From IMG/VR virus record IMGVR_UViG_3300032007_000017: a stretch of 64,000 nucleotides of DNA. One strand, written 5' to 3'. This DNA comes from a virus. Its lineage: Duplodnaviria; Caudoviricetes. The notes below the pieces were generated by a model, which saw only the letters and a list, made by a program, of their open reading frames with translations, searched no databases and was not told the origin of the DNA. Positions 1-64,000 of the stretch are shown here, piece by piece. Numbering within the stretch: position 1 is the stretch's first letter; the number at the start of each line of letters is the position of its first letter. The position numbers and the translations under genes are program-made.

Positions 1-29
1 GAGCGGCGATTACCAACAACACTAGGCAT
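1..29 (-). CDS. 5' end of a late gene running out of the window (MPSVVGNRR...); possibly a major head protein
   Basis: AAGGAGG RBS before ATG at 29; late promoter AACA-atttaa-TA at 78-89. Identity is positional inference only. Confidence 0.6.
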
Positions 30-115
30 TTAAATGTCCTCCTTATTATTTCAACCTATCTGGATAGATAGATATTTTATTAAATTGTTACCACAAAACA
101 GTTATATTTGACGGG

Positions 116-1015
116 TTATACGAAGTCTAAATCTTCATCATATCCGCCATTAGAAATCTGCTGCTTTCTTTTATCTTCAGCAAGTTTTGTAAGAATGGAA
201 TTAATATCACTAAGTGCATTAAAGAATAGCTGATAATTAACTTCATTCTCAGTAGCGGTTTTAGTACTAAATGTGTAGATCAGATAATCGGATACCAGAT
301 CTGATAATTCTGCTAATTTATCAGAAGCGAATTCAATAGGCTTAATCATATTAATATCTTTAGGGATATTATTAATACGATCAATTACACTATTAATCGC
401 ATCGTAGAGCTTATTGTAATTCTTCTTAAGCTCCTGATTTCTAATAGCAAGCTGATCTGCAGAAAGATCCTGATTGATTTGATTCTCGAGATCCTGAATC
501 TGTCTATCCCAAACAGATTCCTGATCCATAGAATCTCCTTCCATACCAGATCCTTCAGTTCCATCATCAGACTCCCCATTATCAGGGCCAATATCTTGAG
601 CATCAGAATTGGAGTCATCAGTATAGTCTTCAGGAGCTCCTTCTCCTTCAGCTACTTCTGCTCCTCCTCCATTGTCTCCTCCCTGTTGCTGGGGTTCTTG
701 TTCTCCTTCTCCTCCATTATCGGGAGGCTGTTGATTTCCTTCTTCTCCTGTTTCTCCTTCCGGAGCATTGTCTCCTCCGTCGTCGGGAACAGTATAGTCC
801 TCAGGGGCTGCGTTGGGATCGTCGGTTCCTTCTCCTCCAGCTCCTTCTCCATCTTGATTACCAGAAGGACCAGAGTCGACACCCCCACTATCATCCCCAT
901 CAGCAGTATAATCAGTAGGAGCTTCATTGTCATTGTCATTATTCACTTCCTGTCCATTGACTTGAAGTTCTTGAAATAAGCGTTTCTTTTCTCCATTTGG
1001 AGTATAAAGGATCAT
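116..1015 (-). CDS. Very acidic late protein, possible head scaffold/core protein
   Basis: 299-aa ORF; D/E/G-rich N-terminal half with three AP(T/E)DYT repeats; helical C-terminus; late promoter 1040-1051; GGAG RBS. Confidence 0.75.
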   Translation of the reverse strand: MILYTPNGEKKRLFQELQVNGQEVNNDNDNEAPTDYTADGDDSGGVDSGPSGNQDGEGAGGEGTDDPNAAPEDYTVPDDGGDNAPEGETGEEGNQQPPDNGGEGEQEPQQQGGDNGGGAEVAEGEGAPEDYTDDSNSDAQDIGPDNGESDDGTEGSGMEGDSMDQESVWDRQIQDLENQINQDLSADQLAIRNQELKKNYNKLYDAINSVIDRINNIPKDINMIKPIEFASDKLAELSDLVSDYLIYTFSTKTATENEVNYQLFFNALSDINSILTKLAEDKRKQQISNGGYDEDLDFV

Positions 1016-1060
1016 TTATACAACTCTCCTTTCCTTAATTAATCGAATGTTGAGGGCATA

Positions 1061-1091
1061 AAATAGAGTAGGCTTAATGCCTACTCTATTT
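1061..1091. terminator. Intrinsic terminator hairpin
   Basis: AAATAGAGTAGGC-ttaat-GCCTACTCTATTT immediately after the 929-aa gene. Confidence 0.8.
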
Positions 1092-1093
1092 TG

Positions 1094-3883
1094 TTATTCT
1101 TCACTCATGATACCATCATTGGAGATTTTATCTTTACGATAGTATTTCTCTCCTTTGAGGTTCATATGATACTTTACTTTAGAACGTTGTCTTTCGAGAT
1201 TTCTTTGAATCTCATACAACTTTCTAAGAGCTTTCAAGTCATTCTTAGATTCTGCTGTGTCAATATATTTCTGACACATCTTCAGCTCGACATCGAGCTC
1301 ATCAAGAATCTGTTGACGTTGTTTCGACTGAAGTGCTTTAGTTCCTCCAATATAACCCAAAACTCCAATAACAGCAATTGCAGGGTCAATCAGAGCAGCG
1401 CCACCAGCCAGAATAGCTAGCTTAATAGTTTTAGAAGCACTAGGAATCAGAGATCCTTTGATAACAGCCTCACGATTATTTGACGTAAGAGCTCTCTCAG
1501 CAGACTTTCTAAAATTATTTGCCGCAACATCAATATTCTTACTGATAGTCTTGTCTTTATCAGAAAGCTTCTGTAAGCCTTTCTTGACTTTCTCAGAAGC
1601 AAGCTTCAAAGAATTCAAAACAGACGCTTCAGTAAGAGGAGTTTTATAGATTGCTGCATTATACATCTCAGTCAATCCCATAATAATCTGAAGTCTACCA
1701 GTAAGACGCATAGCCTCACTCATAATATCTTCAGTATTATGGCTCTGCGGGAACATAATGCCTAGCTTTCTATATACATTATCTATGTCATATTTGTCTG
1801 AATAATCAAGTTTAGTAACACCAATCTTAGCATCAGATTTCACATCACTGATAGCAAAAGACAGTGCATCTTTAGAAATGATTTCAGGACTAATACGACA
1901 GACATCGTATAGATCTGTTGCAATGGAAGGATTAGCCTCAATGATTGTATGGAGTTTAGCCTGATCAAAGGATTTAATATCCATATTATCATAAGCTTCA
2001 CTCAATGCAGACATGAGAGCTACATATTTAGCTGATTCTCCAAAGTCTTCAAGATCTCCAAAATCATCATCATTGAAATCGAAGTCTCCTAAATCAAAAT
2101 CTTTGAAGTCATCATCATCAATGTCAATGCTCCCAATAGAAGTATCATCGATGGGCTCATCTTCATCATACTTCTTATCGAGTTCTTCATCATTCAACAG
2201 AGTTTCATAATACTGATCAAGCTTTTGATAGGTATTATAAACCTCTTTTCTATACTCTTGAAGATTCTTTTTCTCTTCATCATTCTTACAGGATTCAATC
2301 TTCTTGTCAACTGCCTTGATTTCAGCTTTAAATGCATTACGTGCTTTAATAGCTTCTTCTCTAGACATATGCATTGCAAGAAGTTTATCTCCTAAGAATA
2401 CGATAGCACCTACTACTGGATGAATAGCAATTCCTCCAATAACAAAAACTCCACGAATATACTTTAACAGATCAGGAAGTTCTTCAACGGAGTTTTCAAT
2501 GCTACCAGCATAAAGCCTGTGAATCAAAGCTTTTAATTTATTTGGTTTATCTGCATCATCAGAAGTTTTGAATTTATTCATAATCTCCTGATAATCAACC
2601 TTCTCTTGAATGCTGACAGCTCCTCCAGGAGTGCTATCCATAATAGCACTAAAGGTAGTATCAGTTAAGAAAGATTCATTCTTAGCAGAATAGTATTTAC
2701 TGAATCGATTATCAGGACCGACATCGACACTCATACCATACTGCTTAATCTTCTTTTTGATATTTCGAGCAAGTTCAGCTTCATCTGCAGAATCGCAATG
2801 ATTAAACATTTGAATTGCAGATCTTACATGTGATTCATCAGGCATTGGATATTTTCTCTTGGAAGGAAGACCATAGTCTTTATCCGAAATAAATGCTCTT
2901 TGACGAGAAGTAAGTTTGGATTCATCCAGAGGATAATCATCATCAACCTCGTCATCATGAATTACATCGAGATCTCCATTATAGTCATTCTTATCGAAAA
3001 CTATAGATCCCTCGAGCATAGTTCTACAAGCAACACTATTTTCTCCAAGAGCCATGTAATAATCGGTAAGTGTAGTAACCAATTCAGATTCATCAAAAGT
3101 ATAAGCATTTCTATGAAGCCCATACCACATAGTCTCTAAACAGGTATTGAAGCGAGCTTTAAGAGGCATATCATATGTCTCAATTAACTTAGCAACTTCA
3201 ATCGCTGTATCAGAGATACCATTTATGATGGTATTCTCTTGAATGATTTTATCAATATTGAATCTCTTGGATACTCGGTTATAGTTCTCTAGAATCCTAT
3301 CGATTGATACAATCTTGGTAGCCTGCTCAAGCATACGCTCATATGCAGTAATTACAGCTTCCTGTTTAGCAGGACTACTATCAGGAGCAGGATTCTGAGG
3401 AGTTACAGATTGAACAAAACTTTTAGCAGGAGCTAGATTGGTTTGAAGGTTAGACTTAATATCATCAATAGATTTCTGAATCATATCAGTAATACTATTA
3501 AGATTCTTATTAACCAAGCTATTCTTGGCATTCATCTTTCCTTTAACTCTACCGAGCTTCTGCTTTAAATATGTTTGAGTCTCTTTGGCGTCTCTGGTTT
3601 TATTTACATACTCTTTGAGAATCAGATTACCATACTTATTGATCTGAGAAACAGTTCCATGTTCTGCCAGAGCATCAAAGAGATTATACATCGAAGATTC
3701 TGACATCGAATGGCTACTATCGCCAATAGCGCATTCAATACAAAAGATAATCTTAGAGGTAAAGCCTGATTGGATAGCTACTTCTGCTTGTTCATCAAAA
3801 GTATCTCTCCGCTTCAGATCTAAATTACCTTCTGGGATATTACGAATTCTGTTGCGTACATCTACTATACTCAACTGTTTCAT
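1094..3883 (-). CDS. Large virion/head protein with an inserted DUF6582-like domain
   Basis: 929 aa; LTSRQR..DKDYGLPSKRKYPMPDESHVRSAIQMF resembles the DUF6582 pattern; late promoter 3912-3923; GAGGTG/GAGG RBS. Confidence 0.75.
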   Translation of the reverse strand: MKQLSIVDVRNRIRNIPEGNLDLKRRDTFDEQAEVAIQSGFTSKIIFCIECAIGDSSHSMSESSMYNLFDALAEHGTVSQINKYGNLILKEYVNKTRDAKETQTYLKQKLGRVKGKMNAKNSLVNKNLNSITDMIQKSIDDIKSNLQTNLAPAKSFVQSVTPQNPAPDSSPAKQEAVITAYERMLEQATKIVSIDRILENYNRVSKRFNIDKIIQENTIINGISDTAIEVAKLIETYDMPLKARFNTCLETMWYGLHRNAYTFDESELVTTLTDYYMALGENSVACRTMLEGSIVFDKNDYNGDLDVIHDDEVDDDYPLDESKLTSRQRAFISDKDYGLPSKRKYPMPDESHVRSAIQMFNHCDSADEAELARNIKKKIKQYGMSVDVGPDNRFSKYYSAKNESFLTDTTFSAIMDSTPGGAVSIQEKVDYQEIMNKFKTSDDADKPNKLKALIHRLYAGSIENSVEELPDLLKYIRGVFVIGGIAIHPVVGAIVFLGDKLLAMHMSREEAIKARNAFKAEIKAVDKKIESCKNDEEKKNLQEYRKEVYNTYQKLDQYYETLLNDEELDKKYDEDEPIDDTSIGSIDIDDDDFKDFDLGDFDFNDDDFGDLEDFGESAKYVALMSALSEAYDNMDIKSFDQAKLHTIIEANPSIATDLYDVCRISPEIISKDALSFAISDVKSDAKIGVTKLDYSDKYDIDNVYRKLGIMFPQSHNTEDIMSEAMRLTGRLQIIMGLTEMYNAAIYKTPLTEASVLNSLKLASEKVKKGLQKLSDKDKTISKNIDVAANNFRKSAERALTSNNREAVIKGSLIPSASKTIKLAILAGGAALIDPAIAVIGVLGYIGGTKALQSKQRQQILDELDVELKMCQKYIDTAESKNDLKALRKLYEIQRNLERQRSKVKYHMNLKGEKYYRKDKISNDGIMSEE

Positions 3884-3940
3884 ATTCCCTCACCTCAAAA
3901 CTTAATGAGTTTATTAAATTGTTAAAGGTCTTATTAAATG

Positions 3941-4072
3941 CATACTCCCAGGGAAATTCCCTGGGAGTATGACTCGATCATAGGAGGTCCCCAAAAACAA
4001 TGTCTGCAAAGCCCGACACCCGCAGATATCTTATTTGAGTTTAACCAATGAGGCGAAATTCCATTGGCCTTT
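3941..4072 (-). ncRNA. Candidate late small RNA A (contains anti-SD)
   Basis: Own late promoter AACA-cttaag-TA (4083-4072); 5' hairpin GGCCAATG/CATTGGTT; AAATAAG; internal hairpin; GGACCTCCTATGATCGAGTCA; terminal hairpin 3941-3971; no ORF with an RBS on this strand; paralog at 56226-56391. Confidence 0.6.
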
Positions 4073-4139
4073 ACTTAAGTGTTATGCACAAACTTGTCAC
4101 ATATGAGAAAAAAAATAAAGTTATTTTATAGGGGTGGTG

Positions 4140-4341
4140 GGGAGGGTTGTACATTTCTGTACAACCCTCCCAGATGAGGTGACAAAGAAGGTGATGGCCA
4201 TCTCGAGAGAAGGAGAAACCCTGGATGGGGAAGATGCAAAATCATGTCAAATATAAACTACACCGTCAGCAGTTTTTCGACGATTTGACTATGAATACAA
4301 GCACCTATTGTACTCTCGAGACTTATTTACTTCTTCATCAC
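4140..4341 (-). ncRNA. Candidate early rod-shaped structured RNA
   Basis: Early motif TATATTAT at 4353-4346; nested stems GTGATGAAGAAG/CTTCTTTGTCAC, TCTCGAGAG/CTCTCGAGA and GTCAAAT/ATTTGAC; ends in hairpin 4140-4171; no ORF. Confidence 0.6.
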
Positions 4342-4385
4342 GATAATAATATATAATCAAAACTTGATTTAATTACGAAATTACA

Positions 4386-4411
4386 GATCCCTGAGGAAAA
4401 CCTCAGGGATC
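4386..4411 (-). terminator. Terminator of the prohead protease gene
   Basis: GATCCCTGAGG-aaaa-CCTCAGGGATC. Confidence 0.75.
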
Positions 4412-4423
4412 ATTATTATTTGC

Positions 4424-5269
4424 TTAGAATTTAGAGCAATAGTCCTCAATATCATTCTTGATATAAGACTCAAGATTGACATAGAACTTCTCACCATTCT
4501 TGGTACTAAGCATGACAGCAGTACCACCACGAACAAGTTGAATGGATTCATAGAATACCTCAAACTGTTCGATGATAGAACGGACGTTAGCAGACTCCTG
4601 CTTGATATAGCTCATAACTTCCTCATTCATAATGGGGATAATAGAGCTCTCAGTGACAATCTTCTTATCCTTCTTAGCCATAGCAGCTTCAAAGTAAGAA
4701 TTGAAAGACTTCTGAACACCAGCAGACTCTGTAACGAGTTTATGTGTATATGCTCCAGGATGAGAGGGGAAGATAACGAAGTCATGTGTAATGTACTTCA
4801 GATCTCTAACGAGATTTCTTCCACCAATCTGCTGAAGGGTACCAAGCGAACGCATAGAAAATGCAGGCTTGCAACCCTCAAGAAGATCCTTATTAACAGC
4901 TTCACCATAATCATTATTTGTTCCAGTATAGTGAGCCATCCACTTCGGACCATCCATCCAGAACTTTAGATAACGGACAGCAGTCTCTTTAGGATCGATC
5001 GTTTGCTGGCGAATAATAGAAGAATCCATCGGGTGACCAGCCTCACCGAGCATATAACCAGCGGCAAGCAGTTCTTTTGTACGAGCACAATTCTGCTCTC
5101 TGGTAAGATCAGCAGTCAGATAGCAACGACCATTGCGGTTCTCTTCCTCGCCTTCTTGAAGGCAAGCTTCGCCGATAGGCTTATTATTTGAGGTGCCAAC
5201 AATATGAGCATCACTAGCAGTGTAAGCATCCTCAAGAATGATATGTCCAATATTAATAGCGGCAGGCAT
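4424..5269 (-). CDS. Prohead (head maturation) serine protease, T4 gp21-like
   Basis: ENRNGRCY, catalytic His in GEAGHP, Ser in AFSMRSLG, Asp in ITHDFVIFPSHPGAY; AACT-N6-TA promoter 5296-5307. Confidence 0.9.
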   Translation of the reverse strand: MPAAINIGHIILEDAYTASDAHIVGTSNNKPIGEACLQEGEEENRNGRCYLTADLTREQNCARTKELLAAGYMLGEAGHPMDSSIIRQQTIDPKETAVRYLKFWMDGPKWMAHYTGTNNDYGEAVNKDLLEGCKPAFSMRSLGTLQQIGGRNLVRDLKYITHDFVIFPSHPGAYTHKLVTESAGVQKSFNSYFEAAMAKKDKKIVTESSIIPIMNEEVMSYIKQESANVRSIIEQFEVFYESIQLVRGGTAVMLSTKNGEKFYVNLESYIKNDIEDYCSKF

Positions 5270-5345
5270 ATTAACCCTCCTCTTAATGCATTATTTACTA
5301 AAAAGTTAATCTGTTACTCACTTAGATATTATAATAGTAAGGAGG

Positions 5346-5597
5346 ATGATAAATATGACAATTGCTAAAGCGAAACATGTAAGAGGTATTCTTAATCAAA
5401 TCGATGAACTCGATAAGATTGAAGAAATTCTCAAAAATTATGATGCTACTGTCAAAGTTGCAGTATCTAGCGAATACAATAGTAATAAAGGGAATAGAAT
5501 TGAAAGACAGATAATGATTCCCGATGTAAAGCAATTGCTCGAAAGGTATATCAAAGATCGTAAAGCAGATCTTTATAAAAATCTTGAAGAAATTTGA
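5346..5597 (+). CDS. Hypothetical early protein
   Basis: 83 aa, AAGGAGG RBS, early-type motif GATATTAT at 5325-5332. Confidence 0.75.
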   Translation: MINMTIAKAKHVRGILNQIDELDKIEEILKNYDATVKVAVSSEYNSNKGNRIERQIMIPDVKQLLERYIKDRKADLYKNLEEI

Positions 5598-5611
5598 AGG
5601 AGGATTTATCA

Positions 5612-6481
5612 ATGGAATTTCCATGCAGAATGGTTGCAGAGAAAATCATTCAGGAGAATAAGGAAAGAGTTGGGAATTTAATTGGCATTCCTAAGATCGA
5701 AATGATCGGCAAGTATGTCAGTGGTACTAAAAGAGCAAGTAAAGATTTCAATTACTTCATGCTCAGTATGTGTGATGCTGCAAATGCATCTGGCATAGAA
5801 CTTTGTTCCTCATTTGATGATACTGATGATGGAGTTAAATACCTAATCAAAAGAGCCAATGATGATACTCGTACAAGCGGTATTATTGTAGAGAATGGGT
5901 TAGATTATAATATTTATGATAGAATTGTTTTCAATAAAGATATCGACTGTTGTAATTCTATCAATCTTGGGATGTTTTATGGAAATAGAAAAAATCCTTA
6001 TCTGTACCCTACTTATATTCCAGCTACAGCAGAAGCTGTTATAGAGTTATTAGAATTCAGAGGATTCGATTTAGATAACTCTAAAATTGCAGTAATTGGT
6101 CGTGGAACGGTTGGTAGATCTGTTGCTACTCTTTGCACTCAAAAGAATGCAATGGTTACTATCTGCCATTCTAAAACAAGTGAAGATCATATCAAAGAAA
6201 TCTGTAGGAATTCCAATATCATTGTTGCTTGTACTGGTCATCCTCTTTATCATCTTGATGAATGGATTGGAGATCGTACTATTGCTATTGTGAATGTAGG
6301 TCTTACAGACGTTCCTAAAGAGGTATTCGAAAAGTATAAGGATTCATCCATGCTTACAATCAGTCCTGCTAAGAATGGCATCGGATTGATAACGTCGGCA
6401 TTGCTCTGTAAGCATGCTATTGATTCGTATGAGTTTATATGTTTACGATCATCACTCCTGCAAAAAATGGTATCGGGTTGA
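5612..6481 (+). CDS. folD: FolD-like methylenetetrahydrofolate dehydrogenase/cyclohydrolase (divergent)
   Basis: KDIDC, IPATAEAVIELL, VIGRGTVGR, VTICHSKT, ISPAKNGIGLITSALL match FolD motifs; GGAGG RBS before ATG 5612. Confidence 0.85.
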   Translation: MEFPCRMVAEKIIQENKERVGNLIGIPKIEMIGKYVSGTKRASKDFNYFMLSMCDAANASGIELCSSFDDTDDGVKYLIKRANDDTRTSGIIVENGLDYNIYDRIVFNKDIDCCNSINLGMFYGNRKNPYLYPTYIPATAEAVIELLEFRGFDLDNSKIAVIGRGTVGRSVATLCTQKNAMVTICHSKTSEDHIKEICRNSNIIVACTGHPLYHLDEWIGDRTIAIVNVGLTDVPKEVFEKYKDSSMLTISPAKNGIGLITSALLCKHAIDSYEFICLRSSLLQKMVSG

Positions 6482-6546
6482 TAATGTCGGCATTGCTCTG
6501 TAGACATGCTATTGATTCATATGAGCTTACAATGAACAATACTTAA
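6350..6546 (+). repeat. Diverged tandem duplication of the folD 3' end (6350-6438 and 6439-6530)
   Basis: Copy 1 encodes MLTISPAKNGIGLITSALLCKHAIDSYEF; copy 2 (other frame) encodes MFTIITPAKNGIGLIMSALLCRHAIDSYELTMNNT*. Confidence 0.9.
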
Positions 6547-6577
6547 AAAAGAAGAGGGGAAACCCTCTTCTTTTTTT
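6545..6577. terminator. Intrinsic terminator (near-identical to 13131-13159)
   Basis: AAAAAAGAAGAGGG-gaaa-CCCTCTTCTTTTTTT. Confidence 0.85.
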
Positions 6578-6602
6578 CTGTAATACTTTCGATTTATGAA
6601 GA

Positions 6603-6610
6603 TATATTAT
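6603..6610 (+). promoter_or_regulatory. Early-type promoter TATATTAT (example of about 10 sites)
   Basis: Same motif upstream of non-structural genes at 4346, 5325, 18850, 20682, 32779, 53734, 57884, 60120 and 62261; resembles phiKZ early TATATTAC. Confidence 0.7.
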
Positions 6611-6668
6611 TAAGATAGAAGATGGGTGTGATGGCCCATCAAATATTACATAAAGGAGAGACCCCACG

Positions 6669-6857
6669 ATGAAGAAAAAGTTCTTTAGCCCACTCGATAT
6701 GGCGGATGCCATGTTCAACCTTGGTTACACAAGAGAGGAGATCGAGGACAAGATCTCCTCAATGCTCGAAGACTCAATGGACATCTATGGGTTTCACGAG
6801 GAAACTCAGGAAACCCTTCAGCGTCAGCATGATGAGGCTATCCCTCCCGAGTGGTGA
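6669..6857 (+). CDS. Small acidic early protein
   Basis: 62 aa; TATATTAT at 6603-6610; leader hairpin 6621-6640; AAGGAG RBS; terminator 6860-6894. Confidence 0.8.
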   Translation: MKKKFFSPLDMADAMFNLGYTREEIEDKISSMLEDSMDIYGFHEETQETLQRQHDEAIPPEW

Positions 6858-6859
6858 GG

Positions 6860-6894
6860 AAAAAGAAAGGGCTGTAAAAGCCCTTTCTTTTTTT
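6860..6894. terminator. Bidirectional terminator
   Basis: AAAAAGAAAGGGC-tgtaaaa-GCCCTTTCTTTTTTT between convergent genes. Confidence 0.85.
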
Positions 6895-9423
6895 AGAATT
6901 TAGGTACAGAAGTCTTACCAACAGCATCAGGAAGTTTGAGTGTTAAATTATAGATTGCTTGATAAGCTTCATTACCACAGTTACGAATCGGAGTTCCTCC
7001 CATACCAATAAGATTAAAGTTCTGATTCATAACATGCTCGAGTTCCTCATTAGCCTCATCTGTGTATATTGGTTTCACGGTAATCGTATCGCCATCGTAA
7101 TCTAGATTAGTAAATAGTATTTACGGTAAGATAAATATTATTTTTTTTTACTTAAGTTCGCAATTCTTAAGCGCTTTCGCTTCTCATACTTTCGTATGAG
7201 TATAGATCATATGTTCACCCTTCTCTTTCGAGTTAGGGGCAGGATTTTTCTTCTGCCGTAAGCTTGCAGTTCTACTCTCCCGTCAGGAGATGATCGTTGA
7301 ACCTTCACCATTTTACAGGCGAGTGGCTGCTGAATTCCCATTTGCGATACCTGAGTTTTAGGATTTAACCATGACCCATCCTAATTACTTTTTTCTACTT
7401 TCGTAACCATCACGCTTGCCTTTTCAAGCTACGTTGTGGTGAATTAGGCTTTAGGGATTGCCAGCAATTAACCCTGGAAACTTACTCATTACTGAATAAG
7501 CTGAGATTACCATTAGGCTACTCCATTAAGGCCATCGAGATACAAATTACAGATATTAGCCGAGTCTACAAACATATTGGATGTATTGTTTCCAATATCA
7601 TCCTGGCGTATATATGGATAATTCTTATAGAACTTTCCATCTATTACCATAGGCTCTGTTTTATTGGTAGAGTTTACATGGATTCCAATAGGAAATTGAT
7701 TGTAGATAGAATCTCAATTGTGTTCAACTAGGGTCGCTAATCCTAGCCCGCTTTATTCAAGCTGCACTATGTCACCATAGTAGTTCAGACTATATCACCA
7801 TCTCAGAGAGATGTTCCGCATTTCGACCCGCTTGGGCCTACGTCATAAAGACTAGTCGTTGAGCCTTCCTAGCACATCCTTTTACTCTAGGCTTGGTTGC
7901 TGATTGTCTCATTTTGAGAGTTTCCAGCAATTAACGGAATTTTCTTAATAGATCGCTCTATTAAGCCACGAATTCATGGGATATCTACATATAATAGCTT
8001 TACGACCTTCAGCAGCTTCTACAGTTGCAATATAGATCAGGTCACACCATGTAAACCAACGTTCAACAATAGGCATATTGCCTACACCAGATTCGTATTC
8101 TTCTTTAGTTACATTGAATCCTTTAAAATGAAGGTAGATCTTTCTACCATCAACAGTTTCAACTTCAATAGGAAGTAATCTGGTCGAATAACCATTGCAG
8201 AAACGGTTAAGTTCTTTACGCAATCTCTCTTCAGAAAATTGCATTTGATAGTCTTTAATATAGACTATCTCTTCTTTTCCTGTCTTGGGATCAATACAAG
8301 GAACTCCTTTATTTCCAGAGAAAGCGTTTTCAAAATACCTCTTCATATGGAAGATGACAAAAGGAGTAAAGTTTGCTGCTGCTGATGCAAGAGGAATGGC
8401 AGCATAATCCAAGTCAGCCTGCATGTCTTCGATCTTTTCAACCTTCAATTCAGGGGCTGACATAACAAGACGAGAAGCATAGTCGGTGGTCTTAGACATA
8501 ACAGAACGTCTAAGAACACCAAGCTTACCAGGAACATTAGGTCCTGTAGTAGTACCATTAATAGTAGTACCATTTCCAAAATAGTCAAAGATCTGAACAA
8601 TCGACATTTGAATACGACCACGAGTAGCTCCAGCCATATCCAATCCATAGTCAGTAGATTCTTTAAGAGCTTTAGTAGCGAGAATCAGATTACGATAGAG
8701 TTGATTAATCTCTCCGATAGAGATTCTGCCACCCTTAGATGTATCCACATCTCGTAATGCAGCAGGAATAACAACTATCTTTCTAATCCATGCACCAGGA
8801 TCTCGTTTACAAGCATTGATAAAATCAACGTCTTGATCTCTACGGATTGATGCTGTTCTTGCTACATTGATTTTCTCAAAGTTATCCTTTAAGAACTTCA
8901 ATCCAGTCTTACCGTGTTCAGGATCTTCTACCAATACTCCATTATCAGTAATGGAGAAATATTTCGTTTCATTAACACAAGCAGGAATCTTCTTATCAAG
9001 CTTAGACCATACTTTATAGAGTTCTGGACTCATAAACCACTCATGAAGATCAATATAAGCACAAGTGTTCATACGATCATACATAGTGATTCCAAAGATC
9101 TCATTGGATAATAGTCCATCTGAGGTAGGAATATTATTTCTAGAGAAAGTGATTGGATTGGTAATGGGCTTTAAATCATTAACCGAAACCAATCTATCTA
9201 CATCTAGAAGATTCACTCTCAGATGCTTAGGTCTCACTTGATTTCCATCTTCATACAGAAAGTTTTCAATCAAGAATCTCATGAAACCTTCTGCTTTATC
9301 TGCACTTTTTACTTTAGTAGGAGTATTATACCTGTCATCATAGTTTTCATGCTTGGCAAATAATTCAGGATCTTCATTTCCTAAATATCCACCATTTCTA
9401 ATACTATATGGTAAAATACCCAT
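6893..9423 (-). CDS. DNA-directed RNA polymerase beta'-like subunit (N-terminal plus catalytic part; probably virion RNAP). Three exons: 9423-7976, 7714-7521, 7101-6893; about 616 aa spliced
   Basis: SDGLLSNEIFG (cf. DGLFCERIFG), GKLGVLRRSVMSKTTDYASRLVM (cf. [23 protein letters not shown]); splicing restores CRYPIDSIYNQFP and DGLNGDYDGD; late promoter 9442-9453. Confidence 0.9.
7102..7520 (-). mobile_element. Group I intron 2 inside the DYDGD active-site codons (~419 nt, no ORF)
   Basis: P AATTGCTGGCAA, Q AATTCAGCAGCC, R GTTCAACGATCA, S GAACATATGATCT; guide GTAATCTC complementary to the ligated junction GAG|ATTAC; boundary uncertain by 1 nt. Confidence 0.88.
7715..7975 (-). mobile_element. 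Group I intron 1 in the RNAP gene (261 nt, no homing endonuclease ORF)
   Basis: P AATTGCTGGAAA, Q AATCAGCAACC, R TCAACGACTA, S GATATAGTCTG; 5' exon CCAU pairs with GUGG (U.G pair); terminal G at 7715; removal restores the reading frame. Confidence 0.92.
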
Positions 9424-9462
9424 AAAATCACCTACCTTTATTAGTGAAATGTTGACGGTATC

Positions 9463-9492
9463 AAAAGAGAGCCTCCGAAGAGGCTCTCTTTT
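9463..9492. terminator. Intrinsic terminator
   Basis: AAAAGAGAGCCTC-cgaa-GAGGCTCTCTTTT. Confidence 0.85.
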
Positions 9493-9495
9493 CTC

Positions 9496-9834
9496 TTATT
9501 GCTTCTTAATGGATACTGAGACGATACGCTGATCACAAACTGACGTGATATTATAGTTCATACCATATGCCTTATAGGTTATGCCATTAATATAACTATT
9601 CAGTCTGTTTGCAGCAGTCTTATTCTTTGCTTTCACTTCAAAGCCAGTAGATCCATTATGTGTAGTAGAGATACTGTAGTTTGGGTTCCCACCAATAATT
9701 CTATACAGCACCATCAGTTTCCCGAAATTGTGTGTATAGTCATTTGTAGGATCTCCCATGTCTACTCCACACATGAAAGCAGGAACTCCGGAATATAACA
9801 CCAAACCGAAACCCTCCTTATGATAATTCATCAA
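9496..9834 (-). CDS. Hypothetical protein
   Basis: 112 aa, overlaps the end of the upstream gene in the same late operon. Confidence 0.7.
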   Translation of the reverse strand: MMNYHKEGFGLVLYSGVPAFMCGVDMGDPTNDYTHNFGKLMVLYRIIGGNPNYSISTTHNGSTGFEVKAKNKTAANRLNSYINGITYKAYGMNYNITSVCDQRIVSVSIKKQ

Positions 9835-10222
9835 ATATTTCTTCCATGCCAGACATCTTTAAATCAGCTGCTCTGGCTTGTGCATCAGAAATTTGAGGGG
9901 ATTCAGATTGATTCTGTTTCATTGGAATGGGAGAGGATTTAGGACGACCTCTCTGTACCGCAGCATTTTTTCTCGATATCCTAGCTTCCTCTTCTGCTTT
10001 TGCTTTCTCTTCTGCTTCTCTCTTCTCTTGCTCTTCTTTCTGAGCTTGAGAAATCTCAAAAGCATTACGATATAATTCGTGAAGTAAGTTAAGAGGCATA
10101 TCGTAAAGATTTGTAGGATCGATTCGACGGTAAACTGTACAGATTGTATCTATATAGTTTATAATGCCGCGATAGCTCCAGTTTGGTGTCGCCGAAAAAG
10201 GATCTGCTGAGCTGTGACATCT
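9818..10222 (-). CDS. Probable -1 frameshift extension of the 829-aa protein (G/GT chaperone-like); the ATG at 10099 lacks an RBS
   Basis: Frame is open from about 10222 with no start codon until 10099; overlaps CTT TTT CGG CGA at the end of the upstream gene. Confidence 0.6.
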   Translation of the reverse strand, partial: RCHSSADPFSATPNWSYRGIINYIDTICTVYRRIDPTNLYDMPLNLLHELYRNAFEISQAQKEEQEKREAEEKAKAEEEARISRKNAAVQRGRPKSSPIPMKQNQSESPQISDAQARAADLKMSGMEEIFDELS

Positions 10223-12648
10223 TCAGCTTCGATCTTAGCACCACACTTGGGACATTCAGTAGCAGGAATCTGATAAGTCATATCCTCGCTTGTCTGGAAG
10301 AGTTCAGCAATTCTTGTCCTAAGCTCGAAATAGTTATCAGAAGGCAGGGTCTGAATAATATCCGAAAGAATTGTAATCTTCTTCGCAGTACTCTTTGCAG
10401 GATTGGACTTATCATAACCGAAATCAATCGGCTTAAGCTTCATAGACTCCTCATCGATCATATAGATAGAATCGATGAAAGACATCGTATCAAGAAGGTC
10501 TTCATACTTCTCAAGGAATTCCTCAGACAGAGAGGCAGTTTCCATTACCATATTCCAGATGGAAGGATCTTTCAGTCCAACCACATACTGATCAGAGATC
10601 TGATGTAGTTCAACTTCATATCCAGCAATGGAGAAGTCTCCACTCTCGAAGATCTTACGAATACGTGCCTTAGCCTCTTCGCTAGCATACTTAACCATGT
10701 CGGTATCGAAGTCATAATCCTGGAGCCAGATGTGGTGGCATTCAGGGCACTCATAGTGGACATAGTTAGAGCCGGCGAATGTAGCCTTATGAATAGCAGC
10801 ATAGATATGATCGATATCAGAGAATCGAGTTACCTTAAGCCACTCATCAAAGGTATTCGGCTTAGGAGAAGTAATATGACGATAAATAATACCATAGATC
10901 TGTCTAAAGGTATTAATACGATTCTTGGTGCTGTTCTGAGGATTCATCGAGAAAAGCTCAGGACCATTGACTCCACGAACAGAGATACCCTTACCTGCAT
11001 TAGGAAGAACATGATCTGCAGTATTTACATCTTTGATGGAGAAACCAGCAACCTGAGAAGCACTAATAGGAGTATCATCGATTGTGAAGTTAGACAGATC
11101 AAGACGCTTCATCACCTTGATATTTGCCTTAACTGCACTCTTCATATCCTCAAGAATCTCTTCATCAGTACGAACCTGTGCATCTTCACCAAGTTCGAGC
11201 TCAAGATCATTCTTGATATTGCTGATATTGATAGCACCTTCCTTAGCAGCTTCTCCCTCATAAGAACTCTCAATCACGAGCTTCTTCTTAGGAGTTTCAA
11301 CAGGAGCAGGTTCAACTTCAACCTTATGCTCTTCTGTATGAGCTTTATTAGGAATTACAAAAGTCTTATTGATTGACTCTTCTTCAGGTTCTTTGGAATC
11401 TGTCTCTTCGTTAGCAAGTTCTTTCAAAGCTGTAGCTTCATCGTTCTTTACAGCATTATCAAACTCATCGGGCTGTTCAGTTACAGCTTCAGTATTGGTT
11501 TCAGGAGTATTCAACTTAACTCCCCCCTTGCTTGCTAATTCGATGGCTTTCTGTGCAGTCGGCATATCAGAAGGAAGCTTCAGCACACGAATGTCATCGT
11601 TAAAATCAAGGTATTCATACAGATAACCTCTATGGAAGAAGTTATTATAAACACCTTCTACCGTATCATTAGGTTCAAGAACATGGATACCTGCAATATT
11701 CTCGATATTGACTTCGAGAATACCAACAAATCCATTTTTCTTTGCAACTAAGAACGGATGAACTGCGACTTCATTGGTAGCATTATTATGCATTACAATA
11801 GCCCACAGTTCTGCATATACATTTTGCTGCTCCAAGAATTTACGAGCATGGAGACAGCGATCGAAATAGTCAGCAGCAGTAACTTTGTTCTTGACATAGT
11901 TATATGCCTCAAGACAACTGTTTACAAACTGCTGCTCATTCTGAGATTTATCAACAGAAGCAACTTTTCCGCCGATCTTGATTGTCTTTTTAATAGACTC
12001 TTCATTATCGTCTTTCTGCTCACCATTGATCTGTCTTTCGCGTTCTGCATCGAGTTCTGCATCAGACTCAGGATGCGCTACTGTCTTACCTTCAGCCTTT
12101 GCTTCAACGAACTCTTCATACTGTTTCGCTGTAAGAGCATCTACTCGTTCAGTAATACTCTCAAGCTCAGCATCTACTCCCAGTTCAAGATCGTTAAGAG
12201 CATCTTGCTCATCAAGATTAATAGTCTTATCAACCTTCTTGGGAAGGGATGCAGGATTGAAGGATTCCATACTACCCATATCTGCAGAAGGTACGAAATT
12301 ATTCATAACCTTCAGAGGAGTAGGATCAGGAACTTCTTCTTTGGGTTTGTATCCTCCATGAATTACCGGAGTAGCCTGAGCAGGTCTACCAGGATTAATA
12401 GGAGTACGTGCAGTTGATCTAACCTCATCTAATGATTGGATATTGCTATCACTATATTGAGGTTTAAAGGTAGGAGGAGTATCGAAGATAGGATCATACG
12501 CCTGTTCAGCTTGCTGCTGTCTTACCTGCTTCGCCTCTGCAGGACTGACATACTGACCTTGACGTTGAACTTTGCCCTTCGTTACATCAATCTTTTCGCT
12601 AGATGTGGTTTGCATTTGAATGATTTGCTTAGGATCAAAGTCAGGCAT
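10159..12648 (-). CDS. Baseplate/tail assembly protein with a C-terminal Zn-binding domain (T4 gp26/gp51-like)
   Basis: 829 aa; acidic disordered N-terminus; C-terminal CPEC...CPKC ending ILFRRHQ; directly follows the gp25-like gene. Confidence 0.55.
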   Translation of the reverse strand: MPDFDPKQIIQMQTTSSEKIDVTKGKVQRQGQYVSPAEAKQVRQQQAEQAYDPIFDTPPTFKPQYSDSNIQSLDEVRSTARTPINPGRPAQATPVIHGGYKPKEEVPDPTPLKVMNNFVPSADMGSMESFNPASLPKKVDKTINLDEQDALNDLELGVDAELESITERVDALTAKQYEEFVEAKAEGKTVAHPESDAELDAERERQINGEQKDDNEESIKKTIKIGGKVASVDKSQNEQQFVNSCLEAYNYVKNKVTAADYFDRCLHARKFLEQQNVYAELWAIVMHNNATNEVAVHPFLVAKKNGFVGILEVNIENIAGIHVLEPNDTVEGVYNNFFHRGYLYEYLDFNDDIRVLKLPSDMPTAQKAIELASKGGVKLNTPETNTEAVTEQPDEFDNAVKNDEATALKELANEETDSKEPEEESINKTFVIPNKAHTEEHKVEVEPAPVETPKKKLVIESSYEGEAAKEGAINISNIKNDLELELGEDAQVRTDEEILEDMKSAVKANIKVMKRLDLSNFTIDDTPISASQVAGFSIKDVNTADHVLPNAGKGISVRGVNGPELFSMNPQNSTKNRINTFRQIYGIIYRHITSPKPNTFDEWLKVTRFSDIDHIYAAIHKATFAGSNYVHYECPECHHIWLQDYDFDTDMVKYASEEAKARIRKIFESGDFSIAGYEVELHQISDQYVVGLKDPSIWNMVMETASLSEEFLEKYEDLLDTMSFIDSIYMIDEESMKLKPIDFGYDKSNPAKSTAKKITILSDIIQTLPSDNYFELRTRIAELFQTSEDMTYQIPATECPKCGAKIEAEDVTAQQILFRRHQTGAIAAL

Positions 12649-12666
12649 GTTGGACCTCCTTTTTGA

Positions 12667-13056
12667 TTACAAATCTGCTATAGCTTTGTAATCTGTTTTG
12701 TAAGAATTAGATTGAGTGTCATAAAAGATCGCAAATATGATACCATTTATCGTAATAGCGATGTAGTATGAGTTGTCCTTAATCGAGACATCCACATCTA
12801 CACCGGTAAGAAACGGTAAATATTTATCAATTTGCGTCTTGATACGAGAGGCTAATTCAGAAGATAATCCACCATCATCTACTCTAAATCGATAATTTGA
12901 AACAAGTCCTACTCCCATATCTGGATGAGATTGGAAGGTGCCAGGTTCCAATAATACCAATCTAGAGAGGAGAAGCATAATACCTTCTGCACCCTCGTAT
13001 ACTTTCGGATTATTGAATTCATCGATAGATAAAGAATATTCAGCAATTCCAGCCAT
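12667..13056 (-). CDS. gp25-like baseplate wedge/sheath initiator protein
   Basis: 129 aa; LLLEPGTFQSHPDMGVGL ... IKTQIDKYLP pattern of the gp25/GPW family; AACT-N6-TA promoter 13088-13099. Confidence 0.75.
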   Translation of the reverse strand: MAGIAEYSLSIDEFNNPKVYEGAEGIMLLLSRLVLLEPGTFQSHPDMGVGLVSNYRFRVDDGGLSSELASRIKTQIDKYLPFLTGVDVDVSIKDNSYYIAITINGIIFAIFYDTQSNSYKTDYKAIADL

Positions 13057-13157
13057 AGAAAGTCCTCCTCTCTTAACTAGAATAACTTAATATACAGTTT
13101 AAGATCTACAAAATAACTCATATATGAAATAAAAAGAAGAGGGAAACCCTCTTCTTT

Positions 13158-13862
13158 TTATTGTTTATAACGATCTTTCCTATAAGGATAAGATTCGTCA
13201 AAAGATTTCAGATCATTAGGAGTCATATAACCAAGCTCAATAGCTCTGATGATATCCTCACGTCTTCTAACGAAACGTTTAGGAGGTTCTTTTCCAGCAG
13301 CTATAGCTTCTTGCTTTCTTTCTTCTTTAATCATATTCCAAAATTCTTTAATGACTTTAGCCTGTTCGGTTTTATTGAGTTCATTAAAAGGAATATTGGA
13401 TTTATCAGATGATTTATTTTCTTCTTTGGATTTATGATATCTTTCTTTTTCCATTGCGGATTTTACACGCTTAGCCAGTAATTCACTTTCTTTCTTTTGC
13501 TTTTCAAGCAATTTCTTGCGTTCATCAGTAATTTTACTAGGAGGAACTTGTTTACCTTTGCTTTTATAATAAGTTGGATTAGGAGTTAAGTCTTCATCAG
13601 GAAGACAATACACTATTCCAGCATTTTTACTATTTATAGAAAACGATACAAGATGATCGCAATTATTACATAAATCAGAAGTATATTTATAAGGGCATTC
13701 TACAGCTCTAATATCTGGCCTATCAGCACCAAAATGATTAGTTAATGATACATATACCCCATTACAACGATGTGATAAAACATCAACGCCAGCTTTCTTT
13801 CTAGCCTCATTGACTTCTGCGTTGATTTTAAGTTTAGCGGTTTTGATTTGGTCTTTATTCAT
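13158..13862 (-). CDS. Basic Cys-containing late protein
   Basis: GAGGTG RBS before ATG 13862; late promoter 13889-13900; C..C..CNNC..C cluster and Lys-rich C-terminus. Confidence 0.7.
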   Translation of the reverse strand: MNKDQIKTAKLKINAEVNEARKKAGVDVLSHRCNGVYVSLTNHFGADRPDIRAVECPYKYTSDLCNNCDHLVSFSINSKNAGIVYCLPDEDLTPNPTYYKSKGKQVPPSKITDERKKLLEKQKKESELLAKRVKSAMEKERYHKSKEENKSSDKSNIPFNELNKTEQAKVIKEFWNMIKEERKQEAIAAGKEPPKRFVRRREDIIRAIELGYMTPNDLKSFDESYPYRKDRYKQ

Positions 13863-13888
13863 GATTAAACACCTCATCTTTACAAGAT

Positions 13889-13939
13889 TACTCAAATGTT
13901 GAGGCCCCTGTAGAATACAGCACCCGGAACATCTCAATA
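13889..13939. promoter_or_regulatory. Back-to-back late promoters AACA-N6-TA (example of 25 sites)
   Basis: Minus AACA-tttgag-TA 13900-13889; plus AACA-tctcaa-TA 13928-13939. Confidence 0.85.
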
Positions 13940-13964
13940 ATTATCGTACAAGGAGGTTATTTCC

Positions 13965-16457
13965 TTGAAATACAAAGTCAAAAAATATAAGAGCACCAGA
14001 AAGTATAGGTGCCCTTTCTGTAGGTTGACTGCAACCAGAGGAGATCTAGCTGCTCATGTTGAAAAAGAGCATGAGGATATGATCCCTGAAGGTTATAATG
14101 GAACAAGAGTAGTCTATGACTACATCAATAAGAAGAATTATGGAACTTGTTTGATCTGTAAGCAGCCTGTATATGAATGGGATGATAACGTTGCTAGATA
14201 TAAGAATATCTGCAATAGACCTGAATGTATGGAAGCTCTTAAGAAGAAAGCTCAGGGAAATCATTTTGATGATCCTGAAGTTCAGAAGAAGATGCTTGCT
14301 GCTAGAAAGATCTCTGGTTCTTATAAGTTTAGAGATGGTACTGTTCATTCTTATGTCGGAACCTATGAGTTGAGATGCTATGAATTCATGGATAGTATTG
14401 GTATTCAGGGTAAAGATATTATGTCTCCTGGTCCTACTATCTATTATGAATATAAGGGAGAAACTCATCCTTGGATTCTTGACTGGATGTATATTCCTGC
14501 TATGCTCTGCTGTGATGTCAAGGATGGTGGATCAAATCCTAATAATCGTCCTATGCTAGAGTATAGAGAAAAGCAGCTTGCTAAAGAAGCCGCTATTGAA
14601 AAGAATGGTCAGTATAACTACATTCGTTTGACCGATAATAACTTTGGTCAACTCTTATCTGCTCTTGCTGATATCAGATATGGCACGATCAATCATGATC
14701 CTATCAATCATATCTATATCAATGAATCTACTGTTCTTACAGAGAGAAATTTGATTGATGAGGAAGACATTTATTATAATAAAGATAAATGGGATAAGGG
14801 AGAAATCAATCTTTGTTTTATTACTGGGCTTGGTGGTTCCGGTAAATCTACTATGGCAAATGATATTAAAGCAGAGACATATTCTCTTGATGATTTGTAT
14901 GATGTACCAGATTATACCGATAAAGATATGAAAAATCATGGAGATATGTTTTATTCATTCTTCACAGGTGCTGGAAAGAAATATAGAATTCCGTATAAAC
15001 TTGAAGATTGGAATAGTTGGGGTCCTAAGAATGGATTCAAGGGAGACATCGGAGAATGTTATTATAAACCTCTGATAAAAACTTTTGTAAATTATGCTAA
15101 GGCTTATGCTAGTTCTCATAAATCTAAAAGATTTGTGATAGAAGGTATAGCATTATATACCTATATAGAACCTGCTGAGCTTAGAGATTATGCTGTATTT
15201 ATTAAAGGAACTTCCGCAGCTAAATCATTTATCAGAAGTTTAAAAAGAGATGTTAAAAATACCGAAGGACTTAAAGGAAAAATATCATTTACTTCACAAA
15301 AAATCAAAAATGCTAAGTTCTATTTAAAAGATGAAAAAATAATCGATAAATGGAGAAATTACTATAGAGGTATTAAAAATGAAGCATATCTTACGGAGGC
15401 CCAGAAGATCATTAAAGGAACTCTAAAAGACATGCAGAAGATTACTGATACTCTTACAGGTAATGATGAGGGTAAAGGTAATAAGTTGAAAGAGCAGAAA
15501 GAAACTATCTACCGTGATATTCAGTATGCTTCTAAAGATCATGGTGGATGGGTTGAAATGTACAGTTCAAAAGATTCTACCAAAGACTGTCAGATTGCTA
15601 GTATTGCTATTGATGTAGATCCTGAAGCTAGAGGTACTGGTTTGAGTGATAGACTTATCAATGGCGCTAAAGCTAGTATGAAGAAGCTTGGTATAGATCG
15701 TATTGAGTGGTACTGTAAGAAGACCAATATAGGTTCCTATAAACTTGCTAAGCGTTGTGGGTTTAAAGAAGAGCCTAAGCTTTGTAATAAGGAATGGTAT
15801 ACTCTCTATTATGGAAAAGAAGTTAAACTTGAAGTATCTGGAGGTATGCCTTCTGCTCATGCTCATGCAGATTATATCATTCCTAGAATGATGTCTGGTA
15901 TTGAGTTTGATGGTAGAACTGAACCGGCATATTATTTTGGTAACACTGGTTCTGAATATCTCGTCAGTTTTGATCCTGAGATGAATCCTATGTTTGATGA
16001 GAAGCAAAAGAAGCTCATTCAACTCTCATCTTGCTCTAGGATAGTCTGTCCTGGTAATAAACTGACTACGTTTACTGAGAAGCAATTAAGAGAAATGGGA
16101 GAACAAGGTCTTCTTGAAGCTCTTATTGGACATGAATTCAATGGATGGAGAAGTCTGTTTACTGAAGGAATTGTCAAAGTCTCAGAAGATATTGATAATG
16201 ATTTTGCTAGAATTCTTGTAGTGAATGGCCTTGTACAAGGAGTACGTCAGGCATTCTCTGAAGCTTTTGAAGTTCAGCAAGGAATTATCGATACAAAAGG
16301 AAGTGTTACAATTCATCGCGATAATGATGGATTCTTTGCTACCACTCCAGAAGATTTCTTTTTAACCTCTAATCATTATGAGACTGTAGATGAGCTTATG
16401 GATGTGGTTGATCTTATGAATTCCATGTATGATCATAAGCAATTAGGAAAGGTGTGA
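13965..16457 (+). CDS. Multidomain late protein: Zn fingers + PD-(D/E)xK-like nuclease + P-loop kinase-like + GNAT acetyltransferase
   Basis: CPFC..HVEKEH; CLIC..CNRPEC; DWMYIP..DVKDGG; ITGLGGSGKST; IDVDPEARGTGL..NIGSYKLAKRCGF; late promoter 13928-13939; AGGAGG RBS, TTG start. Confidence 0.8.
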   Translation: MKYKVKKYKSTRKYRCPFCRLTATRGDLAAHVEKEHEDMIPEGYNGTRVVYDYINKKNYGTCLICKQPVYEWDDNVARYKNICNRPECMEALKKKAQGNHFDDPEVQKKMLAARKISGSYKFRDGTVHSYVGTYELRCYEFMDSIGIQGKDIMSPGPTIYYEYKGETHPWILDWMYIPAMLCCDVKDGGSNPNNRPMLEYREKQLAKEAAIEKNGQYNYIRLTDNNFGQLLSALADIRYGTINHDPINHIYINESTVLTERNLIDEEDIYYNKDKWDKGEINLCFITGLGGSGKSTMANDIKAETYSLDDLYDVPDYTDKDMKNHGDMFYSFFTGAGKKYRIPYKLEDWNSWGPKNGFKGDIGECYYKPLIKTFVNYAKAYASSHKSKRFVIEGIALYTYIEPAELRDYAVFIKGTSAAKSFIRSLKRDVKNTEGLKGKISFTSQKIKNAKFYLKDEKIIDKWRNYYRGIKNEAYLTEAQKIIKGTLKDMQKITDTLTGNDEGKGNKLKEQKETIYRDIQYASKDHGGWVEMYSSKDSTKDCQIASIAIDVDPEARGTGLSDRLINGAKASMKKLGIDRIEWYCKKTNIGSYKLAKRCGFKEEPKLCNKEWYTLYYGKEVKLEVSGGMPSAHAHADYIIPRMMSGIEFDGRTEPAYYFGNTGSEYLVSFDPEMNPMFDEKQKKLIQLSSCSRIVCPGNKLTTFTEKQLREMGEQGLLEALIGHEFNGWRSLFTEGIVKVSEDIDNDFARILVVNGLVQGVRQAFSEAFEVQQGIIDTKGSVTIHRDNDGFFATTPEDFFLTSNHYETVDELMDVVDLMNSMYDHKQLGKV

Positions 16458-16461
16458 TATT

Positions 16462-18846
16462 ATGCCTGATTCCAACTATGTTTCAAATATTATGGATATC
16501 GCATATTATGCTGATGATCCTTCATATCCTGGAGTTACAAAGGAATTAACTGATAAGATTACTCATATGCAACAGCAAGCTGATGCAGAAGATCTCTATA
16601 TCATTAATCCTGTAAAACTCAGAGCAGGTACTTATAATTTAACAGATGCTTATGATAGATATATGAGCCAGACTAAGCCATTCCGTCGTAAATCAGATTG
16701 GCTTACATTATCTGCTATTGGTCTTACCAATCAGCAGATATTTGATTATATCTATAATAAAGCTATGCATCAAGATGATTCTCTTGAATTGTCCACGTTT
16801 GGACATTATGAAGAATATCAGAATATTGATGAGTCTGCATCAGTCGATGTCCCGGATTATATTCCTGTAATGGATAAACCTGTCGATATTGATGCTCTTC
16901 ATGCTCAGTATTCTGGTCCAGAATGGAATCAAAGGGTCTATAATCTCTCTGATTGGGAAGCTGAAACTGGATATATTGCTATTAATCCTGGTAGAATTAT
17001 TACTCTTGGTGCTCTTGAAGAACTCTGGAGTGCTTGGAATAATATGATTCGTAGACATCAGAGATATTCTGATTGGAAGATGATTGAGTTATTTGGTCTT
17101 ACCAATCAGCAGATGTATATAGGATATAAACAGTGGCTTCTTAAGAAAGAGAAAGAATCTGGTGGGCCTCTTACACCTCCTGGTGTAATTGCTGATGTAA
17201 TAGCTCCTAGACTTGAGACTAGTATTACTAAGACCTACTTTAATACTATTCTTGAAAATGGAGATATTACTCATCAGGAAATGGCTAGCTTAGATGCTAT
17301 TCCTGCTAGGCATCCTGAATTCTTTGATAATCGAGTTTATACAACTCTTATCAATGATATCCGTACCAAGGATGCAGAGATGAATGGAAATGTTCCTTCT
17401 GCTGAATGGTTCCATTCTGATCTTCCTGCTTATACTCCTGATGAGATGATTGATATGGGAGTTTATCAAGGAGGATCTAATCCCGAAGATACTAGTGATC
17501 TGATTCCTGGTCAGATTATGAATGAGGATTGGTTTAGAGAATACTGTCAGTTCTTTGAAACTGGCTATGAAACAGATCACTATATCAAATTAAATCAGGA
17601 TAGAATTCATAAACTCGAACAGCTTTACTACATTCCTTCTGATAGAACTGGTTCTAAGGATTGGCAGGAGTCTGTTAGAGCTCTTGGATGGAATCCTGAT
17701 ATAGAGTTTACTCCTAAGAATAGAGTAGTGAATGATAGATTGATGTCTGCTCATTATGAATCAGTCATTAATCATTATGATTTCGAAGATGTGAGAGATG
17801 AGATGACTCTCTTTGAAGCTAAAAAAGAGAAATCTAATGCTTATAAGCCTATCTTTATTACTCTTATTGAAGGTGGATCTCCGCTGTCTGTTGCTATCAA
17901 GAAAGCTACTAAAGCGAGTTATACTCATGCTATGCTTTCTCTCGATAGTACAATGGAGAAGATGTACTCATTTGGATTGGATACTAAGGTAAAACTTACT
18001 GGGTCTTTTATCATCGATGATATTCGCACTAAGCCGAAAGATAAACTCTTTAAAGCTTATGCAATTCTTGTTGATAATGAGACCTTCAATCAAATCAAAT
18101 CCAACATTGATCATTTCATTCAGAGACAAAGGCAAACAAAGTATTCTTGGGATGGATTGATTAAGTATCTTTTCAAACAGCCTTCTGAAGGTGATGATGA
18201 AAAGATGTTTTGTTCTCAATTCGTTGATAGAATGCTGAAACTTGGTAGCATTGACTTTACGAAAAAGAGCTCTAGTCTTCTATCTCCTAATGATCTTGAT
18301 AAGGCTGCTAAGAAGAATAAGAAGATTTATACTGTCTTTAAAGGTAAAGTCGGTGGATATAAGAAAGAAGTCATCGATAAGATCATCAATACTCTGCTTC
18401 AAAGAGAGACCTATTTTAAGCCTGTTAAAGAAGCAAGAGAACTTCCCATTCAGATGAATAAGAATGGAGATGTCTTAATCAATATCAATAAGACAGACTA
18501 TGCTGCTGAATACCAAGCATCTCATAGACTTCTTATGGAGTATGATAAGGCAAATAATATTGATGGTATGAAAGCTGAATTAGCTAAGTTATGGGCCATG
18601 CTTCTCTCTATCGAAGAGAAGATCTATGGAGATCATATGATTAGCTCAGCAAAACGTAGCAAGCTTTATATCACTAGAGCGCATATTCTTGGAGATTTCA
18701 ATAAGTATATGGAAATTGTAAATCGAAATGATGGTAGTTTCAATTTCAATGATTACTTCCAGAAGTCTCCTTATGCGAAAGGTGTTTATAAGGTTAATGC
18801 TGCTACAATCAGTGGCTTATTATCTCTTGTGAAACAAGTGCTTTAA
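16462..18846 (+). CDS. Late/virion protein with an internal repeat and a permuted papain-like (YiiX/YaeF-type NlpC/P60) domain
   Basis: Repeat SDW..(S/E)..GLTNQQ twice; His before Cys: YTHAMLSLD ... MFCSQFVDRML ... SPNDL. Confidence 0.75.
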   Translation: MPDSNYVSNIMDIAYYADDPSYPGVTKELTDKITHMQQQADAEDLYIINPVKLRAGTYNLTDAYDRYMSQTKPFRRKSDWLTLSAIGLTNQQIFDYIYNKAMHQDDSLELSTFGHYEEYQNIDESASVDVPDYIPVMDKPVDIDALHAQYSGPEWNQRVYNLSDWEAETGYIAINPGRIITLGALEELWSAWNNMIRRHQRYSDWKMIELFGLTNQQMYIGYKQWLLKKEKESGGPLTPPGVIADVIAPRLETSITKTYFNTILENGDITHQEMASLDAIPARHPEFFDNRVYTTLINDIRTKDAEMNGNVPSAEWFHSDLPAYTPDEMIDMGVYQGGSNPEDTSDLIPGQIMNEDWFREYCQFFETGYETDHYIKLNQDRIHKLEQLYYIPSDRTGSKDWQESVRALGWNPDIEFTPKNRVVNDRLMSAHYESVINHYDFEDVRDEMTLFEAKKEKSNAYKPIFITLIEGGSPLSVAIKKATKASYTHAMLSLDSTMEKMYSFGLDTKVKLTGSFIIDDIRTKPKDKLFKAYAILVDNETFNQIKSNIDHFIQRQRQTKYSWDGLIKYLFKQPSEGDDEKMFCSQFVDRMLKLGSIDFTKKSSSLLSPNDLDKAAKKNKKIYTVFKGKVGGYKKEVIDKIINTLLQRETYFKPVKEARELPIQMNKNGDVLININKTDYAAEYQASHRLLMEYDKANNIDGMKAELAKLWAMLLSIEEKIYGDHMISSAKRSKLYITRAHILGDFNKYMEIVNRNDGSFNFNDYFQKSPYAKGVYKVNAATISGLLSLVKQVL

Positions 18847-18908
18847 ACACATATTATTATAGTAGACCTGGTGACAGGTCTACTATATTTATGATGAGGT
18901 AAAGTTAT

Positions 18909-19070
18909 ATGACTAGAAAACAATTTATTTTAGTTGTAATACTTATGCTTATATCCCAGTTTATAATGTGGGGTATAATTGACCATGATATATATAGAAT
19001 GTGGGCAATTATATATGCTATTCTGTATATCATTATTGGTGCTTATTTTTACAAAATAAGCAAGAAATAG
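18909..19070 (+). CDS. 53-aa two-transmembrane protein (not in the ORF track)
   Basis: MTRKQFILVVILMLISQFIMWGIIDHDIYRMWAIIYAILYIIIGAYFYKISKK; GAGGT RBS; early motif CATATTAT 18850-18857. Confidence 0.7.
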   Translation: MTRKQFILVVILMLISQFIMWGIIDHDIYRMWAIIYAILYIIIGAYFYKISKK

Positions 19071-19123
19071 TGTATTACTATAGCACAAACTTTAAATTAG
19101 TAAGAAAAGGAGGTATTAAATAT

Positions 19124-19714
19124 ATGGCTATTCTTACAGGATCAGAGATTTATAAACAGATCCAAGCTGGGAATATTACTATGGATCCGTTTGATCCTAA
19201 GTTAATCAATCCCAACTCTTGCAATCTTCATATCGCAGATGAGATTAAAGTATATAAGTCTGATAGACTGATTAAGCTCAATGGAGTAGATCTTATTGTC
19301 CTCGACAGTCATAAGGTGAACGAAACCGATACATATAAGATGACTGACGATGGCTTTATGCTTCTTCCTGGCATTCTTTATCTTGGAAGAACTGTCGAAA
19401 AAGTTGGAACAACTAAGTTTGTACCTAAACTCGATGGTCGTAGTTCTACCGGTAGACTTGGTCTTAAGATTCATCTTACTGCTGGATTTGGAGATATTGG
19501 ATTTAATGGAACCTGGACTCTGGAACTTGAAGTAACGCATCCGTTAATCATTTATCCTGGAGATGAGGTCTGCCAAATCTGTTTTGAGACTGTAGAAGGA
19601 GATACTGATTACTTGTATAATGGTCGTTATCAAGGTCAAGTCAATGCTACAGCCTCTAGGTTTTACGAGAACAAGAAAGGAGTCTTTAATCTTGAAGACG
19701 TTGCCCAAGACTAA
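19124..19714 (+). CDS. dcd: dCTP deaminase
   Basis: MAILTGSEI, INPNSCNL, DGRSSTGRLGL, AGFGDIGFNGTWTLE, ICFE, YNGRYQGQ; AGGAGG RBS before ATG 19124. Confidence 0.92.
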   Translation: MAILTGSEIYKQIQAGNITMDPFDPKLINPNSCNLHIADEIKVYKSDRLIKLNGVDLIVLDSHKVNETDTYKMTDDGFMLLPGILYLGRTVEKVGTTKFVPKLDGRSSTGRLGLKIHLTAGFGDIGFNGTWTLELEVTHPLIIYPGDEVCQICFETVEGDTDYLYNGRYQGQVNATASRFYENKKGVFNLEDVAQD

Positions 19715-20666
19715 AGGTCTTAAATTCTATAAATGGGTTGGTGACAAGTGCACGGTAATCCGTTTATATGATTACAATGAAGTCAAGCATGAGTATATAA
19801 TGCTTGATGAGAATAATCGAAAGATTAAAATTCCTGAAGATGAAATGCTTGATGATATCTGGATCAAGCTCAATCCTGATGGAATCATGTCCTTCTTTAT
19901 CATTGAGAGTAAAGACATTGAAGGTACTATTACACAAGATGTCATGATCACTCTCAATCGAATTAATACAAAAACTCGAACTCTCGAAGAAGTTCCATAT
20001 GTCATTTGTCGTCAATCTGTTATTGATATCTTTGCTCTTCTTCAAGATAAGACAAGATATATTGCAGGTATGACGATGTCTATTAAGACATGCCCGAATG
20101 AAGTAAACTTCTCTGACTTCTTGAAGTTTGAGAAGATGAACCATAAAGTTCAGGTTGCTGTCTATATGGAAGATCATCAAGATGATATTCTCAGGTTGAT
20201 CAATACGCATAAGTTTGATACTACTCTGAGGAATATCAAAGCAAAGGCTCATAAGATGATTGCACAAGGAGTGCAAGGCTATTGTGAGACTTTGTATGAT
20301 CTGATGAGAGATAATTTCTTTATGTTTGATTTTAGAGATGCTTATGACATCACTGAAATCGATATGGAGAAGTTCGATTTTGAAGATGATAAAACTAACA
20401 AAGCTTTAACAGAGTTCATCATATCCAGTAAGCAAGAAGTACCTGTTAAGTTTTATCCCATGAAATTCGATAGAACTGTATACTTAGAGGAACTTCAGAG
20501 ACCATACGTATTAATTGCTCCGATGTCCTATAAGTATCCGCTTGGGGATATTACTGTACTTTGCTATGATGTCTCTCAGACCATCTCATTCAAAGATGTT
20601 GTCAACAAAGGCTTAAAGCCATCTGATGCTAAGAAAGAGGTAATGAAGCAATTAGGATGGCAGTAA
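19692..20666 (+). CDS. Hypothetical protein
   Basis: About 324 aa from TTG 19692 with AAGGAG RBS; overlaps the dcd end. Confidence 0.75.
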   Translation: MKTLPKTKGLKFYKWVGDKCTVIRLYDYNEVKHEYIMLDENNRKIKIPEDEMLDDIWIKLNPDGIMSFFIIESKDIEGTITQDVMITLNRINTKTRTLEEVPYVICRQSVIDIFALLQDKTRYIAGMTMSIKTCPNEVNFSDFLKFEKMNHKVQVAVYMEDHQDDILRLINTHKFDTTLRNIKAKAHKMIAQGVQGYCETLYDLMRDNFFMFDFRDAYDITEIDMEKFDFEDDKTNKALTEFIISSKQEVPVKFYPMKFDRTVYLEELQRPYVLIAPMSYKYPLGDITVLCYDVSQTISFKDVVNKGLKPSDAKKEVMKQLGWQ

Positions 20667-20763
20667 AATGTGTTTTAGACACATATTATTCATGTAAGAT
20701 AGTGTGATTCCATAGTCACATTATTGATAAGCTTATCAATCTATAAAAGGAGGCTCCAAAACT

Positions 20764-21573
20764 ATGGAAACAACCAATGCTAACGTTTTGACCCAGGAGG
20801 AGAACGTCTCCCCCAAGACTGAGGCGAACACCGAGAAGGACAAGATGACGATTGACCTCGATCCGATCAAGTTCGAGGCCGATGCGGAAACCATGTTCAT
20901 CAATGGTGCTCAGCTCACCGAAAAGATTAGCGCTATGTTCAAGGCCGTGTTTGCTGACTTTGTCGGCTGCCAGATCGTTACCAACAATCCTGGTATTGCG
21001 GCTCCTGAGATCGTTAATCGCACAATCGCGCCCGGTGCCATGTATGTGAATCTCTCCTTTGCGGAGAATAGTTCCAAGGATGGATACCATGTCCTGAAGC
21101 GCCGCTCCGAAACGAAGGGTACGAAGATGATCTCTCGTCTCAACTTCGTCAATGGCGGCATGTCCAACCGTATGTATACGATTGACGATGGGGCCAAGGA
21201 AGCTCTCGAAGAGTTCCTGCCGACTCAGTTCAACAAGAACAAGAAGCCTGACTTCGATGCTCGTTATGTTGAGCTCGTCAACTCTGCTCCGGCTGGATTC
21301 ATGAACTATGGCTTCAATGGTGGAAGCATGACCGAATGTAAGCTCTTTGGATTCCCCATCGAACTTCTGCTCAAGAAGATCTATGGTGCCAAGGACAGCG
21401 AAGGTCATGATCTCGAGTATGGCTGCAACCTGATTCGTATGACCGTCGATGGTCGTGATTCGGTTCTGCAGGTCACTCAGCTCAAGTCCTCTACCGTGAA
21501 CAAGCTGTTCAACATCATGGGTATGGGTCAGCAGCAGTTCGGTAATCCGATGCTGAACTATATGACCCGTTAA
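20764..21573 (+). CDS. Early protein with strong codon bias (likely highly expressed), function unknown
   Basis: 269 aa; many C-ending codons and higher GC; CATATTAT 20682-20689; leader hairpin; AGGAGG RBS; terminator 21597-21631. Confidence 0.8.
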   Translation: METTNANVLTQEENVSPKTEANTEKDKMTIDLDPIKFEADAETMFINGAQLTEKISAMFKAVFADFVGCQIVTNNPGIAAPEIVNRTIAPGAMYVNLSFAENSSKDGYHVLKRRSETKGTKMISRLNFVNGGMSNRMYTIDDGAKEALEEFLPTQFNKNKKPDFDARYVELVNSAPAGFMNYGFNGGSMTECKLFGFPIELLLKKIYGAKDSEGHDLEYGCNLIRMTVDGRDSVLQVTQLKSSTVNKLFNIMGMGQQQFGNPMLNYMTR

Positions 21574-21658
21574 GTATCCACATAAGGGCACGATAAAAAG
21601 AAAGGGAGAATAAAATCTCCCTTTCTTTTTTCAAGCTAATTTTTAAGGAGCTGAGATT

Positions 21659-21946
21659 ATGAAGAAGATAAATATCGATCAATTAAATAATATGATCATT
21701 GGTATGGTTGAAACTAATTCATCAAACCCTGAACGTTGTAGATTTGGTGCAATCATAGAAAATGACAATGACGAAAATCTCAATATCAGTTTTCTTTCCT
21801 ATGAAAGTATACTTTGGTTTGCTAAAGTTACTCAAAATATAACTGATAATGATATAATAGCTCTGGTTGATCTCTATACTGGAGAACTTGTATCAATGAA
21901 AACGGCATATGAGATTTCAATGGAACGAATTGGAGGTAAAGGATAA
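21659..21946 (+). CDS. Hypothetical protein
   Basis: 95 aa, AAGGAG RBS. Confidence 0.7.
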   Translation: MKKINIDQLNNMIIGMVETNSSNPERCRFGAIIENDNDENLNISFLSYESILWFAKVTQNITDNDIIALVDLYTGELVSMKTAYEISMERIGGKG

Positions 21947-22380
21947 TGGCATTTGATGGTGGTGGAAATATTCATTATGAATATGATCCCAATGGAGTGA
22001 ATGAGATCATCGATGAACTTAGTCCTACCAGCTATCTCTCTCTTCGTAGTGTAAGATGGAGTGAAGATGGGGACTTCAAGCTTGATCTCAGACGCTATTT
22101 CGTCAAGCAAGATGAATCTGAGATGCCTGGAAAGGGCTGTTCTATTCATAATCCGAACAGACTTGCAAATGTTCTCTTCTCTAATGGCTTTGGTGATACT
22201 GAAACCATTGCTAGAGAATTATTCTGCAGGGATGATTGGAACAAGGGAGTAGGTACAGTTCTGGCAGATATGAATGATACAGAATACAAGAAATTCAAAA
22301 AGGATATGGATACTGCTCGTGATGAAGCCATTAAGAATCGTGGCATGAGCAGTGATGATTTCTTGGGAGCTCTGGCTTAA
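21946..22380 (+). CDS. PC4/YdbC-like single-stranded nucleic-acid-binding protein
   Basis: LRSVRWSEDGDFKLDLRRY...MPGKGCSI resembles the PC4/YdbC signature. Confidence 0.65.
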   Translation: MAFDGGGNIHYEYDPNGVNEIIDELSPTSYLSLRSVRWSEDGDFKLDLRRYFVKQDESEMPGKGCSIHNPNRLANVLFSNGFGDTETIARELFCRDDWNKGVGTVLADMNDTEYKKFKKDMDTARDEAIKNRGMSSDDFLGALA

Positions 22381-23466
22381 ATGGAAGCTGAGTTTGATCT
22401 GTATTATGCACTATTAGGAAACTTTGTTAGTTACGAAGCATTGTTTCCTATTAGTAAAAAGCTTCTTTATGATTATCGTGGAGAAGCTCCACTATTAGAC
22501 TTTTATATCGATATCAATTCGTATATTAAGTCTTTCTGGGTTCCAAGAAAATATTCCTATAAGAATATCAATATTCTCACAGCCAATCTAATTAATTGCT
22601 GTGCTCATTATAGGAACTATTTCTGGACTCGTCATACAATGAAAACCAGATTCTTCTTAGTGTGGGCAGATAATATACCAGAGAGTAAACCTCTTGAGTA
22701 TAATGCTCACTATAAGGAACGAGTCAATACTGCAAGTATAGCAGGATGGCAGGCTCCTATGATCAATTTCACTAAGAAGGCTTTAGCATTTCTATGTAAG
22801 TACCTTCCACAAATCTACTTTATTGAAGGTGGTACGAATGAAACTGCTGGAGTAATAAGTGCTTTAATAAAACAGAATTCTGTTCCGGCAAATCCTAAAG
22901 TGATATTGTCGAAAGATGCTTATTGCTACCAGCTCGTTGCATACCATCCGAATACGTTTATACTTCGTCCTAAGAAACGTAAGATAAATGGCAATAGTGT
23001 AGATGCTTCGTGGTTGGTTACTAAGACAAACCTCTTCAATGCATTGAAGGAAGAGCTTGGTTATAAACAAACTGCTGTATTTCCATCTAATGTACAACAT
23101 CTAGATTGCGTATTAGGTCTTTCTGGATTAAAGGCTCGTCATATACGAGGAGTAATGACAGTCTCTAAAGCATGTGATTTAATTGCTGCTATTGAGCAAG
23201 CTGCTCCTGAGCATCTAGATAGTCCAGAAAAACTGGAAATGAGTATTAAGCTTAATCCAGTAGATGTAGAACGAGGAGTCAATCCAATCGGGCTTTCTAT
23301 TACTGCTAATCTCTTAGATGCAAGAATAGATGAACTGAGTTTTGTATCTTCACCACTATTTGTGGAGGTAAGCAAGTCTATAGTTGATCTATATAATCCT
23401 CAAGCTGTTATGGAGATTAGTAACCATGAGTATCAGGATTATCCTCTTGAACTGATGGAATTATAG
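22381..23466 (+). CDS. Divergent PIN/5'-3' exonuclease-like protein
   Basis: FYIDINS, NETAGVI, VILSKDAYCYQL resemble a degenerate FEN/T4 RNase H-like PIN fold. Confidence 0.45.
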   Translation: MEAEFDLYYALLGNFVSYEALFPISKKLLYDYRGEAPLLDFYIDINSYIKSFWVPRKYSYKNINILTANLINCCAHYRNYFWTRHTMKTRFFLVWADNIPESKPLEYNAHYKERVNTASIAGWQAPMINFTKKALAFLCKYLPQIYFIEGGTNETAGVISALIKQNSVPANPKVILSKDAYCYQLVAYHPNTFILRPKKRKINGNSVDASWLVTKTNLFNALKEELGYKQTAVFPSNVQHLDCVLGLSGLKARHIRGVMTVSKACDLIAAIEQAAPEHLDSPEKLEMSIKLNPVDVERGVNPIGLSITANLLDARIDELSFVSSPLFVEVSKSIVDLYNPQAVMEISNHEYQDYPLELMEL

Positions 23467-23531
23467 AGCTCGAACATAAGGGTAGTAGTCAAACTACTAC
23501 CCTTATTATTTTTTATAAAGGGGGAGTCTCT

Positions 23532-24764
23532 GTGCCTAATATATCTACTAGCAATAAGAATGTGATATACAAGTACACAGCGGAAATCCTTACAAACTTT
23601 GAAAATGATAATAATCCGATTAGAATTGATTTTCTTCGGTTCCGTTCGATTGTAGTTGACTATAATTATGATAAGCTTAATTTTCCTCTCTTCTACTGCA
23701 ATGTAGGAATTCGTAGAGAGGATGCTATTAAATTAGCTGAGAATCAGAAGAATGGAACCGTTATATTCACAATGTGGAAATATCGTGAAGACATCACTTC
23801 TGCTTCTGATATGAAAATTGAAGTTCTTAGAAAAGAATGTATATACTTTATTCCTACTGATGTATCCAAAGAAAGTGATGCTATTATAGTCGATGAAGAT
23901 AAGTCTGATGACTATGGTTATCGCACCACAATTGGCTTAATTGTTCTTGATCATACCAATAAAAATGAAATGGTTAAGCATGGTGTCATCAATAAAGGAA
24001 CAATGTCTTCTGTTCTTTTCTATCAATTAAAAGACCATCAATTGATAATGGAGCCTTTACAGCATAATCCTACACTTAATGGTCTTATGCTACCTCCTCT
24101 TCATACATTATCTAAAATGATAGGGTATTTGAATAATTACTCTGCATTTTATGATACAATGTATAAATTCTTTATTAGCTTCGAAGCCACTTATCTTCTT
24201 TCTTCTTCTGGAAAAGGAGTTAAGAAAAAAGGCAATAGAAGTAATATGGTAAAATTCATTATCCAAAAGACATACTATGAAGAATCCATAGAGGGTATGA
24301 CAGAAAAGGATGATATGTATGAGATTCCTTGCTCTGCATCATACTGTGTTCTGGATGATGGTAGCAATAATGATAAATTCTTTTCTGGATTAGAAGGGAT
24401 TACTTCTAATGGAGGAAAAGAAGAAAAAGAAACTGGATTACGAGATAAAGAGAGTAAACTTATTAAGCATTCTGAAACAATTAGATTACCTAATAATAAT
24501 ACTACTCTTCTCGATAATATCGTATCAGAAGCTGCTAATAGTGCTGTCGTAATGACAATCACTAAAAATAAAATAGATAGTACTATACTTACTCCAAATA
24601 AGCAGTACTATATAGATTGTACAGAAGTTTATGGTGAGCAATTCACTGGAACATACTTATTGTCAAGCAAAAAAGAAATGTATGTACCAGAAGGTGAAGG
24701 TCTTGCTATGTCTGTTATTCTTCGTATGAAGAAGCTAGCTAATTCTGAAAAAACAACATCCTAG
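23532..24764 (+). CDS. Late virion protein, possible baseplate hub (gp27-like)
   Basis: 410 aa, late promoter 23473-23484; C-terminal ILTPNKQY..FTGTYLLSSK..MSVILRMKK typical of hub proteins. Confidence 0.55.
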   Translation: MPNISTSNKNVIYKYTAEILTNFENDNNPIRIDFLRFRSIVVDYNYDKLNFPLFYCNVGIRREDAIKLAENQKNGTVIFTMWKYREDITSASDMKIEVLRKECIYFIPTDVSKESDAIIVDEDKSDDYGYRTTIGLIVLDHTNKNEMVKHGVINKGTMSSVLFYQLKDHQLIMEPLQHNPTLNGLMLPPLHTLSKMIGYLNNYSAFYDTMYKFFISFEATYLLSSSGKGVKKKGNRSNMVKFIIQKTYYEESIEGMTEKDDMYEIPCSASYCVLDDGSNNDKFFSGLEGITSNGGKEEKETGLRDKESKLIKHSETIRLPNNNTTLLDNIVSEAANSAVVMTITKNKIDSTILTPNKQYYIDCTEVYGEQFTGTYLLSSKKEMYVPEGEGLAMSVILRMKKLANSEKTTS

Positions 24765-24790
24765 GGATTTCTCCCTAGGATGTAATTTAT

Positions 24791-27241
24791 TTATTTTTTG
24801 TTTTGCTGTTGATCTTGCTGCTGCTGTTGGTTGTTATTCTGCTGCTGGTTATTATTCGTCTGTCCACCATCGCCAGTATAACGCTTGACATGGATTCTAA
24901 TAACCTGCATACATTCATTACGAATAAACTCACAAGCAGACATCTTAGCCTTCAGCATGCCAGAACAGACATTCGAGTATACTCTGCAGTAGTTATCAAT
25001 CACATTCTTATGATTGTTTCTAGCCTGCATAGTATTATTATCAGAATTATCTTGTCCTGTTACATTCTTGACACGGCTAGCACCAGTAGCATTTCCATTA
25101 TCATCCTGATGAATGGTTTCAACCTCAACAAGAACACCACTCTCATTAAGAGTAAACCATTTCTCATAGAGATAAGAATATGCTGCTTCAGCATTAGGTT
25201 GAGCATTCTGCCCACCACCTTGTCCAGGACCATTAGCTCCTTCAGTATCGCCAGTTTCAACATCTTTACCAGCTTGCTTCAGGAGATTTTTAATACTCTT
25301 CTCCATCTCACGGATAGAGTTCTTGATATTATTCTCGATTTTACGAATATCATACAGGAAGTCATAGTACATCTTGATATTCTGCTGGAACTGTTTTCCA
25401 GTAAACTCAAAATCATGGCCTTGCATGCAGAAGTAGTTCTTAAACCAGTTATTGATGCCAGCAAGATCCTGAATATCATCAGTCTTTGCCTTCTCAGAGG
25501 TATCACCAGCAAGGGCATTCTTGTAATGATTAAAGAACTTCACCTCATCAGTCAACTGAGACTGAGTCATAGTTTGAAGATCGAGAGTAGGGATCTTAGA
25601 CTGATCATAAATTCTTCTGATACTCAATCCAAGATTCTGAGACTTGTACTGAGAGTTATCAAAAGGTTTAGTCAGGATAATATCTTTGTAGCGGTCAAGA
25701 TAATGCTTTGTAGTTGTGAAGTTAGCAGTAAGCTTCTCCATAAACTTCTCAAAAATCTTCTTGATAGCAGCAATAGTATTAAAGTAAGCTTTCTTTACCT
25801 TATCGCCGACATCTTCATTGATAGAGAGAAGACCTTCATAAATAGCTTGATCATTCTCTGCATTAGCAAACAGAAGAGCTTCCTGATTAATAGCCTGTCT
25901 CTCAAGAGTATGAGAGAAGATATTAAATCTAGCAGAAGTATCAGAGATATCATTATAGAATTCTCTATAGAGATCTCTTTCATCCATATCGCTAAGTTGA
26001 GTATCCATACCAAAAGCTTCCTCAATTAACTCAGGAGAATTCTGGTATGTAGCAGACTCGAAATAATAAGCCTCGTTAAAGTCCACTCCTTTAGCACGAT
26101 TAGCAATTCTCTTAGTGACTGCATTCATCTGATTGATTTCTTGGCTTACATAAGACCAATAGTTGTTATTCGCAGTCTGGATAACACCAGCAACCTTAAT
26201 ACTAGTCTTTCTAAGAGTAGCAAAAAGATTATTAACCTCAGACTGTTTGTCTCCAAACATATTGGGATTATGCTCGACATTATACTTAATTCTATTAAGC
26301 ATATGAGTCATACGAGCAAGATCAGAAACAGGAGTAAGTTTAATAAACTTAAATCCTTTATCATGATCATAGCCATCCATCCACTCAAAACGCTGAGACA
26401 GATACTGATCAGCATTTCCAGTATAATCAGCAGCATTGATTCTAAGAGAATCAATATCACTATTGACCTTGGATCTAACCTTCTCATTTGTAGCTTTGAT
26501 CTCATCTATCTCTTTACTAACAGAAGAAGAATTTCCAGAAGTAAAGCTATTGACAAGGCTATTATATTGCTGCATCAAGTCATTAAGATCTCTAATAGCA
26601 GAAATATTACCAGAAGCCTGATCAATAGTGGGATGAGAAAACTTCTTCAGCTCAATATTAGAATTGGCTGCAGCTTCCTTGAACTTTTCAAGAGATACTT
26701 TGAGATTCTTGACAGAGGTTCTATCAATATAAGGATTCAGAGTAGTAAATTTTCCTTCATTTTGACTGACATTTCCCTGGAAGTAAACGCCAGCATCAGA
26801 TTCTCTATCGCTATCACTAGAATTGGAAGAAGAACTACTATTGGAATTGCTATATCCTCCTCCACTATAACTATTTCCGCTATAGGAATTATAATTAGTA
26901 TAAGAACTATGGCTATTCCAATATTCTCGAGCTCGTTTATTAACTCTATCTATTTTAATAGATTCGATAATATAATAGATAAGGCTAATAAGGAAACCAC
27001 AGATAGATGCAATAAAGAACGCTCCCTGGCCAGAGATCTCATCAATAGGAGTAAGTTCATTACTCTCAAGAATCTTCTTAAGATATTCTCTCTGAGCATA
27101 GTTCTCAGCAATTAATTCAGCATCCTCAAACTCAAGAATAGACATAATAGTCGATTCATCTTGAGCAACGATTTTATATGCTGTTTCTTTCAGTAACTCA
27201 TTATTGGTTACGGTAAGTACATCAGCACTAAATGCTTTCAT
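24791..27241 (-). CDS. Internal head protein paralog 1 (with a large insertion)
   Basis: Late promoter 27266-27277; AGGAGG RBS before ATG 27241; INEDVGDKVKKAYFNTIAAIKKIFEKF shared with the next two genes. Confidence 0.75.
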   Translation of the reverse strand: MKAFSADVLTVTNNELLKETAYKIVAQDESTIMSILEFEDAELIAENYAQREYLKKILESNELTPIDEISGQGAFFIASICGFLISLIYYIIESIKIDRVNKRAREYWNSHSSYTNYNSYSGNSYSGGGYSNSNSSSSSNSSDSDRESDAGVYFQGNVSQNEGKFTTLNPYIDRTSVKNLKVSLEKFKEAAANSNIELKKFSHPTIDQASGNISAIRDLNDLMQQYNSLVNSFTSGNSSSVSKEIDEIKATNEKVRSKVNSDIDSLRINAADYTGNADQYLSQRFEWMDGYDHDKGFKFIKLTPVSDLARMTHMLNRIKYNVEHNPNMFGDKQSEVNNLFATLRKTSIKVAGVIQTANNNYWSYVSQEINQMNAVTKRIANRAKGVDFNEAYYFESATYQNSPELIEEAFGMDTQLSDMDERDLYREFYNDISDTSARFNIFSHTLERQAINQEALLFANAENDQAIYEGLLSINEDVGDKVKKAYFNTIAAIKKIFEKFMEKLTANFTTTKHYLDRYKDIILTKPFDNSQYKSQNLGLSIRRIYDQSKIPTLDLQTMTQSQLTDEVKFFNHYKNALAGDTSEKAKTDDIQDLAGINNWFKNYFCMQGHDFEFTGKQFQQNIKMYYDFLYDIRKIENNIKNSIREMEKSIKNLLKQAGKDVETGDTEGANGPGQGGGQNAQPNAEAAYSYLYEKWFTLNESGVLVEVETIHQDDNGNATGASRVKNVTGQDNSDNNTMQARNNHKNVIDNYCRVYSNVCSGMLKAKMSACEFIRNECMQVIRIHVKRYTGDGGQTNNNQQQNNNQQQQQDQQQNKK

Positions 27242-27331
27242 GTCAAACCTCCTTAATAAGCATTTTACTAAAGTGTTCAAGGTAGTCAAAGAAACAAGAG
27301 AGTCCGAAGACTCTCTTGTTAAATGGTTTGA

Positions 27332-28483
27332 TTAGATCAGACCGAGGTTGCCGAGGAAGCCATAGGACTCATTCTTCGGCTCTTCCTTCTTCGGCGTATA
27401 CTTCTCACCATTGGCAACGCGGATATAGCGAAGAGCATAAGCGCGAGCCTGGGAAGCACGAGCGCGGATAGCACTCAGAACGCCAGAACGACGGGTCTGA
27501 GCAAGAGACAGCGTGGTGCTGGTCAGCTTGTTGTAACGGGTGCAAGCAGCCATCAGGGCATTACGAGCAACACCGTTCTCAACCTTAGAAGCAGCCTTCT
27601 CGAGCTTGTCGAAGTTACGGATCTGCTCCTGGAACTTCTTCTTGGACTCCTTCATGAACTTGCCAGCAGCTTCTCTGTCGGTCTTGATATCCTTAAGAGT
27701 GGAGAGAACCTCATCGGCAGACATCCACATCTCAGTAGCCTTATCACCACCAAACAGGTTCTTCTTCAGAGTAGAAGAGAATTCGGAAGCACCGCACTCA
27801 CTACCAGCAAGAACCTTGCGGATCTCAGAGAGAGTGCTCTCGAGCTGCTCAGCGCTCATCAGGCTCTCGTCATTGCTACCAGCATCGATAGCAGCACGGA
27901 TCTTCTCAGCAGCAGAGCTAAGAGATTCAGCATCGACATTCATGTCGGGATTGGGAAGCTTGCCATTAAGACCAGCGAAGGAATAACCCTTCATCTTCTT
28001 GGCATCTCTGTCAGAAGTGACCTTAGCATAGCCATCCTTGATCTGCTTCTCATGCTTCTCAACAAGCTTCTTGTTGGTAGCAAACATAGCAGCCAGATTG
28101 CCAGCCCACTTCTGCAGAATGTTCCAAACCTTCTTGAAGAAGGCAACAACCTTCTGCTTAGCAGAAGCAAAGAATCCCTTAATGTCAGCAGCCTCGAAGA
28201 AGAACTCGCGGCCATTGACAGCCTCACTCAGCTCATGCATACCAATGGTCTGCATAATCTGATTATTGGCACACTCGAATTCATAGATGGCCATAGCGGA
28301 CTCATCCATGATATCATCAACACCGCCATCGGGACCGAAAGCGGCATCCTGAGCATCCTGCTGCTCAGCTTCATTTGCATCATGATCGTCAACAATGTCC
28401 TCAATTTCCTTGATGTCGACATTGGTATCATCCTCAGTGATGTGAGGAACCTCTTCCTCAAGCAGAGTACGATAAATACCCAT
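27332..28483 (-). CDS. Internal head protein paralog 2
   Basis: 383 aa; acidic N-terminal propeptide-like region, then FFEAADIKGFFASAKQKVVAFFKKVWN; high-expression codon bias. Confidence 0.8.
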   Translation of the reverse strand: MGIYRTLLEEEVPHITEDDTNVDIKEIEDIVDDHDANEAEQQDAQDAAFGPDGGVDDIMDESAMAIYEFECANNQIMQTIGMHELSEAVNGREFFFEAADIKGFFASAKQKVVAFFKKVWNILQKWAGNLAAMFATNKKLVEKHEKQIKDGYAKVTSDRDAKKMKGYSFAGLNGKLPNPDMNVDAESLSSAAEKIRAAIDAGSNDESLMSAEQLESTLSEIRKVLAGSECGASEFSSTLKKNLFGGDKATEMWMSADEVLSTLKDIKTDREAAGKFMKESKKKFQEQIRNFDKLEKAASKVENGVARNALMAACTRYNKLTSTTLSLAQTRRSGVLSAIRARASQARAYALRYIRVANGEKYTPKKEEPKNESYGFLGNLGLI

Positions 28484-28517
28484 TACTGGATTACCTCCTT
28501 ATTAGATTTCAGGCAAA

Positions 28518-29621
28518 TTAGCACTCAGAATCGGTGTCAATATTGATCTCAATCTCAACACCATCATCCTTGGCCTCTTCAACAGCGTCAGCGACCTCAG
28601 TAGCATCGACGGGAGCTTCGATAGCATCGTTGACCTCGTCAACACCCTCAAGCCAAGCACAAGCCTCAAGCAGAGCGCTCTCAGACTTGGGACTATACGC
28701 AACCAGAGCACCAATCAGAGCACGATCCTGAGCAACAGCATCCTTGATGGCCTTGATCTGAAGCTTGGTCACGCGAGTAAGAGCAGTCTCATAGGCAGCA
28801 CAGGTCTTGGAAGTAGCCTGATAGCCCTTACCGGAACCCTCAGTCTGCTTCTCAGCTTCTTTGGCCTTCTTATTGATCTCAGCAATGGCCGTCTTGATAC
28901 CCTTATCGGCCTCGTTAGAAGCCTTCTTGATATCACTGATGGCCTTGGACTTAGAGGTAATATTATTGAAGAGCTCCTCAACCGAAATGTGAAGATCGCC
29001 AAAGATAACATCCTTCTTCTCTTCAAAGACATACTCTTTGAACTTCTCAGCAAGATTCTCAGAGTTAGCACCGGGGATCTTGCTATACATTTTGTTCTGG
29101 ATGGCAGTAGCATCCTCAGCAGCAACGCCTCCCTTGTAGGCCTCGACCATATTAGAGAAATCATTGGAGATCTCTTTATTGAGACTCATAGCCTTATCAA
29201 ACTCAGCCTTGCGCTTCAGGTACTTGGGGATCTTGACCTCACTCAGACCAGTCTTGGTAGCAAGAGTCTTACGATGCATAGCAACGAAAGCCTTACCATT
29301 GCGGACCAGCCAGACAGTCAGCTTGGCATAGACCTGCTTGAAGACACCCTTGATCTTCTCCCACAGCTTCTGAAGGCGAGCCTTCAGACCATTCCAGAAC
29401 TCCTTAATAGAAGCTTCACGGAAAGACTGAAGCTCGGAAGCGACCATGGTGCCCTCAGTGATAGCGGCCTGCTCCTGGAAGTCTGAACGCAGAACGGCGT
29501 TGAAAAGGATCATGTCGTTCTGAGCAGACTCGGCGAGGATGCGGCCCATATCCTGGTAACTATAGTTCTCGTTAGCAACAACAGTCATGTTGCTAGCACT
29601 ATTCCGAGAATAAATAGGCAT
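28518..29621 (-). CDS. Internal head protein paralog 3
   Basis: 367 aa; FREASIKEFWNGLKARLQKLWEKIKG; late promoter 29684-29695. Confidence 0.8.
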   Translation of the reverse strand: MPIYSRNSASNMTVVANENYSYQDMGRILAESAQNDMILFNAVLRSDFQEQAAITEGTMVASELQSFREASIKEFWNGLKARLQKLWEKIKGVFKQVYAKLTVWLVRNGKAFVAMHRKTLATKTGLSEVKIPKYLKRKAEFDKAMSLNKEISNDFSNMVEAYKGGVAAEDATAIQNKMYSKIPGANSENLAEKFKEYVFEEKKDVIFGDLHISVEELFNNITSKSKAISDIKKASNEADKGIKTAIAEINKKAKEAEKQTEGSGKGYQATSKTCAAYETALTRVTKLQIKAIKDAVAQDRALIGALVAYSPKSESALLEACAWLEGVDEVNDAIEAPVDATEVADAVEEAKDDGVEIEINIDTDSEC

Positions 29622-29702
29622 AATTGTAATCCTCCTTTAGATTTATGCAAATCTCAGAATTATTTCTGTAATCCTACAGATTTTATTATTATGTTTGCGG
29701 GA

Positions 29703-30911
29703 TTAAAAGAGGCTAGAAGATTGAGAAATACCATCATCAATGATATTCTTATCATCGTCCAACCTATATTTCCGCTCACTCTGTTGTACTTCTCTAGAAG
29801 CATTAACTTCAGCTTGTTTAGAGTCGATAGCAAGCTTATTAGAGTAGTCTCTGAAACGTTCGACAATAGCTAACTGCTTGTCGACGATCTTCTTTCTCTC
29901 TTCTTTATCCATAGCAGCATTAGCCTGAACGTTATAAGCATTCATCTGAAGAAGATCAGCCTGAATGGCAAAGAAGTCAGATATGCTTACTCTAGCATGA
30001 TAGAAGAGATAAACCAATTCACGAAGAATCGGAACGATATTGAGAATGACAACAACTGCAACAATTCCGCCAACAGTCGCAACTCCAGAGAATTTACGAA
30101 CTCTTTGAGAAATTACATGGTTGCAAGCTTCATCAATCTCACCCTTCTCGCAAGCTCTATTGAACTTATCGAGAGTGGTATACAGGAGATAGCTACGAGT
30201 ACGCTGATATCCAACTTTATCAAGCTGAATCTTAAACGTCTCATCGGAAGGAGCTTTAACCAACTCAATGCAAGCACTGATCAGATAAGAAGTTCCTTCT
30301 ACAATAGCTAAAGCAGTATTCTCATAGATCATACAAGGAAGCTGGCAATCAGCTCTGTATGCTCTTTCGAATAGATCTTTGCGAGTCTCGAGATTGGTCA
30401 TAGCCAAAGCAATAGTATCGACAGGGCCGCCTTTCTCGTTATACTCTTTAAGAATACCCTGAAGGATACCAAGAATATCTTTAATATCCTCATAGTGCTC
30501 CATTTTGGTAATATCACCTTTAGTCTGAGGGATCTTACCATAATCAATACGGGTAGTCTTCTTGACAATGTGGTCATAAAGCTTACTAGTCAGATTAGTC
30601 AGAACGCTATTCTGATTAGCTTCATTCAGGCCAAGAATCATTTTACGAGTGGTATTATCCTTGAGATTGAAATGAGTATTGAATGCTTCTCTGACAACAG
30701 GATAAGCAGTATACTCACGAGTATCAACCTCAGGAGGACGAGTAGTATCAACTCTATCCCTAAAGAGTGTAGGATCACTCGTAGGATCAGGAATATCACT
30801 ACCGTCTTTACCTAAAGAAAAAAGTTTCTTTTCGGGGAGGGAAGCAGCCTGTTGATCAGCTACTTCCGCATGGACATACTGTCCTTTGTAGTTTTTCTTC
30901 ATAATAGGCAT
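29703..30911 (-). CDS. Late/virion hypothetical protein
   Basis: 402 aa, GGAGG RBS, in a late operon. Confidence 0.75.
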   Translation of the reverse strand: MPIMKKNYKGQYVHAEVADQQAASLPEKKLFSLGKDGSDIPDPTSDPTLFRDRVDTTRPPEVDTREYTAYPVVREAFNTHFNLKDNTTRKMILGLNEANQNSVLTNLTSKLYDHIVKKTTRIDYGKIPQTKGDITKMEHYEDIKDILGILQGILKEYNEKGGPVDTIALAMTNLETRKDLFERAYRADCQLPCMIYENTALAIVEGTSYLISACIELVKAPSDETFKIQLDKVGYQRTRSYLLYTTLDKFNRACEKGEIDEACNHVISQRVRKFSGVATVGGIVAVVVILNIVPILRELVYLFYHARVSISDFFAIQADLLQMNAYNVQANAAMDKEERKKIVDKQLAIVERFRDYSNKLAIDSKQAEVNASREVQQSERKYRLDDDKNIIDDGISQSSSLF

Positions 30912-30923
30912 ACTTACACCTCC

Positions 30924-32204
30924 TTATCGAGCAACTTTAGTCATCAGATTGACGACCTTCTTGTAAGTATTGTCTTTGTCTTCACGTTCAAGAGAAGTAA
31001 AGGCATAGTTCTCCCAGTTACCTTCTCCAGTATCAAACATAAACTTCGCAACCTCAAGAGATTCATCAACAATGACTACACTCATAAGGTTCAGTTTACT
31101 AAAGAGAGACTGGATAATACTGGGATTTTCGAAGTCGATATTGTTATTCCGCTTAACGTAATCGACATCTTCCTGAGAGACAGCAACCGTAGTGATTGCC
31201 ATATAATTATTCGGCATATTAAGCAAACGCTTAATCTTCGAGCCCATTGCTCTACGTTCAAGAACCTTCCACATAGGGTTGGAAGATCCTCTACGAGATA
31301 CACTAAGAGCATCAATCTTAGCTCTATCAATCATCAGAAGGAAATCCTTAACAAAGGAAATCTCTCTGGTGGTTGCACGAAGGAACTGAGTGATCCAATT
31401 AGTATCATCATATTTAGCAATGAAATGATTCTGGATATCTCCAGCATCACAAGGAATCAAACGAGCTTTAACTCCAACAACGGAATTCTCGATAGGAATA
31501 GAGCGACCGGCATCATCAATATAGTAGTAAGTAACAGTGATCGTAGTAGGCATAACTTCATTAGCCTTCTTATAATCACCATTATTCACATTTTGATTTC
31601 TGGAAGGATTATTTCTTCCATTTCTTCTAGCTCTATCAGTATCACCAAAAGATTCAACCATAAGGTTACGGTTGTACGGATCTCTGTTGACGCTAAAAGA
31701 ACTAATAGGAGCAGGAGTAACATTCTCTTCAAAATAGAAGTTAATGTTCTTCATGTCCTCACGGATGGTTTGCAGCGCAGAATAATCAAGCTTAGCATTG
31801 TATGATTCGCTGATAGAATCCATAATACGGAGCATATCATCAACATTCATTTTATCATTAAGCTTGATATTCTTATGGAATTGATTCAAAATTCCTTCCA
31901 TGTCAGAAATATTTTGAGTCTGAATAGACCCAAAAAGAAGCTGAAGCATGGTAGCTGCTTTTCTTTCAATTGCTTTAGCAATCATGGATGCAGCATTAAT
32001 TGAGATATTAGTGCTAACCATGACAGGAAAAACACAGACAAGGTTGGTAGTCTTTCTGACTAACGATGTTGAATTATATGGGTTATTTTTACGAGCTTTA
32101 TAATCCATGAATTCTTCTGGATCCATTTTCTTGAAGAAATCAATGGTATCAATAACTTCACCGACTATAGTCTCGTGCATAACTCTGCAGTCATTCATAG
32201 CCAT
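30924..32204 (-). CDS. Late/virion hypothetical protein
   Basis: Late promoter 32237-32248 and GGAGGT RBS place the start at 32204 (MAMNDCRV). Confidence 0.75.
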   Translation of the reverse strand: MAMNDCRVMHETIVGEVIDTIDFFKKMDPEEFMDYKARKNNPYNSTSLVRKTTNLVCVFPVMVSTNISINAASMIAKAIERKAATMLQLLFGSIQTQNISDMEGILNQFHKNIKLNDKMNVDDMLRIMDSISESYNAKLDYSALQTIREDMKNINFYFEENVTPAPISSFSVNRDPYNRNLMVESFGDTDRARRNGRNNPSRNQNVNNGDYKKANEVMPTTITVTYYYIDDAGRSIPIENSVVGVKARLIPCDAGDIQNHFIAKYDDTNWITQFLRATTREISFVKDFLLMIDRAKIDALSVSRRGSSNPMWKVLERRAMGSKIKRLLNMPNNYMAITTVAVSQEDVDYVKRNNNIDFENPSIIQSLFSKLNLMSVVIVDESLEVAKFMFDTGEGNWENYAFTSLEREDKDNTYKKVVNLMTKVAR

Positions 32205-32280
32205 AAAGAACTCAATACCTCCAATCTTAATTAGATTACTTCTATGTTCCAGCCTAAAAAATAAAGGGGCTTTCGCCCCT

Positions 32281-32424
32281 TTATTCATTATTTTCTGTAA
32301 CCTTCTGAGCAGCTTTTAATAATGTTTCAACTGCATCAGGATGGTCATCCAGAAAATTAAATATTTTTTCAAAGGTAGCTTTATGCTTAGAGAAAAACAT
32401 AGCAAATTCTACGCTATCAGCCAT
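32281..32424 (-). CDS. 47-aa small protein (not in the ORF track)
   Basis: MADSVEFAMFFSKHKATFEKIFNFLDDHPDAVETLLKAAQKVTENNE; GGAGGT RBS; followed by hairpin 32260-32285. Confidence 0.65.
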   Translation of the reverse strand: MADSVEFAMFFSKHKATFEKIFNFLDDHPDAVETLLKAAQKVTENNE

Positions 32425-32468
32425 GTTTTAAATACCTCCACAATGTAATCACTTACCTGTTATTAATA

Positions 32469-32678
32469 TTATTTAGTAGGTGATTGATTATGGAAGTCAT
32501 TAGAAATTTTTTCTAATGCCTCTGCTATTTTTTCCTCAGCTTCAGCTTTGTGTTCAAAGGCTTGTACGAATCGTTCTGCCAATTCGAAGCCTAGTTTAAT
32601 TCTAGCTTCTTCTCTGTCAGCCTCTTCTCTACCAAGCCTAGACATCATTTCTCCATAGGTTTCATAGTTACCAGCCAT
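32469..32678 (-). CDS. Small helical early protein
   Basis: MAGNYETY...; GGAGG RBS; TATATTAT at 32786-32779. Confidence 0.7.
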   Translation of the reverse strand: MAGNYETYGEMMSRLGREEADREEARIKLGFELAERFVQAFEHKAEAEEKIAEALEKISNDFHNQSPTK

Positions 32679-32858
32679 AGATCTTAAAACCTCCAACTAC
32701 ATAATCTTATCTTCCCTATATAAATAAGGAAAGTATCTTTCATGTGTTGATTGAATTAAGATGCTCATGACCACTATAATAATATACAATTATCCATAGC
32801 TTTTGCCGCCCGGAACATCTGAGTAATTAACAGTCTAAACTTCCTAAGGAGGTTTAAT

Positions 32859-33959
32859 ATGGCTAGATTTTATAGTTCAGAAAATGATATGATAGGTAAG
32901 CTCTATTCTAAAGATCACCTATCAGATGGAATTCGCACTTCAAAAGATTATAATGTAGGTCTTACATTAAAACCACCTGTTGTGGAAGATCTGAGAGCGA
33001 GAGCAGTTTATAATCGGATTGATGGTCACTGGGATAAACGGTTTACCAGAGTTCCGATTATAGATCCATACACCACTCTTCAAGGTACAAGAGAATATCT
33101 GTTTTTCACAAAACCAGACCTTCACTTGTATGGTAATAATAGTGGTGGCTACTCGATCACAGATTTCACAAACAAAAATACTGAATTGACTTCTCGTAGT
33201 AGTTTCTTTGCTGATGCACTGGAACGTTATCCTAGAGTAGTAGATCAACTTCAGTATTCTAAATCTAGTGGTGATAGCGGAGGTCCTCTTAGTCCACTAC
33301 TCTCTAATGCAGTAGTAAGTAATTTGGATCTGCCTTCTATCTCTGCGGATACAATCGATACTCCTCAGAATGTATATGGTACCAAGATTGAATATCGTGG
33401 AACTTCATACAAGTCTGATGAGGGATTCGATTTTTCTTTGACTTTTAAAGATACTAAGTATCTTGAAGTCTATATGTGGTTTAAGATGTACGATGAATAT
33501 GAACGCATGAAGTGGAAAGGACAAGTTACTCCCACTCGTGATGAATATCGTCGATTCAAAATACTACATGATCAAATGGCAATCTATAAGTTTATAGTTG
33601 CCGATGATGGTATGAGCTTAGTATACTATGCTCGTATTATGGGTTGTTTCCCAACCAGTGTTCCTAGAGAAACGTTTAATAGACTGGAACCTGGTGAGAT
33701 ACAATATGATGTCAATTGGCATGGATTCGATGTGCAAGAACTCGATCCTGTCATTCTCGCAGATTTCAATAATATTACTCGCTCTTATAGAGAATCGAGT
33801 GGGGATGGAGCTCTCAGGCTGTATGATACAAATAATCATACCTTTAATCCAGAATGGGCTCTTTGTCCTTTTATCTATCAGCGTGAGAATATCAATAATG
33901 AATTAGACCAGATGAATAAATACTATCTTTTATGGTCTAAGGCAAGGGAGGAATTATAA
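32859..33959 (+). CDS. Tail-tube-fold baseplate protein (gp19/gp54-like)
   Basis: FSLTFKDTKYLEVYMWFKMY..RIMGCFPTSVP..YDVNW resembles the tube fold; late promoter 32814-32825. Confidence 0.6.
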   Translation: MARFYSSENDMIGKLYSKDHLSDGIRTSKDYNVGLTLKPPVVEDLRARAVYNRIDGHWDKRFTRVPIIDPYTTLQGTREYLFFTKPDLHLYGNNSGGYSITDFTNKNTELTSRSSFFADALERYPRVVDQLQYSKSSGDSGGPLSPLLSNAVVSNLDLPSISADTIDTPQNVYGTKIEYRGTSYKSDEGFDFSLTFKDTKYLEVYMWFKMYDEYERMKWKGQVTPTRDEYRRFKILHDQMAIYKFIVADDGMSLVYYARIMGCFPTSVPRETFNRLEPGEIQYDVNWHGFDVQELDPVILADFNNITRSYRESSGDGALRLYDTNNHTFNPEWALCPFIYQRENINNELDQMNKYYLLWSKAREEL

Positions 33960-36857
33960 ATGCCTAACAGTTCCTCAAATATTAAGAAACTTACTCCGGA
34001 TGTCTATGACATTGCAGAGTATGTAGGAGAAATTCAAAAGAATAATATGGATGGAGCTCCTGAAGATACCTTAATGCTTGGTATCTTCGGTTTCATGAGA
34101 GAAGTATTCTCTGATATGGGACAGAACTCCATTGTTATGGCTAGTGAATTTGCATCTGAAGGTATTCCTACTAAGGCTAAGTTTGAGAAGAACTTAATTG
34201 CTCATGCATTAAGCCTTGGTATTACTACTTTGAATGCAGTTCCTGCACAGATGGAAGTATTCCTTACTTTCCAAGAAGATCAGATTATCAATGCAATTGG
34301 TGGAGGTTCTGGAGAATTTATCTACGATTGTGATAATCCGATTTACTTTGGAGATTATGAATTCCATCCTGATTATGATATTATTATTAAACGAGTCAAA
34401 CTCGTCAATGGTAATTACACTTATACAGCGATGTATGATATGGAAGGTAGTGGGATTTATACAAATCCTGTATCTGATATCACTAATCCGTATCTGACTC
34501 CTCCTGTTGTAATGAAGATCAATAGCACTAGATATCTCTTTACTGCCTGTACCATTCGTCAGGTTGAAAAGAAGACCATCTATGGTAAAGTCCTTAGTGA
34601 TAATACTATCTCTGCTAAGACCTTCAACTTCAACTTTGAGTCTCAGCTTGCTGGATTTGATGTGAATGTAATCAATTCCAATGGAACTACACATCTTACT
34701 CCAATCTATGAAGGGCTTTCTTCTAGTGGAACTAAATATCCATATGTATGGTTTAATTATATGGATACAGAAACCATTAGACTGAAGTTTGATCGTTCTT
34801 CATATTATCCGAGACTTAGTTCTGATATTGAAGTTCGTCTTCAGACTACACAGGGTCAGGCTGGTAACTTTGTTTGGTCGAAAGAAGAGCAGTATCCTAT
34901 CTTTTCTTTCGATTCAGAAAGACTTGGCTACTCTAGTATCATCGTTGAGGTTCGTCCTATCAACTATGAGTCTAGATATGGTATGGATAAGAAGACCGTA
35001 GAAGAGCTTAGAGAGATTATCCCGAAAGAAGCTCTTTCTAGAGGATCTATTACAAATACAACTGACCTTCAGAATTACTTCAATGCAATTGATACAAATC
35101 TTTCTAAGATGTATTTCTATAAGAAGAAAGATAATTGCATGGGTAGATTGTATTATTCATACATCGTTATGAAGGATGCAAAATCGAATGTTATTCCTTC
35201 GAATACCGTTCCGATTATGCTTGATCCTTCTCAATTGGTTACTAAAGAGAAGTCTGGTAAGTTGATTCTGAAGAGAGGAACCGTGTTCCGTCTTGAAGAT
35301 GATGGCTATGCTAAGATTTATGATATCTCTCAAGGAACCGATGATGATCATTTCTATTACATCATTCCTTATAATCTTGTCATTAGTGAATCTCCTATGT
35401 ATGGAATTTACTTCTTGACGACAATGAATGTGAATAAAAACTTAGGATTTACTCACATTAATGAGGAATGCCAGTATCAGTATATCGCTACGTATATTAA
35501 CTGGAATCGTAAGTATACGGAAGAGACTGATACTTATAAGCTCACTATGATTTGTGAGCAGAACTTAACCGATGATGACTCTATGATTACAGTAGATCCT
35601 ACTACCGGAGAAATCACGAATACAAACGTGAAGGCTTATATTGTTTTCTATAATGATGACGATGAGCCTACTCGTTATGCGGAAGGTACTATTGTTAATT
35701 ATGAGCCTGATGCTAAAGTCATTACCTATGAATTCAAGATTCAGACGAATGACTTAATCAATGAGAATAATGGCATTAGAGTTACTGGAGTTACCGAAGC
35801 TGGTCATGCTCCTGGCTCTGGTGTCCTATATGGATACTTGCCTGGTAACTGTAAGGCTATGATCCATATTGTAACCTATCAACCTGAATACTCTACAGAT
35901 ACTGGCTATACAGATATCTTTGGAGATGATTCGGTTGATCTGAAAGATATTATTCCTCTTGATACTGATTGGTGTGTTTCTAATTCCTATGAAGTAAAAG
36001 CTGGAGTTGATTTCTTCTATAACTATTCTGAGATTGTCTATTCTTATATTGATGCAAAGGCTAAGTCTGGTGGTGGGAGTATTGATCCTTTTGATCCGGA
36101 TCCTGAAGTCAGATCTATTACAGCACACTTTGCATATAATGATGACATGGTTCTTACCTTTGAACGTGTTGAAGGAGAAGACGATCCTATCTATCAATCT
36201 GATCTGGAAGGTTCTACTGCTATAATTGATCATACTGGAACTCAGTTAGATTATATAACTCCTGAACCTGATCCAGATCCTGGTACTTCTGATAATCCTG
36301 ATGACTATTCCTATTATTTTGTAATTGATGGAGTTCCTTTACTTAAGTGGGATTACTTCAAGGATGAATCTACAGTTGAATTCTTCTGTAATGAGATTAT
36401 TCGTAGAAAAACATATATCTCGAATGCTCTTCCATATCTTGAAGATTCTTTTGGAATGGATTTCAAATTCTTCAATACATATGGACCTGCTCATATGTAT
36501 ACTACGGATGGAGTTGCAAACTATCTCAACAGAGTGAATATTTCTCTTAAATTCCGTCTTGGTCTTAGGATCAACTATGACGAGAATATTATTCAGTACA
36601 TCAAAGATGATGTCAAAGAGTTTATCGATAATATCAATTCGATTGATAGTATCCATATGACAAACCTGACTACTGAAATTGAAGAGAAGTATGCTGAATC
36701 TGTTCGATTCTTTGAATTCCTTGACTTCAATGGATACGGTCCTGGTGTTCAGCACATCTATACTGGTGAAATGCCTAGTGATGTGATTACTCCTGAGCTT
36801 GTATCTGTTCATATCAAAGAAGATGGAGAACCGGACATCGATATTACCATCGCGTAA
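33960..36857 (+). CDS. Baseplate wedge protein (T4 gp6/baseplate J-like)
   Basis: 965 aa; N-terminal helical region, TTQGQAGNF, YGMDKKTVEELR, SITNTTDLQNYF. Confidence 0.75.
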   Translation: MPNSSSNIKKLTPDVYDIAEYVGEIQKNNMDGAPEDTLMLGIFGFMREVFSDMGQNSIVMASEFASEGIPTKAKFEKNLIAHALSLGITTLNAVPAQMEVFLTFQEDQIINAIGGGSGEFIYDCDNPIYFGDYEFHPDYDIIIKRVKLVNGNYTYTAMYDMEGSGIYTNPVSDITNPYLTPPVVMKINSTRYLFTACTIRQVEKKTIYGKVLSDNTISAKTFNFNFESQLAGFDVNVINSNGTTHLTPIYEGLSSSGTKYPYVWFNYMDTETIRLKFDRSSYYPRLSSDIEVRLQTTQGQAGNFVWSKEEQYPIFSFDSERLGYSSIIVEVRPINYESRYGMDKKTVEELREIIPKEALSRGSITNTTDLQNYFNAIDTNLSKMYFYKKKDNCMGRLYYSYIVMKDAKSNVIPSNTVPIMLDPSQLVTKEKSGKLILKRGTVFRLEDDGYAKIYDISQGTDDDHFYYIIPYNLVISESPMYGIYFLTTMNVNKNLGFTHINEECQYQYIATYINWNRKYTEETDTYKLTMICEQNLTDDDSMITVDPTTGEITNTNVKAYIVFYNDDDEPTRYAEGTIVNYEPDAKVITYEFKIQTNDLINENNGIRVTGVTEAGHAPGSGVLYGYLPGNCKAMIHIVTYQPEYSTDTGYTDIFGDDSVDLKDIIPLDTDWCVSNSYEVKAGVDFFYNYSEIVYSYIDAKAKSGGGSIDPFDPDPEVRSITAHFAYNDDMVLTFERVEGEDDPIYQSDLEGSTAIIDHTGTQLDYITPEPDPDPGTSDNPDDYSYYFVIDGVPLLKWDYFKDESTVEFFCNEIIRRKTYISNALPYLEDSFGMDFKFFNTYGPAHMYTTDGVANYLNRVNISLKFRLGLRINYDENIIQYIKDDVKEFIDNINSIDSIHMTNLTTEIEEKYAESVRFFEFLDFNGYGPGVQHIYTGEMPSDVITPELVSVHIKEDGEPDIDITIA

Positions 36858-36891
36858 CATCTTGATAAAATGCTTAAAAGGAGGTATATTT

Positions 36892-37887
36892 ATGCCTTTT
36901 ATCAGACCTCAGAAGGCCACATCAACTAAAGCCTTTATTGAGTCTTCTATGAAATATACTGAGAAGATGAATAATGACATTGCTCGCCAGAACAATCAGG
37001 CGAACTATGATGCCAGAAGGTCTATTAAAGAGAATGCTGCTATCCTTGAAGCGGCTTCTCGACATTCTATCAATCAGGATAGATATGCTAAGTTCTCTGA
37101 GAATGTAAAGCTCAGACTACTTGGTCATTCTATCACTGAGATTGCAGAATCTGCTATGCAGAGAGCAAATGAGAAGCTTGATCGTGAATTCTTCAATCAT
37201 GAGAATTATAATACGATCAATGCTATTACCTATAACTTCATTCGTGAGAATGGCGAGGCTTCTACTCTGATCAACAATGTGACTACTAAGCCAATGTCTA
37301 CTTACATGGCTGAGGTTATGTCTACTATCAAGAAAACCCAGCGTAGTGTTCTTGAAGGAGTTGATCGTAATGATCCTGATTCCTTTAAGATGACTTCTGG
37401 TGTCATGGACGATTACAGTGCCCATGTTGGTGAAGTTTTCGGTCATGACGAGCTTGTTGATAGTATTGCTGATCGTGTTGCCTCTACTCTTCAGGATTTT
37501 GTCACTCAGAATGCTAAGGACAAGGAGAAGATCATTGCTGCTCTTACAGCAACTAAGGATAAGGTCGAATCTCTTGGTCCTGATGCTAGTGAGGAGCTCA
37601 AGGAGTCTTATGCGAATCTCAGCCGTCGCTTCATTGCTGATATCCGTGCTAAAAAGCATGGTATCTTCAATGAGATGGTCGTTCGTATGTCTAAGGCTAT
37701 TATGAAGAGCGAGAATCCTAATGTCAGAGCTAAGTTTATGGAAGGTGCCCATCTCAATGTCGAGTCCATTGTTAATAATGTCGCTACGATGTATACATTC
37801 ATAGAGACAGTTAATAGCATGGGACTCGTCAATGTTGATGAAGCTTTCATCACCAATATGCTGAATGACATTAGCAACGAGACCTAA
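36892..37887 (+). CDS. Late/virion (likely head) protein
   Basis: Late promoter 36856-36867; AGGAGG RBS; several xxE(S/N/A/G) motifs. Confidence 0.75.
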   Translation: MPFIRPQKATSTKAFIESSMKYTEKMNNDIARQNNQANYDARRSIKENAAILEAASRHSINQDRYAKFSENVKLRLLGHSITEIAESAMQRANEKLDREFFNHENYNTINAITYNFIRENGEASTLINNVTTKPMSTYMAEVMSTIKKTQRSVLEGVDRNDPDSFKMTSGVMDDYSAHVGEVFGHDELVDSIADRVASTLQDFVTQNAKDKEKIIAALTATKDKVESLGPDASEELKESYANLSRRFIADIRAKKHGIFNEMVVRMSKAIMKSENPNVRAKFMEGAHLNVESIVNNVATMYTFIETVNSMGLVNVDEAFITNMLNDISNET

Positions 37888-37969
37888 AATAATTAGAGAG
37901 CAGGAAATCCTGCTCTCTAATTTATTGGCCTAGAACAATTTAGTAATACTGATTAGGGAGAATATTATT

Positions 37970-38575
37970 ATGAGTAATAAGCCATTTGGTATTTTTACTG
38001 ATATGATTCTCAAAGAGGCTACTCTTACAGAAGTAACCACATCTGAGCCTCTTCAGGAATTTGTTACAGTATCAAAAGATAAATTAGATTCTAAGATGGT
38101 AGCAGATATCAAGAAAGTCTATGATAACTGCTATAAGGACCTTTGTGATTGGCCTAGAATGCATTTTGGTAATTCTAAAGAAACTCTTGGCGATCATTCT
38201 AAACCTTTTAACCGCATGTATGATGTGATTAAAGATAAGATTAGTGATAAGCCTAGACAAAATTTACCATTCAATTGCGGTCAAGGAATTATTTCAATGA
38301 CTGGTCCTACTAGTCCTGAAGCTATGGCTAAGCTTCTTAGTAAGAATGTAGAAGCTGCAGGATTTAAGCTTACTCCTTCTAGAGGTAGTGGGTTTAAGGA
38401 TTTCTTGAATGGTCGCTATTATTACAAAGTATATGGTGATCGTATCGTAATCATGAATCCTTATGTAACCTATACCACATACTATGGAGCACCTATTGGA
38501 TTCTCATCTGTTTGTATCGAAATCAAATGCTACAATTACGATGAGAAGGTCAAAAAGAACTTTAATCTCAAATAA
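37970..38575 (+). CDS. Late protein with an N-terminal FGIF..E leader
   Basis: MSNKPFGIFTDMILKEA; late promoter 37934-37945; terminator 38575-38602. Confidence 0.75.
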   Translation: MSNKPFGIFTDMILKEATLTEVTTSEPLQEFVTVSKDKLDSKMVADIKKVYDNCYKDLCDWPRMHFGNSKETLGDHSKPFNRMYDVIKDKISDKPRQNLPFNCGQGIISMTGPTSPEAMAKLLSKNVEAAGFKLTPSRGSGFKDFLNGRYYYKVYGDRIVIMNPYVTYTTYYGAPIGFSSVCIEIKCYNYDEKVKKNFNLK

Positions 38576-38603
38576 AAGAGAGCCCTTAATGGGCTCTCTT
38601 TCT

Positions 38604-39080
38604 TTATGCGAATTGAAGAATGACGTTATTAGGATCATAGCTTAGAATCTTGTAGAACAAACCTATCTTAGCAGGTTGTTCAATATAAGCATGAAGCCAT
38701 TTATAAGCATCTTCGATACTAAGTGTAGGATTCTCCATTCGCTTAATATTGATGAGATTGACTACGGTGTTTGGGTTGTTAGTAATAGCCGTAGTGATGC
38801 ATCTATTCACAAAAGACTGAATGTCTACAACAGTGAGAGTACGCTTTCCACATGATCTCTTTAAGAACGGTATAGAAAGCGACATAGAAGAGGTGCAGCC
38901 TTCATAGCCAACACCTCCTAAACCAAGATCTCCACCAGTTAGTACACCAGTGAGATCGACTGCCATAAAACCAGGGTTGTCAAAACACACATCTTTAAAG
39001 ATCATACGATCATTTAACATGTCGATCAGTGCATTTTGAAAGCCCTGATCATACATAATTCTACTAGTGACATTTTCCAT
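38604..39080 (-). CDS. Hypothetical protein
   Basis: 158 aa, AAGGAG RBS. Confidence 0.75.
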   Translation of the reverse strand: MENVTSRIMYDQGFQNALIDMLNDRMIFKDVCFDNPGFMAVDLTGVLTGGDLGLGGVGYEGCTSSMSLSIPFLKRSCGKRTLTVVDIQSFVNRCITTAITNNPNTVVNLINIKRMENPTLSIEDAYKWLHAYIEQPAKIGLFYKILSYDPNNVILQFA

Positions 39081-39099
39081 TATTACATATTACTCCTTT

Positions 39100-39813
39100 C
39101 TACCTAAAGTAAGATAAGTCTGTAGATTGATCGAAATCTACTCTATTCGTGATAGCATTGTACTGTTGTTTATTGTAGAGCATATTCAGATATCTGATTC
39201 TTATCTCAACTCTTGGAAGAATTGAGTAATATTTGTGAACAGATCCGTCTACTACTAATGTATCATCAAGCCATATGTTAGTATTAAACATATCGCAGTA
39301 TTTTTTGGCAATATTATCGAAATCTGGTTTGAAGATAGGCCGAATCAATCCTATCTCAGCTAATATTGTATCTATTCTATTATATGCTGTAGGAGTCTTC
39401 ATGTAAGCATTGATATCAATCTGGCATGGTGTGCATATAAGATGATCTAGTTGTTGCAGTTCTCCTGCATCAACCATACGTCTCATATATTTATTATCCT
39501 CAGCTCCTGTAATAGAGTAAACATGAACAAATGCTGGATTTGCTATAGCCATATTAGCAAGATTCTGCCGATTCACCAATCTAAATCTAGGACGTGGAGA
39601 CCCTTCTGGTATCTCAAAAAGAACTACATTGATATTATAGTATTCAAGAGCGCCAATCATTTGTGATTGCTTCATCATAATATCAAATGCTTGTCTTTCT
39701 GTTATATGATATTGATCATACATCCAACTGAGTCTCTCAGAATAATCTACAGGTATATTACCAAATTTAGATTCATACTCCGATGCTTTTTGTTTTCTTG
39801 ACTTGTGTGGCAT
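39100..39813 (-). CDS. RusA-like Holliday junction resolvase
   Basis: PEGSPRPRFR; KPDFDNIAKKYCD; WLDDTLVVD; KYYSILPRVEI. Confidence 0.85.
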   Translation of the reverse strand: MPHKSRKQKASEYESKFGNIPVDYSERLSWMYDQYHITERQAFDIMMKQSQMIGALEYYNINVVLFEIPEGSPRPRFRLVNRQNLANMAIANPAFVHVYSITGAEDNKYMRRMVDAGELQQLDHLICTPCQIDINAYMKTPTAYNRIDTILAEIGLIRPIFKPDFDNIAKKYCDMFNTNIWLDDTLVVDGSVHKYYSILPRVEIRIRYLNMLYNKQQYNAITNRVDFDQSTDLSYFR

Positions 39814-39896
39814 TATTTATCACCACCTATTCTATTAAACAGTTTTAATTTAAATAAAAATTAAAAATGAGACGATCATTGGATCGTCTCATTATT

Positions 39897-41828
39897 TTAT
39901 CGATTATTGGGTCTCCAAACTCTACTAATTGCATTAGCAACAGAGTTCTGAAGATTAGACCATACACCAATTCTAACAAAGTCTTTAAATCTATTCTCAA
40001 AGTTAGTAGCAATCCACATACGGATAGTTCTACCAACTTCAGGAGTATAGATATTAACTCCACACAAATTAGCGATATAGTCCATAAGAGTAGTATTATC
40101 AAGAGTATCATATCTTAAATCATTGCCCTTTGTCATAGAGATATTCTCATAAAGGTCAACAATAGAAAGATTTACATCTATTGCAGATGGAATTCCATCA
40201 GCATTCCACATACCAGAATCACCTCTGGTAACAGACATACCAGTGACAATACCCATATCAACTGTCCAGTGTCCCTTATAGATTCCTCTAACCAAGAACG
40301 GAGAACGTAAACCATTCGGATTATTCTCAATCTGTCTAGGAACAGTGAATCCAAACAGATGAAGAAACGGGACAATTACATTCAAGAATACAGAAACTGT
40401 ATCCATATCAGGACTACGAAGTTTAATAGTAACCTCATAGGGGTGGCTAAAACTAGAATCTTTCCAAATCTTCGGGAAGATCAGTTTACCACCAGTAGCA
40501 ACAGAGCTCAGATTGGTAAAGAGATTTTGAACGAATTTACTACTCGTAGCTCCAGCTACATTATTAAGCAATCCGGAAAGAGCACTCTCTCCTGTATCAG
40601 AATCGAATTCAGCAATAGCTACATTCTGAGCCATCTGAGAATAACCAAGGAAGAACATGGCTTCTTTTGCTGCATCAGATAATTGATCTGCCATTCCAGC
40701 AATAGAAGAAGCACCAACATCATTTCCAAACGACTCACTAAACTGAGTATCGGATTCAATATAGAAAGGAATAGACATATACTCTGTAGGATCAATAATT
40801 CCATTAAAGAATCCATTCAGAGTTTTTGTTGTATATTCAGACCAATCTATACTGTCGAGCTTCTTATTATCAAATACGTAATCACCAATCCCTAAAAAGT
40901 TTGCAGCAAGTCTGCAAAGAGGATTTACGTAATTATAATAATCAGCCACATTATACTCAAATGTATAATACTTTCCGGTATCAGAAAGAAGCTGATCGGT
41001 ACTAACAGTTCCTCCTCCAGAAATTAGACTGGCAAGAGAACCAAAAATAGAGTTCTTTTCTTCATCACTATAAGATCCCATGAAATTAGGAACACCAGGA
41101 GAAAGAAAGAGAATAGGCATATTCTCTACAATCTTTTTAGCATAAATTTTACCAAGTTTATCAAAACCACTATTGACATATCCAGAATAATCAGATATTT
41201 CCTCATTGGTAATTCTGGGATCGACATGTGGCATAAACTGATAAGGAGCTCCAAATATTCCAGTTATAGGTCTTGAATTAAAGATATCAAATTTTTTGCC
41301 TTCCATAGAAGAAGGCCACTTTGTAATTGATTCTACTGTAGGAAGATATCCCTGAGATGCAATAGCATAATCAGAAATATCATCTACAATATTTGTAGCT
41401 TCAAGAATATTTCCATCTTCATCATAAGAAGCAGTTACATTATAGATAGTACTATCGAGATCATCATATGAATCTATAAATGTATCTGTAAGAAATGGTC
41501 CTTCAGTACGTTCATACTCGTCTCCGCCAGTTGGAGTGGTTCCTCCAGTAGCAGTCCATACAGACTCTAAATGCCAATACTTTTTCTGATCATCATAAAC
41601 AAATAGAGTCTTATATTTATTGCCATTATATTCTTCAAACTTTTCACGTTTTATTGTCGATGTAGGAGAATTCTCACTAGTAAAGACAATTTTATTTAAT
41701 GCAGATGCTTCATATGCGCCATTCTGTAAAAGAGGTTTATCGACTGTCTTATAACCCCTTCTAGAATCCCATATATAACATGGTAATCCACGAGGATCGG
41801 TTATTTTCCAAGCTCTAATATTAGGCAT
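39897..41828 (-). CDS. Tail/baseplate structural protein
   Basis: 643 aa next to the tape measure; FPKIWKDSSF..YEVTIKL..SPFLVR..GIVTGMSV..IDVNLSIVDL tube/hub-like pattern; late promoter 41848-41859. Confidence 0.6.
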   Translation of the reverse strand: MPNIRAWKITDPRGLPCYIWDSRRGYKTVDKPLLQNGAYEASALNKIVFTSENSPTSTIKREKFEEYNGNKYKTLFVYDDQKKYWHLESVWTATGGTTPTGGDEYERTEGPFLTDTFIDSYDDLDSTIYNVTASYDEDGNILEATNIVDDISDYAIASQGYLPTVESITKWPSSMEGKKFDIFNSRPITGIFGAPYQFMPHVDPRITNEEISDYSGYVNSGFDKLGKIYAKKIVENMPILFLSPGVPNFMGSYSDEEKNSIFGSLASLISGGGTVSTDQLLSDTGKYYTFEYNVADYYNYVNPLCRLAANFLGIGDYVFDNKKLDSIDWSEYTTKTLNGFFNGIIDPTEYMSIPFYIESDTQFSESFGNDVGASSIAGMADQLSDAAKEAMFFLGYSQMAQNVAIAEFDSDTGESALSGLLNNVAGATSSKFVQNLFTNLSSVATGGKLIFPKIWKDSSFSHPYEVTIKLRSPDMDTVSVFLNVIVPFLHLFGFTVPRQIENNPNGLRSPFLVRGIYKGHWTVDMGIVTGMSVTRGDSGMWNADGIPSAIDVNLSIVDLYENISMTKGNDLRYDTLDNTTLMDYIANLCGVNIYTPEVGRTIRMWIATNFENRFKDFVRIGVWSNLQNSVANAISRVWRPNNR

Positions 41829-41890
41829 TTAAAAACACCTCCAATTTTACTAAAGTGTTGAGCAGGTATAAACCTGCTCAACAGCTTTTA

Positions 41891-44800
41891 TTAGTCGGAT
41901 GCAAGTTTCTCCATAGCAGCCACAATAGTAGCAGTGGGAGAATTTGCCAAATCGGACATATCATCATCTCCAATCAGAGATCTAAGTCCATCAATGGCAT
42001 TCTTAGATTGTTCAGCTCTAGCTTTAGCAGCACGTTTTCTTGCATTACCAGCAGCCTTTTCAAGCTTCTCATAATCAATCTGAACGCCTTTCTGAGCAAG
42101 AGCCTTCTGAACTTCAGCCAATCCTTCCGTATTGGTAGCAATGGTAGCCAAGAGTTCAATGATTGCACCAAGGAATCTATCATACATAGCTTCCTGAGCG
42201 ACCATATTATAATTATTACCAACAGTAGAGACTGTATTGGAAGTATTGATACCATACTTACGAATGATATCATTAGCCTTAGCAGATCCACCTCTACCAA
42301 ATCCCTTATAACGTCTGACCATCATAAGATTCTTCTTACGGCCATTAGTCAGGTTTCGATATGTCGGCCCTAAACCAGGACCACCATGAGACAGATCTTG
42401 GTTATTGCCAGCATACATCTCTGTATGAGACATATTACCATTATTGGCTGTCTGCTTCCAGTTGTAATACATAATATCGCCAGGCTGAAGCTTATTAGTA
42501 TCGACAAGATCACGTCCATTATTAGTGTAAATAGTCTTGAAGTTACTATCCTTAGCCTGTTGAGTCGAACTCATGTAAGCCCAACCATTGACAGAATCAC
42601 CAGGTCTGATACCAAGAGCCTTCTTATAAGCCCAAGCAACAGTAGAAGCACAAGAACCAGAACCATTATCAGGATTTTGTTTGCTTCCTTCCTGAGAATA
42701 CTTCAACTGTCCCATCTTACTAGCCATGGCATCAACAATAGACTTTTGAGTACCATTACCAGTAGAAGGAGCAATTGCATAGTTTGATGTATCTCCAGTA
42801 GAAGTAGTATTTCCACTAATAGCTCCAGATACTTTATTCTTGACATTTCTAACCACATTCATCAGGCCAGAACCAAAGATCTTATCCATCAGTGCATTAG
42901 ACTGTTCCTGAGTCTGAGAGAGAATCTGGTCAGAGATTCTATTGCCAGAAGACTGCATACTATATCCACTAGACAGATCCACAGTAGTCTGAGAAAGAGT
43001 CTTATTGAGAATATAAGATGCTATATCAGAAATCTCGATAGATCCTGCACCAACTTTAGAAGTCTTCTTAATCAGGTCATAGCAACCTTGACGACGAGAA
43101 GCATACTTACCAAAGTTCTGCAAAGCAGTCTGATGAAGATTATCAAGAGTAAGAGACAATCCTGCACTCTTACAAGCATTAATCAGCTTGCTAGCAGAGC
43201 CATACTGATTTTGGAAGTCAGCACAGTAAAGGATTGCATTCTCTTCCGATACTCCTTGCTTCTTAATTGATTCGATATATCCATCAATATTCTGCATAGC
43301 AAGGACATCCTGGCAACGTTGACCAATAGGAGTAGAGATAAGTGCACTAATCTTCTTAGATTCGCTATCATTGACGATAATACGCTTATCCCAATACTTT
43401 CTATCCTTGGTAGTAATCTCTTTATAAAGAGCTTCACCAAGAATCTCTCTAGCCTGATCTGCACCCATATTATTGATAACCATCATCATCAAATCATGAG
43501 CACGACAGCCATGCCACTGAATCTTACCAATAGAGAGAGCACCATTATCGTTCTTATTGACAGCGCCATAACGGCCACCAGCCTCAAGCTGTTCCATCAT
43601 AGCATAAGAACGTTCAGCCATCTTAGATACTCTAATGGTATTTGCTTTTCCTCCACGGAACTTTCCGAAACGGAACTTAGAAGATCTAGCTTTACCAGCA
43701 GTAGGCATACCAACAGTAGTATCATTAAGAACCTTATTTGCCGGATACTTATAAGAAGAACCAGGCAGATCAGGATCTTCAGCAATGATATTACCTTGCT
43801 TATCAGTACCCATTGCAGTAATATAGTGATCACCAGATCCAAAAGGAGTACCATTCTGACCATTGGAATGTCCAAGTAAGAATGTAGGAACTCCAGCACG
43901 AATCTTCTTCATAAGATCTCGCTTATTAGAAGTCTGATATCCTCCAAAGAGATCAGTAAAGTAATCAGGAGAAACAGATCCATCAGAATTCTGGTATCCA
44001 GTAGCAAAGTTTGCAGCAGCCGCAAGACCATTACCACCACCAGACATCTTATTCATCAGATTTGCTGCAGCAACAGGACCGCATCCAGCTTCTCCAAAAG
44101 TAGAGTTACCAAACTTAAGTCCAGAGATTGCAGGATCATTCTGATAAATATGACCAAATCCTCCATTACGACGATCTTTCGAACGTCCTTTTCCATACTT
44201 ATTACCAACCTTATAAGTTCCATTGCCTTGGGATTCAAGGATATAGTCTTGAGATCCTTTAATTTCAAGGCCAAGCTTTATACCATCCCCTCTAGAGAGT
44301 TTTACATGCATGACTCCAGAACTATCTACCCATGCAGTTTTCTCAATAGAAGTAGTACCGCTTTGATTGATAATAGTGACTTTAAAACTACCTCCAGATT
44401 TAGGAGAAGGTTTACCAGAAGTAGTAGGAGTAGCTATATTATTGCCAGTAGATTTATTATACTGAGCAGCCATACTATAGCTACTAGCATCATCGATAGC
44501 ACCGCTCTTAACAGCACTATCAAACTTTGCATCTGTAGCAAAGGCAGGCCAATCAGAAATATCACCATTCCAACCAAAGAAACCGCAAATATATTCAAAC
44601 TGACCAGGAAGTTTCTTAGCACTAATCTCGACTTTAGCAGTATACTTTCCATCAGAAGTTTCATAAATACTTCCTCCGATAGAAGCACCACTGAAAGACA
44701 AAACGAGTCCAAGAACAGCTCCACCGATAAGAACAGGAAGTCCGATAGGAGCTCCAACTCCACTAGCGGTAAGACCAGCACCAGTTGCAGTAGCTGCAGC

Positions 44801-47800
44801 GGCTGCGGCGGAGGCACTAGCAGCCCATGCTGTCATGCCTACAGCAACACCTGCTCCAACAGCAGCACCAGCAGTAACATAATTTCCCTTATTATCACAA
44901 TAGTATCCATAAGTAATAATATTACTCATTTGGCCATTGGCATAAGGAATGATAATATACTCACCACTAGTCTTGCAATAGATAGAAATTGTACCTTGCT
45001 TATCGTCACCCTCCTGAAGAAGTTTAAATTCTCTACCGTAAATATCCTTGGCTTCTGTCTTAAAATTATGACCAGATCCATTACCCCAGATATTATTCTT
45101 CATACGATTAAAACTCGTAGAATTATCATAAGTAGATGTAACAGATCCATTCTCATTAATCTTTTTACTTCCGATAGCAGCAAGAAAATCATTCTCAGTG
45201 GATTTATTTCTATTTTGCCACCAATTATAGAGAGTTACTCCAAGGCGAGTCATGATAGGTTCAATAACGATATCATTGAGTTTGGTCCATCCAGACTTGA
45301 ACCAGTTTAAAACACCGCCGAAAACATTCTCCCAGAAGGTACCTTCTTTAATCCATCCAATGACTTTCTTAAAAGGATCGATTATCTTTTCTTGGACCCA
45401 GGATGCAACTTTGGGGAACATTCCCTTTATTCCACCCTTACCGTCCTTACCTTCCCAGATATTACGGAAGAATCCTTTAACTCCACCATTGCCGTCTTCG
45501 CCTTCCCAGATTCGCTTAGCAATCGGCTTGACTGCGGGCCAAACGACTCTTTGAACGAAATCAACAAGATGGCCAAGTGCTGCACCTCCAACAAGAACTC
45601 CAGCGCCTACTTTAAGAATCTTCTTTACGACTCTAAAGAAACCATTTTCAGAAATCTTATGAATTAATCCAAAGATACCAATTCGATCCTTTTTCTGAGA
45701 ACGTTCAACACCTTCTTCATCAGGACCGATAATGGCTTCTTTTACTTTCTCAATAGGAGACATAGTCTCCTTCTTGATCTCTCCAGTGCCATCTTCCTTA
45801 TAGCCTAAATACTCAGCTATCTTAGTTACAGGATCAATTACTCTATCAAATTGGCTCTTCATAGCCTCGATAACTACATTCTCAGGCTTAGCAGCTTCAG
45901 CCTCACCATTAGCTTTGGCTTCAGCTTCTGCGGCACCTTTTACATCATACTCTTTGTTGATAAGACGACTAAGCTTACGAATATTACCAAATCCACGTAC
46001 ACCAAATTTAGCTCCAATGCCTTTCATTGCTTTTGCACGAAGGTCTCGTACATTAGCAAGATTATCTTTCTCTTTAGAGATATTAAGTGTAATCTCTTTG
46101 ATATTCTCGAGGAATTCATTTCCTTCCTCAGCCGTAAGCTTTCCACGACGTACAAAGACTCTGATTTCGCTTTCGACTTCATCAAAACGACCTTTAGAAA
46201 CAGAAACATGAACTTTCTTTATATTTCTATTTCCACAAAGATTATATCTAGAATATCTATGATCAACATCGCTGGGTTGATTAAAGAATTCGGAGATATA
46301 TCCTCCAGCCTTTTTAACAAGGTCACCGATCTTCTTACCCATATGCTTACGAGCATTAAGAGCAAGAGCAGTAGATTCTTTCCAGATAGCAAGCTCACCA
46401 GAATTCATACTTTCTAACTCAGTATCAGCCTTATTAAAGGCATCAATGCCACCAGTACGGAAAGGATGAGCAGCTCTAAAGGATTTGCGCTCTGCAGCAG
46501 ACATGTTATCTGCAGAACCACCTTTAACCTGATTGGCAGTGATTCTATTTGAGATTCCTCTCATAGCAGCAAAAGGAGCATTTATAGCACCCTTTGCAAT
46601 CTTACCAGGAAGCCAGAGAGCGCCTTTAGCTAACTTAGCAGCATTACCAACAATGGTATGACCGATAAAGTCAACTAATGGCTTACCAGAAGTGCGTTCC
46701 CCAAGCCATGCAAAGAATCTAGAGAAATTATCTCCAATATTTCTGACTCCATTGAAAATGCGTTGAGTTATACTCTTCAGAAACATTGCAGTTGAAGGAA
46801 TAACTGTCTTTTCAAGGAAATTCTTACCTTGTGTAAGAATCTCTAATCCAAGACGTTTAACAGGAAGAACAAGTCCTCCATAGAGAGCGCCTACAAGCCC
46901 ACCAACTCTATGCTTCTTGCCAGTTTCATCAGTTTCTTCTTTACCAAGAATAGCATTCTTGAAAGCATCTGTTGTAGTGGCAAATCCAAGAGCCGAACCC
47001 ATAACAGCATTGCCAAGAAGACCAAAGGGTCCAAACAATGCAGCACCAGCGGCTCCAATAAGCATAGAGGGAGCAGCTTTCTTAAGCTTCTCTCTAAATT
47101 CCTTCTTAAAGAGACCGTCCTTCTTATCGGGACCGAGTTTATCATTACCCCATAAGAACTCTTGGAATTTATCATTCTCCTTAGCGAATCCGACAGCAGC
47201 ACCCATCATGGTTCCACCAATCAGACCCATAGGAGTCAGAAGACCAAGAAGTCCTCCAGCGATACCAAAGTCTCCCATAGTAGGAAGATACTTATTAAGT
47301 TTCTTCTGGAGTTTCGGAGGAATTAAGCCACCCTTATGATCAACAACATTACCTTTCTCATCAGTAACGTCTTCACCAAAGAGAAGTCTCTGAACAGTTT
47401 GACTATTCTTAGCGATACCAACTGCAGAGCCAACAGCAGCACCAAGAAGAGGACCACCAACTACTCCAGCAAGAGTAGTAAATCCTCCACCAATGAGTGT
47501 AGATGCTACTACATCAGCGATACCTTTACCACCAGATCCCTTGGAGACTTCTTTTGCTACTTTCTTAATAGTCTCTTCGGTCTGTTTAGCTTGATCGGCT
47601 GCTTGCTTAGCCTTATCTTTTGCCTTACCATGATATCCCCGATAGAAGTCAGAGCCATATGCATAGTAATTAACTCCATGGAGGCCATGAGCTCTAGCAA
47701 AAGCTCTTTCAGCAGCTAAGTCACTATGCTGACGATTACGATTATTCGGGATAATTCGTTCTCCAGGAGAGACGACAGCTAAACCACGACGAGTAATAAG

Positions 47801-50479
47801 ACCGCCATTAGCGAAGGTTTCTACTTCATCATCATAGTCTTCCCATTCGCTACTGTACTCATCTTGACTCATACCTCCATGAACTCTACGATATTTCCAG
47901 GCATCCCAAGCAGCTCCATAGGTATTAGCCCATCCACGTTTAACTCTATCTTTGATCTGGCTACCTTGGACTTTCATACGAGCCCAGACATCTTTACCAA
48001 ACTGCTTAGCTTTCTTGACTTTATCATTCTCATCAAGGAACTTCTTCAGTCTTGTGAGAACATGTTCATCGATCCAGTCATTCAGTTTATCAAAAGATTC
48101 TTGAGTCTTGAAGATAAGATAGTCAAGAAAACCTTTAATTCTATTGCCATCTTTATCAACAATCTGCTTATCTTCGGTCTCTTTACCTCCAAAGAAGAGA
48201 GTAAAGATTCTCTTATCAGCAGTATCAAGAAGTCCAGTAAGATAGAGAGCAGGTTTCTTAGAAAGAGCATTCAAGCCATTCTGAATGACTTCCCATTTCT
48301 TTCCAAGAGTACTAGCTTTAAGAAGAGAATCAAGAAATGAAGTATCGTTATGGTCGAGTTCACCATGACGAATTCTCTTTTCCTCTTCTCTAGCAATCTG
48401 CTTATCATCCCAAAGCTTATCAAACTCTTCTCCAGTAAGAGGTTTCTCTTTATTAGCACCACGAGCTCTAGCACTCTCATAGATATTATTCATGACTCTG
48501 TATCTGGTGGCATCATCAGCTCTACCACCTCTACGGCGCATGTTTTCTCTACTATAAGGATTACCAGAACCAGTGGGACCATTGCCTCCACCACCACTAG
48601 GGCCATTGACAGGACCAGCGCCTGTTCCACCCATCATATTATGAATATTACGGAGATAGTAGAACAGGTTATGATTATATTCATCAACAGCCTGAGTGAT
48701 GATATTATTAGATCCTTTAAAGATCTCAGTTCTGTTTCCAGATTTATCAAATGCATTATTGTAAAGATGTCTAGCAGTGGCTCCTAAGCCAACACCATTA
48801 CCACTTTCTGCATTCTCATAATAACGAGCAAGAGATTCTATGGCATACATAGCATCATTTGCCATATTCATGGCCTTGCCCTTATCTCTGGTTACAGATT
48901 TAGCTGCTCTAATAAAGTCAGATTCTTTATCGAATCCATAATACTCCCAAGCAGCCATTTTATCATCGCCATATCCATGAGCTTTAAATGGTTCAAAGAT
49001 ACCGCGATCTTCATATATCTTTCTAAGCATGCCTTCAAATTGAGCTTCAAGATCCTTAGATCTCTCCATATCATGTCTGGCAAGCTCAGCAAGATAACTA
49101 CGGTATTCGCCAGTAACTTCAGAGGTAGCATCTCGAATAGCTCTATCCTGACGCTGCTTATTCTCTTTAGCAATTGTCTTGATATTAGTCCATTTACCAG
49201 ATTCGAAGTCAAATACTCTTTCGCTTCCTCCAGTAAGAGCTGCTTCGATTCTAGCAAGATGCCCAGGAATTACATCAATAATTGCTTTCTTGACGATACC
49301 ATCAAACGGTACTGCTCCCTTTTCATATTTGGAAGGATCAATAGAAGTTTTGGTTTTCATTCTTAAACCAAAAATCTTACCTAAAGTCTCCAACCATTGA
49401 GGAGTATCATAGTTAGGATTAGCAGCCGCTTTATTCATTCTTGCAATGAATTGACCAAAGACTCCTGTCATAGTCTGATCAAAAGCTTCAATAGAGTTCT
49501 TGACCATCTTAGGAATCAGAGCTTTAGCAGCATAAGCAGGAATGAATTCCAGCGGGTTTGCTACCAATCCCATAAGAAGATTAGTATCATCTCCATCATT
49601 ACCAAGAAGCATTGTAACTTCACTAGGAAGTACATCATAGAGATTCTTCTTAACAATTTTTGCATACTCCTTAAGATCAGGAGCAGTTGTTCCCAATTCA
49701 CCAAACTGAGAACGTTTATACTGTTGATCCTGTTTACTCTTGTAGATATTTCTCTGCATCTCAGTGGACTCTTTTACAAGTCCTTCAATACTACGAAGAA
49801 TATTAGTGGTCTCAGTATAAAATTTGGTAGAATTCTCAATATGAGTGGTTAGTGGGCCCTCGAGAAACTCATTAACCCTTTTGAGCATAGTCTGCGTACC
49901 AGCTAAGCCATTGGTAACAGTCGAGTACATTTTTTCTCCCTGCGCAAAGAGAAGTTTAGTACTCGCTTTTTCTGATTCTGCTAAATATTCCGCAGCTTTA
50001 GCAGTAATACCAGCTTGAGCAGTAGCAGCATCTTTCATTGCTGATGTGACAATATTTGCATCAGTATGGTCGTCACCATCCTTGATATCAAATGTATTAG
50101 AGTTAAACCCCCAATCATCACCATCATCAATTACACCAAGACTTCCACCAGCTTTATCTTGGTATTCAGCTTCTCGTTTAGGATCATAGAATCTACCTGA
50201 TCTGATAGAATCAAATAAGGCATCTCTTAATCCTACACCAGCTTCATAAACCTTAGAACGCTGAATAGACTTCTGTGCTAATTGTGCTGTCCGCTTATAG
50301 TTTCTAGCACCAGCATAGATGTCTTTAAAGAGTTCTTGGTTTGTTTCGATGAAATCAGCTGTATTCTCAGCTGATCCCTTCAGTTCCTTTGCTGTAGCAT
50401 ATGCTACAGACTTTCCTAGATTAAGTACATACTGTGTAACCTTAGGCAGTGGTTTCTGCCCTTGATTATTAGAAGGCAT
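41891..50479 (-). CDS. Tape measure / tail-associated peptidoglycan hydrolase (C39-like peptidase, lysozyme-like and NlpC/P60 domains)
   Basis: About 2860 aa; FANGG, Gly/Ala hydrophobic stretches; YQNDP..GCGPVAAAN..HYITAMG; EAGGRYGAVNKNDNGALSIGKIQW; SCASTVAWAY..LQPGDI..HTEMYAG; late promoter 50504-50515. Confidence 0.85.
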   Translation of the reverse strand: MPSNNQGQKPLPKVTQYVLNLGKSVAYATAKELKGSAENTADFIETNQELFKDIYAGARNYKRTAQLAQKSIQRSKVYEAGVGLRDALFDSIRSGRFYDPKREAEYQDKAGGSLGVIDDGDDWGFNSNTFDIKDGDDHTDANIVTSAMKDAATAQAGITAKAAEYLAESEKASTKLLFAQGEKMYSTVTNGLAGTQTMLKRVNEFLEGPLTTHIENSTKFYTETTNILRSIEGLVKESTEMQRNIYKSKQDQQYKRSQFGELGTTAPDLKEYAKIVKKNLYDVLPSEVTMLLGNDGDDTNLLMGLVANPLEFIPAYAAKALIPKMVKNSIEAFDQTMTGVFGQFIARMNKAAANPNYDTPQWLETLGKIFGLRMKTKTSIDPSKYEKGAVPFDGIVKKAIIDVIPGHLARIEAALTGGSERVFDFESGKWTNIKTIAKENKQRQDRAIRDATSEVTGEYRSYLAELARHDMERSKDLEAQFEGMLRKIYEDRGIFEPFKAHGYGDDKMAAWEYYGFDKESDFIRAAKSVTRDKGKAMNMANDAMYAIESLARYYENAESGNGVGLGATARHLYNNAFDKSGNRTEIFKGSNNIITQAVDEYNHNLFYYLRNIHNMMGGTGAGPVNGPSGGGGNGPTGSGNPYSRENMRRRGGRADDATRYRVMNNIYESARARGANKEKPLTGEEFDKLWDDKQIAREEEKRIRHGELDHNDTSFLDSLLKASTLGKKWEVIQNGLNALSKKPALYLTGLLDTADKRIFTLFFGGKETEDKQIVDKDGNRIKGFLDYLIFKTQESFDKLNDWIDEHVLTRLKKFLDENDKVKKAKQFGKDVWARMKVQGSQIKDRVKRGWANTYGAAWDAWKYRRVHGGMSQDEYSSEWEDYDDEVETFANGGLITRRGLAVVSPGERIIPNNRNRQHSDLAAERAFARAHGLHGVNYYAYGSDFYRGYHGKAKDKAKQAADQAKQTEETIKKVAKEVSKGSGGKGIADVVASTLIGGGFTTLAGVVGGPLLGAAVGSAVGIAKNSQTVQRLLFGEDVTDEKGNVVDHKGGLIPPKLQKKLNKYLPTMGDFGIAGGLLGLLTPMGLIGGTMMGAAVGFAKENDKFQEFLWGNDKLGPDKKDGLFKKEFREKLKKAAPSMLIGAAGAALFGPFGLLGNAVMGSALGFATTTDAFKNAILGKEETDETGKKHRVGGLVGALYGGLVLPVKRLGLEILTQGKNFLEKTVIPSTAMFLKSITQRIFNGVRNIGDNFSRFFAWLGERTSGKPLVDFIGHTIVGNAAKLAKGALWLPGKIAKGAINAPFAAMRGISNRITANQVKGGSADNMSAAERKSFRAAHPFRTGGIDAFNKADTELESMNSGELAIWKESTALALNARKHMGKKIGDLVKKAGGYISEFFNQPSDVDHRYSRYNLCGNRNIKKVHVSVSKGRFDEVESEIRVFVRRGKLTAEEGNEFLENIKEITLNISKEKDNLANVRDLRAKAMKGIGAKFGVRGFGNIRKLSRLINKEYDVKGAAEAEAKANGEAEAAKPENVVIEAMKSQFDRVIDPVTKIAEYLGYKEDGTGEIKKETMSPIEKVKEAIIGPDEEGVERSQKKDRIGIFGLIHKISENGFFRVVKKILKVGAGVLVGGAALGHLVDFVQRVVWPAVKPIAKRIWEGEDGNGGVKGFFRNIWEGKDGKGGIKGMFPKVASWVQEKIIDPFKKVIGWIKEGTFWENVFGGVLNWFKSGWTKLNDIVIEPIMTRLGVTLYNWWQNRNKSTENDFLAAIGSKKINENGSVTSTYDNSTSFNRMKNNIWGNGSGHNFKTEAKDIYGREFKLLQEGDDKQGTISIYCKTSGEYIIIPYANGQMSNIITYGYYCDNKGNYVTAGAAVGAGVAVGMTAWAASASAAAAAATATGAGLTASGVGAPIGLPVLIGGAVLGLVLSFSGASIGGSIYETSDGKYTAKVEISAKKLPGQFEYICGFFGWNGDISDWPAFATDAKFDSAVKSGAIDDASSYSMAAQYNKSTGNNIATPTTSGKPSPKSGGSFKVTIINQSGTTSIEKTAWVDSSGVMHVKLSRGDGIKLGLEIKGSQDYILESQGNGTYKVGNKYGKGRSKDRRNGGFGHIYQNDPAISGLKFGNSTFGEAGCGPVAAANLMNKMSGGGNGLAAAANFATGYQNSDGSVSPDYFTDLFGGYQTSNKRDLMKKIRAGVPTFLLGHSNGQNGTPFGSGDHYITAMGTDKQGNIIAEDPDLPGSSYKYPANKVLNDTTVGMPTAGKARSSKFRFGKFRGGKANTIRVSKMAERSYAMMEQLEAGGRYGAVNKNDNGALSIGKIQWHGCRAHDLMMMVINNMGADQAREILGEALYKEITTKDRKYWDKRIIVNDSESKKISALISTPIGQRCQDVLAMQNIDGYIESIKKQGVSEENAILYCADFQNQYGSASKLINACKSAGLSLTLDNLHQTALQNFGKYASRRQGCYDLIKKTSKVGAGSIEISDIASYILNKTLSQTTVDLSSGYSMQSSGNRISDQILSQTQEQSNALMDKIFGSGLMNVVRNVKNKVSGAISGNTTSTGDTSNYAIAPSTGNGTQKSIVDAMASKMGQLKYSQEGSKQNPDNGSGSCASTVAWAYKKALGIRPGDSVNGWAYMSSTQQAKDSNFKTIYTNNGRDLVDTNKLQPGDIMYYNWKQTANNGNMSHTEMYAGNNQDLSHGGPGLGPTYRNLTNGRKKNLMMVRRYKGFGRGGSAKANDIIRKYGINTSNTVSTVGNNYNMVAQEAMYDRFLGAIIELLATIATNTEGLAEVQKALAQKGVQIDYEKLEKAAGNARKRAAKARAEQSKNAIDGLRSLIGDDDMSDLANSPTATIVAAMEKLASD

Positions 50480-50600
50480 AATTAAACCTCCTTCTTGCAG
50501 AATTACTACGATGTTCGAGGGGTATATATGGACGGAAATTACAAAAAAATACATAAGACTACCCTTAAGTGGGTAGTCTTATGTATTTCAGAAGGAGAAA

Positions 50601-51017
50601 TTACAATCCGAGTTTAGATGCAGGGACATCAAAGAACGGAAGCTCTTCAATCTGGCAATAGATGGTTTCAGTAGGCTTAGCACCAATGAATTGGCATTTG
50701 ATCTTACCATTCATCGTATTCAGCTTAAGCATCTCATCATCATAGATCTGCTTAAGAAGCTTATTACCAGCCTCTCTAGTACTAGCCTTATTCATGATCA
50801 TATCATCATCGGGAAATACTTTGCAGATGCAAGATTCATGAAGGCCAGGCATCTCGATGACACATTCAGCAATACTAAGATTGGTATCCCAATCTTCAGG
50901 TTTGATTACGAGATCATATTTATTCGGGGTTACTTCTTCAACGAGTCCTTTGATAGGGGGTTCACCCTCTCCACCAGGCTCAGTAGAAACAAGTTTTCTA
51001 ACATCATGGTCTTCCAT
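50601..51017 (-). CDS. Late hypothetical protein
   Basis: 138 aa; late promoter 51040-51051; AGGAGG RBS. Confidence 0.75.
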   Translation of the reverse strand: MEDHDVRKLVSTEPGGEGEPPIKGLVEEVTPNKYDLVIKPEDWDTNLSIAECVIEMPGLHESCICKVFPDDDMIMNKASTREAGNKLLKQIYDDEMLKLNTMNGKIKCQFIGAKPTETIYCQIEELPFFDVPASKLGL

Positions 51018-51039
51018 ATGAGAAACCTCCTGTTTTCAT

Positions 51040-51074
51040 TACTGACATGTTTCTATGCTTCAAACTTACTAATA
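51040..51074. promoter_or_regulatory. Divergent late promoters for the 138-aa gene and terL
   Basis: Minus AACA-tgtcag-TA; plus AACT-tactaa-TA. Confidence 0.8.
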
Positions 51075-51106
51075 AAATATGAAAAAATAACGAAGTAGGT
51101 GGTAAC

Positions 51107-53311
51107 ATGGCTGTTGCATATGCTTCTACACAACGAGTGGTATATTATCATCACTCTACTTCTAATAAATCATTTATTGATATGGCTCTTTATCTAAAAG
51201 ATAAAGGTGTTCAACACTATGAATTCATGCTTCTTCTTTTAGATGCTGACTTAGCAGGAGTGGATCCACATAATCCTAATCTACCCACTGCTCTTAAGTC
51301 TAAAGTACTCAGAGAGGTCATATATAACCCTTGGTATTTTCTAAGAGAAGTTGTAAGAATTCCTACGGATGGTGCTCCTAAGGGTATTGCATTTATACTT
51401 CATAGGGGTAACTTGGCGATGCTATTCTGTCTGATGCTGAATATAAATACAATGTGTATACTACCACGTCAGACAGGAAAAACATACTGTGCAGTTGTAT
51501 GGTATCTATATCTATTTAACTTTGGTACTAGTGGTGCAGAAATTTCGTTCTTGAATAAGAAATTTGAAGACTCGAAGAACAACTTGCTTCGTATGAAGAC
51601 AACAAGAGATCTTCTTCCTTCTTATCTTCAGATGAATGCAATGTTTGCACCAGATGGATCTAAGCTTAAAGGTCGTAACTCTGTTGAGACAATGGAGCAT
51701 CCGATCAATGGCAATAAGATCCGTACTGTTCCTAGTGCTAGAGATAAGACTTCTGCTGCTTCTCTTATGCGTGGTCGTACTACGTCTATAGTCTATATCG
51801 ACGAGTATGCGTTCATTAAGCATAATAAGATCATCTATATGAACATGGTTCCTGCATGGAATACAGCAGCACATAATGCTAAGAATAACCATAGACCTTA
51901 TGGTATGCTTATTACCACAACGCCTGGAATGTTGGCTACTGAAGAAGGTCAATATTGCTATGATGTCATGGGTAATGCTACTCAATTCTCTGAGCAATGG
52001 TATAATCTTACTTATGCTGAGATTATGGATATTGTAGCAACTAATGAGCGTTCTACATTTGTCTTTATTCAATTCACTTACCAGCAGCTTGGTTATAGTG
52101 AAGCTTGGTTCAGACAACTCTGTAAGGATATGGAATTGAACTGGGATGACATCCGTCGAGAAGTTTTGCTCGAATGGTCTCCCTCTATTGAGAATTCTCC
52201 TTTCCGTAAGGAAGATCTCGATATGATTCGTAATCTTCTTAAGGCTCCGATAGGTTCATTTATGATCTTTAATAAGTATACTATCCTAGTATATGAACGT
52301 ATGGATCCAAGACATGTACCTATCCTTGGGGTGGACGTTGCCGGTGGATACTCTCATGATAGTTCTGCTATAACGATAGTTGATAGCTGGACTACTAAGG
52401 TAACTGCCGAGTTTAACTGTAACTGGATTCCTACATTGGATCTTGCTGCAGTTATTCAGGAAATCGTTTCTAAATATATGCCAAATGCAGTTGTTAATAT
52501 TGAGCGTAATGGTGGTTTTGGTGCTACTGTTATTGCTGCTCTATTAAGAACTAATATCAAACGTAATCTTTTCTTCTCTTTCAAAGATAGGGTTATTGAA
52601 GAGAGATATGGAGGACATGAAGTTGTTCGTAAGAAACAACTTACCAAAGTATATGGCTCTGACTCTACACATGAAGAAAGAGATAAGCTTATTGAAATTC
52701 TTAGATCTCGTGTGAATTTCCATAAGGATAAGATTATTTCTAAGACAATCTATGATGAACTCTGTGGTATGGAAGTGAAGAAGAATGGTCGTGTTGAACA
52801 CTCTTCTAATACTCACGATGACCAGGTGTTCTCTTGGTTGTGGGCACTTTACGTCATCTACGAAGGTGGAGACTTAATGCGTAACTGGGGTATCGAGCGT
52901 CATGAGATTCGTACTGATGCTGATCTTGAAGAAGCTGTTTATGACTTCGAACAAGGTAAAGAGCAAGTCAATCTCAATATGACTGGTGTTGATCTCGAAA
53001 CCCAGCAAATTGTTGATGAACAAATGAAAACTCTCGAGAATTCTCCTGGAAAGAAGATGTACAGAGAATGGCTCGAAGAGGAGAAAGCTAAAGATGCTGC
53101 TTGCTTAGCGAAACTTCTTAAGGATCCTAAAGCAAGAGAAGCATATGCTCGTGATATGCACTTAACTCTTGATGATGTAACTCCTGCTGCTGGAAGTTTG
53201 GATACTCTCCCCATGGATGTATTCCTAAACGGAGATCCTACAGAAACCCAGATAGATCAAGGAAATCTGTCATCTATGTTTTCTCGTATATCTCGTGTAT
53301 TTGGCAGATAA
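51107..53311 (+). CDS. terL: Terminase large subunit
   Basis: Walker A PRQTGKT, Walker B VYIDEYAF, motif III TTTPG, nuclease LGVDVAGG..DSSA, NIERN, HDDQV. Confidence 0.93.
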   Translation: MAVAYASTQRVVYYHHSTSNKSFIDMALYLKDKGVQHYEFMLLLLDADLAGVDPHNPNLPTALKSKVLREVIYNPWYFLREVVRIPTDGAPKGIAFILHRGNLAMLFCLMLNINTMCILPRQTGKTYCAVVWYLYLFNFGTSGAEISFLNKKFEDSKNNLLRMKTTRDLLPSYLQMNAMFAPDGSKLKGRNSVETMEHPINGNKIRTVPSARDKTSAASLMRGRTTSIVYIDEYAFIKHNKIIYMNMVPAWNTAAHNAKNNHRPYGMLITTTPGMLATEEGQYCYDVMGNATQFSEQWYNLTYAEIMDIVATNERSTFVFIQFTYQQLGYSEAWFRQLCKDMELNWDDIRREVLLEWSPSIENSPFRKEDLDMIRNLLKAPIGSFMIFNKYTILVYERMDPRHVPILGVDVAGGYSHDSSAITIVDSWTTKVTAEFNCNWIPTLDLAAVIQEIVSKYMPNAVVNIERNGGFGATVIAALLRTNIKRNLFFSFKDRVIEERYGGHEVVRKKQLTKVYGSDSTHEERDKLIEILRSRVNFHKDKIISKTIYDELCGMEVKKNGRVEHSSNTHDDQVFSWLWALYVIYEGGDLMRNWGIERHEIRTDADLEEAVYDFEQGKEQVNLNMTGVDLETQQIVDEQMKTLENSPGKKMYREWLEEEKAKDAACLAKLLKDPKAREAYARDMHLTLDDVTPAAGSLDTLPMDVFLNGDPTETQIDQGNLSSMFSRISRVFGR

Positions 53312-53358
53312 AAAATAAAGGGTGCTGTTGCGCCCTTTATTCTTTCCCCTTCTCCTTA

Positions 53359-53670
53359 TTAGGGATCGTGAGTTGGGTCAAATTCAAACCCGACAACGAC
53401 GTGAAAATCATCAAACCTGACGTATAACACTTGGTTCCGGAATACGATCTTGTAGCAGGTGTGATTGTCGGCGAATGCCTGATCTGTTTCTTTCGCGAAT
53501 CGCTCATGAATTGCGCTGATGTAGCTATCGGGTGTATATTCCAATCTTTCGATCCATGTGCTGGGGTCTGGCCTACCTTTTCTATAGCCGTAGCACTCTA
53601 CGGCTTTTGATGCATGGAGGATTTCCTTAACATAAGAATCCTTAACTTCAATATCAATGTTGCGCTTCAT
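53359..53670 (-). CDS. Early hypothetical protein
   Basis: 103 aa; AAGGAG RBS; CACATTAT motif 53741-53734; leader hairpin with GTGATGG loop. Confidence 0.75.
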   Translation of the reverse strand: MKRNIDIEVKDSYVKEILHASKAVECYGYRKGRPDPSTWIERLEYTPDSYISAIHERFAKETDQAFADNHTCYKIVFRNQVLYVRFDDFHVVVGFEFDPTHDP

Positions 53671-53824
53671 GGTATTATTCTCCTTTTAAATTTAAGATAT
53701 AAGAGGACCATCACTTCCTTCTTATTCATGATTATAATGTGTAACTGAAAATAGTGACTTTTACGGGTTCTTAGAAATCATCAACATTCAAATAATCTGT
53801 ATAAGATTGACTATACTCTAAAAA

Positions 53825-54772
53825 ATGGAGGAAATAAATATGGCTATGTTGTTTAGCGAGCATCAGGCTGCTTTGTTTGAAGGCAAGCAGGCTGAGGAAT
53901 ATAAGGCTAAGAAAGCCGAACAGGCTAAGAAAGATGCCGATTTTGGTAAAGAGCGTTTTAAAGCTGAGCCTGCTGTAAAGAGTAATAGAAAGTATAAAGG
54001 TATGGATGTCTATGAAGCTCCTAAGGGAGATGCATTTAAAAAGGGCAATGATTGGCATGGTAGGGTTAATGATGATAAATCTGAAGAAGATGTGATCGTC
54101 CCTGGAAATAAAATGACTAAAGATAATCCTAATTATCATCCTTATCTGCATCCTAAGAAGACAAAAGCTGCTAAAGATGAAGATAAAGAGCGTAATAAGA
54201 TCGCTGATGATAGAACTAGTAGGCATAATCGTATGAGTGGTAATGCTCTTAAGAATAATAAGTATGCTTTTGAGTATGCTAGAGATGCATCTCGTCGTCA
54301 TGAGCGTCGTCATCCGACTAAGGAGTCCTTTGGTATCTTTGCTGAGATGGTTGACACTGATGAGCCCACTCAGTATGGTGATCAGATGACTCGTGACGAT
54401 CTTGTTCCTGATGATGAGATCTGCAATGGAATTCAGCATCAGTATAATGGCATCGAAAAGACCGGTAATGGTATCGATGATAATGGTGCTCCTGTTGATG
54501 AATCTTATGGAATCTTTGAGCCTATGATGGAAGGTAAGCTAAAAGATCTTGATAAGAAACTTCGTGATAATAAGAGCAAACAAGCATCTGATGATGATCC
54601 TTTTAATGGAAAGTATAATGTTACTTCTCCGGATGGTTCTAGAACTGATAAATTCGGTTCTATGAAACGCCGCTTTGAAGTTGGCCCATATGCTACTGAT
54701 TGGAAAACTCCTTCTGAGAAGCATATTAAAAAGGCTTACGACAAAAAACGTAAGGAATACGGTTATGTTTAA
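53825..54772 (+). CDS. Late charged polyprotein-like internal head protein (true start probably MAMLFSE)
   Basis: Late promoter 53783-53794; internal ESFGIFAEM and ESYGIFEPMMEG linkers. Confidence 0.75.
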   Translation: MEEINMAMLFSEHQAALFEGKQAEEYKAKKAEQAKKDADFGKERFKAEPAVKSNRKYKGMDVYEAPKGDAFKKGNDWHGRVNDDKSEEDVIVPGNKMTKDNPNYHPYLHPKKTKAAKDEDKERNKIADDRTSRHNRMSGNALKNNKYAFEYARDASRRHERRHPTKESFGIFAEMVDTDEPTQYGDQMTRDDLVPDDEICNGIQHQYNGIEKTGNGIDDNGAPVDESYGIFEPMMEGKLKDLDKKLRDNKSKQASDDDPFNGKYNVTSPDGSRTDKFGSMKRRFEVGPYATDWKTPSEKHIKKAYDKKRKEYGYV

Positions 54773-54809
54773 CCAAAAAAGAGAACCCCGAAAGGGGTTC
54801 TCTTATATT

Positions 54810-55349
54810 TTAGATGAATTTAGAGAAGATACTATTCTCCTGGGTAGCAGTAGCAGAAGTCTTAGCATCTGCAGGATCATTGCCAGGATCAGTAGGAGCA
54901 TCAGCTCCATTTTGAGTGCTTCCGCCAGCAACATTTCCAGTATTCTGAGTTTCAAGAATATCAGAAAAGATACCAGCTTCTTCTTTAGTTGGATGACGAC
55001 GATCATGACGGCTAATTGCTTTAACAGCATTGTCTTTTGTATCGCTATCACGCCACATGTTTACATAGTTATTCATCGCTTTTTGACCTTTTTCCTTGGA
55101 TTTTTTAAGGTCATCAATATTTTTTGAAAGACGTTCAGCCTGATATTTAATATGATCATCACTAGCTCCCTGAACTTTACGCTTTGTATCATATATATCT
55201 TTGGCTACTTTATTACGCTTATCGGTATACTCATTAGCAGCATTATTAGCATTAATGCGGCGCTTTGTAAATTCTTTTTTATATTTTTCTTTTGCTTTTT
55301 CATCATCCTTACCTTCAAGCAAGGGAGTAAAAATTCCATATTCAGACAT
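54810..55349 (-). CDS. Late protein partly paralogous to the convergent neighbour
   Basis: MSEYGIFTPLLEG; RHDRRHPTKEEAGIFSDILE versus RHERRHPTKESFGIF; late promoter 55385-55396. Confidence 0.75.
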   Translation of the reverse strand: MSEYGIFTPLLEGKDDEKAKEKYKKEFTKRRINANNAANEYTDKRNKVAKDIYDTKRKVQGASDDHIKYQAERLSKNIDDLKKSKEKGQKAMNNYVNMWRDSDTKDNAVKAISRHDRRHPTKEEAGIFSDILETQNTGNVAGGSTQNGADAPTDPGNDPADAKTSATATQENSIFSKFI

Positions 55350-55384
55350 TTATATATACTCCTTTCAGGTAAAATACCTTAGAT

Positions 55385-55409
55385 TATTTAGTTGTTCAAC
55401 ATTTCAATA
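55385..55409. promoter_or_regulatory. Abutting divergent late promoters
   Basis: Minus AACA-actaaa-TA 55396-55385; plus AACA-tttcaa-TA 55398-55409. Confidence 0.85.
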
Positions 55410-55431
55410 ATCTAAGTAAGGAGATGATTTT

Positions 55432-56199
55432 ATGGCTCCTATGAATAAGATGACTAATCTGCTCAATAAGATTGAGAGACGTTTAGGAACCAAAATGCTG
55501 AATCTTCCTGATGAACTCTCTAAAGATGAGTGGGCTAAAGTCATTGATGAAGACTCTTTAACTACTTTTTCTCGTTTCTTTCCTAATCAGATGACTATCA
55601 TTCTTGGGCCCGATCTTAAGAAACAAGATGGATGGTATCTGATTGATGAGTATATTCCTGATAATGTTGAAATCTTAGGAATTCGTGATATAGATTTCCC
55701 TATGCTTTCTCAAGATGCATCTACTCAGCATGATGCATATGGGTTTGGTATCTATTCTGTCCTTCCGACTGATTATTCTTATGATGATATTGCTGCTATT
55801 CAGATGAGAGCAGATTTAACTTCTATCTTTTTGAATCAGATCTTTGTCAAGTACAAAGCTCCTAATATGATTCGTTTGGAATCAAATTATCATACGGATG
55901 TCACTCGTGGATTTAAGAATTATCCTCTCCATCTTTTGATTAAGCATGCACCTAATCTGATGACGATTCCTCCTACCATGATGGAAACATTTGAGAATCT
56001 TGCTACTGCCGATGTAGCTAAATTCCTTCATGGTAATCTTAAGTACTTTGATGGAGCAGAAACAGTCTATGCAAATCTCGATCTTAAACTTCAAGACTTA
56101 GAACAAGAAGCTAATAAGAGAGATGATATTGTAAAAGAACTTGATGATGCTCATGTCTCTGCTGCAAATCAGAATCAGCCTTTGATTCTCTGTGTATAA
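55432..56199 (+). CDS. Neck/head-completion protein (T4 gp13-like, tentative)
   Basis: N-terminal KIERRLG..IDEDSL..FSRFFP and C-terminal helical end with PLILCV; late promoter 55398-55409. Confidence 0.55.
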   Translation: MAPMNKMTNLLNKIERRLGTKMLNLPDELSKDEWAKVIDEDSLTTFSRFFPNQMTIILGPDLKKQDGWYLIDEYIPDNVEILGIRDIDFPMLSQDASTQHDAYGFGIYSVLPTDYSYDDIAAIQMRADLTSIFLNQIFVKYKAPNMIRLESNYHTDVTRGFKNYPLHLLIKHAPNLMTIPPTMMETFENLATADVAKFLHGNLKYFDGAETVYANLDLKLQDLEQEANKRDDIVKELDDAHVSAANQNQPLILCV

Positions 56200-56225
56200 A
56201 AATAAACTAAATTCAACAAATTGAT

Positions 56226-56391
56226 AAAGGACCGGCCAGTCCCGGTCCTTTATCTTTGACAAATAAGCATTAGGGTTATAATATCTTGACATGTTATGTC
56301 CTCCATTTATAAATATTTATATTTGAAGGACCTCCTATTCGAGTCAATAGAAGTGATAGTGGTATGACTGGCTACCACTATCACTTCTATT
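56226..56391 (+). ncRNA. Candidate late small RNA B (paralog of RNA A)
   Basis: AACA-aattga-TA 56215-56226; 5' hairpin; AAATAAG; internal hairpin; GACATGTTATGTCCTCC; GGACCTCCTATTCGAGTCA; 19-bp perfect terminal hairpin 56346-56391. Confidence 0.55.
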
Positions 56392-56442
56392 CATTCTTAT
56401 GGATCATATAAAAAAGAAAAACCGAGGGATTTCTCCCTCGGT

Positions 56443-57084
56443 TTATAAGTATGTGTGTAGTAATCTTGTGAGTAAAATAGCATTGCCAATATCAGCAGCA
56501 GGACTATATTTGATGAAAACTCTACCATCTTTTATATAAGACCCTTCAAAATGATCAATCAATTTATTTATAATATACTGATTGATACTAATTGTAATAA
56601 ATGAGTCTTTTGAATATCCTGTATTGATATTAAATGATAGATAAGACATCTTATGCAGTCCCATAAGCATTGCTTTATATTCTTTTGGATACTTATTATG
56701 GATATCTAAAGCACTAGCAATAGATGCATCCATGCGAATAAGCTGTGGATCGGTTCGATATCCACCATCCCCAAGAAATTCAATCCAATGCTGTTCATAT
56801 ATTGGAATAATTTCATCAATTATTCTTACATTAAGAGTATGGACAAATGCAGCTTTCGTTTGATCATCATGAACAAGCTGATCATATAACTCCTTTGTAT
56901 CATTTAGAGCTTTTAAACGAGCTTGATTTGTTAGACCTCTTAAAAGCTGATTGGTTGTTGCTTCATCGGTTATTTTACCATGTTTTTTATTAGCCGTTGA
57001 TAGTGCTGTTGATGCATAAGCTTCTATAATAACTGATTCAGGATCAGAAGCATCATAAAATGAATAATGCCCTACACTATACAT
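56443..57084 (-). CDS. Hypothetical protein
   Basis: 213 aa; GGAGG RBS; terminator 56418-56444. Confidence 0.75.
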   Translation of the reverse strand: MYSVGHYSFYDASDPESVIIEAYASTALSTANKKHGKITDEATTNQLLRGLTNQARLKALNDTKELYDQLVHDDQTKAAFVHTLNVRIIDEIIPIYEQHWIEFLGDGGYRTDPQLIRMDASIASALDIHNKYPKEYKAMLMGLHKMSYLSFNINTGYSKDSFITISINQYIINKLIDHFEGSYIKDGRVFIKYSPAADIGNAILLTRLLHTYL

Positions 57085-57086
57085 TA

Positions 57087-57863
57087 TTATAAGTCCTCCA
57101 ATTTCTTAACACCGCCAATCAATCTTCCTTCAATAGAAGTATTGGTTTTCTTTACTTTCTCTTCTTCATTCAATGCAGGAAGTTGATGGTTATTAGCCGC
57201 ATCATCAAGATCCACTCTATTAGTTCCAAGAGGAATCCCCATAGATGCTACCATGATCTGAGCACTAATAAATGGATTAAATCCATCTAATGCTGTCTTT
57301 AAAGCAAACAATTGATCTACTGTCATAGTATAGTCAACTGCATCTCTTCCATTATCAAGTTCAATTGCAATACCTGGCATTTGAGAATTTCCAACGCCTA
57401 TTACAACTGGATTAAACATGAGAGATACTCCACTAGGAAGATCTTGTAATCCTATTCTAGGAACATTGGTCATTCCAAGTACCATCTCATTATTATTTTT
57501 AGCAAATAGCTTACTATATTTACTAGAAGTAAACCATTGAATCATTTCATCGATTCTTTGTTTTAGAATATAGAAATCACTTAATCCAATTCTAATAAAG
57601 AATTTATCACGATCTTTTGGTTTAAGTACTTCTTCTAAGCTTATATAATAATCAAACCCTCGTTTAATAGATACTCTTTTATATCCTTGAAGAGTATACT
57701 CATATTCTTTATAAAAGAAGTATCTATTATCATTAAATGACTTAGCGAGAGCTACATTTATTCTTAAAATCAGTCCACGTCCAACGTGAATGATGTCATC
57801 ACTAAATTTCTCAAATTTAATTATCTCGAATGGTTCATAGAAATTACGTTCGTTTTCTTTCAT
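57087..57863 (-). CDS. Hypothetical early protein
   Basis: 258 aa; GAGGTG RBS; GATATTAT motif 57891-57884. Confidence 0.75.
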   Translation of the reverse strand: MKENERNFYEPFEIIKFEKFSDDIIHVGRGLILRINVALAKSFNDNRYFFYKEYEYTLQGYKRVSIKRGFDYYISLEEVLKPKDRDKFFIRIGLSDFYILKQRIDEMIQWFTSSKYSKLFAKNNNEMVLGMTNVPRIGLQDLPSGVSLMFNPVVIGVGNSQMPGIAIELDNGRDAVDYTMTVDQLFALKTALDGFNPFISAQIMVASMGIPLGTNRVDLDDAANNHQLPALNEEEKVKKTNTSIEGRLIGGVKKLEDL

Positions 57864-57991
57864 TACTATTACACCTCATGGTAATAATATCCAATTATAA
57901 AAAAGAAAAGCCCTGGGTTTTATCCCAGGGCTTGTTCTTTCTACCCTACTATGCTGTTGCCGATGTTGTAGAAAACCATTGGCGAGTAGGG

Positions 57992-58171
57992 TTATGCGAG
58001 CCCAAGCGCTGCGAAAAATGCAGCCGCGGGATCTGCCTCTTCCTTGTTGGGGTAAGCGATCTTCGCGGCGTTGATCAACGCCATACGCTCCTCATGGGAC
58101 TTGGACTGATAGTCAACAGACTTCAGCCACTTAAGGGCCTCCATGGAGAGAAGTTCACCGTCATGCGACAT
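57992..58171 (-). CDS. 59-aa small early protein
   Basis: MSHDGELLSMEALKW...; AAGGAGG upstream; overlaps the end of the 632-aa gene. Confidence 0.6.
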   Translation of the reverse strand: MSHDGELLSMEALKWLKSVDYQSKSHEERMALINAAKIAYPNKEEADPAAAFFAALGLA

Positions 58172-60059
58172 TTTCTTTCTTATCCTCCTTTTTATCTGGT
58201 TTCTTTTCGGACTTGTTCTGCTCTGTCTTTTCCTCCTTCTTTTTCTTCTGTTCAGACTTCTCCTTCTTGGCATTCAGCTTCTTGGTATACCATTCAGGAG
58301 CTGCCGCACCATCGAATACAATATCAAGATCATACTTGATATCGGTACCGGTATTGCTGTTAATGAGAACAGTATGACCATCCTCAATGGTGGGGGTACA
58401 ATAGATATCGACCCTCCTACGTTTCATAATATTCGGGACGAGGTAATTATCGTCGACACCATCATTTGTCAGTACGAATGTCTGCTTATCATCAAGGATA
58501 TTGACGAAGTTGAATCGGCCATAAGCCGGATCCAACTTTGTTGCCATTCTGATGCAAGCGCCGCGAATGATGTTCTTCTCCGCAGCTCCCATATCTTTAA
58601 AGGACATGCTGCGAAGATTGATTCTCCTATTGGTGATAAGCATCCTTTCGTTGTACAGGATGCTTGCTTTGCGAGTCGGTTCATCGAGTCCGTTCAAGCC
58701 ATATTTGAAGAGCTTGTCCATGAACTCTTCATCAAGCTCGCGGATCTTTCCCTTGTCTTTGAACAGAGAATAGACTACCTGGGCATCTTCCAGGACACTA
58801 TAGGTTCCATCCGGGTTTGCAATGGGCCAAATGCCATACCGATTGTCGATCACCTTTCCAAAGTCGATGATGAATGACTTATCGGGGAGGTATACGAGGT
58901 TCCCGTTGTTGAATGTTCTGACGAACAATAGTGCAAGCTGTTGGTTATTATCGAGGATAACCTCCGGATGGATCAAATAGCCATTGCCGTTAGCAATGGT
59001 CATGATCTTATTGATCCACGGATACTTTCCGAGGACGCTACCGAGATATTCAGCCTCCTGCTGGGTTATGGGCTGAAAGGCAGATGCCACAGGATCATGC
59101 TTCGGTACGTCCATGCGGTTCTGTGTGATGAAATCGGGAGCCTGTTTATCAGAATATACTCCGCCATTCAAGTCCCCACGGAAAGCTTCCGGGAAACTCT
59201 TCCCTCCCAAAGGGTCGATCGGGTTTACATCAACTTTCTGGTTCATAAACCATGCGAAGGGATTGTTAGGATCATCAGTAATCGAAGTGAACGCCGCCTT
59301 CTTCTGAGGCTCAGTCTTTGCTTCCTCAGCCTTGGGCTCTTCAGTCTTAGATTCTTCCTTCTTCTCCTCGGACTTGGCTTCGTCCTTGGGATCCTCAGTC
59401 TTGGCCTTTTTCGGACCAGACTTAATGTCATCTTTCTTGATGCCGCTGACAGCATCATTGATCTTGCTGATTTTCAGCTTTTTCGCCTCTCGGATTCCAT
59501 CCTGGATCTTATCGGCCGCCTTGGTGATGGAATTGGAATCGCCGACTGCCAAAATTCCGATTGCCTCATCAAGAGCCTTACTGAACTCTTTCAGCGGAGT
59601 TTCATAGGGCTTGATTGCGGGAGCAAGAGTCATCAGCTTGGTGATGCTCTGAAAATCAGGCAAGTATCGTTTCAGGACTTCTGCACAAGTCCTGACAATA
59701 TCCTTAGCCTTCTCTAGCCGGTCGAGAGGGAGAACTTTAGCTGCGGACATCATGATTGAGACGACCTCAAGGGCCTTCTCAAAGACCTCGTCTTCGTCCT
59801 CGGCTTCCATGTCAAGCATGGATTTGTCGAAAGCGAAGCTGTCTCTGACCTTCAGCAGTTCATTACTGAAAGCCACAGTCTGGAACTCTTCAGTTCCGAT
59901 AATGGGGCGCTGACCTTGGAACGATTCCCGTTCAGCTTTCGTCGGGCGCTTCCAACCGTCGTAGATGATGCCAAGCTCATTGGCTTCCTCTACAGTGTTG
60001 GTGCCGAACATTTTGTCGAACACGCTCCAGGTACTCGGGTCCACGATTCTAATAGACAT
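58161..60059 (-). CDS. Large early protein, function unknown
   Basis: 632 aa; higher GC; TATATTAT 60127-60120; leader hairpin; GAGGAGG RBS. Confidence 0.8.
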   Translation of the reverse strand: MSIRIVDPSTWSVFDKMFGTNTVEEANELGIIYDGWKRPTKAERESFQGQRPIIGTEEFQTVAFSNELLKVRDSFAFDKSMLDMEAEDEDEVFEKALEVVSIMMSAAKVLPLDRLEKAKDIVRTCAEVLKRYLPDFQSITKLMTLAPAIKPYETPLKEFSKALDEAIGILAVGDSNSITKAADKIQDGIREAKKLKISKINDAVSGIKKDDIKSGPKKAKTEDPKDEAKSEEKKEESKTEEPKAEEAKTEPQKKAAFTSITDDPNNPFAWFMNQKVDVNPIDPLGGKSFPEAFRGDLNGGVYSDKQAPDFITQNRMDVPKHDPVASAFQPITQQEAEYLGSVLGKYPWINKIMTIANGNGYLIHPEVILDNNQQLALLFVRTFNNGNLVYLPDKSFIIDFGKVIDNRYGIWPIANPDGTYSVLEDAQVVYSLFKDKGKIRELDEEFMDKLFKYGLNGLDEPTRKASILYNERMLITNRRINLRSMSFKDMGAAEKNIIRGACIRMATKLDPAYGRFNFVNILDDKQTFVLTNDGVDDNYLVPNIMKRRRVDIYCTPTIEDGHTVLINSNTGTDIKYDLDIVFDGAAAPEWYTKKLNAKKEKSEQKKKKEEKTEQNKSEKKPDKKEDKKENVA

Positions 60060-60153
60060 AAAAATGTCCTCCTCTTAATAAGATATAGAGAGGCCGTGGA
60101 AGCCTCTCTACTCAATATAATAATATACAATCATTGATGTATATTATTACGAT

Positions 60154-61752
60154 TTAACTGGGATTCCCAGATTCATCAAAAAAGACATATCTATATTTCT
60201 TTACCATTTCTCCTGTACGTTCATCTAATGTAGAGAATGGAGTATATAGATGGTTTCTTTCTTGAATGATTTTATTAGCTCTATCTTCTAATTCATTTGG
60301 TTTCATAGTTACTTCAACACATTCGGTAGCGTATTTAGCAAATACAGGTCTCTTTGCATTGTAATACTTTCTCAATTGAGGGAATCCAGTATCTACAATG
60401 TCTTTATAGATAGTCCCATCTGCTCTTGTACGACCAAACGTTTGTTGTGCTAAAACCTTTGACTTAAAAGGTTCCGCTAATACAATTGTTTCTACTAATC
60501 CAGCAATGTCCATTGCTGCACCAGCAGATTTAGTATTAGATAGAATAATCTTCTTTTCAAGCTCAGCTTGTCGATCATTCTTATCTATTTCACCATAATA
60601 AGTCCCTACATAGTTCGTCAACTCAGGATAATTCTCTATAAGCCAATCTCTTATATAGAGTATTCCTGCATTGGTTCCAATATACCATAAAGACTTACCA
60701 GGCTTATTAAGTGCTTGAGATACCAAGATATGCAGTAACTGATGGAATGATTCTTGCCGAATGATATAACCGGTATATCCTAAACGATTCAATCCATAAG
60801 CATTCTGTAAATCGGACATCTGTTTTGCAGAAGGTTGAGAATTGAATTTTATAGCTGCATATTTTGTATGAGGATCTAAATCTCTATTAAAGAGATCGAT
60901 AAAAGGAGTACCAGTAAAGTACTCTTTAAAGATTTCATTCTCTTCAAAAGAAGATCTATTTGGAGTTGCAGTTAGATAGAGAGTAAGGAAAGTATTAGTA
61001 GCACAGTCAATCCTAAACATATTATCCATATCAAGATGTGACTCATCATATACCTTAATACCTACTCCCATAAACTTAAATAAGTCTCCTACTCCAGACC
61101 ATCCATAGTGATTGGCATATGCTCTTACTGTAGAATGGAGCATCAGATAAACAGAATACTTCTTTCCAGTAGACATAATTCTTCTCATATTGGTTGGAGT
61201 AATATAGCATATTTCATCAGGAGTAATATCTGTATACTCTTGAAAGAAATTATACCATTGATCGAGACAACCAGATGTGGTTGTTACAACTGCACATCTC
61301 ATCTTTCTAAGAGAAAGAGATGCAATTGCACAATAGGTCTTACCCTTACCAGTATTCAGATTCAATGATAGCATTGTATAATTCTGAGTATACTCATAAG
61401 GATTCATACCCATAATAAACTTGATAGCAAGTTTTTGGTCTTCATTCTTTGGAGTATATTTGATATTCAATGGACGATCCATTGGTTCTGCTGGATCAAA
61501 GTCTCGAATAACCCTAATGGTAGTAGTATCTCCGAGCATCCATTTCATTTTATCAATATCAACTCCACGAGGAAGCATTAATACTTTTCGTTCACTATCA
61601 TACTCCATTCCTTTTGGTTCTAGTTTGAAGTATGTCTTTGTAATCATTTTCTTAATTAAATGCTTCTTTTCAATATAAGGAAAGTCACCCATCTCGTAGT
61701 TTGTAATCTCTGCATGGGTTCTATAGACTACAATTTCATGCGGTTTATCCAT
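60154..61752 (-). CDS. Superfamily 2 DNA helicase (UvsW/Rad25-like)
   Basis: LNTGKGKT, VYDESH, LTATP, AMDIAGL, QQTFGRTR. Confidence 0.88.
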   Translation of the reverse strand: MDKPHEIVVYRTHAEITNYEMGDFPYIEKKHLIKKMITKTYFKLEPKGMEYDSERKVLMLPRGVDIDKMKWMLGDTTTIRVIRDFDPAEPMDRPLNIKYTPKNEDQKLAIKFIMGMNPYEYTQNYTMLSLNLNTGKGKTYCAIASLSLRKMRCAVVTTTSGCLDQWYNFFQEYTDITPDEICYITPTNMRRIMSTGKKYSVYLMLHSTVRAYANHYGWSGVGDLFKFMGVGIKVYDESHLDMDNMFRIDCATNTFLTLYLTATPNRSSFEENEIFKEYFTGTPFIDLFNRDLDPHTKYAAIKFNSQPSAKQMSDLQNAYGLNRLGYTGYIIRQESFHQLLHILVSQALNKPGKSLWYIGTNAGILYIRDWLIENYPELTNYVGTYYGEIDKNDRQAELEKKIILSNTKSAGAAMDIAGLVETIVLAEPFKSKVLAQQTFGRTRADGTIYKDIVDTGFPQLRKYYNAKRPVFAKYATECVEVTMKPNELEDRANKIIQERNHLYTPFSTLDERTGEMVKKYRYVFFDESGNPS

Positions 61753-62227
61753 GATTTCTCCTATTTTCAAATCCAGTAATTCCAAGAATATATCGAAGTT
61801 CTTTCTTAAGAATCCTAACCTGATTTAAACGTAATCCATGCTGTTTAGCATATTGTTTAGAATCATACATCAGAATATCTCTGCATGTATAAGCATCAAT
61901 AAATTTACAATTATTATTGATCTTAATACCAAAATCATGTTTATCATTATCTTCATGAAGCATATTGAAGATCTGATGAACAGGGATTCCTGCTTTAAAA
62001 CAAATAGGTTCATAGAGCAACTTAATATCTGAAAATAGATATAATAGAAAAAGGGATGTACTAGTCGCTTGATACATCCGATTATTATCATCATATAGCT
62101 TACGAGTAGCAATCTTGAAATCTCTAATTCTATTATTTACTACTACAGATTTAGATTTTGGTTCTCCATATTTATTAAATACAGTTTCTGGATAACTGTA
62201 CTTTGCTAGATTATGTGGTGCCTTCAT
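61745..62227 (-). CDS. Hypothetical early protein
   Basis: 160 aa; CATATTAT motif 62268-62261. Confidence 0.65.
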   Translation of the reverse strand: MKAPHNLAKYSYPETVFNKYGEPKSKSVVVNNRIRDFKIATRKLYDDNNRMYQATSTSLFLLYLFSDIKLLYEPICFKAGIPVHQIFNMLHEDNDKHDFGIKINNNCKFIDAYTCRDILMYDSKQYAKQHGLRLNQVRILKKELRYILGITGFENRRNHG

Positions 62228-62321
62228 GTGTTATTCATACCCTTTCATTTTATTATGATGATAATATGTAACTAAAAAAGAAAACGAGGGAGATTTACTC
62301 CCTCGTTTCTCATGCTAGAGA

Positions 62322-64000
62322 TTAGATAATGTCAACGATCTTTGTATCTTCAGGGTGTCTCATATTAGCAACTGCATTACGAAGCTGCTTTTCTGAAACA
62401 TGAGTAATATTTTCTATCTCTTTCTTCATCTTTTTACTTTCAATAATCCTTAAGCGGATCATGAGAGCATATAGGTGTTTTGAAAGATTTTTGGGTTGAT
62501 CTGCATACTTTTTAAGCTGATTGATCTCACTATTCTTTGCGAATTTGTAATGGGACCAAATCTTAAAGAATACAAAGTTTACATTACCATAGCAATTGTG
62601 GATAGGGGCATTCAACATCTGAGTGCAGTCTTTGATAGAATGGGTATTAAACCATTCGGCAATATCGTTAAAATCCATTACAATCTTGTATACCATTGTA
62701 TTATTTTCTCTCGAATACAGGAGGTAATAGAACACGATCTTGTCCTCAATACATGTCCCATTATAAATAATGGATTTATCCAAATATTGACTAATGGAAC
62801 CATCATCATACGATGCTCTATAGTCATTTATAATTGCATCGATATTTTTATAATTGCCGAATAATTTGCTGGTTCTAAATCTCTTAATGAACCCATTTAA
62901 CTCTACTTTTATATTATACTTGTATCCGTTACCGTGTTCATACATGTATCTATTAAAGCAACTAGTAAAGTGTCCATAAGAGCAAACGAGATTAGGCTCA
63001 AGAGATGTAATATCGCGATAAATGTCTATAAGGTTCTTATTAGATTTCGCTTCTTCCAGGATAAGATCACGAAGAATTACATTCTCCATGGGATTGGTGT
63101 ATTTGTTGATAGTTCTACAATCGCAGGCTTTAGTAGAAGGATCACAGTTATCCGTAACGCATTCTATAAGCAGTCTAGCCATGCCCTTATAGCAATAGTA
63201 GCTATTGATTGATTTATAGAGCCCAGCTCTAACAAGTACTTCACCAGGAGTTGAAACAAGTAGCTCGATATTCCGTCTGCTCATATAGTTTGTTTTAGCA
63301 TGATCGAACCTAACGGCTTCTTGTTTAACAAATTTCCTATAAATCGATCTAATAGGAAGACTATCGTCTATAACGTATTTAGAATACTCTTTAAATAATA
63401 GATCGACTTCATTTTTTACTGAATCTGAAATAGCAATATTATCAATGATATTAGTATTACCATTGCTATTACCATTATCAGTTTCAACGCTATTGACTGT
63501 ATCATCCTTTACTAATCTAGGGCGAATACCAGCCTTGGATTTCTTTTCAGATTCGTCAGGTTTTTCATCAGATTTCTTGGATTCGATAGCGCGAGCTACG
63601 TATTTCAGAACAGCGTCGTGCTCATCTTTTTCACGCTGTTCTTTCTTTTGTTGCTCGAACTTTTTCACTCGTTCATTGAACTTGTCGATTTGGGATTTCT
63701 TTTCTTCGGCATGTTCGCTACTAATTTTTGTAGGAACTACAGTAGTGGTGCTAGGAGTAATTACTGCAGAAGATTGATGATAGTCCAACAGGTTATTGCT
63801 GGGTCCGCACATACCATACAGCATACCTCTAATAGGATTGTATGTGTACGGTAAGATCGTAACTACTCCGTTCTCAACGGTAAAATAGCCCATGAGAATA
63901 TGAACATAAAACTCGATCACATTTAGATAGACGCTTCCGATATTGTCGTATATGTGTACAATAGATGCGGTATTGAAAGTATTGGGTTCTACATTGTACA
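62322..64000 (-). CDS. Hypothetical protein, 5' end outside the window
   Basis: Frame stays open from 63920 to the window edge; terminator 62281-62308. Confidence 0.7.
   Translation of the reverse strand, partial: YNVEPNTFNTASIVHIYDNIGSVYLNVIEFYVHILMGYFTVENGVVTILPYTYNPIRGMLYGMCGPSNNLLDYHQSSAVITPSTTTVVPTKISSEHAEEKKSQIDKFNERVKKFEQQKKEQREKDEHDAVLKYVARAIESKKSDEKPDESEKKSKAGIRPRLVKDDTVNSVETDNGNSNGNTNIIDNIAISDSVKNEVDLLFKEYSKYVIDDSLPIRSIYRKFVKQEAVRFDHAKTNYMSRRNIELLVSTPGEVLVRAGLYKSINSYYCYKGMARLLIECVTDNCDPSTKACDCRTINKYTNPMENVILRDLILEEAKSNKNLIDIYRDITSLEPNLVCSYGHFTSCFNRYMYEHGNGYKYNIKVELNGFIKRFRTSKLFGNYKNIDAIINDYRASYDDGSISQYLDKSIIYNGTCIEDKIVFYYLLYSRENNTMVYKIVMDFNDIAEWFNTHSIKDCTQMLNAPIHNCYGNVNFVFFKIWSHYKFAKNSEINQLKKYADQPKNLSKHLYALMIRLRIIESKKMKKEIENITHVSEKQLRNAVANMRHPEDTKIVDII

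Follow-up and report, generated by a model that had tools for sequence, protein, structure and literature searches.

A gap of 540 nt separates the protease gene (4424-5269) from the DUF6582 gene (1094-3883) in the DNA of an uncultured phage, and a late-promoter motif within this gap points into sequence that holds no evident gene. What is made from this promoter, which of the two strands carries the function, and what could the product do? The whole stretch of DNA analysed here, called the window, comprises 64,000 nt, and positions refer to it unless they are marked as genome positions. An earlier note on the window had proposed that this locus (copy A) and an unlinked second locus (copy B) form a two-member family of late small RNAs that occlude ribosome-binding sites (RBS).

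The source phage and its promoters

The window is part of an IMG/VR contig of 178,490 bases with a G+C content of 38% and a completeness estimate of 72%. The nearest GenBank relatives of its prohead protease, at 25-28% identity, are AR9, PBS1, vB_BsuM-Goe21 and jumbo phages of Staphylococcus and Listeria, and a profile search of the genome gave matches above the cut-off to the RNA polymerase families Rpb2_6 and Rpb1_2. Because the protease relatives are AR9-like and both polymerase matches are present, we place the source phage as a distant AR9-like jumbo phage; the genome combines predicted split multisubunit RNA polymerases with AR9/PBS1 kinship. Searches of GenBank phage DNA and proteins with copy A, copy B and the 929-aa protein returned no counterpart.

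The AR9 report gives the late promoter as AACA-N6-TA/G, with transcription starting at the last base, and the early promoter as AT-rich (PMC5312081). The 178-kb genome contains 103 AACA-N6-TA sites, of which 47 are intergenic although intergenic DNA makes up only 8.7% of the genome; the intergenic sites lie mostly 15-35 nt upstream of a Shine-Dalgarno (SD) sequence and an ATG. A weight matrix was built from 31 gene-proximal sites of the source genome, with the consensus (t)tcAACA-N4-A-N-TAA. Judged by sequence and position, this class of late promoter is genuine in the source genome. A second class, TACATATTAT(T/A)AT-N-ATGAA(T/G), was found at about 40 intergenic sites (for example at 53731, 57090, 60117 and 62258), typically downstream of a terminator and 10-20 nt ahead of an SD. 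It is likely the early promoter and the analogue of the AR9 early promoter AAATATATATTAT-N6-G. Two large gene-free gaps outside the window (genome 133114-133647 and 158627-160078) also contain several late-promoter motifs in tandem, with a strong hairpin after each.

Structure of the locus

Read on the minus strand, the gap contains an early-type promoter (about 4337-4355), a stretch of about 190 nt in which no ORF is credible, a terminator with a T-run (4143-4176), the late promoter P1, the unit A of 137 nt, a second late promoter P2 and finally the DUF6582 gene (Table 1). P1, described before as a perfect late promoter, is present and has the AR9-type form AACA-N6-TA/G; its score is equalled at only three coding positions in the 178-kb genome. 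The claim that it fires into some 130 nt without an RBS-led ORF also held, since no SD-led ORF was found there on the promoter (minus) strand. The proposed end of the unit at a 14-bp hairpin stood in part: the stem is perfect, but no U-tract comes after it, which leaves a discrete 3' end uncertain, and P2 lies downstream.

In the predicted fold, a 5' hairpin and an internal hairpin are followed by an unpaired stretch with ACCUCCUAU and by the terminal hairpin (z = -4.1 against shuffles). The CCUCC within the anti-RBS segment has an unpaired probability of 0.69 compared to a mean of 0.36 for the molecule. This segment is the complement of the plus-strand AGGAGG-N12-ATG that precedes and starts a 12-codon mini-ORF (3998-4036, +).

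Table 1. Features of copy A and copy B and of the sequences next to them (window positions).
Feature	Position	Strand	Details
Late promoter P1 of copy A	4072-4083	-	AACA-cttaag-TA; predicted start is the A of TA, 4072; 13.0 bits
5' hairpin of copy A	4043-4069	-	3 nt past predicted start; 6 Watson-Crick pairs and a G-U extension
Internal hairpin of copy A	3990-4039	-	contains CUGCGGGUGUCGGGC, by eye like UUG(Y)GGGUC of the orthologues
Anti-RBS segment of copy A	3981-4002	-	CAU-N12-CCUCCUA; CCUCC at 3983-3987
Box common to A and B, in copy A	3970-3990	-	GGACCTCCTATGATCGAGTCA; exactly two copies in genome
Terminal hairpin of copy A	3941-3971	-	perfect 14-bp stem, then CAUUUAAUAAG; no U-tract
Second late promoter P2	3912-3923	-	AACA-atttaa-TA; 16.6 bits; 29 nt upstream of gene for the 929-aa DUF6582 protein
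Late-promoter-like motif of copy B	56215-56226	+	AACA-aattga-TA; 7.4-9.6 bits
5' hairpin of copy B	56226-56251	+	10-12 bp, then UUUAUCUUU
First anti-RBS segment of copy B	56290-56304	+	CAU-N7-CCUCC
Second ACCUCC box of copy B	56328-56346	+	GGACCTCCTATTCGAGTCA; common with A; no CAU at start-codon spacing
Terminal hairpin of copy B	56347-56390	+	18-19 bp, then U-rich tail AUUCAUUCUUAUGG
Tail motif and two-way terminator	56391-56445		TTATGGATCATATAAA, common with locus D; terminator of convergent gene 56443-57084

The part of the gap upstream of copy A is itself a second conserved non-coding unit (4105-4355, minus strand), with TATATATTATTAT-CGTGATG as its early-type promoter and a strong terminator. 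Directly ahead of this terminator the sequence CAGUGG(C/U)GUAG(U)UUAU(G/A)CC is kept in seven related contigs; the early unit had no match in Rfam. Opposite to it, a plus-strand ORF of 43 codons (4225-4356) follows AAGGAG-N9-ATG. It is probably a mirror-image RBS and not a gene, because in a related contig (L012) the nucleotides CCAGGGTTTCTCC are retained while the start is absent. Pairing of the copy A 5'-hairpin loop (ACGCCA-like) with the conserved GUGGCGU of the early unit was considered and rejected, the difference between cognate (-17.2 kcal/mol), non-cognate (-15.8 kcal/mol) and shuffled sequences (-14.0 ± 3.7 kcal/mol) not being significant.

Conservation in related phage contigs

With the protease as query, about 400 homologues were obtained; flanks were taken for ten of them and for one further contig from IMG/VR, and these contigs are referred to by working labels (L003, L012 and so on). 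Source samples of the contigs are ERR12023835, ERZ11466796, ERZ16268218 and ERZ27297479. In 11 of 11 contigs, with protease identities of 64-88%, the unit is kept downstream of the protease gene, between the protease and DUF6582 genes. Orthologues of copy A were found in ten other phage contigs, and the unit is missing from the more distant relative L006 and from AR9. The parts follow each other in the same order in the 11 contigs: late promoter, a hairpin formed with the very first RNA bases, a middle part that varies, (U)UCAU, a spacer rich in A/U, ACCUCC(U/A)A and a long perfect hairpin. Many orthologues have UUG(Y)GGGUC in the variable middle, and the hairpin that takes in the first RNA bases folds in all 12 units.

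The sense promoter AAC(A/T)-N4-A-N-TAA is present in 11 of 11 orthologues, in contrast to a promoter-like motif on the opposite strand, which was seen in two of 12 units and at differing distances. This bears out the earlier description of an ORF-less structured unit with an exposed anti-SD/anti-AUG segment on the promoter strand. A CAU lies 5-12 nt upstream of CCUCC in ten of the 11 orthologues, compared to 14.8% for CCTCC in coding regions (binomial probability of the excess 5e-8, uncorrected for the relatedness of the contigs). The A preceding CCUCC is kept in 13 of 15 boxes, and the flanking sequence of the units is otherwise unalignable across contigs with MAFFT.

The position of the 3' hairpin is conserved, and double (compensatory) substitutions keep the pairing in eight of 14 aligned pairs. 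MAFFT aligned only this 3' hairpin and misplaced the CCTCC boxes, so that a covariance model built on the alignment would describe a generic hairpin. CCUCC is unpaired with a mean probability of 0.54 compared to 0.40 for the whole molecule and is more accessible in 12 of 14 cases, a modest effect. The 3' hairpin is followed by a U-tract in L135, L136 and L138 and partly in L012, L003, copy B and locus D (see below); the U-tract is absent in copy A and in most orthologues.

The L135 and L136 units close with a hairpin and a U-run, opposite a convergent gene, and in L013, L014 and L134 a cassette of small genes separates it from the DUF6582 gene, which has its own promoter in every case. Given the convergent gene and the intervening cassettes, the unit travels with the protease side and is not just a leader of the DUF6582 gene.

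The convergent gene belongs to the Tad8 family (Pfam PF25189) and lies between the unit and the DUF6582 gene (L135 4107-4355, L136 4111-4392, minus strand). Other relatives have unrelated genes of 68-90 aa at the same insertion spot; since these genes and Tad8 occupy the same place, the junction between unit A and the DUF6582 gene is a hotspot for accessory genes. That copy A is a decayed copy of the small gene in the gap was also considered and dismissed: the small genes of L013-L015 are mutually unrelated and lie outside the unit.

Neither the unit nor the 11 related loci matched an Rfam family at gathering or relaxed thresholds. The best match in the copy A locus (E = 0.012) was far below the gathering score. 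The sole match in the window that reached the gathering score is a group I intron (RF00028, 93.7 bits, full-length match) at 7765-7987 on the minus strand.

Copy B and partial relatives in the genome

The 19-nt box GGACCTCCTAT(GA)TCGAGTCA occurs exactly twice in the genome, in copy A and in copy B, each time abutting a long perfect hairpin. The local alignment of A and B scores 6.4 sd above shuffles, the global alignment only 1.4 sd. Of the ordered elements that the earlier note had listed as common to both copies, the 19-nt box stood, whereas AAATAAG, GACAT(T)GTT and the ACTC/TTGAC arms agree no better than expected by chance. The low score of the copy B promoter motif (Table 1) results from the missing conserved A in the spacer. 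The 5' hairpin of copy B also has the look of a terminator for the virion gene upstream (55432-56199).

We propose that copy B is a mosaic paralogue made from the same kinds of modules. It shares the 19-nt box with A, the promoter and 5' hairpin with a locus C and the 3' tail with a locus D, both of which lie outside the window. At locus C (genome 123208-123260) the promoter and 5' hairpin of copy B recur nearly identically, with a compensatory G>A / C>U exchange; at locus D (genome 28616-28745) its 3' tail recurs. Further partial relatives in the genome are a locus F and a unit at genome 133329; the latter has the same build, as has a unit at about 21040-21240, ahead of thyX. With these relatives, C and D included, and the orthologues in ten other contigs, a family of two members was too narrow. 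The original observation is largely confirmed: copy A has a credible late promoter, an ORF-less stretch and a perfect terminal hairpin.

The surroundings of these relatives differ. Locus C (genome 123208-123400, +) continues after the 5' hairpin with different hairpins, has no ACCUCC and leads to a second late promoter and a gene of 626 aa. Locus D (genome 28605-28745, +) lies between convergent genes and consists of a weak late-promoter motif, CAU-N7-CCUCC, a 16-19-bp hairpin with a U-run and the TTATGGATCATATAAA tail, while its opposite strand reads AAAGGAGG-N7-ATG, followed by an ORF of 23 codons. In the unit at genome 133329, CAU-N9-CCUCC abuts a 20-bp hairpin; the gene at 27254 offers the start region for which the strongest pairing is predicted (-31.1 kcal/mol, z -3.9).

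Searches for orthologues of the copy B flanks found none, and the exact 19-nt box had no match in IMG/VR. A looser pattern of the box gave 118 chance matches, which were used solely as a control set; CAT-N-CCTCC followed by a hairpin is common in this set because it mirrors ordinary gene starts.

Coding potential and the active strand

The plus strand of copy A contains the 12-codon ORF MSAKPDTRRYLI, started by AGGAGG, 12 nt and ATG. Across the units, the mini-ORFs of the opposite strand comprise 2, 3, 4, 12, 12, 20, 23 and 24 codons, and two have at least 27 and at least 31. No conserved peptide or frame was found among them: the peptide sequences show no relationship, and not even the close pair L135 and L136 shares a frame. 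Between A and B, the shared CTTATTTG is read in different frames. Since the mini-ORFs range from 2 to more than 30 codons without a conserved frame, the conservation is at the nucleotide level, which confirms the earlier view that it does not concern a peptide. L012 and the second box of copy B keep ACCUCC without a start codon. A gene for a small protein or a leader peptide on the plus strand is not supported, given the unrelated peptides and differing frames. A type I toxin-antitoxin system likewise lacks support, as the mini-ORFs have only 2-4 codons in three phages, there is no conserved or hydrophobic peptide and no promoter is seen on the ORF strand.

Searches of the opposite strand for sigma-A-type promoters and for early or late phage promoters gave nothing consistent. 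Folding energy favours the sense strand in ten of 12 units, but 73% of the coding-region controls are also better in the sense direction (mean -3.8 kcal/mol), and because the controls show the same bias this test is uninformative. With uninformative folding energies and an opposite strand that reads as a start region, the promoter evidence is the main reason to prefer the minus (promoter) strand.

Candidate targets of the anti-RBS box

In these genomes the start regions of different genes agree with one another at 15-16 of 20 nt, at most at 19. Complementarity to an RBS of one gene or another therefore comes cheaply, and the anti-RBS box pairs with many of them. The top duplex z-scores (-2.5 to -3.9 among about 170 start regions) are near the extremes expected at that sample size, and control pairings across phages reach the same energies as cognate ones. 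Two targets had been named in the earlier note. The gene ending at 12648 came second for A and for the box of B (z -2.7 and -2.8), approximately what chance gives for one GGAGGTCC among 170 start regions, and gene 20764 was outside the top eight pairings. A comparison of early and late start regions showed no preference of the predicted pairing for early ones. Phage late genes have stronger SDs than early genes, so that a generic SD-binder would also strike the late genes of the phage.

The best of 178 start regions for copy A is that of thyX (genome 21025, minus strand; -26.2 kcal/mol, 8 + 11 bp). In the L003 phage thyX is again the best, here of 73 start regions, with -32.3 kcal/mol compared to -23.5 kcal/mol for the next one and 20 of 22 nt matching. 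The thyX genes of the source phage and of L003 are orthologues (43% identity, Thy1 domain). When thyX was also taken from three more unit-bearing contigs, the cognate energy was in the 5% tail in L012 and at percentiles of 0.37 in L013 and 0.30 in L136. A Fisher combination of the four percentiles, leaving out the phage that had given rise to the idea, yields about 0.006; this value is post hoc, the thyX idea having been formed after inspection of the data, and applies at best to the subgroup of A. By these modelled energies, thyX alone among the start regions gains some support as a candidate target, and this for the subgroup of A. As a universal target thyX was rejected, L013 and L136 being unremarkable. 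Masking in cis of the DUF6582 start region, which single folds had predicted, was rejected as well: the energies are -13.2 kcal/mol for cognate and -13.3 kcal/mol for non-cognate pairs, and the cognate ranks are scattered from 1 to 11.

The thyX leader of the source genome (genome 21040-21240, minus strand, outside the window) is itself a late-promoter unit with an ACCUCC box and has a proper terminator just before the thyX RBS. Since no other thyX promoter is seen in the source genome, regulated read-through into thyX is possible. In the L003 phage the thyX leader contains four ACCUCC boxes.

Proposed function and alternative explanations

The feature is conserved in its parts and their order, and the simplest reading is a gene for a late small RNA in which an anti-RBS box is exposed. 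We favour the explanation that copy A is a member of a conserved, separately transcribed non-coding RNA gene in an uncultured AR9/PBS1-like clade and that its RNA masks RBSs in trans, and we give this a probability of about 0.42. For the parts, it is likely that a conserved late non-coding transcript is made at copy A, whereas masking of ribosome-binding sites as its mode of action is somewhat less likely than not. Transcription is inferred from the promoter motifs: the late (non-virion) RNA polymerase of the phage would initiate at AAC(A/T)-N6-TA and produce an RNA of about 130-210 nt with one hairpin capping each end. Between the hairpins, ACCUCC(U/A)A would be exposed, usually with (U)UCAU 5-12 nt upstream, which together form the complement of a complete consensus RBS. 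We infer that this RNA is a discrete molecule that pairs in trans. Its most likely action would be base pairing with the SD and start-codon regions of mRNAs, blocking initiation late in infection, and in the subgroup of A the start region of thyX, which encodes a flavin-dependent thymidylate synthase, would be a candidate target. The masking step is put no higher than plausible: the previously named targets score at chance level, early genes are not preferred and complementarity to an RBS is cheap. A broader version, in which a dispersed family of late RNAs in AR9-like jumbo phages displays, between two protective hairpins, the complement of a whole RBS (CAU in the place of the start codon and the 16S-like ACCUCCU) and silences chosen phage messages (thyX in one subgroup) or host messages late in infection, seems rather doubtful.

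The same nucleotides can be read from the other side. If the opposite strand were the functional one, the unit would consist of a hairpin, a genuine strong RBS and a throw-away mini-ORF, and ribosome binding as such would matter, for instance in an RNA stabiliser or a minigene; alternatively, this RBS would be silenced late by the complementary RNA as a cis-antisense. The SD, the A/U-rich spacer, the ATG and the AA at +4/+5 read equally well as a true RBS. GGAGG-N5-12-ATG is kept in ten of 11 orthologues with the A/U-rich spacers and ATGAA starts typical of real genes, and the lengths of the mini-ORFs resemble random read-out after a selected start. The genome has seven orphan intergenic GGAGG-ATG sites with short ORFs, four of them in gene-free units of this kind, and the SD-ATG spacing is exactly 7 in D and B. 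However, the rarity and variable distance of promoters on this strand, compared to a sense promoter in all units, argue against this explanation, as do the ACCUCC boxes that lack a start codon and the peptide frames that differ even in a close pair. Moreover, downstream of A the opposite strand would run only into the antisense of the protease gene, with nothing to express or stabilise. We consider a function of the opposite strand a serious rival, though a less likely one. The box has also a well-known look-alike: the anti-SD tail of 16S rRNA likewise reads ACCUCCU. The RNA could accordingly mimic the 16S rRNA 3' end (…ACCUCCU…) and act as a decoy that draws off a factor binding or cleaving this end, with no pairing to mRNA. 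The conserved A before CCUCC would fit, and several units have upstream a UGCGGGU-like motif that we take, by eye, to resemble loosely the 3' strand of helix 45. Yet the likeness amounts to 7 nt and a weak second motif, the hairpin follows the box whereas in 16S rRNA it precedes, and nothing at the 16S end corresponds to the conserved CAU, making a decoy by far the least probable explanation.

It is also conceivable that the units are transcription punctuation acting in cis, that is, cassettes of promoter and hairpin which insulate operons or give long or prematurely terminated 5' leaders and which are shuffled between intergenic regions. They would then have no target in trans, and ACCUCC and CAU would have arisen as a side effect or be remnants of gene starts that were inverted. 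The mosaic build of copy B, with promoter and 5' hairpin from C, box from A and tail from D, speaks for such cassettes, as does its 5' hairpin in the putative double role of terminator for the upstream gene. A, C and the unit before thyX precede genes and form tandems with a second promoter or with a terminator, and the junction behind unit A is an insertion hotspot. Precedents for the leaders are found in two reports: in AR9, 5' UTRs are 26-491 nt long and some genes have two start sites (PMC5312081), and most of the reported 201phi2-1 small RNAs arise from early termination in 5' UTRs (PMC11512511). Against pure punctuation, selection on ACCUCC and CAU amid unalignable sequence argues for a sequence-specific role, and the box does not favour its own DUF6582 start region over non-cognate ones. 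In addition, B and D are followed by no gene on their strand, and the convergent gene severs the unit from the DUF6582 gene in L135 and L136. On this evidence punctuation in cis is unlikely, and we retain the RBS-masking RNA as the preferred reading.

Whatever the mechanism, at least 11 uncultured jumbo-phage contigs share this new conserved non-coding element, which marks an insertion hotspot able to take up anti-defence genes, as with Tad8 in two contigs. To the early/late programme of these phages, a conserved late RNA that exposes an anti-RBS box would bring a further level of control, at translation. In phage T4, the RegB protein shuts off early messages; if the broader version above were true, RNAs complementary to RBSs would be the RNA counterpart of this protein-based shut-off.

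Comparison with known systems

To our knowledge, regulation by phage small RNAs is barely charted, and we know of none described for the AR9/PBS1 group, where expression is ascribed to the two phage RNA polymerases alone. In Firmicutes, small RNAs of the RsaE/RoxS type use C-rich seeds to mask Shine-Dalgarno sequences. They resemble the predicted RNA of the unit in their shortness, in having a promoter to themselves and terminal hairpins, in an unpaired stretch rich in C that is directed against GGAGG-type SDs, and in the presumed block of initiation. The unit has no match in sequence or structure to RsaE or to any Rfam family. It differs from both RNAs in being encoded by a phage and preceded by a late promoter for a phage polymerase, and its putative seed reaches the complement of the start codon and positions +4/+5. 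The opposite strand of the unit is reminiscent of the 5' hairpin or SD-type mRNA stabilisers of Bacillus and its phages, such as the cryIIIA STAB-SD and the SP82 leader, with which it has in common a hairpin, a few nucleotides and a strong SD. In contrast to these stabilisers it has no conserved promoter and no downstream message, and an ATG is kept in the unit whereas STAB-SD needs no start codon.

Within the same lineage, the AR9 report lists seven late promoters that drive antisense RNA, as well as genes with two starts and long UTRs (PMC5312081). These late transcripts without a gene share with the unit the promoter class AACA-N6-TA/G (PMC5312081). The protease region of AR9 is compact and without such a unit, and neither a conserved non-coding family nor an anti-SD box is described in the available part of that report (PMC5312081).

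Small RNAs of the giant Pseudomonas phages 201phi2-1 and phiKZ were found by ONT-cappable-seq (PMC11512511). According to this source, they are short units running from promoter to terminator, are located in intergenic regions or in 5' UTRs of structural genes and, like the unit, belong to jumbo phages with their own multisubunit RNA polymerases; one of them is conserved in position across genera and has no known function (PMC11512511). The unit differs in its AR9-like lineage, in SDs of the Gram-positive type and in its promoters. It also differs in its anti-RBS box, since none is reported for the 201phi2-1 and phiKZ RNAs in the available text (PMC11512511). These promoter-to-terminator RNAs of giant Pseudomonas phages are the nearest published parallel to the unit (PMC11512511).

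Follow-up and report, generated by a model that had tools for sequence, protein, structure and literature searches.

The window analyzed here is a stretch of 64,000 nucleotides, bases 41533 to 105532 of a 178-kb IMG/VR virus record with an estimated completeness of 72%. The phage is an uncultivated jumbo phage, AR9-like with its own multisubunit RNA polymerases (a phage RNA polymerase beta-like subunit is also encoded in the window), and its host is probably a Firmicute in the gut or rumen. On the minus strand, a T4-type prohead protease gene (4424-5269) and the gene of a 929-aa DUF6582 head-region protein (1094-3883) are separated by a 540-nt gene-free spacer, which contains the unit described here, a predicted rod-shaped RNA. 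The protease gene ends in an 11-bp terminator hairpin (4386 to 4411, minus strand) that was both called by the terminator scan and found by folding; it shields the rod unit from upstream transcription, in agreement with the insulation claimed by an earlier reading of the letters without database searches (the sequence-only reading). In genes upstream of the protease, group I intron matches (Rfam RF00028) were found in several relatives (L056:1452-1943, L007:2043-2546, L053:1705-1926 and L048:1-84), the one in L056 scoring 92.5 bits, above the gathering score.

Relatives of the protease number in the hundreds, and we compared the spacer from 14 of them. The region is hypervariable, ranging from 116 to ~1150 nt, and carries small ORFs that differ between phages (loci L007:4368-5214, L049:3356-4261, L051:3350-4468, L052, L053, L055 and L056). 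Among these ORFs are Cys-rich ones of 87 to 91 aa, one of 68 aa and one of 88 aa behind an early promoter, as well as, in L051 and L052, a Tad8-family (PF25189) ORF that runs on the opposite strand. Adjoining the rod is a second, late-promoter unit, "RNA A" (3941-4083, minus strand), conserved in the spacer of every relative examined (L048, L007, L049, L051-L056, L004 and L008), with the layout AAC(A/T)-N6-TA(A/G), a 5' hairpin, (A)AACCUCC(U/A)A, which is a perfect anti-Shine-Dalgarno (anti-SD) sequence, and a strong hairpin. A separate late promoter, AACA-ATTTAA-TA, and a short leader (3884-3925, minus strand) precede the 929-aa gene.

In AR9, a Bacillus jumbo phage, early promoters have the form AAATATATATTAT-6N-G and late promoters the form AACA-6N-TA/G (PMC5312081), and the window contains promoters of both kinds. 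The rod unit is preceded by an early promoter of the virion RNA polymerase type (4340 to 4355, minus strand) that fits the AR9 consensus (PMC5312081), with TATATATTAT (4355-4346) as the end of the AT-rich consensus, the six nucleotides TATCGT and a G at +1. The predicted start, G4339, is the first base of the closing stem, as it also is in the relative L048, where the promoter is unchanged (TTGTATATTATTATC). As for the early motif put forward by the sequence-only reading, the 8-mer TATATTAT by itself shows no enrichment in the window (12 copies versus 8.9 expected), but the extended form is enriched between genes: 43 of the 124 near-matches to ATATTATTAT are intergenic, while intergenic sequence makes up 9% of the genome, and the strict form ATATTAT-N5-T-G has 36 sites in the genome, mostly directly upstream of ribosome-binding sites. 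ATATTAT-N5-T-G is a genuine class of promoters, of which the copy at the rod is a typical member. The same reading had taken AAAUAAG as a motif linking candidate RNAs; the heptamer is underrepresented in the window (11 copies versus 20 expected) and not exactly preserved in L048, where CAAUAAAG stands in its place. Three of the 11 AAATAAG copies in the window lie in candidate small RNAs.

Folding of the whole stretch (4140-4353, minus strand) gave a minimum free energy (MFE) of -78.7 kcal/mol, far better than that of shuffled sequences (-46.4 ± 4.4 kcal/mol; z = -7.4; 0 of 200 shuffles as good), and without the 3' hairpin (4178-4339) the z score was still -4.4. Both strands fold well, the plus strand more weakly (-72.3 versus -78.7 kcal/mol). 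All the helices listed beforehand are present in the MFE structure, which also includes a large asymmetric pyrimidine-rich bubble and three apical stems. The closing stem, P1, had been given as 12 bp; it is indeed present in the fold, but only 10 bp lie within the RNA, because the AR9 rule places the start of the transcript at G4339. Its 5' strand, GAUGAAGAAG (4330-4339), is thus the 5' end of the RNA and is supported by the fold and by covariation with L048. The 3' strand, CUUCUUUGUC (4181-4190), rests on the fold and the comparison of pairs with L048 and forms two G.U pairs, for which reason the RNA is assigned to the minus strand. Next comes an internal loop whose 5' side, UAAAUAAG (4322-4329), lies opposite UGGCCAUCA and reads CAAAUAAG in L047 and ACAAUAAAG in L048. 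The second stem, P2, is made by UCUCGAGAG (4313-4321) and CUCUCGAGA (4201-4209); here L048 has CUCUUGG/CCAAGAG, so that the pairing is kept. Above it lies a variable apical domain (4231-4312) with the stems GGUGC/GCAUC, UCAU/AUGA and GUCAAAU/AUUUGAC and the apical hairpin.

Three stretches of the 3' half are unpaired in the fold. The first segment (seg1), CAUCCAGGGUUUCUCCUU (4210-4227), has a core, CCAGGGUUUCUCC (4224-4212), that is identical in L048. The second (seg2), GGCCAUCACC (4190-4199), forms the 3' side of the internal loop, is also identical in L048 and costs only 0.2 kcal/mol to open. The third is a single-stranded, anti-SD-like linker, CACCUCAUCU (4172-4181), of which CACCUCA is conserved. 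Part of this linker region, UCACCUCA (4182-4175), is the exact complement of the SD sequence of the 929-aa gene, UGAGGUGA; L048 keeps only 6 nt of the match. The unit closes with a 14-bp GC-rich hairpin (4140-4171), which had been called terminator-like: the hairpin is there, but it lacks a U tail and the terminator scan did not report it, and a run of eight U residues follows ~20 nt farther on (4115-4108). A hairpin of unrelated sequence occupies the same place in L048. In our model, this element may be either a terminator for the phage RNA polymerase or a protective 3' stem.

The closest relative, L047, has a protease 99% identical to that of the window and a spacer 98% identical, with all the differences in the first half of the spacer. 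Seven of them fall in the rod unit, six at unpaired positions and one changing a G-C pair to G.U; counted over the rod half of the spacer there are ten, and RNA A has none. The relative L048 was compared over the first 5,120 nt of its contig. Its protease is 88% identical, with third codon positions ~60% identical (63% within identical amino acids), and its spacer shows no blastn similarity to that of the window. Despite this, L048 has the same rod. In P1, 10 of 12 pairs are kept, with three double and three one-sided changes, and P2 is rebuilt from different sequence, so that both main stems are restored by compensatory changes. The unpaired CCAGGGUUUCUCC (13 of 13 positions), GGCCAUCACC (10 of 10) and CACCUCA are identical. 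The apical domain, ~100 nt in the window, is replaced by ~55 nt of unrelated sequence, the 3' hairpin is likewise unrelated in sequence, and the L048 rod folds with a z score of -3.3. Due to the difference in apical length, MAFFT/RNAalifold of the three rods misaligned the 5' strand of P2, and pairs were instead tabulated by script. The data contain only two independent rod lineages.

The window and L048 rods share no ORF, and their conserved blocks stand in different reading frames. A small protein-coding gene was therefore rejected, since the conserved blocks shift frame and L048 has no start codon. What the sequence-only reading had described, an ORF-free and strongly folding unit behind an early-type promoter, holds in all three respects (no conserved ORF, z = -7.4, fit to the AR9 consensus). 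Covarying stems, frozen loops and G.U pairs on one strand make up the pattern of a functional RNA, unlike that of a protein gene or a DNA repeat. We regard the rod with high confidence as a functional, conserved noncoding element, and we think it likely that this element acts as RNA; that the RNA is made from the early promoter is, as far as the promoter sequence indicates, very probable. The alternative that the locus works at the DNA level, as a cruciform, origin, packaging or recombination site, or is the decaying remnant of an inserted cassette without any RNA function, draws on the spacer being a hot spot with different content in every relative and on the good folding of both strands. 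However, the G.U pairs and the G-C to G.U change fit only an RNA of the minus strand, both lineages have a consensus promoter placed precisely at the foot of the closing stem, the unpaired stretches show purifying selection against a background of covarying stems, and the genome holds no other copy, all of which makes this explanation very improbable.

Similarity searches placed the rod in no known family. A cmscan against Rfam of positions 3500 to 5000 on both strands returned no family matching the rod and listed no 6S family even at an E value of ≤10; when seven related loci were searched in this way, their spacer RNAs had no match either. The P1/P7 c4 antisense RNA (RF01695) was likewise discarded for lack of an Rfam match. 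With blastn, the phage collection yielded no match, and the set of all relative loci compared yielded only the near-identical L047. The pattern CCAGGGTTTCTCC..GGCCATCACC was absent from the viral contig collection, and four matches in genome contigs were set aside as unrelated, as all lay inside ORFs of GC-rich MAGs. No paralogue of the rod or its motifs was found in its own genome.

These results bear on the proposal, made from the sequence alone, of a 6S-like architecture and a polymerase decoy. On such a reading the rod would mimic open-promoter DNA and sequester host or phage RNA polymerase. The outline does recall 6S RNA (RF00013 and relatives): the length is ~200 nt, the two ends meet in the closing stem, bubbles interrupt an irregular rod, and the expression class is early. 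On the other hand, none of the Rfam 6S models matches, and a central bubble conserved on both of its strands between conserved helices is missing. Of the loops, only the 3' sides have been kept; the 5' side of the large bubble and the apical half have nothing in common in the two lineages, and the stretches that are conserved find a specific complement in an mRNA (see below). The decoy is thus scarcely credible, and the finding has no bearing on 6S biology.

To search for partners, the two segments, defined from the comparison with L048 before any target was scored, were hybridized with RNAduplex to positions -70 to +15 of all 160 called genes in the 178-kb genome, and the scoring was made without reference to any particular gene. 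Both ranked the same gene first of 160, an early gene at 6669 to 6857 on the plus strand. The duplex energy was -23.7 kcal/mol for seg1 (4227-4210; mean, -11.5; standard deviation [SD of energies], 3.0; next best, -19.6) and -20.9 kcal/mol for seg2 (4203-4188; mean, -9.3; standard deviation, 3.3), and the sum was -44.6 kcal/mol, with -31.3 for the gene ranked second. With 300 shuffled pairs of segments, no gene gave a sum as low as -44.6 (minima averaging -28.9 with a standard deviation of 2.3; lowest, -36.7). The complementarity of the rod loops to the start region of gene 6669 exceeds chance. In these duplexes, GGCCAUCAC of seg2 binds in the loop of a hairpin in the leader, where GUGAUGGCC (6628-6636), made up of the loop and the first bases of the stem, is the exact complement of seg2, while GGGUUUCUCCUU of seg1 pairs with the SD sequence AAGGAGAGACCC (6653-6664) and CAUC with GAUG at the start codon, giving 12 contiguous pairs plus 4. 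The predicted seeds are CCAUCAC and GGUUUCUCC in the rod, and their sites are GUGAUGG and GGAGAGACC in the leader. The sites are antiparallel and collinear in the two RNAs, and with opening costs of 0.2 (seg2), 4.1 (seg1), 1.5 (SD) and 2.6 to 6.4 kcal/mol (loop) the net energies stay clearly favorable.

The three C/U-rich unpaired stretches of the rod (UUUCUCC, AUCACCUUCUUU and CACCUCA) also suggest a less specific role, that of a general anti-SD sponge or mimic of the 16S rRNA 3' tail titrating purine-rich ribosome-binding sites across many mRNAs of host or phage. The 3' end of Firmicute 16S rRNA is GGAUCACCUCCUUUCU, which GGCCAUCACCUUCUUU in the rod resembles; the neighboring late RNA has a perfect ACCUCC; and seg1 is conserved in L048 although its match to the orthologue of gene 6669 is weak there. 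Against a sponge, duplex energies averaged over the 160 start regions are unexceptional (means of -9 to -11.5 kcal/mol), a single gene stands clearly apart with both segments, and the part resembling the 16S tail lies mostly within paired P1, where it covaries instead of staying the same. Genes with an early promoter show no shift in these energies and were, as a class, not better segment partners (Mann-Whitney p of 0.07, 0.69 and 0.42). We consider the sponge quite unlikely. The retention of seg1 in L048 despite the weak SD match does suggest another or additional partner; such a partner probably exists and may lie in the host or the remaining 28% of the genome. No perfect 13-nt complement of seg1 was found elsewhere in the 178 kb.

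The predicted target lies 2.3 kb from the rod unit on the opposite strand. It has an early promoter (ATATTAT plus 6 nt, 6604-6616, plus strand; +1 at A6617) that is conserved in L048, L061 and L062. This promoter is followed by the leader hairpin GAUGGG-UGUGAUGG-CCCAUC (6621-6640), whose stem covaries and whose loop is identical in L048, and by the SD sequence and start codon (6653-6671) complementary to seg1. The product is a 62-aa acidic, soluble protein (pI 4.4; GRAVY, -0.85) without hydrophobic segments; it had no family match and only two close relatives among 5.8 billion proteins. The earlier suggestion of an antitoxin mimic or sponge came nearer to this picture than the 6S decoy, but with these properties the target does not resemble a type I toxin, and a type I toxin-antitoxin pair was rejected. 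In L063, the 62-aa gene (97% identical to that of the window) is closely followed by a 406-aa ORF of the IS605 OrfB/Cas12f-like (TnpB) type (706-1926, minus strand), and the corresponding region of the window holds RNA polymerase exons and introns.

The orthologue in L048 (58 aa) also has an early promoter and a leader hairpin, AUGGUGA-UGUGAUGG-UCGCCAU, in which the stem is another and the loop the same. The seg2 duplex there again reaches -20.9 kcal/mol, and the seg1/SD duplex is ordinary (-13.5 kcal/mol versus a background of -11.7). In L061, whose protein is 80% identical, 70 nt of the leader are identical, compared with 152 of 189 positions in the coding sequence, and the L062 leader has a single stem change, from G-C to G.U. 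The loop of the leader hairpin is thus conserved in L048 and two further lineages; the pairs predicted between rod and leader are conserved, and none covaries. Two other early leaders in the genome have loops of the type (A/U)GUGAUGG, making at least three early leaders in all, while four relatives without a rod, searched whole, had none or one such site each. Genes with an early promoter are four of the five best partners of seg2, versus 17% of all genes. Two early leaders, at 53670-53727 (minus strand) and at G000:C1:174742 of the genome (plus strand), are near-copies of each other (GAAUA(A)GA..GG-AGUGAUGG-..CCUCU(U)AUAUCUUAAAUUUAAA(A)GGAG), and both form a hairpin with the loop AGUGAUGG, the loop core of the gene 6669 leader.

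Recurrent loops of this kind could also be read as the mark of a protein. The rod would then be a structured RNA that binds proteins or works in some other way without base pairing, for instance as a scaffold or decoy for an RNA-binding protein or nuclease from phage or host, and its complementarity to the leader would come from related protein-recognition motifs in both RNAs. This would suit the conserved loops within a conserved scaffold, the GUGAUGG-type loops in at least three early leaders and an invariant hairpin resembling a protein handle, UGGC-GUAGUUUAU-GCCA, in the RNA that distant relatives carry in the same slot. Nevertheless, the two motifs are complementary rather than alike, and two separate segments match the same mRNA in the right order, which leaves a protein-centered function unlikely. 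Conserved unpaired stretches complementary to the leader and ribosome-binding site of a single early mRNA are the signature of a base-pairing small RNA.

The RNA of these relatives, at 70 to 78% protease identity, is a different RNA-like unit ("unit 1"; L007, L049, L051-L053 and L055) that occupies the position of the rod, with the terminator of the protease gene on one side and the late RNA A on the other. Unit 1 resembles the rod in its early-type promoter, its rod-like 5' domain and the GC hairpin on its 3' side, and it shares with the window GGUGUAGUUUAU (4265-4254 in the apical domain) and two further short collinear motifs. It differs in that its invariant hairpin stands right before a canonical terminator and in lacking CCAGGGUUUCUCC and GGCCAUCACC, and blastn found no similarity between the rod and the unit 1 RNAs. 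A common origin of the two is possible, as suggested by the retained GGUGUAGUUUAU and collinear motifs. No target for the GUAGUUUAU loop was detected in the few kilobases of those relatives.

Taken together, the rod has features expected of a base-pairing small RNA. It has a promoter of its own, lacks an ORF and carries a defined structure on its 3' side (a hairpin in both lineages, with no U tail); its seeds are conserved and accessible in a scaffold that tolerates compensatory change, and its complementarity to one start region is beyond chance, with both segments ranking the same gene first of 160. Our main reading, to which we give a probability of roughly 0.5, is that of a two-site antisense small RNA that would repress an early phage mRNA by a kissing loop and by occlusion of the SD sequence and AUG. 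The region from 4339 to ~4140 on the minus strand would be transcribed early in infection, from the AR9-type promoter of the virion RNA polymerase, into a noncoding small RNA of ~170 to 200 nt, in which the scaffold of P1, P2 and the variable apical domain would keep the two short conserved sequences single stranded. GGCCAUCAC would meet the leader hairpin of gene 6669 at its 8-nt loop, in a loop-loop ("kissing") interaction, and GGGUUUCUCCUU together with CAUC would cover the SD sequence and the AUG. Ribosome binding would thereby be blocked and the 62-aa early protein limited or shut off; other early leaders with a GUGAUGG loop might be affected too. We infer transcription, the 3' end, pairing in vivo and the direction of the effect. 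Against this reading, small RNA and target would both appear early, and a regulatory logic such as a threshold or a delayed shutoff is conjecture. A broader scheme, which we hold to be doubtful, would make the rod RNA the hub of a phage-internal posttranscriptional regulon, in which the CCAUCAC internal loop reads a "loop code," (A/U)GUGAUGG, and early mRNAs are shut off together, the same-slot RNAs of relatives (e.g., that with the loop GUAGUUUAU) being alternative specificities that coevolve with their own leaders.

The OxyS RNA of Escherichia coli, encoded in trans, represses fhlA by kissing at two sites. The rod would resemble this system in being a structured RNA with two accessible sequences for two separated sites on one mRNA, one of them the ribosome-binding site, through loop-loop contacts. 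It differs in being phage encoded, in its early promoter for the virion RNA polymerase and in making one contact from an internal loop; the two RNAs have no relation in sequence, and the pairing of the rod is a prediction. The antisense RNAs of phages P1/P7 (c4) and P4 (CI) are also phage small RNAs; with two short complementary segments they block, in trans, the region of a phage gene where ribosomes bind. However, they are ~77 nt long, are processed from an operon transcript and control the immunity of temperate elements, whereas the rod RNA would be of ~170 to 200 nt, from its own promoter, in a jumbo phage of virulent type. To our knowledge, very little is known of regulatory RNAs in virulent phages, and this applies above all to jumbo phages with their own multisubunit RNA polymerases. 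Transcriptomics has revealed small RNAs of lytic phages, among them putative ones in Pseudomonas phages and an ICP1 RNA regulating phage and satellite genes (cited in PMC10884466). The rod RNA would resemble these in acting in trans on transcripts of a lytic phage, while it comes from the AR9-like group, has no relation to them in sequence or structure and is only predicted. For AR9 itself, the transcriptomics paper reports promoters and antisense RNAs, and a term search of it found no mention of "noncoding" (PMC5312081). If the model holds, the rod would be an early phage small RNA controlling an early phage gene through a kissing loop and SD occlusion, a concrete case with a defined 5' end, two seeds and one named target, and the spacer between the protease and head genes would be, in this phage group, a slot for fast-evolving RNA genes.

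Follow-up and report, generated by a model that had tools for sequence, protein, structure and literature searches.

How an intron that lies inside the catalytic codons of an RNA polymerase is excised when the feature that usually marks its 5' splice site is absent is the question raised by a virion RNA polymerase gene in a 64,000-nucleotide stretch of viral DNA (hereafter the window). The U.G wobble pair of the 5' splice site counts among the best-conserved features of group I introns, and to our knowledge the group B IStrons are the one documented exception to it, the choice of site in that group being itself unexplained. In the reading that we favour, to which we assign a probability of roughly 80% from sequence comparisons, the second intron of this gene (intron 2) is a working ribozyme of the IS607-type IStron lineage that splices after a G within the DYDGD motif of the virion RNA polymerase (RNAP).

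A virion RNA polymerase gene in three exons

The window belongs to an IMG/VR virus record of 178 kb whose completeness is estimated at 72%. The minus strand of the window carries, from 9423 to 6893, a three-exon gene whose product is the N-terminal β' subunit of an AR9-like virion RNAP, with approximately 30% identity by tblastn to AR9 g145, BpSp gp212 and LPJP1 rpoC1 of AR9/PBS1-like jumbo phages; a megablast search of the gene against phages gave no match. The parts of the gene are as follows (here and below a bar within a sequence marks a splice site):

7976-9423, minus strand: exon 1, from translation, ending ...CRYP + AT
7715-7975, minus strand: intron 1, a canonical group I intron of 261 nt, CCCAU|G...UUG|A
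7521-7714, minus strand: exon 2, 64 codons plus split codons, ending ...LNG + G
7102-7520, minus strand: intron 2, a putative IStron-type group I ribozyme of 419 nt without an ORF, its borders placed from coding and the terminal G
6893-7101, minus strand: exon 3, AT-TAC-GAT-GGC-GAT... to the stop codon

Intron 1 scores 93.7 bits with the Rfam group I model (RF00028), restores the frame as RYP-I-DS, and has both a U.G pair at its splice site and a terminal G at 7715. Exon 2 is colinear with intron-free homologues, and intron 2 lies inside the first Asp codon of DYDGD, the Mg-binding motif of the β' N-terminal subunit. The gene had been annotated as two fragments, with the 64-codon middle exon overlooked.

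Coding constraints on the splice junction of intron 2

On the minus strand exon 2 ends ...CTT AAT GGA G at 7521, intron 2 starts TAGCCTAATGGTAATCTCAG at 7520 and finishes ...ACTAATCTAG at 7102, and exon 3 starts AT TAC GAT GGC GAT at 7101. Ligation of the exons yields N-G-D-Y-D-G-D, and the predicted spliced RNA would read ...AATGGAG joined to ATTACGATGG. Intron-free homologues read G(G/A/N)-G-DYDGD or G-G/A-DYDGD here, as do dozens of full-length metagenomic relatives, and a 95%-identical relative (L008) runs uninterrupted across the insertion site (AATGGAGATTATGAT).

A scan of cut positions around both junctions gave 608 open-frame combinations that keep DxDGD, none of which combines a U at position -1 with a terminal G (0/608). 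The G at 7102 (omega-G) is the only G usable as the intron end with DxDGD kept in frame, so that the G of GAT has to come from the exon. Both the motif and a terminal G are kept in a single splice register, GGAG|UAGCC...CUAG|AUUAC, in which the 5' exon ends in G; the canonical feature of a U at the exon end paired to a guide G is absent, and the exon G pairs instead with a C. Because AG is present at both borders, three registers (GG|, GGA| and GGAG|) give an identical mRNA. The earlier note, made from the letters of the window, had listed GGAG| and GGA|, both of which are valid, and missed GG|. Since GGAG| is the only one to leave a terminal G, we prefer it and infer the exact register on that ground, the three equivalents being inseparable by DNA alone.

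Other routes to the motif were considered and rejected. Joining a U-ending exon (CUU| or AAU|) to AAUCUAGAU gives N-L-D instead of N-G-D, plus a terminal U, while a cut one base later (GGAGU|) either shifts the frame or turns the first Asp into Val. Nor can exon 3 be expressed separately, since the stretch from the in-frame stop at 7124-7122 to the DYDGD codons contains no start codon.

Anatomy of the intron 2 ribozyme

The proposal in the earlier note that a group I intron occupies 7520 to 7102 of the minus strand and splits DYDGD is confirmed by a match to RF00028, by covariation and by the intron-free homologues. In a 1.3-kb search with cmscan, RF00028 matches 7529..7183 with 34.2 bits (E 1.1e-6) and the whole core aligned; this is less than the gathering score of 50, which is a detection threshold and not a structural feature, and the score is lowered by sizeable P5 and P7.1/P7.2 insertions and by a wrong model of P1/P2. 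The conserved core helices P3-P8 are present together with the P3/P7 pseudoknot, and we assign the elements of the intron as follows:

7509-7518, minus strand: P1 extension hairpin GCC-UAAU-GGU (fold)
7503-7510, minus strand: putative guide GUAAUCUC, forming the P1 and P10 strands (sequence)
7481-7500, minus strand: P2, 8 bp with a GUAA loop, 4/8 pairs changing on both sides across relatives
7336-7476, minus strand: P3 5' strand, P4 5' strand, and P5 with an extension of ~120 nt (RF00028 match, relatives)
7205-7333, minus strand: P4 3' strand, P6/P6a, P7, P7.1, P7.2, P3 3' strand and P8 (RF00028 match, covariation)
7169-7200, minus strand: P9 (GAAA loop) and P9.1 (RF00028 match, fold)
7112-7143, minus strand: 12-bp stem (11 A-U, 1 G.U), immediately 5' of the 3' splice site (fold)
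7102, minus strand: terminal G, or omega-G (coding scan)

The enlarged region between the P and Q elements, also remarked on in the earlier note, is equally real: the strands of P4, P and Q, occupy intron nt 55-60 and 188-193 with 127 nt in between, and the enlargement is a P5 extension that is common to related introns. P7 (GAUCA/UGAUC) contains a G-C guanosine site and is shorter and weaker than that of intron 1, the outer UCA/UGA pairs being lost; among the four relatives that cover P7, its sole variation is from A-U to G-U at one pair. Compensatory changes are found among relatives in P7.2 and P3, and the AU stem at 7143..7112 has a fold z of -3.7 and is kept in a diverged strain (L022, see below). 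A structure of 61 pairs, assembled by hand, retains 96% pairing in 5 related introns, versus ~40% with slid partners, and 11 of the 61 pairs change on both sides, a figure reached in 0/500 shuffles. No ORF of at least 50 aa lies wholly within 7102-7520, and the intron accordingly encodes neither TnpA nor TnpB.

Rfam's P1 for intron 2 (UGGAGUAGC/GCUUAUUCA) was rejected, because its 3' strand is the 5' strand of P2, a helix with covariation in all of the relatives.

A guide strand can be recognised in GGUAAUCUC-AG, two bases 5' of P2, the expected place for a guide. As had been claimed when the window was first read, the guide (7510..7503) pairs perfectly with the ligated exons and leaves no U.G wobble, being the exact complement of GAGAUUAC; by our own estimate an 8-mer complement would occur by chance within the ~13 possible positions with a probability of ~2e-4. 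Its CUC (7505..7503) pairs with exon GAG (7523..7521) to give P1, and its GUAAU (7510..7506) is complementary to the 3' exon AUUAC (7101..7097) to give P10. The minimum-energy fold gives GAG/CUC and the GCC/GGU hairpin. P1 would thus consist of three Watson-Crick pairs with the exon only, although these pairing details are those of a model.

Independent assemblies and selection on exon 3

Sequencing error at the junction, which had been named as a possible source of the unusual site, is excluded on the 5' side by two assemblies, L010 (ENA) and L011 (Logan SRR9008756), that are 100% identical across the 5' junction, and both junctions are carried by L022 (Logan SRR25030049), a strain diverged by ~3%. 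A 270-kb ENA contig (ERZ27256887) displays identical gene spacing. Comparison of homologous introns at the site, as the earlier note had suggested, revealed the identical arrangement in L022, and a sister intron (described below) also follows AUGGAG.

Between the window and L022, P7.2 changes from CUGC/GCAG to CCAC/GUGG, P9 from a C-G to a U-A pair, and the P1 extension from G.U to G-C, with pairing kept in all of these; the guide of L022 is GCAAUCUC, with the loss of one P10 pair relative to the window. Synonymous versus non-synonymous codon differences between the two strains number 34/2 in exon 1, 6/0 in exon 2 and 16/1 in exon 3. The last of these ratios indicates that exon 3 is translated in the frame that only the intron 2 splice provides, where it is under purifying selection. 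The coding-forced G, the recurrent junctions, the selection on exon 3 and the compensatory changes in the helices together support what had initially been deduced for this locus, namely that a non-canonical 5' splice site stands in an essential gene which must still splice.

Relationship to the group B IStrons

By blastn, intron 2 matches IStrons carried by plasmids of C. botulinum. One of these plasmids is NC_015417.1, on which Zedaveinyte et al. worked (bioRxiv 10.1101/2023.11.20.567912), and a further match is a C. botulinum element with TnpB (L024), at 71% identity over 290 nt. In the group B (IS607-type) IStrons a G closes the 5' exon, whereas elsewhere its last base is 'virtually always a U (or exceptionally a C)' (PMC4227781). 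The first intron base in this group is U, the U-G pair has moved by one base and has an internal loop after it, the targets end in GG (AG in CsISt1), the 3' end is CGG (CAG in CsISt1), and a long AU-rich stem with a published range of 15-34 bp is present at the 3' end (PMC4227781). BcISt1 has been demonstrated by RT-PCR to splice after G (Tourasse 2014, PMC4227781). Splicing after G is already known from group B IStrons, and intron 2 is a variant of it; the earlier note missed that a G at -1 is a known trait of this lineage (PMC4227781). Keyword searches of the literature for natural exceptions to the wobble returned nothing useful apart from the IStron literature.

Intron 2 shares with BcISt1, CboIStron and CsISt1 a homologous ribozyme, a G at the end of the 5' exon and a U as the first intron base, with CsISt1 an insertion after AG, and with group B in general an AU-rich stem before the 3' end, which is 12 bp long in intron 2. 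On the other hand, group B IStrons carry a serine TnpA and/or TnpB, whereas intron 2 lacks TnpA, TnpB and a guide-RNA region, a state in which it resembles the ORF-less copies that are also known of BcISt1. The 3' end is UAG in intron 2, CAG in its sister, and CGG or CAG in group B IStrons, and where the latter have a U-G pair one base after the splice site, intron 2 has a U facing a U. The host gene also differs, as intron 2 interrupts the catalytic motif of a jumbo-phage RNAP, unlike the described group B IStrons. Since it has neither TnpA nor TnpB, intron 2 is an ORF-less relative and not an IStron in the strict sense, and with no ORF its transposon cargo was either lost or never carried; since the U-G pair at +1 is absent, the group B precedent may not carry over fully. 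Our best reading is that intron 2 would be an ORF-less member of the IStron-type ribozyme lineage, as opposed to a one-off anomaly.

A sister intron, two paralogues and a common rule

Relatives from DRR5955xx samples contain a sister intron whose core is nearly identical to that of intron 2, positioned 12 nt downstream in the third Asp codon of the motif (GATTATGATGGAG|CGAAGC....). Its 5' exon is AUGGAG, its guide UCUCA and its 3' end UUCAG|ACACU, so that G|AC encodes Asp. The 3' half of the sister was found on L023, which overlaps L016 by 31 nt and whose P3 strand is complementary to that of the sister (CUGG/CCAG, versus CAGG/CCUG in the window); this copy contains a TnpB of 406 aa. One intron family is thereby found at two AUGGAG^A sites 12 nt apart within a single motif, both with a G at -1 and the guide UCUCA.

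Two ribozyme paralogues, 76-77% identical, reside in another polymerase gene of the same genome, one of them (L019) with TnpB. In paralogue p1 a terminal G requires either an exon that ends in G or a U-A pair two bases upstream of the wobble, and in L021, a relative in an unrelated gene, a terminal G is possible only with an exon ending in G; placing the U.G pair at -1 would make either intron end in U. The paralogues and L025 have the shifted U-G pair, which is missing from the window type and the sister. In these two the first intron base faces a guide U (as a U in the window and as a C in the sister), and a pair between it and the guide base that follows is possible, U-A for the window and C-G for the sister, with the guide U then bulged opposite the splice site. 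A single rule fits all of these introns: a C is the partner of the exon-final G, and the guide base that comes next has the first 3'-exon base as its partner, this second pair being U with G in the paralogue and L021, and A with U in the sister and the window type.

Exact-pattern scans of viral contigs gave one canonical-looking relative, in another gene, and otherwise no match; a scan of metagenome contigs gave no match, and a search of viral contigs for related loci returned no relative.

Proposed splicing mechanism and rival explanations

For the chemistry of splicing, we infer the following course from the arrangement of the intron. The last exon bases GAG would pair with guide CUC to form a short P1, which the small GCC/GGU hairpin would prolong, and the guide U adjoining CUC would stay unpaired opposite the splice site. 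Bound to the canonical G-C site of P7, an external guanosine would attack 3' of the exon G, a base that would be Watson-Crick paired to C with no U.G wobble. The 3' exon AUUAC would then pair with the adjoining guide GUAAU (P10), and the terminal G at 7102 would enter the guanosine site, upon which the exons would be joined to encode ...N-G-D-Y-D-G-D.... We further propose, with slightly less than even confidence, that the window type and its TnpB-carrying sister may have given up the U.G wobble both at the splice site and at +1, with an unpaired guide U opposite the scissile bond and the site chosen by helix geometry and P10. That the bulged guide U takes the place of the wobble is speculation on our part.

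The pairing of the exon end could also be read differently, as a slipped P1 with a reversed wobble, in which AUGGAG and UCUCA pair as U-A, G-C, G.U, A/C and G.U and the exon-final G faces the guide U. Such a slip is possible in both the window type and the sister type, and the guide U, when counted from P2, does occupy the slot of the conserved guide G of the paralogues, Staphylococcus phage PT94 and L021. We nevertheless consider it unlikely, as it has two Watson-Crick pairs versus three and an additional A/C mismatch, the minimum-energy fold prefers GAG/CUC, and the pairing of the first intron base with the guide base that follows, as U-A in the window and as C-G in the sister, agrees with an unslipped register in which a U is bulged. 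The same intron might also produce the same mRNA through another register, either GGA|G...CUA|G, with A as both the exon-final and the intron-final base, or GG|AG...CU|AG, with an exon-final G and an intron-final U, given that with AG at both borders DNA and coding cannot separate the three, and that the guide pairs continuously with the ligated exons in every one of them. Here the normal G-C guanosine site of P7 (GAUCA/UGAUC) calls for a terminal G, and the sister and L021 allow a terminal G solely with a G at -1, as does paralogue p1 apart from its U-A alternative. BcISt1, moreover, was mapped after G (PMC4227781), and on these grounds we hold a change of register to be distinctly unlikely.

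A different type of doubt is whether intron 2 splices efficiently at all. The missing wobble pair, the short P1, the weakened P7 and the lack of a homing gene could all describe a recent, poorly splicing or dead insertion, in a gene that is being lost or is backed by a second copy, for which a record that is only 72% complete leaves room. Virion RNAP subunits are needed by AR9/phiKZ-like phages. The arrangement recurs in at least three assemblies and in the ~3% diverged strain, where the changes in the intron are compensatory, and the 16 synonymous codon differences in exon 3 stand against 1 non-synonymous; a dead insertion is therefore very improbable. An assembly or sequencing artefact at the junction is barely credible. 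The source is a metagenome, and many Logan contigs do break inside intron 2, where several contigs of relatives also end before reaching the 3' end, but the presence of further copies of the core in the genome accounts for these breaks; the 5' junctions are identical in ENA and Logan assemblies and L022 possesses both junctions. We thus retain splicing after G by an IStron-type ribozyme as the preferred explanation.

How group B ribozymes pick their splice site is a question that was left open by Tourasse et al. (PMC4227781). Were the wobble indeed lost in favour of a choice by geometry and P10, intron 2 and its sister would provide natural evidence on this question, as members of the lineage that lack even the shifted wobble and are apparently kept by selection in an essential phage gene. 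The two introns would also offer natural variants for testing what defines the splice site. More generally, IStron-type ribozymes have settled in the catalytic codons of jumbo-phage RNA polymerases, some with TnpB and some lacking it.

Comparison with other phage introns

Intron 2 has 66-74% identity by blastn to introns of Staphylococcus and Enterococcus phages. It shares P1-P9, P7.1, P7.2 and the terminal G with the subgroup IA introns of T4 td and the Staphylococcus Twort/K-like phages, and like canonical phage group I introns it is inserted in a highly conserved catalytic codon. In contrast, canonical phage introns have a U at -1 with a guide G, as does intron 1 of the present gene (CCCAU|G with guide G), whereas the corresponding pair in intron 2 is G-C. 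A parallel in layout is the homologous gene g145 of Bacillus phage AR9, whose introns likewise number two and lie near RYPI and inside DYDGD. Homing endonucleases are encoded in the AR9 introns, whereas intron 2 has no homing gene, and the AR9 positions differ from those in the window, falling at RYPIEQYR|N and DYD|GD.

Intron insertions in the polymerase gene

In metagenomes, the gene for the N-terminal β' subunit of the AR9-like virion RNA polymerase is a hot spot of intron insertion. Among protein matches P0004-P0123 there are truncated products that end at RYPI|, GIGG|K or GGDY|K/R/E. These ends suggest that, across relatives, introns have entered the DYDGD motif or its immediate surroundings at four or more sites. 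In AR9 g145 the break is at DYD|GD. One relative (L009:5100-5840) carries two introns, both with normal U.G splice sites, separated by a mini-exon of only 6 nt (GATTAT, Asp-Tyr) in the layout GGTGGT|intron|GATTAT|intron|GATGGTGAT. The window has a further intron upstream of the motif:

Window 7715-7975, minus strand: intron 1, a canonical group I intron of 261 nt without an ORF, splitting RYP-I|DS

The middle exon of the gene (7521-7714, 64 codons) was overlooked by gene callers. In an 81%-identical relative (L007:4997-5842) intron 1 contains an HNH_3 endonuclease ORF, which the window copy lacks.

The sister intron and its target

In strains represented by the DRR5955xx samples (L008, L012-L016 and L023) the third Asp codon of DYDGD is occupied by a sister intron, 12 nt downstream of the site of intron 2 in the window, and the intron 2 site itself is uninterrupted. 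The sister intron encodes a 406-aa TnpB; roughly 200 nt separate the stop codon of this ORF from the 3' splice site, and a guide RNA may lie there. Across DTITVK, the first six codons past the sister intron site (window 7072-7089, minus strand), the alleles of the window and of its close relative L022 differ from the L023 allele at the third position of all six codons, whereas the remaining 60 codons hold just 14 base differences. As this 18-nt stretch is where a TnpB guide and P10 would pair, its divergence may reflect target escape or co-conversion.

Logan contigs of the window's phage group that reach intron 2 (L008, L011-L016) stop within its core, because the core is present in three copies in the genome.

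Paralogues and relatives of the ribozyme

Related ribozymes were located outside the window:

G000:C1:146416-146717 and 149386-149684: two paralogues (L018, L019), inserted at GGTGT sites of a different RNA polymerase gene
L021:1740-3140 (IMGVR_UViG_3300045988_115068): a relative that interrupts an unrelated structural gene and contains an ORF for a VSR-type endonuclease

One of the two paralogues includes a 421-aa TnpB. In L018, the paralogue whose 3' end was read, splicing in the U.G register would make U the last base of the intron; for the intron to end in G, the exon must stop either after G (GGUG|) or at GGU|, where the pair is U-A. The same one-base offset is seen in the L021 intron (GUGG|U...CGUG|U versus GUGGU|...CGUGU|).

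Downstream of the polymerase gene

Between the polymerase gene of the window and a convergent 62-aa ORF (6669-6857) lies a GC-rich hairpin (window 6860-6892; AAAGGGCT-loop-AGCCCTTT). Runs of A and T border the hairpin, which is probably a two-way terminator.
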